64,000 nt of DNA from Mycoplasma sp. Bg2 (GCA_001641225.1 LSMY01000002.1:3799-67798); one strand, 5' to 3'. Shown: positions 1 through 64,000, counted from the stretch's first letter. Translations and numbers: made by a program. The notes: generated from the sequence alone by a model not told the origin.

Positions 1-23077: not shown

Positions 23078-24166
23078 ATGGAATACTCAGCAGTATGAAC
23101 TAATTTTGTAAAAAAATATCAAAATGTTTTAATAAAAAATGAACATGATGTTTATTATTTAACAAAATTTCACTCAACAAATATGTTTGTTTTAATTATT
23201 GAAGGTAAAAAATATGCCTTAACTGATCAGAGATATTTAAAATCAGCAAAAGAAAAATTACTTGATTTTGAATTGGTGGATATGGGAGACCTTACTAGAA
23301 ATTTAGGAAATAAAGTTGAATTAATAAAACTCTTTAAAAAACTTGCAGGGAAAACTCTTTATGTAAGTGAAGATGAATTTACAATTCATGCTTTTAAAAT
23401 TTTGAATAATTTTTTCAAAAACAATGATTTAGAAATTGAGGTAAAAACTATTATTTTTCCTCATTTTAGAGTTATAAAAAGTAAAGAAGAAATTGAAGAT
23501 ACTAGAAAAGCAATTGCAATTTCAGATGATATTTTTTCAAAAATTGTTTCTTGAATTAAACCAGGATTTACAGAATTAGATGTTTTTAAACAAATAATGA
23601 TGTTAACAATTGAATCTGATGCAGATAATGAATCTTTCCCCCCAATTATTGCAGCAGGAATAAATGGAGCAAATCCCCATTGACATTCATCTGATTATGC
23701 AATTAAAGAGAGTGACATGGTCACCATTGATATGGGAGTATTTTATAAAAGAGGTTGTTCTGATATAACAAGAACAATAATTATGGGAACTCCAAGTTCA
23801 AGTCAAAAAGAATTTTATCAAATTATCAAAAAAGCAATGGAACTATCAATTGCCGGAATTAAACCTGGAGTGGCTTTAAAAGATGTAGATGAAATTGGGA
23901 GAAAATTTCTAGCAGATAATGGCTATGGAGAAGATTTCTTTACTCATGGTCTAGGACATGGAATCGGGATTGAACTTCATGAACCACCAACTGCTAATCC
24001 AAAATCAAAAGAAGTTCTTGAAGCAGGAATGATTTTTACTATTGAACCAGGAGTTTATATTCCAAATCAAATGGGTTGTAGACTTGAACAAGATATCTTA
24101 GTTACTAAAGAAGGACATGAAATTCTTAATAAATCAATTGTAAAATTAGAAATTAAGGATAATTAA
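23078..24166 (+). CDS. pepP: Xaa-Pro aminopeptidase/dipeptidase (M24B), copy 2
   Basis: ATG 23078 (AAGGAAG RBS). Frame-2 fragments joined by TGA at 23552 and 23681. Same M24 blocks as copy 1 (DMGVFYKRGCSDITRT, HGLGHGIGIELHEPP). Precedes efp, like yqhT in Bacillus. Confidence 0.85.
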
Positions 24167-24203
24167 GAAGCGCAAACTTATTTATAAAAAAGGAGAAAAG
24201 AAT

Positions 24204-24770
24204 ATGGCGGAAAAACTAAATGTAAATGAATTTAAAACGGGAAGTACTTTTATCTATAATAAAAATGTTTACCAACTTTTAGATGCATCACATGCAAAAT
24301 CAGGAAGAGGGCAAGCACACGTAAAATGTAAAGTGAAAAATCTTTTTACTGGAACAACAACAATGATCACATTTACTGGTGGAGAAAAAGTTGAAAAAGC
24401 TTTTGTACAAAAGAAAGCATTTCAATTTCTTTATCTTGATGGACAAGATGCCGCTTTTATGGATAATGAAACTTTTGAACAAATTACTCTTCCAGTTGAT
24501 CATTTAAAAGATGAACTAAAATTTATGCCTGAAGGTCTTGAAGTCATGGTTACTCGATATGAAGGTAAATTTTTAGGAGTTGAACTTCCTAAAAATGTAA
24601 ATTTAAAGGTAACTCATACTACTGATGCAGTTCGCGGAGATACTGTTACAGCCGCAACTAAAAAAGCAACTGTAAGTACTGGTTATGAACTAGATGTTCC
24701 TCAATTTATTAATAATAATCAAGAAATTGTAATTTCAACTCAAACTGGAAAATACAACGGGAAAGTTTAA
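24204..24770 (+). CDS. efp: Elongation factor P
   Basis: 188-aa intact ORF with AAGGAG RBS. Loop-I region AKSGRGQAHVKCKVKNLFTG. Typical three-domain length. Confidence 0.9.
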   Translation: MAEKLNVNEFKTGSTFIYNKNVYQLLDASHAKSGRGQAHVKCKVKNLFTGTTTMITFTGGEKVEKAFVQKKAFQFLYLDGQDAAFMDNETFEQITLPVDHLKDELKFMPEGLEVMVTRYEGKFLGVELPKNVNLKVTHTTDAVRGDTVTAATKKATVSTGYELDVPQFINNNQEIVISTQTGKYNGKV

Positions 24771-24771
24771 A

Positions 24772-25122
24772 ATGGAAAAAACTTGAGTTGTTGCTTTAGT
24801 AATTCTCGCCGTTTATCCGCTTATTGAACTAATTGTTGGATTTTTCTTTAATTATAAAATTTATATGATCGCAAAAGAACGGTTTAATGTTGCTGCTTTA
24901 ATGGGAGCAACTTCTACCTTTCTTTTTATGATTACGATGGCAATTACTCCTTTAATTTCAGCAAACGCAGATGCTTGATGATTAATTATCATTGCTGCTT
25001 TTGCAGCTGGAGCAGGGAATCTTTGTGCAGCATTACTTGTGCCAAAAGTAGCTAAAAAAATGGGCCACCATGAAAGTGAAAAAGAACAACGGGCAAGATT
25101 AGCAAAGGAAAAGGAAAATTAG
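24772..25122 (+). CDS. Small membrane protein (tandem paralog of 25123..25500)
   Basis: ATG 24772 to TAG 25120-25122, with several TGA=Trp. Shares the motif FFFNYKIYMIAKERF with FTFNFKIHKIAKEEF in the next gene. Confidence 0.55.
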
Positions 25123-25500
25123 ATGTCTGTTTTTTATTATTTTTTAATTTTAATTGTTTTTGCTTTTTTTGAATTTGTTGCTTCCTTTACTTTCAATTTT
25201 AAAATTCATAAAATTGCTAAAGAAGAATTTACTAAAGCAGCAGTTTTAGGGATGATTGCTACGATAGTTTCTTCTATTGCAATTCCAGCTATTGCTTTTG
25301 TTGGTTTATTAGTAATGAATAGTGATGGATCATTTTTAGGACTTGAAGGTTTTGCAGCAGGAGCAGTAATTGTTTTAATTGGAGCAATTTTAGCTTCCAT
25401 CGGTAATTATCTTTCCACAATTATTATTCCTTATATTGGAAATCATTATTGGAAACAAGAATTAAAAAATGATATTTATAAAAAATATAAAATAAAATAG
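25123..25500 (+). CDS. Small membrane protein (tandem paralog of 24772..25122)
   Basis: 125-aa ORF with 3-4 hydrophobic helices and an N-terminal motif shared with the upstream gene. Confidence 0.6.
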   Translation: MSVFYYFLILIVFAFFEFVASFTFNFKIHKIAKEEFTKAAVLGMIATIVSSIAIPAIAFVGLLVMNSDGSFLGLEGFAAGAVIVLIGAILASIGNYLSTIIIPYIGNHYWKQELKNDIYKKYKIK

Positions 25501-25502
25501 TA

Positions 25503-25529
25503 AGCAAGATTTAAATCTTGCTATTTTTT
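25503..25529 (+). terminator. Rho-independent terminator
   Basis: agcaagat-ttaa-atcttgct hairpin followed by attttttg. Confidence 0.75.
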
Positions 25530-25605
25530 GTCTTTTTTGTTTCTAATCAAAGGGAAAAGCAACTCAAAAATGATAAAATAATAAAGTATTGAAAAAGGAA
25601 AAAAA

Positions 25606-26265
25606 ATGAGAATTGTAATTTCTGGAACTGTTGGAATTGGAAAATCCACCACCTCCGAACTATTAAAACAAGAATTGGAAAATAAAGGCTTTAACGTTGC
25701 TTTTTTAAACGAAGAAACAGTAAATTCAATTTACCTAGAGTATTATTATAAATCACCCCAAGACTGAGCCTTTGTTGCTCAATTAGACTTTCTTTTAGGA
25801 AGATTCAAACAATGATTAGTTGATGAAAAAAGACAAAGTAAATTAACTCCAAAAGAAAAAGAAACTGATTTTACAGTTTATGATCGTCATTTTTTAGATG
25901 ATTATGTTTTTGCTGAATTACATGCAATTAAAGAAAATATTTCAATGTTTAATTCTATTACTTATCAAGCAATCTATAAAGAATTAACCGATAAAATGGC
26001 TAAACTTGATGCAAGACCAGATTATTTCTTCCTATTAAAAGCTTCATTACCAACTGTAATAGAACGCCTAGAAGGAAGAGGACGTGAAGTTGAAACTGAA
26101 ACTCCAATTGAATATTGGAAAGATCTTTATCATAATTATTATGATCGTCCAATGTTTCAAAATCATTTCCAACAAAATTCAAAACATTTTGTAGAAATAA
26201 ATACAGAAAATAAAGAACCAAAAGTAATTGTTGAAGAAATTCTTGCAATTATTTTGGATAAATAA
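25606..26265 (+). CDS. Deoxynucleoside kinase family protein, copy 1
   Basis: P-loop ISGTVGIGKST, DRHFLDD, lid ERLEGRGREVE. Frame-1 fragments joined by TGA. Confidence 0.8.
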
Positions 26266-26279
26266 GATACTGGTCAAAA

Positions 26280-26942
26280 ATGAAAATAATAATTAGCGGA
26301 ACTTCTGGAGTCGGAAAATCCACAACAGTTAAAGCATTAAAAAAATATTTTGAAGCCCAAGGGAAAGAGGTTTCTGTTCTTGGTGAACTTGTTGTGGGAA
26401 ATCCATATTTTGATTTATATTTTAATGACATTACAAATTGAGGATTTCTTGCTCAACTAGATTTTCTAGTACAAAGATTTGATCAATGAGTAAAAATGGA
26501 ACAAAGTTATATAAATGATAAAAATCATATTGTAATTTATGATCGTCATTTTTTAGAAGACCTTATTTTTTCAGAATTAAAAGAAGTAAGAGAAGCATAT
26601 TCAACAAATTTGCAGAATGCTTATAAAGTTGTTTATTATGAGCTTCTTAAAAAAGTAGAAGAATTTCAAGAATTTGAAAAACCTGACTTTTTTATCATGT
26701 TAAAAGCCTCATTTGATACAGTAGAACAAAGACAATTTGTACAAAGAGGAAGAGCTTTAGAAGATAAATTTGATCAAAAATATTGGCAAGATCTTTATTA
26801 TCGTTATTATTCAAAAAGTTTTTATCGGAAAATATTTGTAGATTATACTAAGAATTTTGTTGATATTGATACTGATAATAGCACCCCTGATGAAGTGGTT
26901 GCTAAAATTATTAAATATATTAAACATAGAAGTGGGAAGTAA
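26280..26942 (+). CDS. Deoxynucleoside kinase family protein, copy 2
   Basis: P-loop ISGTSGVGKST, DRHFLED, lid QRGRALE. Frame-3 fragments joined by TGA. Confidence 0.8.
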
Positions 26943-26943
26943 A

Positions 26944-27579
26944 ATGAAAGTTGTTATTTCTGGAACAGTTGGTGTTGGAAAAACAACTGTTTCTGAATTA
27001 TTAAAAAACACACTAGAAAAAAATAATCAGGTAAATTTGAATTTAGAAATTCCTTATGAAAATCCTTATTTATCTTTTTATTATAAAAATCGTACTGAAT
27101 GATCTTTTCTTATTCAACTTGACTATATGTTAAACCGATTTAAAGCCCTAATTAAAGTTGAACAATTAATGGAAACTAATTCAAATAGTATTGCTATTTT
27201 TGATCGTCATTTTTTAGATGATTTTATTTTTGGCTCAATGAAAATTATTCGTGAAGATATGTCTGCTATGCAGTGGAATCAATATGCTTTAATTACTAAA
27301 AATTTAGTTTCTAGAATTAATTATGATGATCGTCCAGATTATTTCTTTCTTTTAAAAGCTAGCTTTGAAAATGTAATTGAACGGATTAAAAAACGTTCAC
27401 GTGAAGAAGAATTAGACGTTGATGTTAATTATTGAAAAAATCTTTATGAACAATATTATGAAAATCCTTCAATTGTTGAGTACCTTAAAACAAATGTTAA
27501 GAATTTAATTTATATAAATACAGATGATAAATCCCCAAAACAAATTACAGATGAAATAATTACTTATTTAAAAAAATAA
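26944..27579 (+). CDS. Deoxynucleoside kinase family protein, copy 3
   Basis: P-loop ISGTVGVGKTT, DRHFLDD, lid ERIKKRSREEE. Frame-1 fragments joined by TGA. The internal ATG at 26944 follows the copy-2 stop by 1 nt. Confidence 0.8.
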
Positions 27580-27600
27580 TGACTTAGTCATTATTTTTTT
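27571..27600. terminator. Bidirectional terminator between convergent genes
   Basis: aaaaaaataatgac-tta-gtcattattttttt palindrome. Overlaps both convergent stop codons. Confidence 0.6.
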
Positions 27601-28121
27601 ATCTTAAAATTAATGTAATCATTTTCAATTTCTTTTGTAGTTGTTATTGCAATTTTATATTGATAAATTGTTGCTAAAGTAAGAATAACTTTATCTAAAT
27701 TGAATTCTTTATTATCAATAATATTTAAAACTAAATTATCTTTTTTAATTTCTTCAATATTTGAAATGATTTTTGTTGTTTCTTTTAAAAATCACTCTGT
27801 TGTTGTCATGGACTCATTTCTATTTGTTGGGTCAAATTCATTTAAATTAAAAGTTATGAAATGAGTAGTTGGGAATCTTTTTCCTTCTTTTAAAATTCTT
27901 TTTAAATTAGTAATTAAAAGAGGACTATAGATTATTGCAAGAGCACCTTTTTCAAAAACTCTAATTCCAAAATAATCATTATTGTTGATATCAACAATTG
28001 GATTTTTCTTAAAATCAAAATTTTTCCAATCAGCATTAGTTTTAAGCACAAAAATATTTTCAATTAATGCCTTTGAGGTATATGTTGTTTTTAATTTATG
28101 GTCCTTATTATTTGCGTTCAT
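27591..28121 (-). CDS. Hypothetical protein (start uncertain: ATG 28121, TTG 28148 or ATG 28163)
   Basis: ORF 27792..28148 extends through TGA 27792-27794 for 66 more codons to TAA 27591-27593. Its 5' end overlaps the plsY 3' end. Confidence 0.5.
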
Positions 28122-28920
28122 TTCTAAGTAACAATTCTTTTCCTTCAATCATTCTTGAAACATTTGGAATGTGTTTTAATTCAACAAGTAAAACAACAAC
28201 AAATGTTGCAGGCCAAATTGTTCACATTAAAGATCATGGATTAACAATTAGATAAGCATCACTAATATAGAAGTATGGTACAAACATTAATAGAGCTCCA
28301 CCAAGAGCAGTTCCAATCATAGAGGCTAAGGCCATATTTTTTTTTGTTTTTAAAATTAAAAGAAAAACTAAAATTGCAACAGTGGCCATAACTCAATTTA
28401 TTAAAATGATAAGTCCAAAAGAAGTGGCAACACTTTTCCCACCTTTAAATTTAAAAAAGAGGGGATAAGCATGTCCTATCGAAACAAAAACAAGGGCAAG
28501 TGGAATTGCCATATATAAAGTTAAGGTAAGTGATTGTTGTTTATATGTGTTATCTGCAATAGTCGGTAAACTAGCAGCAATCATCCATATAATTATTCCA
28601 GCCACAATTGATTTAGAAACATCTAGAGCAAAAACAAGGGCAAATCCACTTGCTCCTCAAGCACGTCCAGCATTAGTTGATCCAAAATTTCCTGATCCGA
28701 AACTACCTAAATCTTCTTTTTTTATTTTTGACATAATTTGTCCAGTATTAATAGAACCAATTAAATAAGCTAGAAGAGCAAAAACAAGAAAACCCAAAAT
28801 AAATCATCAAGTAAGAAACCCTACTTTTTCATCGGTATTTTCGAAAATTTTGAAAAAATTTTGAGAACTGGCATTTCCTCCATAAATTCCTTCTATTAAT
28901 GAGTCTGAAATTATTCACAT
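28108..28920 (-). CDS. plsY: Glycerol-3-phosphate acyltransferase PlsY
   Basis: I translated by hand through several TGA=Trp codons from ATG 28918-28920 to TAA 28108-28110. Motifs GSGNFGSTNAGRAWG, FKGGKSVATSFG, and a C-terminal ..HIPNVSRMIEGKE. Confidence 0.8.
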
Positions 28921-28965
28921 AATTATGTTAATTATAATGTTTTTTATTATTATAATTTAAATAAT

Positions 28966-30237
28966 ATGAGTGATAAAGTAATTTTTACAATTGATGTTGA
29001 TGCCTTCTTTGCATCTTGTGAAGAAGCAAGACATCCGGAGTTTAGGGGAATGCCAATTATTATTGGAAATGTTCACCTAAAAAATAAAGGTATTGTTGGT
29101 GCTTGTAATTATCCTGCAAGAAAACATGGAGTTCATAGTGGAATGCCAATTTATAAAGCAAAAAGGCTTTGTGCTAAAGCAACAATTATTAATTCTGATT
29201 ATGAATATTATGTAGAAAAATCAGAAGAGATTTTTCAAATTATTGCTTCTTTTTCTAAACAATTGGAAGTAGCCTCCATTGATGAATGTTATCTGGATGT
29301 TACAACAATTCTTAAGGGAAGTGATCCAATTGATTTAGCTTGAGAAATTCAACAAAAAATTCAAAAGGAAACAGGATTAACAGTCTCAATTGGAATAAGC
29401 GATAATAAATTGCTTTCTAAAATTGCATCAAAATTTGATAAACCACATGGGATAAGTACACTTTATACATTTGAAATTGAACAAAAACTTTGACCTCTTC
29501 CAATTTTTAAAATGCAATATATTGGAAAAGCAACAACTAATTATTTACAAAGTAAAGGAATCAATTATATTGTTGATCTAATTAATTTAGTTGATGACTA
29601 TGATAAATATCAAGAAATAAAAAAAGCATTAGGAATTCGCTTAGATGAATATATAAGCTCAGCAAGGGGAAAAACAATTTCTGATGTTAACAGAGAAAAT
29701 CATTTTTTAAAATCAATTTCTTTTGGAAAAACATTTACCTTTGATTTAGTTTCTTCTTCTGAAGTAGTAGATGAATTATTCAAAATTACCAAAAAAATTG
29801 TAGCTAGACTTGAATATCGTGCACTTACTTGTAGAACAATTGCTTTGGAAACTAAAGATAAAGGGGCATTAAATCCTTCTTCAAAAATTCAATTGAGTTT
29901 AGAGCATGGAACCAATTCTATTGAAGATATTTGATCAGTAGTGATGAAATTGTATGATACTTGATATACAAATCAATTAGTAAGATTTATTGCTATCTCA
30001 GTAAACAATCTTGAAGATGCTCTTTTTAAATACACTCAAATGACTTTGGATGATTTAACAAAAAGTGAAGTTGAGAAAAAAATTAATTCTCGAGAAGAAC
30101 TTTTAATTCTTGATTTAAATCAAATTGTTGGTTATGAAGCTTTTTCTACATTAGATCAATTTCAAAAATTAAAAAGATTCAATGATAAATCATTAAATAG
30201 TAATGACCGGGTTAAATTTAAAAGATGAGAAAAATAA
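28966..30237 (+). CDS. dinB: DNA polymerase IV (Y-family)
   Basis: FTIDVDAFFASCEE, SIDECYLDV, SIGISDNKLLSKIASKFDKPHG. Three frame-1 fragments joined by TGA. Confidence 0.85.
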
Positions 30238-30310
30238 AATTATCATAATTAATTATAAATAGAGATAATTAAAATAATGAGAAATTAATAATTAACTAAT
30301 AAGGGGAAAT

Positions 30311-30673
30311 ATGGCTAAAAGTACATTAAGAACTATTCTTTATACAGTAAATACTGCTTCAAGAGTGCAAACCAATAAACAACGTGTTATAAATATGAAA
30401 CAAACAGAAGCACTTAGAGTGCAAAAAGAAGTTGACAAAGCAAGAAATCTTGCTATTAAAGAAATGGCTGCTTCAATTGCAATTTATCGCAAAAATCATT
30501 TAAGCTATGAAGAAATATATTCTGAACTTAACGGTTTTGAAAAAGGATTTGAAACAGTTGATCAATTTCAAAAAACCTATATTAAGTTTATCAATACAAA
30601 GGCATTAACAACAAAAAAATGGGAAGTTATTTTAGAACAAGAATTATTAAGCAATTTACCAACAAAAGATTAA
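30311..30673 (+). CDS. Hypothetical protein, third member of the 'IxIYRKxxLxYxEI' family
   Basis: 120-aa ORF with AAGGGGA RBS. ..AASIAIYRKNHLSYEEIYSELNGFEKGFETVDQFQKTYIKFINTKALTTKKWEVILEQEL aligns with the C-termini of 1..516 and 922..1341. The N-terminus resembles that of 922..1341. Confidence 0.65.
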   Translation: MAKSTLRTILYTVNTASRVQTNKQRVINMKQTEALRVQKEVDKARNLAIKEMAASIAIYRKNHLSYEEIYSELNGFEKGFETVDQFQKTYIKFINTKALTTKKWEVILEQELLSNLPTKD

Positions 30674-30759
30674 ATTTATTAAATAATTTTAGCTTTCATT
30701 TATAAATTACTTAAATTAAAAGTAAAAATTCTAAAATAGTATAATTAAATGGATTAATT

Positions 30760-31593
30760 ATGAATAAACCAAAATTAAAACATCTAGATACAAACAAAAA
30801 ATATATTATTGCAACTGATTTGGATCATACTTTTTTAACTCATGATAATTCCGGGATGCTGATTGATAATTACCGAGCAGTAAAAGCTGTAAAAGAAAGT
30901 GGGAATTATTTTGTTATTGCAACAGGAAGATCATGATGATCAACAAAAATGGTTTATGAACAATTAGACCTTGACACTCCTTCTATTAATTTTTCTGGTG
31001 TTTATGTAAACAATAGAAAAATGAACAGCAAAGAAAATATTGCGGATGAATTAGAAATTTATTTAGATAAATTAGATCGAGATTTTATTATAAAATTTGT
31101 AAATAAATTTGAATTACTTAAAAAAACAAATGAGTTTGCTGTTGCTGGCAAAAAATATGTTGCCTTTTTTGATGAAACAAGTAATATCAATGACCTCTTC
31201 TTTGATTCTTATGAACTTATTTTAGAAATGAAGTCTGAATATAGTACAACTGCTTTTGCAAACGAAGTAAGAGATTATGTTGAACCAAGATATCAACTTA
31301 GAATTTGAAATGATTATGTAGAAAATGGAAGTTTTCATTTAGTTATTTCTCCTACCGGAACAAATAAGGCCTATGGGTTAGCTGCAATTGCAAAACAGTT
31401 AAATGTAGCTCAAGAAAATGTAATCTATTTTGGAGATAACATTAATGATATTGAAGCATTAAAATGAGCTGGATATTCAATTGTTCCTGCAAATGCAATT
31501 GTGGAAGCAAAATTATATGCTGATGAAATTTTAGAGTTGCCTTATACTAAGGGAGCAGTTGCTAAAAGAATTTTGGATTTAATTTATGGATAA
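30760..31593 (+). CDS. Cof-type HAD-IIB hydrolase
   Basis: Motif I IIATDLDHTFL, ATGRSWW, motif III YFGDNINDIEALKWAGYSIVPANA. Fragments joined by TGA. Confidence 0.75.
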
Positions 31594-32317
31594 GATTACC
31601 TCATTAAAAAACCCTTATATTAAAAGTCTTGCGAAACTAAATTCTAAAAAGAATATTTTAGAAGCAGGTATTTTTTTAATTGAAGGAAAAAATGTTATCA
31701 CGGAAGCTTATGAAAAAGGAAGACTTGAAAAATTGCTTGTTACTGATTTATCAATTTTTAAAACATTTAATCTTGAAAAAGTTTTAGTAACAGAAGGAAT
31801 TATTGCTAAAATTTCTGCAAATGTTTCAAACAATGAAGCAGTAGGAATTTGTCGAATTATTCCAGAGCTTCCTGATTTTGATGCTTATAAAAAAGTAATT
31901 TTACTTGATGGCATTAATGATCCAGGAAATTTTGGGACAATTATTAGAACAGCCTATGCTTTTAATTTTGATGCTATTTTCACAATTAATGATAGTGTTT
32001 TTGAATATAATCCTAAGTTAATTCGGGCAACGCAAGGTGCAATTTTTAATATGCCAATTTTTCATTTAAAAACTTTGGAAAATTTAAAAGACTACAAAAC
32101 TTTTAGATTTGTAATAAATGAAAAGGCAAAAGATTTAAATCAAGTTGAGCAACAAGCAGGTAAAGTTCTCCTTGTTTTTGGTAACGAAGCTAATGGGATT
32201 ACTAAAGAAACTCTTGAGATTTTAACTGGTGAAGATGTCTTTATTAAAATAAGCAATATTGATTCTTTAAATGTAGCAATTAGTGCTGGAATTGCCATGG
32301 AAAAGTTTAATAATTAA
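31586..32317 (+). CDS. TrmH/SpoU-family RNA 2'-O-methyltransferase
   Basis: 243-aa ORF. SpoU motifs DGINDPGNFGTIIRTA, LVFGNEANGI, SLNVAISAGIAM. Lies a few genes upstream of pheS-pheT, recalling ysgA in Bacillus. Confidence 0.75.
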   Translation: MDKITSLKNPYIKSLAKLNSKKNILEAGIFLIEGKNVITEAYEKGRLEKLLVTDLSIFKTFNLEKVLVTEGIIAKISANVSNNEAVGICRIIPELPDFDAYKKVILLDGINDPGNFGTIIRTAYAFNFDAIFTINDSVFEYNPKLIRATQGAIFNMPIFHLKTLENLKDYKTFRFVINEKAKDLNQVEQQAGKVLLVFGNEANGITKETLEILTGEDVFIKISNIDSLNVAISAGIAMEKFNN

Positions 32318-32318
32318 G

Positions 32319-33017
32319 ATGGAAAAAGTAATTTTATTAGTTCATGGTTATAAACGACACGAGCAACACGATTTTGATGACTTTTTTCTTTATGCAAAAG
32401 ATAAACTTAATTGTCCAATTGAAAAAGTCTATTGGTTTGATAATTATGATAAAAAAACTTTGACAACTGAAAGTTTTTTAACACAAATTGATCAAGTAAT
32501 GGAAAAATACCAAGATAAAGAAATTATTATTATTTCATATTCTATGGGAGCATGCTTATTTTTAACAGAAGGGTATAAGTGGAAAAACATTACTGATATT
32601 TTTGCTATTTATCCTACCTATTATATTTCTCATTTTGGTTGATTAGGGAAAATTTTTAAAACAATCAAATTAAGAAGAAAATTGCGTAAAAAACTTTCTA
32701 AAGAAAGATATAAACGTTTACTGCAAAATAAAGAAAAAGCACCAGTAGAAAAATATCCAATTAGATTAACTTTGGAAATGAACAATTTTAGAATGTATCT
32801 ACTTAAAAATCTTGGAAAAGTTACCGATAAAAATTTGTATATTTTTCTAAATCATAAGGATGAAGCAAATAAAACTAAAAAAACTTATAAAGTACTAAAA
32901 AAAAGAATAGATACAGACAATAGAGTTACATATTATTGAATAAATGAGTCGCATTATACAATTTTAATTCACAATCCCGATCTCTATGATCAATTAATCG
33001 ATTTATTAAATCTTTAA
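32319..33017 (+). CDS. Alpha/beta-hydrolase-like protein
   Basis: MEKVILLVHGYKRH.. and nucleophile-elbow-like ISYSMGA. Frame-3 fragments joined by TGA at 32640 and 32937. Confidence 0.5.
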
Positions 33018-33079
33018 AATACTTATAAGAATATAATTAAACTATATAAATAATTTGAAACAGGAATAGAGGAAACAAT

Positions 33080-33382
33080 ATGTTTAAAATAATAGATGCT
33101 CCAGAAGAATTTACCGAGGCAAAAGCAAAAAATGAAGTAATGATTGTCAATTTTTTTGCAACTTGGTGTGGACCTTGTCAAATGTTCGCCCCAATTTTAG
33201 AAAAATTTGCACTTAAAACTGATTTTACAATTTTGAAAATAGATATTGATACTTTCGGTGATCTTGCTAGTGATTATAATGTTCAAGGAGTTCCTACTAC
33301 TATTTTAATTAAAAATGGTAAGGAAGTTAAGAGAGAAACGGGATTTATTCCTGAAAATAAACTAGATGAGTTTATAAAATAG
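33080..33382 (+). CDS. trxA: Thioredoxin
   Basis: 100 aa, active site WCGPC, GVPTTILIKNG. Confidence 0.9.
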   Translation: MFKIIDAPEEFTEAKAKNEVMIVNFFATWCGPCQMFAPILEKFALKTDFTILKIDIDTFGDLASDYNVQGVPTTILIKNGKEVKRETGFIPENKLDEFIK

Positions 33383-33398
33383 GTTAATTGATTAAATC

Positions 33399-34429
<1,031 letters not shown>

Positions 34430-34430
<1 letters not shown>

Positions 34431-36382
34431 TGTTTATTAGTAAAAAACAACTTTCTAGATTTTTAGAAACAGAAGCAGTTACGACAGACCAATTAGTCGA
34501 AGCATTAACCAATTTAGCTTATGAAGTTGAACAAGTAATAAAATATGATAATATTTCTGGAGTAAAATTTGGAAAAATTATTTCTTGCATCAAACATCCA
34601 AATGCTGATACATTATCCTTACTTGAAGTTGATACGGATGGGAAAATTTATACTGTTGTTTGTGGCGGAGCAAATGCTGCCAAAGGACAAATAGTTGCCC
34701 ATGCAATTCCTGGTTCTAGAGTTGGAGAATTGATTATGGCTCCTAAAGTTTTACGAGGAATTGAATCAGCGGGAATGATTTTATCAATTTCTGAAATTGG
34801 TGGAATTGATAAAAGCTTAGTTGAAGAGGAAGAAAAAGAAAATATTTATGTTTTTGCTAAAGATCAAGACATGTCCTTGGATCCAGCTGATGTAATTGGT
34901 TTAAAAGATGAAATTATTGAAGTAAATATTTTACCTGACCGTCAATATGCTAGTTCATACCGCGAAATAGCAAGAGAACTTTCTGCTTATTTAGGAATTA
35001 ATTTTGGGAATGTAACTATTCCTTATCTTCCAAAAGAATTGGATGATTCTGAATATAGTGAGCCCAAAATTATTTTAGGCAAAAATGCCATAAAAATTAA
35101 TGTTCTTTTTGCTCATTTAACCGGAGTAGGTAAAACTGAACAGTTTATTAAAAATACTCTTTATGCAGCAAAAATTCAACCAACAGATACTTTTAATGAT
35201 ATTTTAATTTATGTAAGACTTTTAAAAGGAAATGTAACCTATGTTTTTGATTTTTTAAAAGAGATCAAACTTGATGGTTCAAAATTAAATGAAATAGATA
35301 TTTTTGCAGATGGATTAATGCACAATAAAACAAATAAGATTACTCTTGTGGGCATTGCTTCAGATGAAAAAGCAAATGTTGTTAAGCTTGCTAAAGTGAA
35401 CTACCCAATGGGGATTTCAAATACTAAAGGAACTAAATTTGCTAATGTTCAACTTGCGGCAATTGTAAAATATGGATTTGAATGTGGATATATTGATAAA
35501 ATTTCTCCAAAAGCATTTATTAAAGTTCTTCAAGAATCTAAAGAATCTAAAATAATAAAAATGGAAAAACAATTTATTACCCAATATATCGGAGAAAAAA
35601 TTCCTCTTCATGAAGTGCTTATAAAATTAGCAAAAATTAGAATTATTGTTGATAAAGGAAATTGATTTGTCCCTTATGATCGGGTAGATTTAGAAACAAA
35701 ACAAGATTTAATTGAAGAAATTGTACGATTTTATGGAATTAATAAAATTAATCCGATACTTCCCAAAATAATTAAAAAACCACCTCAAATAAATTTGAAA
35801 AAGGAAGCTTTTCAAAATGTCTCCAAATTATTAATTAATTTGGGAATTAATGAAGCGAAAACATATCAATTAGTTACTAAAGAACAAGCAGAAAAATATA
35901 ATCTTTGAGATTTAAAAACATATAGTCAATTAAGAGAAGATTATTCAGCAGAAAATAATACCTTACAAACTTCATTAATGTTTGGACTTATTGAAGTTTA
36001 TAAATATAACTATCGTAAAGAATACAAAGATATTGCTTTTTTTGAATTTGCAAATATTTTTGACCATGAAGTTCCAAATTATTCAGTTGGAATTATTATT
36101 GATGATATAAAATATGAAGATCCAGCACTTGCTTTAAAAGAAATGGTTTTAAGAATCATTGAATTAATTGCGCCAAATTCTAAGAAAATTGACTTTTTAG
36201 AACTTGACATTGCATTATTTAATAAATTTAATGCAGTTGCGATAGAAGTTAACCATCAAACTGTTGCTCTAATCGGTGAATTACATCCTAGTTTGCTTAG
36301 AGAACATAAATTTATTCGCATTGACAAAGTAAAACAAAAACTTTATTATGCAGAAATAAATATCGAAAAATTACTTAAATAA
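34430..36382 (+). CDS. pheT: Phenylalanine--tRNA ligase beta subunit
   Basis: N-terminal tRNA-binding domain (KHPNADTLSLLEVD..VVCGGANA). Frame-2 fragments joined by TGA. Immediately follows pheS. Confidence 0.85.
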
Positions 36383-36383
36383 A

Positions 36384-38051
36384 ATGAATAATACAAAAGT
36401 TCAGCATGCACAAAATGTAAAAGAGGGCGATCATGCCTTTGATCAAAGTTCAGTGCTTAAGGTTTTAATAAAAAATTCCTTTCCGCTTGTTCTATTAATG
36501 ATTGCAAACTCTTTTTATACGTTAATTGATGCCCTACTTGCCATTAGATTTGTAACCGTGGAAAACCATGGTTATAACGGTGGTGATGTTGTGGGGGCAG
36601 TTTTTCCACTTGCTCAATTACTGATGGCTTTTTCCATGTTTTATGTTGTGGGGATTGGCCTCTATTATTCAAAAAGATTAGGGCAAGATAAATATGATTC
36701 TGCTGAACGTGGGGTTAGTCAAGCAATGCTAATGTCTGTTGTCATGGGAGTTATTCTTTATGTGGTCTTATTTATAATTGTTGATCCTTATGTAAGTCAT
36801 TTAATTGATAGTTCAAAATCATTTGCTGTTACTTCTGATGCATTCCCTGATGTAGACGCCAATATTGAAGCGGCTAAGGTTGCTGGGAAGAATTTCTTAC
36901 TAGTAATTGGACTTTCAGCAATTCCACTTTCAATTATGAACTGTTTGGTTCGGGCACTTAGATCAGAAGGAAAAGGACCTGCTGCTTCAGTAATTCCAAT
37001 GTTACCAATTCCCTTAAACTTGGGATTTGATATTATCATGATGGGAGTTTTGGGAACTGGAATTTGGGGAGCAGCTTTTGCCACCTTTTTTGCTTCATTA
37101 GTAACAATGATTATTGCAATCGGTTATGTAGTTTTTGAAAAAGCAAAAGATAATACTTACATTTCTTTTAAAATTGGACTTTGAAAACCAATTTGACCAA
37201 CAATTTTTGTAATTATAGTTTTTGGAGCAACATCATTTATTAGAAGAATGGGAACTGCTTTTGTAATGGTTTCACTTTCAACCCATATTACTTCACTTGG
37301 AAATTTTGATATTAGTGCAACAGATACGTATCTTTTAACAAGCGGAGCAATAAGTAATTTTTTAGCATCAATTTCAGATAGCACCATTAGAACAACCATT
37401 GATGCTGCAGTAACAACTTCAGACGAATGAGCTGCAGCCTTTAACGCTATGGCAAGAACCTTAATTATTCCAAATAGGATTTCTTTAGGAATTGCCCAAT
37501 CAGTTGCTATGATTTGTGCTTATCATTATGGAAGAAGAAATTGGAAACGAATTAATCAAACTTTAATGTGAGGGTTTGCAGGAGTACTTCTGATTACTGG
37601 AATCATGAGTGCAATTTTAATTGGAGCTTCTAACCCCTTAATAAAATCATTTGGGGTACATCCAGATGACCCTAATTTTATTACTTATCAAATGGCTTAT
37701 ATTTATGGGGGAGTTTTTGTCTTCATGAATGGAATGGTCTTAATTCCAATTATGTTCTATTCATCACAAAGAAATATTAGAGCTACACTAGTTCATGTCT
37801 TTGTTGTTACAATAATTTTATTTAGTGCTACATTTATTGGAAAACCAATTGCGGAGAAATGTAATAATGATCTTGCTTACTTTTATACCATGCTAGTCGG
37901 TGCCTTTTTTGCAAATTTAGCTGCGGTTATACTTTTCTCAGTTAATCTTCATAAGATGAATAAAAATGTTAAATTATATGATTTCCCCAAAAAACCGAAA
38001 AAGGAACAATTATTAATAAATATTTCTGCTAAGAGCGGATTGCCAAAGTAA
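36384..38051 (+). CDS. MATE-like multidrug/oligosaccharide efflux family membrane protein
   Basis: 555-aa frame-3 ORF joined by TGA. About 12 TM. The N-terminal segment NSFPLVLLMIANSFYTLIDALLAIRFV resembles MATE TM1. Confidence 0.55.
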
Positions 38052-38128
38052 TTAAATTTAAGAATAAATTAATATATAATTAAAAAGACTTAATTTTATA
38101 AAGTGAAAAAAAGAGAAAGGAAAATGAC

Positions 38129-38314
38129 ATGCCAGTACCATATAGAAGAACCTCAAAAACAAGAAAAGCTAAACGCAGAACTCATCAAAATGCAGATAAA
38201 CCAACTGTCGTAATGTGTGAAAACTGTGGTTTTCATATTAAACCTCATACAGTTTGCAATAAATGCGGATATTATAAAGGAAAAAAAGTAATTAAAGTTA
38301 AAGATGATGAATAA
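38129..38314 (+). CDS. rpmF: 50S ribosomal protein L32
   Basis: MPVPYRRTSKTRKAKRRTH.. plus a CxxC..CxxC zinc ribbon. 61 aa. AGGAAA RBS. Confidence 0.85.
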   Translation: MPVPYRRTSKTRKAKRRTHQNADKPTVVMCENCGFHIKPHTVCNKCGYYKGKKVIKVKDDE

Positions 38315-38723
38315 TAATATTTCTTTACGTGATGGACTTGATAATCGAAGAGAAAGAATCATTCTTTTGTATCAAATCTATTTATTAGAATATGATTTAG
38401 ATCAAGTTTTAGAAATACTTTATAATCATACTGAATTTAATTTTACAGATGATCAAATTAAAGTTATTAAAATAATTTTAGAAAATAAAGATTCACTTGA
38501 AAAACAATTAATTAATTATTTACCACAAAACTGAAAATGATCAAGATTTGGTAACTTTGAAAAAGCAATTTTACTTGACTCAACTGCTGAACTTACCCTT
38601 TTTAAGGTTGATAAAGCAATTATTATTAATGAAGCAGTTGAATTTGCTAAAGAATATTGTGATCTTAAAACGCCAGCACTAATTAATGGAATTCTGGATA
38701 ATTTTAATAAAAAAGTTCAATAA
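38304..38723 (+). CDS. nusB: Transcription antitermination factor NusB-like
   Basis: 139 aa joined through TGA codons. NusB-like blocks: RRERIILLYQ, NWKWSRFGNFEKAILLDSTAEL, IIINEAVEFAKEY, LINGILDN. Confidence 0.65.
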
Positions 38724-38777
38724 TGGACTTTTTATACTAAATAGCTACTAAAAATTAACTTATTACTCTATATTATT

Positions 38778-38810
38778 AAATACAATTTTGTCTTGAAATT
38801 GTATTTTTTT
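38778..38810 (+). terminator. Rho-independent terminator after nusB
   Basis: aaatacaattt-tgtcttg-aaattgtattt hairpin followed by a T-run. Confidence 0.7.
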
Positions 38811-38822
38811 GTGCAAAAAGGT

Positions 38823-38854
38823 TATAATATGGGAGAAAGTGGTAAATAGTGGTA
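38823..38854 (+). promoter_or_regulatory. mraZ promoter -10 box (TATAAT 38823-38828) with downstream direct repeats spaced 10 bp apart, a candidate MraZ operator
   Basis: Sequence tataat-at-GGGAg-aaAGTGGTAaatAGTGGTAgat. AGTGGTA occurs at 38838-38844 and again at 38848-38854. A related TGGGA is at 38830-38834. All lie 25-50 nt upstream of the mraZ ATG. Confidence 0.5.
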
Positions 38855-38877
38855 GATACCATATCAGGGATAAAACT

Positions 38878-39306
38878 ATGATAGGAAATTATAATAACAA
38901 ACTTGATCAAAAAGGCAGAATAATGATTCCTGCAAAATTAAGAGAAGAACTTGGCAAAAAAGTAATTCTTTCTCTTGGCTTTGATTCTACCTTAGAAATT
39001 AGAAACCCAAATGATTTTGATGCTTGAGTAGCTCAATTAAATAAAAATAATACTCTAAATAAAGATGCACGGATTATTTTACGGGCAATTCTTGGTAATT
39101 CTTTTGAACTAAATGTTGATGGTCATGGAAGAATAAATATTCCGCAAACATTAATCAATAGTATTAATTTAAAAGATGATGTAGTTTTAGTTGGAGTGAA
39201 TGACAAGATTGAAATTCATGCTGCTGAAAAATGAAATGCTTTTATGGAAACAACTGCAAAAGGAATTTTAGAAGAAGCCGCAACAAATCTTGACAAAAAA
39301 GCATAA
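38878..39306 (+). CDS. mraZ: Transcriptional regulator MraZ
   Basis: MIGNYNNKLDQKGRIMIPAKLREEL and a second repeat VDGHGRINIPQTLINSI (two SpoVT/AbrB-like halves with DxxGR). Internal ATG at 38878 with AGGGA RBS. Joined through TGA. Confidence 0.85.
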
Positions 39307-40202
39307 TGGAACATTATTCAGTTCTAAATAAAGAAGTCATTAAAAAATTAAATATAAATCCAGCTGGAATTTATGTAGATGCAACACTCGGCTTAGGCGG
39401 ACATGCAAAACAGATTGCAAAAAAACTTACTAGTGGAACATTGTTTGCTTTTGATCAAGATAATGAAGCATTGACTTTTGCAAAAGATCAATTAAAAAGC
39501 TATTCCAATATTATTTATATTAATGATAATTTCAAAAATTTAAAAGATCAATTAGAAAAACATCATATTAAAGAAATTGATGGAATTATTTATGATTTGG
39601 GAACTTCATACTTTCAATTAACAGAAGAAAGTCGTGGGTTTACTTATCATGGTGAAGCTAAACTGGATATGCGTATGGATCAAAACCAAGACCTTAGCGC
39701 TTATGAAGTAGTAAATACTTATCCAGAAGAAAAACTTGCTGATATATTTTTCAGATTTGGTGATGAAAAACAAGCAAGAAAATTAGCAAAAGCAATTGTA
39801 GATAGAAGAACAAACCAGACAATTGTAACAAACGTACAATTGAACGAAATTATTAAACAAGTAAAGGGCTGAAACAAGAAAAAACATCCTTCAAAAAACA
39901 TCTTTCAAGCAATTAGAATTGAAGTAAATAAAGAACTTGAAGTTTTAGAAACATCGTTAGTGGATGCATTAAGTTTATTAAAAGTTGGTGGAATTTGTGA
40001 AGTTATTTCTTTTCATTCTTTAGAAGATAAAATTGTAAAAGATATTTTTTGAAAAAACAAAGAAGATATTATGATTACACCACTTGGAAATCAACCAAGA
40101 TTTCATACTTCAAAAGCAGTTTATCCCTCACCAAAAGAACTCCTTGAAAATAAATCATCCCGTTCTGCAAAATTACGCACAATCAAAAAGATTCATGAAT
40201 AA
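39306..40202 (+). CDS. rsmH: 16S rRNA (cytosine1402-N4)-methyltransferase RsmH (MraW)
   Basis: [40 protein letters not shown]. Joined through TGA. Confidence 0.9.
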
Positions 40203-41361
40203 AACATTATTAATTGAAATCAAAGACAATAAAGCAGTAGTAACCTTAACATCATTTAATAGTAAGGTTAGTTTACTTTATAAAAATAGTTTTTACTTTA
40301 AACCATTGGTTGGTAAAATTCTTTTTGATTCTACTTGAATTAAAAAAATGCAAGCAGAGCTAATAAACATAACTCCCTTTGAAACAATTAATAACATTAC
40401 ACTAGTAATTAATACTAAAGGAACACTTAGCAAAACTAAAATCTTAACTTTTTCAACAAAAGCTGATTTAACAACAGAGTTAGCACAAATTAAAACTAAA
40501 ATTGAAAACCAAAATGGAAAATTACTTCATTTAATTAATTTCCGCACAACAATTCTTAGCCAAACTATTAGTGAAATTAAATTAGGACTTGCCTACGAAG
40601 TTGTTTCAAATGATCTTTATAAACAAATTGTTGCAGCATTTTATGCAAATAACCTTGAATTTACAAAAGTAGTTTCAACTATTGAAGCAATAAGAAATGC
40701 ATTAGTTATGCTTAAACAACAAAATAAAGTTATTTTTGATGTTGATATTGAAGCAAAACATACCCTTATTTCAATTATTAAAGATGGAACTTATTTAGAA
40801 ATTATTAAATTAAAAGGTGGCATGGATATTATTTACAAAAATATTGCAAAAAAAATGCAAATTAATTCTAAAACAGCAAGAAAACTATTCATGTCTTTTG
40901 GGTTTATTCCTCCTGATGCTGTTATTGATAATAAAATTATTTATATTAAAAAATCTTTGAATGGAGAACAAACTACATTTAGAAAAAAAGATCTTTCAAA
41001 TTATATTACTGAAATCGTTAATGAGTTTTTTGCTGAAATTAAAGGATATTTGAATAAATATACTAATTTTGCTCCAAGCTTAATTTTTTCTGGAGAAATT
41101 AGTCATCTTGTTGGATTTGAAAGTTATGCCAAAATTGTTTTATCTGCTAAAAATGAAGTTACTGTTTATGATTCAAATATTATTGGATTGAATCAACAAG
41201 ATGCATTAATTGTTGTTGGAGCATTGGAAGAAATGAATAAAAATATTATAATTAAACCAGGTAAGGAAAAAATGTTTAAGGGTGATAATTATCTTTGTAA
41301 AAAACAATATAAAGTATTATTCTTAATCTCAAAAATAAACAGAATGTACAATTATGTTTAA
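40195..41361 (+). CDS. ftsA: Divergent FtsA-like cell division protein
   Basis: ATG 40195 ([16 protein letters not shown]..) continues through TGA 40336-40338 into ORF 40348..41361, giving 388 aa. It sits between rsmH and ftsZ. The actin-fold assignment rests on position and weak motifs only. Confidence 0.55.
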
Positions 41362-41392
41362 ATTACCAATTTAATTTAGGAAAGGTGAAGTT

Positions 41393-42676
41393 ATGTTTGA
41401 AAAATTTAACGAAAATGTTGATTTAGAAAATAAAGATACTACCGCAAGAATCAAAATCATTGGTGTTGGTGGTGGTGGAACGAATGCAGTAAATAAAATG
41501 ATTGATTCCAAAATTTTTGGTCTAGAATTTTATATTGCAAATACGGATGCACAAGCATTAAAAAACTCAAAAGCAACAAATAAAATTTTATTAGGAAATG
41601 GATTAACTAAAGGACTTGGTGCAGGAGCTAACCCAGATGTTGGGCAAAAAGCAGCAATTGAATCATCAGATGCAATTAAAGCTGTTGTTGAAGATACTGA
41701 TTTAGTCTTTATTACCATTGGAATGGGTGGAGGAACTGGTTCTGGAGCAGGACCTGTTATTGCCCAAATTGCCAAAGATGAAGGAGCATTAGTGGTAGCA
41801 ATTGTTACTACTCCTTTTGATTTTGAAGGAAAAACTAGAGCTATTAATGCAAAAGATGCATTGCAAAAAATAAAAGAAGTTGCTGATTCTGTAATTGTTG
41901 TTTCAAACAATAGATTACTTTCAGAATTAGGAGCAATTCCTTTAACTGATTCATTTCAATATTCTGATGCAATTTTAAAACAAGCTGTAAGAACAATTAC
42001 AGAATTAATTAATAAACATTCATTAATTAACTTAGATTTTGCTGATATTAAAACTGTCATTGCAAATCAAGGACTTGCCTTAATTGGAACTGGAAAATCT
42101 TCAGGTGAAAACGCCGCTGTTGAGGCAGCAATTCAAGCAATTAATTCACCAATTTTAGAATCTTCTATTAAAGGGGCCAAAAATGCTATTGTTAATGTTC
42201 TTGGTGGACCAAAAGCATTAACAATTCAACAAGCTGAAGAAGCAGTACAAACAATTAAAGATGCTGCTTCAAGTAATGTTGATGTTATTTTTGGAGTTAC
42301 AATTTCTGATGAACTTGGAGATGAAATTGTTGTTTCAGTAATTGCAACTGGACTACAACATATCCGTGAAGAAGGAAATTTTGTTTCTAGCGATCAAGGA
42401 GTAGAATTTCTTACTCCAGACGAAATTGATATTAGAAAATATAAAGAAGTAAGTGCAAAAAGTGAACTTCCATTAGGTAATACTAATTTTGGAAATCCTG
42501 AAGAAACTTCAGAAGATGTTTTACTTAGCCTTTCTTTATTAGAAAATACTACAGAAGAAAAATTAAATCTAGTTGCAATGGATAACCAAGTAAAAAGAAA
42601 TGGTAAATTTAAAAATCTAATTAGTAAAATCAAAGCAAACAAAAAAGCAAAAGAAGAAAACAAAGGGGCTAAATAG
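41393..42676 (+). CDS. ftsZ: Cell division protein FtsZ
   Basis: 427-aa ORF. GVGGGGTNAVNKM, tubulin signature GMGGGTGSGAGPVIA, NLDFADIKT. Long acidic linker and a Lys-rich C-terminus. Confidence 0.95.
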   Translation: MFEKFNENVDLENKDTTARIKIIGVGGGGTNAVNKMIDSKIFGLEFYIANTDAQALKNSKATNKILLGNGLTKGLGAGANPDVGQKAAIESSDAIKAVVEDTDLVFITIGMGGGTGSGAGPVIAQIAKDEGALVVAIVTTPFDFEGKTRAINAKDALQKIKEVADSVIVVSNNRLLSELGAIPLTDSFQYSDAILKQAVRTITELINKHSLINLDFADIKTVIANQGLALIGTGKSSGENAAVEAAIQAINSPILESSIKGAKNAIVNVLGGPKALTIQQAEEAVQTIKDAASSNVDVIFGVTISDELGDEIVVSVIATGLQHIREEGNFVSSDQGVEFLTPDEIDIRKYKEVSAKSELPLGNTNFGNPEETSEDVLLSLSLLENTTEEKLNLVAMDNQVKRNGKFKNLISKIKANKKAKEENKGAK

Positions 42677-42678
42677 AG

Positions 42679-43002
42679 ATGAAGATGAATAAAAGTAAAT
42701 GCTGATCAAAAAATAATGATGATTGTATTTGTATTGATGTTAAAGCTTCTAAATTAATTAGATTTAATCCAATTGAATTTAAAGAAGTTAAAATTATTAG
42801 TAATGAATTAATTTTAGGAAATGTTGTTATTGTTGATTTAAAAGACATGCCTAAAGAAGATACCTTAAGATTCATTGATACAATTACAGGAATTTTAATG
42901 GCTACAAAAGGAAAATATAAAAAACTTGCCTCAAAAACTTATTTACTTGCTCCAAAACCAGAGCTTTTAGAAAAATATGCAGATAAAACTGAACCTCAAT
43001 AA
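42679..43002 (+). CDS. sepF: SepF-like cell division protein
   Basis: 107 aa, directly after ftsZ. The DUF552-like core 'FNPIEFKEVKIISNELILGNVVIVDLKDMPKEDTLRFIDTITGILMATKG' matches the SepF pattern. Confidence 0.65.
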
Positions 43003-43029
43003 TACTAACTAAATTAAATAATAATAAAT

Positions 43030-43061
43030 AAAGCAACTTACTAGAAAATTAAAGTTGCTTT
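43030..43061 (+). terminator. Hairpin terminator after the division operon
   Basis: Perfect 10-bp stem aaagcaactt / aagttgcttt with a 12-nt loop. The T-run is weak (tatct). Confidence 0.5.
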
Positions 43062-43138
43062 ATCTACTTTAATTAGTGGATTATCATAAATGATTAGTTC
43101 TAACCATGCTAAAATTAAGGAAAAGGTTGAAATAAATA

Positions 43139-45742
43139 ATGGATTATAAAGATACTTTATTAATGCCTCAAACAAATTTTGAGATGCGCGGTCAACTTAA
43201 TAAAAAAGATGCTCTTTTTGTAAAAGAACAACTTTCTTCTTTACTTTATGAAAAAGTAAGTACTCGTAAAGGAAAAGCTTTTATTTTACATGATGGACCA
43301 CCTTATGCAAACGGAAACATTCATATTGGTCATGCTTTAAACAAAATTTTAAAAGATTTTGTTATTAGAGATCAAGTGCTACAAGGAAAAAAAGTAAATT
43401 GGGAATTAGGCTGAGATACTCACGGACTTCCAATTGAATTAAAAGTCCAAAAAGCAAATCCAGAACTTAAAAATGCTGATAAAAGTGAATACTTAGCAGC
43501 TTGTAAAAAATATGTTTTAGAGCAAGTTAAAAACCAAGAAGAACAATTCATGTCACTTGGTATTTTAACTGACCCTAATAAAAAATATTTAACTCTTGAT
43601 CATGATTTTGTAGCAAATGAAATAAGTATTTTTCATGCAATGCTAAATAAAGGATTAATTTATCAAGACCTAAAACCAGTTTATTGATCTTGATCTTCAA
43701 AAACTGCACTTGCAGAAGCTGAAGTAGAATATGCAGTGAAACCAGCATATTCAATTTATTTAAAATTTAAACTAGAAAATACTGATTTATCTTTTGTTAT
43801 TTGAACAACTACTCCTTGAACTATTCCAGCAAATGTAGCACTAGCCTTTGGTGAAAGAATTGCTTATTCAATTGTTGATTATAACGGTGAAAAATTAGTT
43901 GTCGCAACAGAGTTAATCGGTACATTAGAACAAAAATTTGCAACTAAATTGAAAGTAATTGCAAATTTTAATCCAAACGAATATATTGGTAAAAATGCTA
44001 TAAATCCTTTAAATGGGGCTACCTCAAAATTAGTTTGAGGGCATCATGTCAGCATTGATGATGGAACTGGAATTGTTCATATTGCAGGTGGGCATGGAAT
44101 TGATGATTATTTAATTGCTAAAAAAGAGAATTTACCGCTTCTAGTGGTAATTGATGATTTAGGGCACATGCAAAATGCAGGTGAATTTGATGGTCAATTT
44201 TATGAAAAAGCAAATAAATTAATTCTTGAAGCCTTAGCTGATGATTTAATTATTAGTTCTAAAATTGAACATGCTGTTCCAATTGATTGAAGAACTAAAA
44301 AACCAATTGTTTATCGGGCAACAAAGCAATGATTTGTTTCAATTGAAAAAGTTAAAGTAGCAGTAATAGATAATGCAACAAATGTAGAATGGTTTCCTGC
44401 TTGAGGAAAAGAAAGATTAGTGGGCATGACTAAAAATCGTGACGACTGATGTATTTCTCGTCAAAGAGTTTGAGGTGTTCCCATTCCAATTATTTATGAT
44501 CAAGATAATAAACCACTTATTAATCAAAAATTACAACAAGAAATTGAACTTCTTTTTGCAAAAGAAGGAATTATTGGGTGACAAAATTTAGATATTGAAA
44601 AACTTTTACCCAAAGAAATAAAATATAACAAAGGCATGCATCAAGAAGTTGATATTTTAGATGTGTGGTTTGATTCTGGTTCAAGTTGAAAAACTGTTTT
44701 GGGAACAAACCAAATTGCTGATGTCTATCTTGAAGGAAATGATCAATATCGAGGATGATTTAATTCTTCTTTAATTACTTCAACAATTATTCAAGGAACA
44801 GCACCATATAAAAATGTAATTACTCATGGAATGGTAACTGATGGTAAAGGGAATAAGATGTCTAAATCCATCGGAAATACAATTGATCCCTTAAAAATTA
44901 CTCATGAATTTGGAAATGATATTTTACGGCTAATGATTGCTAATGCTAATTATCAAGACAATGTAAAAATTTCTCAAGAATTAATTAAACAAACTACAAA
45001 TGATTATCGTAAAATTAGAAATACCATAAGATTTATCTTAGGAAACCTTGCTGATTATGATGGAAGTGAAGTTGAGTTAACTTCAATTACAAAACTAATT
45101 TTAGATAACATTAATGCAGTCTGAACTCAAATTAGAATAAATTATGCTAATTTTAATTATGTAAATATTGCAAAAGAAATCATGCAAGAGATTACAAGTG
45201 GTTCTATTTCTTATTTACTTGATTATGCAAAAGATGTACTTTATGTTTTTAAAGAAAATGATCAAGAAAGAAGAGCAATTCAATTTGTGCTTACTAAAAT
45301 CTTAGATTTGCTCCTTTATGCAATGGCACCACTTATTCCACTTACAGTGGAAGAAGCCTATAAACAAGATAATTCAAAAGAAAGTATCTTTTTAACTACT
45401 TATCCAAATTTTCCAAAAGGGAATAGAACTCCTTGAATAGAATTTAACCAAATTAGAGAAGTAGTAAACAAAGAAATTGAAATCTTACGGGAAGATAAAT
45501 TATTAAAAAGCTCTCATCAAGCAGTAATTGCAATTACCTTACCAAAAGAATATCTTTATTTACAAGCACATTTAAAAGATTATTTAATGGTTGCAAAACT
45601 AATTGTTACTTCAGGAGAATCTCTTGCAGTAAAGGCAACCGTTTTTGAAGGTAAAAAATGTGCAAGATGTTGAAAAATATTTGATGAACAAGAAATAACT
45701 GATGATATTTGCAAGCATTGTAAAGAAGTACTTGCCAAATAA
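43139..45742 (+). CDS. ileS: Isoleucine--tRNA ligase
   Basis: Frame-2 fragments joined by many TGA codons. PPYANGNIHIGHALNKILKD (HIGH), KMSKSIGN (KMSKS), C-terminal CARCW..CKHC zinc motif. Confidence 0.9.
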
Positions 45743-45751
45743 TTTAATTTT

Positions 45752-45776
45752 AAAACCTCTTTTTAAGAGGTTTTTT
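45752..45776 (+). terminator. Rho-independent terminator after ileS
   Basis: aaaacctct-tttta-agaggtttt hairpin plus a T-run. Confidence 0.75.
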
Positions 45777-45799
45777 CTTTTCCTTGTTAATCTAATATT

Positions 45800-47161
45800 A
45801 TGAAAAAGAATTTAATTCTAAATATTTTTATTCTTTCATTAATTACCATTCTTTTATTATTTTATACTCTCTACTGATTATTAATTATTCCCTTTATTTA
45901 TTTTGGAATAATCTTATGAAAATATAAAAATAAATATTTAATATTTTTTGTAATTCTTTTTCTTGCAATTTCTGCAGAAACTTTTTTTACTGCTACCTTA
46001 GAAAATGAAGAATATTATCATCAAGCAAAAGTTGCAAAAGTTTATACAAATTCAGTTGTTGTAAAAGAAGACAAAGAAAAATATTTTATTACCATCGAAA
46101 ATAGTTACGAGTTAAATAAAGGGGACACCATTTACTATGAAGGGAGTTATGATGAACTAGAAAAAAATTCTTCATTTGATCGTTTTGTTTATTCAACTGG
46201 TGCAACTGGTTATCTTAATTCAGAACAAACAACAATTATTAAAAAAACAACAAGATGGAGGGATCAAGTTTATAGTAATTTAAAAGCAAAGGAAACACCA
46301 TTTACTAATTATGCTTTAGTGCTTTTTTATAAAACTACAAATCAAAATAATAAATTTTTACTTGACGGTTCGGTTATGCTGGGAATTTCATTTCTAATTA
46401 TTATTTCTGGATTTCATATTTCATTAATTATGAATTCATTAGATCATTTTTCAACAAAAGTCTTAAGAACTAAAAAATTCAGTTTTATAATTGCTTCATT
46501 TGTAACCTTATATTTTCTTTATTTTATTTATTGACCACCAACAGGACTTCGAGCTTGGATAAATAAAAATTTCAATCATTATTTAATCCTTTCAAGAAAT
46601 GATACTGTTGCCTTTACTGGATTATTTTTTCTCCTTTTTAATCCCTTCAATATTTTTAGTAATGGACTTATTTTATCTTTTCTAATTACTTTTTTAATTG
46701 TAAATTTAAAATTTAAAAAAAGTTGATCTTGAATTCAAAAAGAAATCACAATTGCTGTATTAGCATTTTGTGTTTCTTTTCCTGTTATATCAACTTGAGA
46801 AACTAGCATTAATTTAACTGCACCATTAATAACAATTGTTACAATGCCATTAGTAAGTTTTTTATATACAATTATGATTCCACTACTTTTTGTCAAATGA
46901 TTGCAACCCTTAGCATTTCCAATTTTAGCTCTTAGTTCATTATTTTTCAAAATTCTTGCTTTAACTTACATTCCTTTAAATATTAATTTATTAAGTTGAA
47001 GAGTAGTAATTGAAGTTGAAATTCTCTTTTTTCTTGAATTACATTTACTAAGAAATAATTTAGTTTTTTTATTTTTAATAATTCCACTTGAAACATTATT
47101 ATTATTTTATAATTTAAATAATGAAATATATAGTTGAAACTGGCTCAATGACAATGCTTAA
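45800..47161 (+). CDS. comEC: ComEC/Rec2-like membrane channel protein (competence domain only)
   Basis: 453-aa frame-2 ORF joined by TGA. Polytopic. GISFLIIISGFHISLIM resembles the ComEC G..HL.A.SG.H motif. Followed by holA as in Bacillus. No metallo-beta-lactamase domain. Confidence 0.6.
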
Positions 47162-48086
47162 AAATAAAATTGATGAACTCAAAAAACAAAATGAGATTTC
47201 ATCAATTAATTCATCTTTTTTAGATTATGAACGAGAAAATAATTTTAATGAAGCCCTCGGAAATTATTTATCTGATAATTTATCTGGTGAAAAAAAACTT
47301 ATTCTTTTAAAAAATAGTTCTTTTTTAAATGAAAAAAAACTTAATAATCATTTTTTAGAAGCTTTGCAAACAACAATTAATTCTGATACAAATAATATAA
47401 TAATTTTTCAAATTTCTAAACTTAAAATTACTAATACATATTATGGAAAACATAAAGATAATTTTAAATTAATTAAATTAAATACTCCCAAAGGAAAAGA
47501 AACAATATCTTTTATTAGTAATTATTTTACAAATAATAATATCGGTTATTCTCCAGAAATAGTAAAGCAAATTAATTATCGTGTTGGAGATAATTTTGAT
47601 CTCTTGGTGAATGAACTTAAAAAATTAAATTTAATTAATGAAACTTTAAATTATGATTTCATTGAGCAAAATGTTTTTGATATTAAGGGCGAATCCATTT
47701 TTTCTTTAATTGAAGCTATTTTTAAAAAGGATTTTTTCAAGTTAGATAATTCAATTGAAAAATTAAGAATCCAAGGTTATAGTGCGATTCAAATTTTAGA
47801 ATATTTAATTAATGATCTAATAATTTTATTGCAAATTAAAATTCATTATCAAATTCCAAATGCAAAATATTCTCGAAGAAGAGATATCTTAGCAAGACAA
47901 ACAGGAATTAATTCATTTCGAATTTTGAAATCTCAAGAAAATGCAAAATTGTGGACTGATGAAAAGTTATTAGATTTTTTAGAAAAAATGATTAATCTAG
48001 AAATTCAACTAATGATTAATAATTCAGAAAATCAACTTTTTATCTTAAAAACTAGCTTAGAATTATTTTTAAGTAATCTAGAATAA
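47121..48086 (+). CDS. holA: DNA polymerase III delta subunit-like
   Basis: 321-aa ORF placed after comEC. Weak sequence signal, so the assignment is mainly by synteny and size. The start may be a downstream ATG (47148/47154), because it overlaps the comEC end. Confidence 0.5.
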   Translation: MKYIVETGSMTMLKNKIDELKKQNEISSINSSFLDYERENNFNEALGNYLSDNLSGEKKLILLKNSSFLNEKKLNNHFLEALQTTINSDTNNIIIFQISKLKITNTYYGKHKDNFKLIKLNTPKGKETISFISNYFTNNNIGYSPEIVKQINYRVGDNFDLLVNELKKLNLINETLNYDFIEQNVFDIKGESIFSLIEAIFKKDFFKLDNSIEKLRIQGYSAIQILEYLINDLIILLQIKIHYQIPNAKYSRRRDILARQTGINSFRILKSQENAKLWTDEKLLDFLEKMINLEIQLMINNSENQLFILKTSLELFLSNLE

Positions 48087-48183
48087 TTACTATTTTATTA
48101 CTAAAATTATGCTATAAATTCCTTTGAAATATTTATTTTCTTATTCAACTTTATAAAAAAATAAAGTATAGTAAAATTAGAAT

Positions 48184-48762
48184 ATGGAAAATAGAAACTT
48201 ATATACATACTTTGGCCCTATGTTTTCTGGTAAATCGAAAAAATTAGTAATAGTTTATCATTCACTATCAGATACAAAGGCAATCTTTAAACCCCTAATA
48301 GATACTCGAGATGAAGTTCTAATTCAATCAAGACATGGAGAACATGCAATTGCTATTCCCCTAAAAAATATTGAAGATATTTTTGATCATGTTGAAAGCC
48401 CAATAAAACAAAAACATTTATTTTTTGATGAAGCTTTTATGTTTGATGGAGATTTTGTTAAAATTGTAAAACAATTATTAGCACAAGATTATTATGTTCA
48501 TGTTGCAGGATTAGATACTAATTATTTAGGAAAACCCTTTGTTGCTATGCAAACACTAATTAAAATGACCCCAGAATGTAATAAACATAAATTACATGGT
48601 TGATGTCATATTTGTAATAAACCATCTAATTGAACAGTAAGACTAACAAACGGAGTTTTAGACGGACCTGATACACCACTAATTGTGGTTGATGATGGGA
48701 GAACTAATACAGTTTATCAAACAAGGTGTGATAAACATAAAGACTATAATAGTCTTAAATAG
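48184..48762 (+). CDS. tdk: Thymidine kinase
   Basis: P-loop GPMFSGKSKKL, FFDEAFMF, C-terminal zinc-ribbon cysteines (C..C....C). Joined through TGA. Confidence 0.85.
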
Positions 48763-48771
48763 GAAGGAATA

Positions 48772-49638
48772 ATGGAACAATATTTAAAATTAGCTAAAAA
48801 AGTTCTTGATGAAGGAACTAAAAAAGATGACCGCACTGGGACAGGAACAATATCTTATTTTGGAACACAAACAAGATATCCATTAGATAATGGTCTTCCA
48901 ATTATTACAACTAAAAGAGTTAATTTCAATGCTATCTTGCATGAATTACTTTGGTTTATTAAAGGTGATACTAATATTCATTATCTAGTTACTAATGGGG
49001 TAAACATTTGAAATGAATGACCTTATGAAGTCTTTAAAAAAGACGTTTCTTATCAAGGTGAAACCTTATTAGAATTTATTGAAAAAATAAAAGATTCAGA
49101 AAGCTTTGCAAATAAATTTGGTAATCTTGGTCCTGTTTATGGAAAACAATGAAGAGATTTTGGCGGAGTTGATCAATTGCAAAATGTAATAAAAATGATC
49201 AAGGAAAATCCTAATTCAAGAAGAATGATTGTTAGTGCTTGAAACCCGGTTGAAGTTGAAAAAATGTTGCTTCCTCCATGTCATTCTTTATTTCAATTTT
49301 ATGTTGTAAATAATAAATTAAGTTGTCAGTTATACCAAAGATCAGCTGATGTCTTTTTGGGAGTTCCTTTTAACATTACTTCTTATGCTTTACTTACAAC
49401 AATCATTGCACACCATTTAGGATTAGAGCTTGGAGAATTTGTCCACACCACTGGAGATACCCATCTTTATTTAAATCATTTAGATCAAATTAAACTTCAA
49501 CTAACAAGAACTCCACGCCCTCTTCCAACTTTAGTAATTAAAGTAAAAAGAGCAAACATAGAAGATTATGTTTTTTCTGATTTTGAATTAAAAGATTATG
49601 TTCATGATGAACCAATTAGGGGAAAGGTAGCCGTCTAA
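48772..49638 (+). CDS. thyA: Thymidylate synthase (ThyA)
   Basis: DRTGTGT, VNI-W-NE-W (both Trp are TGA), [26 protein letters not shown]. Confidence 0.95.
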
Positions 49639-50105
49639 TGTTAAAACTAATTACTGCTTATGATAAAAACTTTTTAATTGGAAAGGGCAATTATTTACCT
49701 TGAAATATTCCAGAAGATTTTGAGCATTTTAAAAAAATTACCAAAGGTAAAACAATGGTGATGGGAGATGTTACCTTTAAGGGAATTGGAAAACCACTTC
49801 CTGGAAGAAAAACAATTATCTTAACTCTAGATAAAGATTTTAGTTTTTCTCATCCTGATGTAATAGTAATGCATTCAATTGAAGAAGTTTTAGATTATGC
49901 AAAAGATAACGAAACAATCATTTGTGGTGGAGCAACTATTTATAAACTCTTTTTACCTTACGTTGATGAAATGATTATTACTCAGATTAATAATGAATAT
50001 GAAGGGAATGTTTATTTTCCCATTTGAGACGAAGATCTTTTTAAAGTTTCTAAGATAGAAGAGTTGTCGCCACTCGCAACAGTTAAATATTATTTAAGAA
50101 AATAA
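49638..50105 (+). CDS. folA: Dihydrofolate reductase
   Basis: The ATG overlaps the thyA stop (TAATG). LPWNIPEDFEHFKKIT, GRKTIILT, ICGGATIY. Confidence 0.85.
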
Positions 50106-50130
50106 AAAAAATCCCTTAAGGGATTTTTTT
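50106..50130. terminator. Bidirectional terminator between folA and rpsT
   Basis: aaaaatccctt/aagggattttt palindrome flanked by A- and T-runs. Confidence 0.75.
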
Positions 50131-50158
50131 AATGTAAAAAATAATTAACTTTTAGAAA

Positions 50159-50569
50159 TTATTTTGTTTCTTTTTTAGCAGGAGCTTTTTTAGCTGGTGT
50201 TTTTTTAGTAGTTGATTTTTTAGCAGGAGCTTTTTTTGCTGGTGCTTTTTTAGCAGGAGAATCTTTTTTTGGTTCAACAACAACTACAGTTTCTTTTTCA
50301 ACAACATTTTCATTTTCATCTTTAACAACAATATCAATAATTTGAATTGATTGTATTTTTGAAACTAATCTTGATCCTTTATTTTCATGAAATACATTTT
50401 TTGAAACTGCAGAATTAATTAATTTTACTGCTTCATTAATGCTTTCTTTTGTTTTATCTTCTTTAGCTTTTTTTACTGCTGATTTAATTTGACTTTTCAA
50501 TGATTTATTTTGAAAATTTCTTTTATCGTCTTGTTTTCTTGATTTTTCATTTGACTTAATATTTGCCAT
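50159..50569 (-). CDS. rpsT: 30S ribosomal protein S20 with ~50-aa Lys/Ala/Pro-rich C-terminal extension
   Basis: MANIKSNEKSRKQDDKRNFQNKSLKSQIKSAVKKA.. is a typical S20 core (~86 aa), followed by ..PAKKAPAKKAPAKKSTTKKTPAKKAPAKK. Confidence 0.85.
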   Translation of the reverse strand: MANIKSNEKSRKQDDKRNFQNKSLKSQIKSAVKKAKEDKTKESINEAVKLINSAVSKNVFHENKGSRLVSKIQSIQIIDIVVKDENENVVEKETVVVVEPKKDSPAKKAPAKKAPAKKSTTKKTPAKKAPAKKETK

Positions 50570-50672
50570 TTTCTATTATTTCCTTTATTTTTATGTAATT
50601 AGTATTATAGCAAATTACAAGTATAATTATTTTGTTGATAAATTATTTTAAGGAGTAATCTATTATTATAAA

Positions 50673-52541
50673 ATGGGAAAAAGACTAAAAAGATCTAAAT
50701 ATGTATTTCTTGATTATTTAAAAGGTGATATTTTTGCTTGGCTTACAAACAACACTAATTATGTTGAAGTTGCAAAAGATAGCACCTTACTTCAGGAAGC
50801 AAGTCCTTGAAGATGAAATCAGTATGGCCTAAAACTCGGAAGAAGTAAATTAGCAGATCTTCCTACTCAAATGGTGGATGGACTTGATGCTGGAAAACAT
50901 GTTCGTGAGTTTTATCACGTTCATTATCCTAATTTAAAAATGATTGACTATGAAGGAGTTTTTGATTATTTTAAATGTTTTGGTAAATGTGATGATGTAA
51001 TTTCAAGAACAAGAAATTTAATTATCAATGAAGACAACTTCATTTTATTTGAAGGAGCAATTGAATATAAAAAATGAGTAATTAGACCTGATGTAATTAT
51101 TAAACAAGATGGAAAAGTCCAATACATCGAAGTAAAAGCAATTACTTGTCCCATTGTTTATCATGCTCTTGATGTTATGTTCCAAAGAGAAATGGCCATA
51201 AGAGGTGGATTTGATGTTAGCAATTGAGCCTTCAAGTTAACTACTATGGAAAGAAATTGATATGTAGAAGGAAAGTGAGAAGATAACCTTCAATATTTAT
51301 TTAGAGAATGAACTTACTTTTTTAAATCAAAACCTTCAAACATTGATGATGCCCTTGCTCATAATAAAGAAATTAGCTTAAAGAGTTTTTTTGTTGATAA
51401 TGACTATAAACATTACTTTAGTGCTTTTGATGATACCTTGAGATCACTTGAAGATGTGCAATTACTGGACCATATTCCTCTTGATCAAGAAATTCTTCCT
51501 TCATATAATAAATATATGAAAAGTGATTATTTACCTTGGGTACTTACAAAAATGGGCCTAAAAGGTGGATCCATTTTTGAATTTGCAGGTGATATAAGTT
51601 TTAGCTTTAATAAAAAAGCAGAACTTTATAACCATGGAATTAGATCAATTGCTAAAAAGGAATATAGTCTGCAAGACATTGCCCCTAAAAAATTTGCAAA
51701 TCAACTTGTAGAATTTAATACCAGTTCAACAATGGAAGATAAAAACTTTGCAGATTTTGTAAACATTAATCATCGTGCCCTTAAAAGAGTAATTCAAATG
51801 CTTTATATAAATAAAGATGAAAATGATGTTTATATGGATAAGGATGCGCTAAATATGCATTTAGAGGCTTATAAACAGGGACCAGTCTATATGTATGATT
51901 TTGAGACTGTTTCCCAAGCAATTCCCCGTATTAGTGGAATTAGACCATATCAACAAGCTCCTTATCAGTACTCTATTCATGTAATTTTAGATCCTAACGA
52001 CTTTGATTTTAAAACTGGACGTAATATTGTTCATTACCAATGATTAGCTAGTAATCCAAAAACTTATTATGAAGATTTTTGGACTAACTTTGGTAGAGAT
52101 ATTTTCTCTCATGGACCTGGAGTTTGAGTTTCATATAATAAGGCTTTTGAAAGAATGGTCATGAGAGATTTTGATAATTATCTGCTTAGATCAGAAAAAA
52201 GAAATCCATTAGAAATTCACCAAGCTAATATTAAACAAGTCTATGATGAAACAGTTGATTTAATGGAACCCTTTAAAAATAGAGATTATTATTCTAGTGC
52301 TTTTAAAGGTTCTTATTCAATTAAAAAAGTTGGACCACATTTTGCACCTGAAATTAACTATAAAGAACTTGATGAAAGAATTCAAAAAGGTGATCAATCT
52401 GCCTTTCAAGCAAAAATTTGGTTAATTGAAGATGCCCAGGAAGAGTGGGATAGTGTTAAAGAGCCAATGCTTGAATATTGTAAATATGATACCTTATCAA
52501 TGGTAGCTATTTTACAAAAATTAAAAGAAAGGGTAAAATAA
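50673..52541 (+). CDS. DUF2779-like protein (PD-(D/E)xK nuclease-like N-part plus exonuclease-like C-part)
   Basis: 622-aa frame-3 ORF joined by many TGA codons. RPDVIIKQDGKVQYIEVKA (D..E.K), YMYDFETVSQAIPRISGIRPYQQAPYQYSIH, and C-terminal YCKYDTLSMVAI match my recollection of the DUF2779 signature. Confidence 0.6.
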
Positions 52542-52577
52542 AAGTTCTTAATAGATTTTTTATTAGATAATTTAACT

Positions 52578-53526
52578 ATGGAAAAAATAAAAGTAGTTTT
52601 TTTAGGAACACCTGAAATTGCCGTTGCTGCTTTAAGTTCTTTACTTGCAAGTAAAGAGATTGAAGTTGTTGGTGTTGTTACAGGAATTGATAAAGTTATC
52701 GGAAGAAAACAATCTATTCTTGCTGAAACACCAGTTGCAACAAAAGCAAAGGAAAATAATTTAAATTTAATCAAAACTTCTTCAATTAATAAAGATATTT
52801 CTTTACTTGAAAAGTTAGATTTTGATTATTTACTTACCTGTGCTTTTGGGCAATTCCTTTCTTCTGCAATATTAGCATTACCTACAAAAAAAGCATTAAA
52901 TATTCATGGCTCACTCCTTCCTGATGGAAGGGGCGGAGCACCAATTCATTGAGCAATTATAAATGGGAAAGAAACTACTGGAATTTCTTTTATGGAAATG
53001 GTTGATGAAATGGATGCAGGAGATTACTATTTGCAAGTTTCAATTAAAATTACTCCTGATGAAACTTATGATTCTTTATATTTAAAAATGAGCAATGTTA
53101 TTGAAAAAGGTGCTGCTAAATGATTAAAAGCAGTTGATGAAGGTAAAAAAGCTGAAAAGCAAGATTCATCAAAAGTAACAAAATGATTAAATATTAAAAA
53201 AGCAGATGCCAAAATTGATTTTAGCAAATCAAGAGAAGAAGTTTATAACCAAATTAGAGGACTTGATTCTAAACCTGGTGGATGAGCTAAGGTTGGAGAT
53301 TCTGTAATTAAAATTAACAAGGCAAAACTTTTTCCTCCTACTCAAGCTGTTCCGTTAATTTACGCAAATCCAGGAACAGTACTTGAAGTAAGTAAAAGAG
53401 GGCTATTAGTTGCAACAGGAACTATGCCTCTTTTAATTGAAGAGATTACAATTCCAGGTAAAAAAAGAAATCATATTAATAATCTTATCCAAGGAAACTT
53501 TATAATTGAAAAAGGAACTAAATTTA

Positions 53527-53534
<8 letters not shown>
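52578..53534 (+). CDS. fmt: Methionyl-tRNA formyltransferase
   Basis: [29 protein letters not shown]. Joined through TGA. Overlaps the lepA start by 8 nt. Confidence 0.9.
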
Positions 53535-56657
<3,123 letters not shown>

Positions 56658-56660
56658 TTA

Positions 56661-57506
56661 ATGCTTAATAAAATCATTAGCTCATTTGACAAAAAAATAT
56701 ATAAAGAAATAACTTTGATTGAAGTTGTTCTTTTATTTGTTGGATTTTTAGGTTCAACTTTAGTCCTTATCCTTTATTTTTCTTTAGTTCCAGATCTTAA
56801 AAGTGAAGATAATTTTTGAATTATTTTAATTTGATTTGATGTTACTTTTGGAATTATTGCTGCTGTTTTACTTGCTAAAAAATGAAAGTATGCTTGAATT
56901 TTATTAATTTTTGATGCAATATTATATGGAGCAGGATTTTATCATTCTGGGTTATATGCACTTGCTTTTGTAAATGTAATTTTAATTCCCTTATTGCTTT
57001 TAATTTCAGGTTATACTTGAAATTATAAAAAGAAATATAACACCGAAAATAATGCTTATATAGAAATTAGAACAATGGGGAAAAAAGAGTGATTTATTGC
57101 AAGTATATGTTCAATTGTCTTTATTATTCTTGCTTCTTTTTTCATTTTTTATTTTTCAAATTTTAATGGAGATAACTTTCAAAAATGATGAATTGTTTAT
57201 ACAGTTATAGGGGCAATAATTGCTTCGATAGTAATGTGTGCAATGCTACTAAGTTTGCTTCGTTATAAAGGTACTTTTATCTTATTTTTAATTTGTAATT
57301 TAATTAAAGTACCATTTTTTATTTTGGTAACTATCTTTTTTGGACTTCATAATGATTTAGTAATGATGACTCTATTTTTAATGTATTCATTGTTGGCAAT
57401 TATTTTTCTTGTTAATTCTTTTTATGGATTATACAATTGATCAAAAAAAGACCTTGCTGGTTTAATAACTAGTGAGTTTAATTCAAAATTAGAAGTAAAA
57501 AAATAA
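56661..57506 (+). CDS. PnuC-like membrane protein, second copy
   Basis: 281-aa frame-3 ORF joined by TGA. About 7 TM. Architecture resembles 12810..13622. Confidence 0.45.
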
Positions 57507-57516
57507 AATATAAAAT

Positions 57517-57541
57517 AAAAACAGAACTAAGTTCTGTTTTT
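57517..57541. terminator. Bidirectional terminator (hairpin acagaac-taa-gttctgt)
   Basis: A-run, hairpin, T-run between convergent genes. The same 24-nt string recurs at 60967..60990. Confidence 0.7.
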
Positions 57542-57612
57542 ATTTTATATTGATAATTAATAAGATTCTTTAACTTTATTTCTTTTGTTGTATTATTTTT
57601 ATAATTTTGTAT

Positions 57613-59619
57613 TTATTCTGCTGTAAATACCATTATTTCTTCATATTCTTCTTTATCTTTTTTTCTAAAAAGGAATAGTAATAGTAATAAAAGTAATAGA
57701 AGTAGAAGTAGAACTGCGAGCACTATTAAAAGAATAGCTCATCAAGCAAGTCCATCTTTTAAGGTTGTGAATTGTCCAATAATAGCTGTTTCTGCTTCAC
57801 GAGAATGATTATCATTTTCAGAATGAGTAAATGTTGCTTCCATTGTTCATCCATCATAAGTTGTATCTGCATCAAGACCTTCAATAGTCATTGTTCCATT
57901 TAAATCCAATTTATCATCTATAATTGCATCTTCAGCACCGATACTACCCACTAATTCTCCTTCATTATCAAACATTTGAACTTCTGCTAAATAGTAAGCA
58001 ATACCTTCAGAATCTTCTCCACCATTTGATCCATAATTAAATGTAGCACTATCTATTGTAGTTTCAGCAACACTTGCTGCAATTGTTGGAGTTATTTTAT
58101 CATAAGCATCTGTAGTAAATTCAACAGGAGAAGTTACATCACTTTTTTCATTATTTCCATCTGAATCAGTATAGGTTACAATAATTTCAGTATTATAAGT
58201 TGTAACTGGTTTTAATCCTTCTACAGTAAATTCTCCATTAGTTTTACCATCTTTATTTGGTTTTGGTGAAACAAAACCATCATCATCAGAAAAGAATAAA
58301 TTATCTTCTGGTTCATCATCAGTTATTTCTACTCAGTTAACACTCTTAATTAAAAAAGGTTTAGCATGTTCGTCTGTTCCAGGATCAATTTCATAACTAA
58401 CTTGTGCTTTTTCTTGAGTTACAGTTTCTAGTGATGTGGTTATTGTTGGGATTACTAGTTCAGCTTCAGCTGTTGTAAATGTAACATCACTAGTTATTTT
58501 ATTAGTTCATTCAGGCTGGCTTGTATCATCAGTAGTATCATGCCCTAACGAATTAGTAAGGGTTACCTCAATTGATGCTTTATATGTTTCACCAGGTTCT
58601 AGTCCTGTTGCAGTAAATTCTCCTTCAGTTTCACCATCTATATTTGCAGCTGGCACATTAATTGGAAGGTCCTTGTCGCTTTCATTTATTCATTCAACTT
58701 TTTGAATTATAAAGGGTTTGTCATGACTATCTACTCCAGGGTTAATTTCATAACTAACTGTTGCAGTAGTTTCATCTACAGTTCCAACAGTTGTAGTTAC
58801 GGTTGGTTGTGTTACTTCATTAGGAAGTGTAGTAAAATCAACATCATTACCTTGACCTTCTCCAACTATATTTTCATCAGGATCAGAAAAGGTTACATCA
58901 ATTCTTGCATGATATTTTGTATTTGGTGTTAGATTATGTGGATGAAAAGCTCCCGAATGTGTACCATTTTTAAGATGTGTTGTTGATGTGTCACCAAAAT
59001 TTTCATCTGTTTTAGGATCTATTAATGCAGCTGTTATTGGTTTTGATTGACCTGTAACTACAAATTCAACCCTTGCTGCTGTTTCTTCTATGCACCCATT
59101 TTTACAGTCATCGCCCTCATTTTGACCTGGTATTGTTACCGTCATTTCTGCTTGTTCTGCTGTTGGAACAAAAGGAGTTATAATTTCTTCTATTTCTTTA
59201 TCTTTACCAGCTTTGACATCTTGATAATCTAAAACAAGAATTGTATTATAAGTTTCTTCTTTTATTAGTTCATCAGTTACTAAAGTACCTACTACTGATT
59301 CTTGTTTATTAACATCATTTATATTAGTATAATCTTTACTAGCAAGTTCATTTTCTCTACTATCATCTTCATATCAGGTAATAGTATTAATTTCATCATA
59401 AGTGTTATGTGTTCCACTCATTAAATATGGTTCAATATCATAATCAATACTTGCAGACGTTTCCGTAATATCATATGGTTGTTGCGTTACGGTCATATCT
59501 GTTTTTTGAGTATTATTAGTTTGTAATTCTTGATTATTAGTTGAACTTAATAAACTATTTCCTAGTGGAATAGATACTGCAACTAAGCCCAATAAACCAA
59601 TTAAATATTGTTTTTTCAT
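57613..59619 (-). CDS. Surface-anchored repeat protein A (668 aa): signal peptide, FN3-like modules, C-terminal poly-Leu TM anchor
   Basis: I translated by hand from ATG 59617-59619 to TAA 57613-57615 and found only TGA interruptions. N-terminus MKKQYLIGLLGLVAVSIPLGNSLL. Modules carry ..GEFTATGLEPGETYKASIEVT.. and ..GEFTVEGLKPVTTYNTEIIVT... C-terminus is ..WWAILLIVLAV(L)12FLFRKKDKEE... Confidence 0.8.
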
Positions 59620-59693
59620 ATTTACAAATTTACCTTCCTTTTTTAAAACCCTTTTAAGCCTTATAATAATATTTTTAACATTAATTACATATA

Positions 59694-59720
59694 AAAAAGT
59701 AGAACGGGAGTTCTGCTTTT
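59694..59720 (-). terminator. Terminator of surface gene B
   Basis: Minus-strand agcagaac-tccc-gttctact hairpin (one G-U pair) followed by a T-run. A sequence variant of the 57517/60963 hairpin. Confidence 0.6.
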
Positions 59721-59749
59721 AATTTATATTATGTTAAGGATTAAGATTA

Positions 59750-60889
59750 TTATGCTTGGTGTTTTTTATATAAATAATATCCACCAGAACCAATAACTCC
59801 TGTAATGATTAAAAGTCCAGCAATTGATCCAGTTATTATTCCTACTTTAAGACCATTTGGATCACTGGGATAAAGTAAATATGATAAATCTTCATCATAT
59901 GTAACTAACTCACTATTTTCTCTAGCAAAAATACTTAAACCATCAGTATAGGTAAAATCAATCATTGAATTTTCATCAGTCATAACCGAACCATTAAATT
60001 GTAATTGATAGTTTCTTCAACCAATTTCTTCACCAAGTGTATCACTATCTTTTCAATTATCTATTTCACTTTTATAGTCAGCAGTATAAATTGAATATTC
60101 TGTATTTTCTGGTGATTTTTGATTATCTTGGTCAATTTTAGAATGGCCAGCAACTTCTTCTGTAACTATATTGATAAGATATATATCATCTATAGCTATT
60201 GAATTAGCAAAAGCATCATCAGTAGTTGTTGTTCCATCACCATTTAATAATTTAGGGTCATTTTTAGTTGAACCATTAGCTTCTAAAATTCCATTATCTA
60301 GATCAATTCTAAGATTTGTGATACCTGAAAATTCATCATCAAAGGTTACAAAACCAGCATTAGCTGTTGCAATGTAATCAGTTCCATTATCATCAATTGT
60401 AACTTGTAATTTTGCATCTTCATAGGAATTATTAAAAGTAGCATAATTGGTGCCTGACTCTGAAAGTGAAATAGCAACATGACCATTAATAGATCCATCA
60501 GATGAGTCTTCATAAGTTGGTTTAATTGTTTTTTCACTAAGAGAACTATTATCACCATTTAATCATTTTACTTCTTTAATATTTTCTTCTGTTATAAAAC
60601 CATCAGAAGTAATTGTAAAATCAACTGTTACTTTTTGTTTTTTACTTTCTTCGCCGCCTTTTGTTACATCAGCTATACACGTAGTTACATCACTTGTAGT
60701 AAGAGATATATTATGTGGATTTTCTTGATCAGAAATAATTATTTCTTCTCTATTTTCATTATTTAAATCTTGTTTAGTCTTTGTTTCATAATTAATGAGA
60801 GAAAAATTATTATTATTTAATAAACTACTTCCAAGTGGAATTGTTAAAGCAGCAACTCCTAATAAACTAATTAAATATTGTTTTTTCAT
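59750..60889 (-). CDS. Surface-anchored protein B (379 aa): same signal peptide family, distinct Asn/Asp/Thr-rich ectodomain, C-terminal TM anchor
   Basis: Frame checked codon by codon between ORFs 60563..60889 and 59750..59983, with only TGA interruptions. N-terminus MKKQYLISLLGVAALTIPLGSSLL. C-terminus VGIITGSIAGLLIITGVIGSGGYYLYKKHQA. Confidence 0.8.
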
Positions 60890-60962
60890 GTGCTTATTAT
60901 TTATTTCCTTTTCTAAAATTGATTTTCTATATTAATATTATTTTATCAATATCCTAGATAAT

Positions 60963-60992
60963 AAAAAAAACAGAACTAAGTTCTGTTTTTTT
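60963..60992. terminator. Terminator of surface gene C (hairpin acagaac-taa-gttctgt)
   Basis: aaaaaaaacagaactaagttctgttttttt lies 12 nt past the gene C stop. Confidence 0.7.
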
Positions 60993-61003
60993 GTTAAGAA
61001 TTA

Positions 61004-63970
61004 TTAAGCTTTATTTGGTTTAGCTTTATTTGCTAGATAAGTTAATCCAGCAGCAAGAGCTGCAATAATTAACAATACTGCGGCAATTATTCCAATAATT
61101 GCTCCTACTCCAAGAGATGCATCTTTTAATGTTAAAACTTCTTCAAGATTAGCTTCAATAATATCATCATCATGATCAGCATTAGAATTAGTAAATGTTG
61201 ATATCATTGTTCAACCATCATATGTTGTATCGGCAGTCAAATCTTCAACAATTATTGATCCTTCTAATTTTAAACCTTCTTCATTGTTAAGAATAGCCAT
61301 TTCATTTCCTTCTGAATCAACTATTTGGATTGTTGTTAAATTATAAGCATCACCATAAGCATCTGTTCCTTCAGTTGCAACATAATCAAATGTAACACTT
61401 GTTGCTGTTGTTTTATCTTTGTTTAATGTAGGAACCATTGTTGAATCTTCTTGGCTAGCATGTTCTTTTGTTGTAAATTCATCAACAGTTATTTCTTGTT
61501 CTACTCCTGATAAAGTTAAAACTAATTTTGTATGATAAGGTGTATTAGCTTTTAACTCTTCACTTGTTTTTAATGAATATGTATTACCTTCTATTGCTTG
61601 AGGACTTTCTTCTTTTGCAATAGTTACATCATTATCAGTATCAATTCATTCAACTTGATCAAAAGTTATATCATCATAAGTAGAAGTTTTACCAAGTTCT
61701 ACATCATAATTAATTGTTGCAGATGTGTCTTCTGTTTCCACACCATTTATTTTAATTGTTGAATCTTCTTCTGCTGTTAATGTTTGAACAGCTATCCCTT
61801 TTTCAGCTGGATTAGATCCTTCAGTTGTTTCAATAGTTAGAGTTGTACTATATGTGTGGTCAGATTCTAATTCTTCTACACTAATTGTTCCGTTTCCTTC
61901 ATCATCAGGTTGTTCTAATGTTTTATCGCTTTTATAAAGTACACCTTCATTTGCCTCATCAGTTAATGTAATTTCAGTTACAGTTGCTGGTGAATTATCA
62001 GCATTTGTACCTAATGCAATATTGTAGTCAATATCTGTACTAAATTTATCTTGTTTTAATGCGCTTGCACTAGTAATTGTTGAAGGTGTTTCTGCTGTTA
62101 ATGTTTGAATAACTATCCCTTCTTTAGTTGGGTTAGATCCTTCAGTTGTTTCAATAGTTAGAGTTGTACTATATGTGTGGTTAGATTCTAAACTATCTAC
62201 ACTAATTGTTCCATCACCATTTTCATCAGGTTGTGCTAATGTTTTATCGCTTTTATAAAGTACATTGTCTTTATCACCATCATCAGTTAACGTAATTTTT
62301 GTTACTTCTGCTGGTGAATTATCAGCATTTGTACCTAATGCAATATTGTAGTCAATATCTGTACTAAATTTATCTTGATTTGATGCTTCTGCACTAGTAA
62401 TTTTTGAAGGTGTTTTTGCTGTTAATGTTTGAATAGCTATCCCTTCTTTAGTTGGGTTAGATCCCTCAGTTGTTTCAATAGTTAGAGTTGTACTATATGT
62501 GTGGTCAGATTTTAATTCTTCTACACTAATTGTTCCATCACCATTTTCATTAGGTTGAGTTAATGTTTCATCACTTTCATAAAGTACATTGTCTTTATCA
62601 CCATCATCAGTTAACGTAATTTTTGTTACTTCTGCTGGTGAATTATCAGCATTTGTACCTAATGCAATATTGTAGTCAATATCTGTACTAAATTTATCTT
62701 GATTTGATGCTTCTGCACTAGTAATTGTTGAAGGTGTTTTTGCTGTTAATGTTTGAATAGCTATCCCTTCTTTAATTGGGTTAGATCCCTCAGTTGTTTC
62801 AATAGTTAGAGTTGTACTATATGTGTGGTCAGATTTTAATTCTTCTACACTAATTGTTCCATCACCATTTTCATTAGGTTGAGTTAATGTTTCATCACTT
62901 TCATAAAGTACATTGTCTTTATCACCATCATCAGTTAACGTAATTTTTGTTACTTCTGCTGGTGAATTATCAGCATTTGTACCTAATGCAATATTGTAGT
63001 CAATATCTGTACTAAATTTATCTTGATTTGATGCTTCTGCACTAGTAATTTTAGAATTACTTTGCCCGGTTGGTGTTTCAAAAGGAATATTACCAGTGTC
63101 AGCAGTTGTTATCCCATCGCTCATTGTTGTTGATAACATTGTAGTAGGATATTCTTTATCTCCTATTAAATTATTTGCTGTTATTGTACCTGTGGTTACT
63201 CCATCTATAGTGGCTTCATTTGTAATTGTAGTTTCAAAAGCATCATTATTATTTTCTACATTTATTCATTCAACACTTTCGGGAGGATATTCTACTGGTT
63301 TTCCATCAACATCAGTTCCAGAAGTAATTTTATAATCTACTTTTGCTGTTGTTGGTGTAGTTAAAACATCTTCACCACTTGTAATTTCAATTGTTGGTTT
63401 TAATTCAGAAGCAATTGAAGTGATATTTATTTCTCCTACATAATTTTCTGTTAGGTCATCAATTGTTTGGCCGCTATTAGGTTCAATCCCTTCTGCTGTT
63501 ACCATAAATTTTGTACTATCATCTTTTAGTTCTTGAATTCAAAGCCATGAACTAGGGTTTTCTTTTGAATTAACATCAATAGTTAAAGCGGGACCATCAT
63601 GTCTATCACTATCAAGTTCTGTAATACTTTTATATGTTTCAGATCAAATAGGTTCTTCTTGTTCGCCTTCTTCATAAATATTTAACCCTGTATCTTTTGG
63701 TTGAATTACCTTAAATTCAACTGGATCAGGCATTTCAAAAGTTGTATGAAAATATATTTCATCAATTGTATCACCGGCACTTGCTTCTCCATTATGGTCA
63801 TTATCAAGAACACCAACATTACTATCATTTTCAATAGTAATTCCAGTGTCTAGTCCGTTATCTTCATATATTGGAGTAATTTCAGTTGGATGAGTGGTTA
63901 ACAAACTATTTCCCATAGGAACAGCTATTGCCGTTAGTCCTAGTAAACCAATTAAATATTGTTTTTTCAT
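61004..63970 (-). CDS. Surface-anchored repeat protein C (988 aa): signal peptide, FN3-like modules including four near-identical 108-aa repeats, C-terminal TM anchor
   Basis: Five minus-strand ORFs (63970, 63505, 63139, 61438, 61207) share one frame. I read all the gaps and found only TGA. N-terminus MKKQYLIGLLGLTAIAVPMGNSLL. C-terminus ..TTYDGWTMISTFTN..GVGAIIGIIAAVLLIIAALAAGLTYLANKAKPNKA. Confidence 0.85.
61754..63049 (-). repeat. Four in-frame tandem repeats of 324 bp (108 aa) inside surface gene C
   Basis: The string gtagtcaatatctgtactaaatttatcttgatttgatgcttctgcactagtaat recurs at 62995, 62671 and 62347, with a diverged copy at 62023 (period 324). The two N-proximal units differ at only 2-3 positions. 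Confidence 0.95.
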
Positions 63971-64000
63971 ATTGCTATGTTTATTTTCCTTTCTTATAAA

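Follow-up and report, generated by a model that had tools for sequence, protein, structure and literature searches.

The three genes at the end of the window, a stretch of 64,000 nucleotides from Mycoplasma sp. Bg2, probably encode members of a lineage-specific family of exported type I surface proteins that function as stalked adhesins in a snail-associated, deep-branching Mollicute. The family is new, lineage-restricted and found in two genomes, yet proteins of this kind are well known from bacterial surfaces.

The three consecutive minus-strand ORFs of the original prediction (genes A, B, and C) are present under translation table 4 with the predicted lengths, and the window stops 30 bp upstream of the ATG of gene C (Table 1). 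Protein C is identical to the deposited protein P0002, and the exact B sequence is deposited at NCBI on a 199,842-bp contig. A terminator scan located a hairpin 3' of each gene, as had been claimed. The hairpin core 3' of gene A recurs 3' of gene C and 3' of one family gene of the snail symbiont Mycoplasma sp. Bg1. The claim that each gene has its own ribosome-binding site held in part. A purine-rich AGGA block is located 13–16 nt upstream of each ATG. This distance exceeds the canonical Shine–Dalgarno spacing, so the block is a plausible, putative ribosome-binding site. In Bg1, lepA-obg-pnuC is followed by eight family genes, all in the same direction. A difference is that the family genes of the window are inverted relative to this flank.

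Table 1. Positions of the genes and their features, counted from the first nucleotide of the window.
Feature	Position	Strand	Description
Flank lepA, obg, pnuC (NMN transporter)	53506..57506	+	Pfam NMN_transporter; conserved, marks the syntenic locus
Terminator hairpin 3' of A	57508..57550	-	Terminator scan; core ACAGAACTTAGTTCTGT
Gene A	57613..59619	-	668 aa; table 4 ORF; leader (aa 1-22) and short linker, then five FN3-like modules; TM helix (aa ~626-650) and tail of 17 aa
Five modules of A	57814..59472	-	Module HMM; aa 50-137, 176-249, 280-359, 399-488, 519-602; ~90 aa each
Terminator hairpin 3' of B	59695..59720	-	Terminator scan (+ strand report); hairpin then T-run on B's strand
Gene B	59750..60889	-	379 aa; common leader; aa 80-172, one weak FN3-like module; then a region without assignment; aa ~230-345, marginal membrane-proximal module of the second type; aa 349-374, TM helix; KKHQA tail
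Terminator hairpin 3' of C	60964..60992	-	Terminator scan; same core as A's
Gene C	61004..63970	-	988 aa; leader, then lineage-specific head (~175 aa), seven FN3-like modules and TM helix (aa ~951-981); KAKPNKA tail
Stalk of C	61178..63364	-	Module HMM; seven FN3-like modules, aa 203-931
Tandem repeat in C	61760..63055	-	TRF; period 324 bp (108 aa), 4.0 copies, 94% matches
Head domain of C	63371..63898	-	aa 25-200; DxDxNG...GD calcium-loop-like motif aa 56-67

The leaders of the three proteins had been quoted as nearly identical, and all three quotations were letter-perfect. The first 27 nt of the genes are identical except for one G/A position (0 matches expected by chance). Among the leaders of 18 family members, KKQYL is invariant, position 18 is P or S, position 20 is G or A, and position 22 is S, G or A. 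These leaders have KK at positions 2–3, a hydrophobic stretch at 5–17, and small residues at −3 and −1 of a putative signal peptidase I site (18/18), with Pro at −5 in 16 members and Ser in the other two. The predicted signal peptide is in line with this pattern, in which every sequence hallmark of a cleavable Sec signal peptide is present.

The conservation of the leader over its whole length is unusual. It even takes in the two residues that follow the putative cut (LL at +1 and +2), a slightly unusual extension. An uncleaved leader would serve as an N-terminal signal anchor, with both ends of the protein tethered and the ectodomain looping along the membrane. Some Mollicutes have no recognizable signal peptidase I gene, and Spiroplasma citri lacks the S24–S26 peptidase I-domain gene that is present in flavescence dorée phytoplasma (PMC4392738); both points count for an uncleaved leader. 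A motif scan of ~115 kb detected no such gene, which is uninformative because this is a minor part of the two genomes. However, although S. citri has no homologue of that peptidase, its ScARP still loses the signal peptide (PMC4392738), and the 22-aa length of the leader agrees with the 23–25-aa cleaved signal peptides of S. citri (PMC4392738). The strict small residues at −3 and −1, with Pro prevailing at −5, are those predicted under selection for cleavage. We consider an uncleaved leader very unlikely.

The absence of a lipobox was also correctly predicted. There is no cysteine in or near the leaders, and hence none at a lipobox +1 position. Residues 1–70 of all three proteins are free of it: cysteines occur only at 172 and 176 in A and at 71 in B, and C contains none. 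The lipobox cysteine is likewise absent in or near the leader of 14/14 tabulated proteins and in all 18 leaders listed. A, B and C are not lipoproteins. All 14 proteins scanned have exactly two hydrophobic segments: one is the leader and the other a C-terminal TM helix. The hydrophobic helix and basic tail claimed for A, B and C were borne out, and the first six tail residues have a net charge of +1 to +4 in 17/18 members. The helix and its positive tail predict type I (N-out, C-in) single-pass anchoring.

FN3-like β-sandwich modules had been proposed for the ectodomains, and Pfam, AF2 and Foldseek all supported them. Pfam fn3 (PF00041) matched A with 31.5 bits (cutoff 25) and the family protein P0003 with 34.4 bits; C was borderline (fn3_2, 27.1 versus 27.0). 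The module HMM recognized 51 modules across 14 proteins. Taken singly, only 3/48 modules reached E < 0.01 for fn3, so we describe them as very divergent FN3-like modules. The AF2 model of three modules of C (aa 626–948) had a mean pLDDT of 86.9 and seven β-strands per module. With this model, Foldseek returned 237 PDB matches (E ≤ 0.001), headed by NCAM2 IgIV-FN3II, sDscam FNIII1-3, Tie2 FNIII and titin FnIII tandems with probability 1.00; bacterial adhesin stalks were matched with this probability as well. Ig-like and macroglobulin domains were also among the matches; therefore, "FN3-like β-sandwich" is the safe wording. For C, modeling and a fold search support the predicted fold; for A, the support comes from the HMM.

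The consensus of 48 aligned modules was V-x-W ... G ... L-x-P-x-T-x-Y-x-x-T. In the tyrosine-corner motif L-x-P-x-T-x-Y, Tyr is invariant and Leu is ≥90% conserved. The conserved TGA-encoded Trp had been placed near most module boundaries. It is actually located within modules, ~30 residues in, on a core strand. In C, W775 is residue 150 of the model, within strand 145–152; A W591 and C W920 sit in the YDGWTM motif of the last module. A W371 is the sole TGA-encoded Trp in a linker.

The claimed construction from ~100-aa modules held for A (five modules) and C (seven), and their Thr/Asp/Glu richness was as described (T 13.5–15.5%, E ~10%, D ~9%). Both contain the predicted common block DTTYDGWTM..TFT.S, of which TTYDGWTM lies in the last module of A, and BLAST gives 36% identity across their C-terminal ~200 aa (E 4e-21). 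A has no separate head domain, and its second module has a conserved C-x3-C plus a His cluster. Its orthologue in Bg1, P0001, is 55% identical. The identity drops from tip to stalk, from 80% in module 1 to 66%, 46% and 40% in modules 2, 3 and 4, respectively. The predicted exposed tip is the most conserved part of this pair, not the most variable.

B proved to be only a loose relative of A and C. What links it to them is the leader, a single weak module and the anchor; it has no repeated modules. At BLAST level it has only the leader in common with them. Its weak module (aa 80–172) scored 16.0 bits, against a maximum of 11.1 among 1000 shuffles, and a second module type was matched marginally (10.9 versus 8.9 bits). 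No Pfam family matched B at E ≤ 0.1 (a TM-segment match alone, E 0.19). No match was found in PDB by sequence, nor any homologue in a set of 5.8 billion proteins. The common architecture fits B weakly, which counts against the stalked-adhesin explanation.

The head of C has homologous counterparts in every one of the eight Bg1 cluster genes, and P0013–P0016 also carry it. A C-head profile run exhaustively against 1.84 billion protein representatives retrieved only nine family proteins and two unrelated loop-only matches. The head had no match in PDB by sequence, so that no relative of known function was detectable in these two sets. Its AF2 model was unusable (pLDDT 45). Behind the head, each unit of the tandem repeat corresponds to a single FN3-like module that contains an EF-hand-like loop (NENGDGTISVEE). 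The nucleotide identity is 99.1% between units 1 and 2 and ~95% for unit 3. Pfam EF-hand_5 matched the repeats with 38.6 bits through the loop alone (profile positions 11–22). An EF-hand domain, in which two helices flank a 12-residue DxDxDG loop, was rejected: the strict PROSITE pattern is unmatched, and the loop lies between β-strands of the module in the AF2 model. It is a calcium-loop-like motif and not an EF-hand domain. The modules were expanded independently in C (four copies) and P0003 (three copies).

The family numbers at least 18 proteins, of which 7 or more are in the genome of the window and 11 or more in Bg1. The suggestion that the cluster continues past the window was correct for the family, as four further members are located on the same 199,842-bp contig. 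Beyond the two snail-Mollicute contigs, no relatives were found in the 5.8 billion proteins, and the 1.84 billion representatives added only the two unrelated loop-only matches. A homologue with a defined, unrelated function had been named as a possible refutation; none of the homologues has a defined function. The members share a common chassis of leader, stalk and anchor and differ in their heads: some have the ~175-aa head seen in C, others have an RCC1 β-propeller, and A has no separate head. The RCC1 heads belong to P0004 and P0005, which lie outside the window on its contig and bear the family leader, modules and anchor. RCC1 matched them with 299.3 and 273.9 bits, respectively, in seven stretches each and above the Pfam cutoff; WD40_RLD matched with 273 and 258 bits (cutoff 150).

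Stalks of 0–7 modules (one member has no detectable module) on many paralogues would also suit a structural surface coat, in which stalked proteins of varied length protect or space the wall-less cell without specific ligands. The acidic, Thr-rich ectodomains fit such a coat, calcium-loop-like motifs could stiffen the stalk, and one Foldseek match among many others was an S-layer assembly domain (rank 46). However, both the RCC1 propellers and the conserved dedicated head are of a type that usually serves in interactions and not as a spacer. With the tip of A conserved and no self-assembly domain recognized, a coat is quite unlikely.

The genes had also been proposed to form a variable-antigen system, in which on/off switching or resizing evades the host and binding is secondary. 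The family resembles Vsa/Vsp/Vlp in its clustered paralogues, conserved 5' ends and leader, divergent ectodomains, and in-frame tandem repeats. Conserved terminators, the strong divergence of the ectodomains, and the recent origin of the repeats, in C and independently in P0003, also speak for this reading. The gene number at the syntenic locus differs (at least 3 versus 8), and the cluster is inverted between the two genomes. Vsa/Vsp/Vlp are lipoproteins with a lipobox cysteine, and they switch by site-specific inversion or promoter poly-A tracts. Both the cysteine and a switch were looked for in the family, and neither was found. In the sequence up to 64000, neither homopolymer nor short-repeat tracts occur in the conserved upstream block, all inverted repeats are terminator palindromes and not those of an invertible element, and no recombinase gene adjoins the cluster; none is in the Bg1 cluster either. 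An upstream block and a terminator of its own accompany every gene, so all could be co-expressed. The conserved tip of A also argues against antigenic variation, and the snail host is not known to have antibody-based immunity. We consider this reading unlikely, although less so than the coat.

A signal peptide combined with a C-terminal anchor had been regarded as exceptional in Mollicutes. The family is less unusual than first thought because Spiroplasma ScARPs and phytoplasma Vmps have exactly that layout (PMC4392738). The S. citri ScARPs/SARP1 are non-lipoprotein surface proteins in which a cleavable signal peptide of ~23–25 aa is followed by a repetitive ectodomain and, at the C-terminus, a TM anchor (PMC4392738). 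They form a multigene family implicated in attachment to and entry into insect host cells (PMC4392738; PMC3485318). Our family is predicted to be alike in these architectural features, whereas no sequence similarity was detected, and Pfam scans and database searches gave no ScARP/sarpin family. ScARP repeats are short and not known to be of the FN3 type, and ScARP genes are plasmid-borne. The family genes, by contrast, are chromosomal and adjoin lepA-obg-pnuC. VmpA and VmpB of phytoplasmas have an N-terminal signal sequence, repeats and a C-terminal TM segment, and were proposed as adhesins towards the animal host or vector (PMC4392738). Their layout and proposed role are like those of the family, whereas phytoplasma signal peptides exceed 30 aa (PMC4392738), compared with 22 aa here. 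No sequence relationship to Vmps was detected, and Vmps lack RCC1 or dedicated heads. As no ScARP or Vmp homology appeared in Pfam scans, the 5.8 billion proteins or the 1.84 billion representatives, the likeness is architectural alone.

For the stalked-adhesin reading, we propose the following mechanism. The 22-residue leader (MKKQYLI-h-region-P-x-G-x-S) would direct Sec export, and type I signal peptidase would cut after residue 22. The single C-terminal helix and its positive cytoplasmic tail would anchor the protein in the cell membrane. Between them, one to seven FN3-like modules would form a stalk projecting a membrane-distal element, which would be the head of C, the RCC1 β-propeller of two paralogues, or the conserved modules 1–2 of A. 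Tandem duplication of modules would alter stalk length. By architecture and by analogy with ScARPs and Vmps, the heads or tips most likely bind molecules or cells of the snail host, so the family is probably a repertoire for adhesion and host interaction. No ligand or binding site was identifiable in the family. Host-interaction adhesins are its most likely identity.

A bolder version, to which we give little credence, is a dedicated plug-in display system of a deep-branching Mollicute lineage restricted to snails. The invariant leader and the conserved anchor module (LG-x-GAIIGII ... YLYKK) would sort the proteins to a specialized export or processing route, and swappable heads (RCC1 propeller, calcium-loop head) on adjustable stalks would recognize Biomphalaria glabrata tissues or immune lectins. 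If so, whether the snail is colonized would be decided by the family, which might also affect how the parasite is transmitted, B. glabrata being a vector of schistosomiasis.

The stalked-adhesin reading also invites comparison with bacterial FN3/Ig-like stalk-and-head adhesins, which likewise use a tandem β-sandwich rod, predicted here, to project a binding region. The Foldseek search with the C model matched extender repeats of a large adhesion protein (6xi3, rank 22) and E. coli FdeC (4e9l, rank 28), and calcium-loop-like motifs occur in the family modules. Bacterial stalk adhesins of this type attach via the outer membrane, the cell wall or a secretion system. A difference is that the family anchor is a plain C-terminal TM helix, and that the membrane it spans is the only one of a wall-less cell; this arrangement is nearer to eukaryotic type I receptors.

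The window had a G+C content of ~28% and many in-frame TGA codons, indicating that it came from a Mollicute using translation table 4. With this table, the three neighboring surface-protein genes A, B, and C were complete ORFs, and their proteins are currently unannotated. The leader sequences quoted in the original prediction matched the table 4 translations exactly. At the DNA level, the first 27 nt of the three leaders were the same except for one G/A position. No further copy of this 27-nt DNA was found in the window, where 0 were expected by chance. The exact A protein was missing from a collection of 15 billion sequences, which did contain B, C, and a further four family proteins encoded on their contig. 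In the deposited record, A may be annotated with another start or as a pseudogene, or may lack annotation.

Coordinates of the three surface-protein genes and of the repeat array in C
Feature	Position in window	Strand	Description
Gene A	57613..59619	minus	complete table 4 ORF, 668 aa
Gene B	59750..60889	minus	complete table 4 ORF, 379 aa
Gene C	61004..63970	minus	complete table 4 ORF, 988 aa
C tandem repeat	61760-63055	minus	4 x 324 bp; 108-aa units

A terminator scan located a hairpin and a T-run 3' of each gene, in agreement with the prediction that each has its own terminator. The hairpin core ACAGAACTTAGTTCTGT was common to the A and C terminators and was also present 3' of a family gene of Mycoplasma sp. 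Bg1 (hereafter Bg1), a snail symbiont. Each gene was also predicted to have its own RBS. A conserved purine-rich block, TTTATAAGRAAGGAAAATAAAC, was indeed found upstream of the genes, but its AGGA is 13–16 nt from the ATG. As this spacing is long for a Shine-Dalgarno sequence, we regard a separate RBS for each gene as no more than plausible.

Among 5.8 billion sequences, A had one homologue (55% identity), B had none, and C matched itself and three others. All relatives of A and C came from two NCBI contigs: a 314,564-bp contig of the Bg1 MAG, whose source was the snail Biomphalaria glabrata, and a 199,842-bp contig, which belongs to the window's own genome because it carries B and C. A scan of a genome collection for the leader found it in Bg1 only, and no match to the leader DNA turned up in a metagenome scan. 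A profile of the ~175-aa distal domain of C (the head) was searched exhaustively with HMMER against 1.84 billion representatives. It returned 11 proteins, nine of which were family members, including P0015 and P0016 on the window's contig and P0013 and P0014 in Bg1. The other two were rejected as unrelated, matching via a repeated loop motif only. The window's genome contains at least 7 members (including P0004 and P0005) and Bg1 at least 11. Apart from the two loop-only matches, the family was found in these two public genomes only, both apparently from Mollicutes in B. glabrata. The B. glabrata Mollicute belongs to a deep-branching, poorly known clade of Mycoplasmatota with ~0.65 Mb genomes (PMC13599016).

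In Bg1, the order of the locus was lepA, obg, pnuC, eight consecutive family genes of 464 to 1047 aa, all pointing the same way, clpB, and hrcA (Bg1 stretch L004, 1-19156). This lepA-obg-pnuC flank recurs in the window (53506..57506), and the genes next to it, A, B, and C, point the other way, indicating that the cluster was inverted between the genomes. The Bg1 orthologue of A is located elsewhere, ~100 kb away, with RCC1-repeat proteins and two LDH genes as neighbors.

A, B, and C each contained exactly two hydrophobic segments, the leader (approximately residues 6–24) and one C-terminal helix. With no cysteine close to any of the three leaders, the proteins are not lipoproteins, as the original prediction had concluded from the missing lipobox. 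Across the 18 collected members, KKQYL was invariant in the leader, position 18 was Pro in 16 members and Ser in two, position 20 was Gly or Ala only, and position 22 was Ser, Gly, or Ala only. This pattern resembles that expected of a signal peptidase I substrate, and the restricted residues at positions 18, 20, and 22 predict that a type I signal peptidase would cut after residue 22. That the leader serves as an uncleaved signal anchor has a low probability. A motif scan for signal peptidase genes saw none in the portion of the two genomes scanned. The anchor LG-x-GAIIGII ... YLYKK was conserved in all members. The predicted basic tail was found as well: the first six residues beyond the C-terminal helix were net positive in 17 of the 18. 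By the positive-inside rule, the tail would be cytoplasmic and the remainder outside, giving a type I topology. An NCBIfam 'MyrrCad' match on the TM helix of B (E 0.018, 14.5 bits vs cutoff 33) was discarded as a hydrophobic-segment artefact; no literature on MyrrCad was found.

Such anchoring had been considered unusual for Mollicutes. This was overstated, because the ScARP adhesins of S. citri combine a cleavable signal peptide of 23-25 aa with a C-terminal TM anchor, and the Vmps of phytoplasmas join a signal sequence and repeats to a C-terminal TM segment (PMC4392738). The family resembles ScARPs in its predicted N-terminal signal peptide and C-terminal TM anchor, and Vmps in its predicted signal sequence, repeats, and C-terminal TM segment. 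As this layout was already known from both, the view of Mollicute surface proteins is unchanged.

All three proteins were predicted to be strings of ~100-aa FN3-like modules. A module HMM was seeded with two A and two C modules and then iterated over the family. A yielded five modules, C seven, and B one; the total over 14 proteins was 51. A 48-module alignment displayed the FN3 signature V-x-W ... G ... L-x-P-x-T-x-Y-x-x-T, in which the Tyr was invariant. Whole A scored above the Pfam fn3 cutoff (31.5 bits vs 25), as did the Bg1 family member P0003 (34.4 bits), and C was borderline for Pfam FN3 families. Single modules had an FN3 match at E < 0.01 in 3 of 48 cases, and the module profile had no relatives among PDB sequences. 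The sequence links of the modules to known FN3 domains are thin.

Residues 626–948 of C, covering three modules, were modeled using AlphaFold2 with an eight-row alignment. The mean pLDDT was 86.9, with no residue below 50, and the model consisted of three all-β units of seven strands each. Foldseek matched it with a probability of 1.00 to the solved tandem FN3 arrays of NCAM2, sDscam FNIII1-3, Tie2, and titin; bacterial adhesin stalks were among the matches too. The model and these matches confirmed the predicted FN3-like β-sandwich fold for the C modules and made it very likely for those of A. The TGA-encoded Trp, originally placed at module boundaries, was instead a core residue inside each module, and in the model, W775 of C is part of a strand.

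The modular description held for A and C but not for B, whose single module was weak (aa 80–172; leave-one-out score 16.0 bits, with 1000 shuffles reaching 11.1 at most). Residues ~230–352 of B gave a marginal match (10.9 vs 8.9 bits) to a second, membrane-proximal module type of some relatives. BLAST indicated that B has only the leader in common with A and C, and no relatives of B were found among PDB sequences.

Stalk length varied from 0 to 7 modules across the family. In the C tandem repeat, units 1 and 2 were 99.1% identical. P0003 (L004 10001-12319) contained three near-identical ~105-aa tandem modules (DADSPSTLTSTNVDSTTKDSAIISY...), and its expansion involved a different module from that of C. 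Judging from sequence, the stalks grew by recent tandem duplication, independently in C and P0003, and the expansion of different modules suggested that such lengthening is recurrent in the family.

Pfam also reported an EF-hand match in C (38.6 bits), which came solely from the 12-residue loop NENGDGTISVEE in each 108-aa repeat. This loop fails the strict PROSITE pattern and is located between β-strands in the C model. With a loop-only match in a β context, an EF-hand domain in the C repeats was ruled out. A similar D-x-D-x-[DN]-G...G-D loop was present in the head (DNDHNGEASAGD, C aa 56–67, window 63770-63805). It was canonical in four of nine aligned heads and partly degenerate in the rest, and it alone drew the unrelated repeat proteins P0018 and P0019 in the exhaustive HMMER search. 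By analogy with other bacterial adhesins, the D-x-D-x-[DN]-G loops of the head and repeats may bind calcium and so make the protein stiffer.

Homologous heads were found in C, in P0013–P0016, and in all eight genes of the Bg1 cluster, with the conserved motifs TG-ITI, GD-L--I, L-IY, INS-DN, W-Y-L, and IG-V-I. The head profile had no relative of known structure among PDB sequences, and an AlphaFold2 head model from a three-row alignment was unusable (pLDDT 45). In place of the C-type head, P0004 and P0005 carried a seven-repeat RCC1 β-propeller (274–299 bits). A has no separate head. Compared with its orthologue, its linker was 85% identical, M1 80%, M2 66%, and M3 and M4 40–46%. The first two modules are thus the most conserved, as would be expected if a functional tip were carried by a spacer stalk. 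The A tip had no relatives among PDB sequences. Taken by sequence, the members represent one chassis (leader, stalk modules, and anchor) and differ at the membrane-distal end.

Module 2 of A (window 58873-59106, aa 172–249) contained a C-x3-C motif (DDCKNGC) followed by the His cluster GTHSGAFHPHNL...YHA. These residues were kept in the Bg1 orthologue (EDCSKGC, GTHSGAFHPHYL...YHA); the family is otherwise almost Cys-free. In the conserved tip, they could bind a metal or form a disulfide. RCC1 β-propeller surface proteins were also numerous in both genomes (Bg1 stretch L001, 594-9515; P0004/P0005 on the window's contig but outside the window). Some had a leader of another kind (MKTSFKFKNLIYSIVLLPLVF...) together with a C-terminal TM helix, and two had the MKKQYLI leader and FN3-like stalks. 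RCC1 propellers seem unusual on a Mollicute surface.

The best-supported reading is that the members are surface proteins with a stalk-and-head build, exported by Sec and held by a type I anchor, which would mediate contact with the snail host. Their fold and architecture are observed or strongly predicted, and an adhesin role is suggested by the architecture and by analogy. The variable antigen system also raised in the original prediction, taken as one of the Vsa/Vsp/Vlp type, would explain why the genes are clustered, share conserved 5' ends, and contain repeats. However, the proteins have no lipobox, the upstream blocks lack a promoter repeat tract, neither invertible-element repeats nor a recombinase next to the cluster was found in the window, and the exposed tip of A is conserved, not variable. 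We also assign a low probability to a structural surface coat. Devoting at least 7 to 11 genes to a single surface family in a genome of ~0.65 Mb marks this family as the obvious candidate for the host interface.

The observation is real and was accurately read, with minor corrections. The family had not been described before, and its architecture and probable mechanism place it within a known kind of system rather than making it a new one. It contributes a ~175-aa head domain that had escaped recognition and a clear case in bacteria of RCC1 propellers borne on FN3-like stalks. Its value lies mainly in being the obvious candidate for a host-interface repertoire in a little-known symbiont of a schistosomiasis vector snail, as B. 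glabrata transmits Schistosoma mansoni. The heads, tips, and repeat number are concrete targets for studying symbiont attachment to snail tissues.

Elsewhere in the window, the product of a 1065-aa ORF (3616-6813) is a large polytopic membrane protein; two of its loops are big and look extracellular, and Pfam gave no match at E ≤ 0.001. Two M24 peptidase paralogues lie in tandem (21641..22711 and 23078..24166), followed by two small membrane-protein paralogues (24772..25500) and three consecutive deoxynucleoside-kinase-like genes (25606..27579). Such tandem duplications of housekeeping-type genes (21641-24166, 24772-27579) are notable given the ~0.65 Mb genome.
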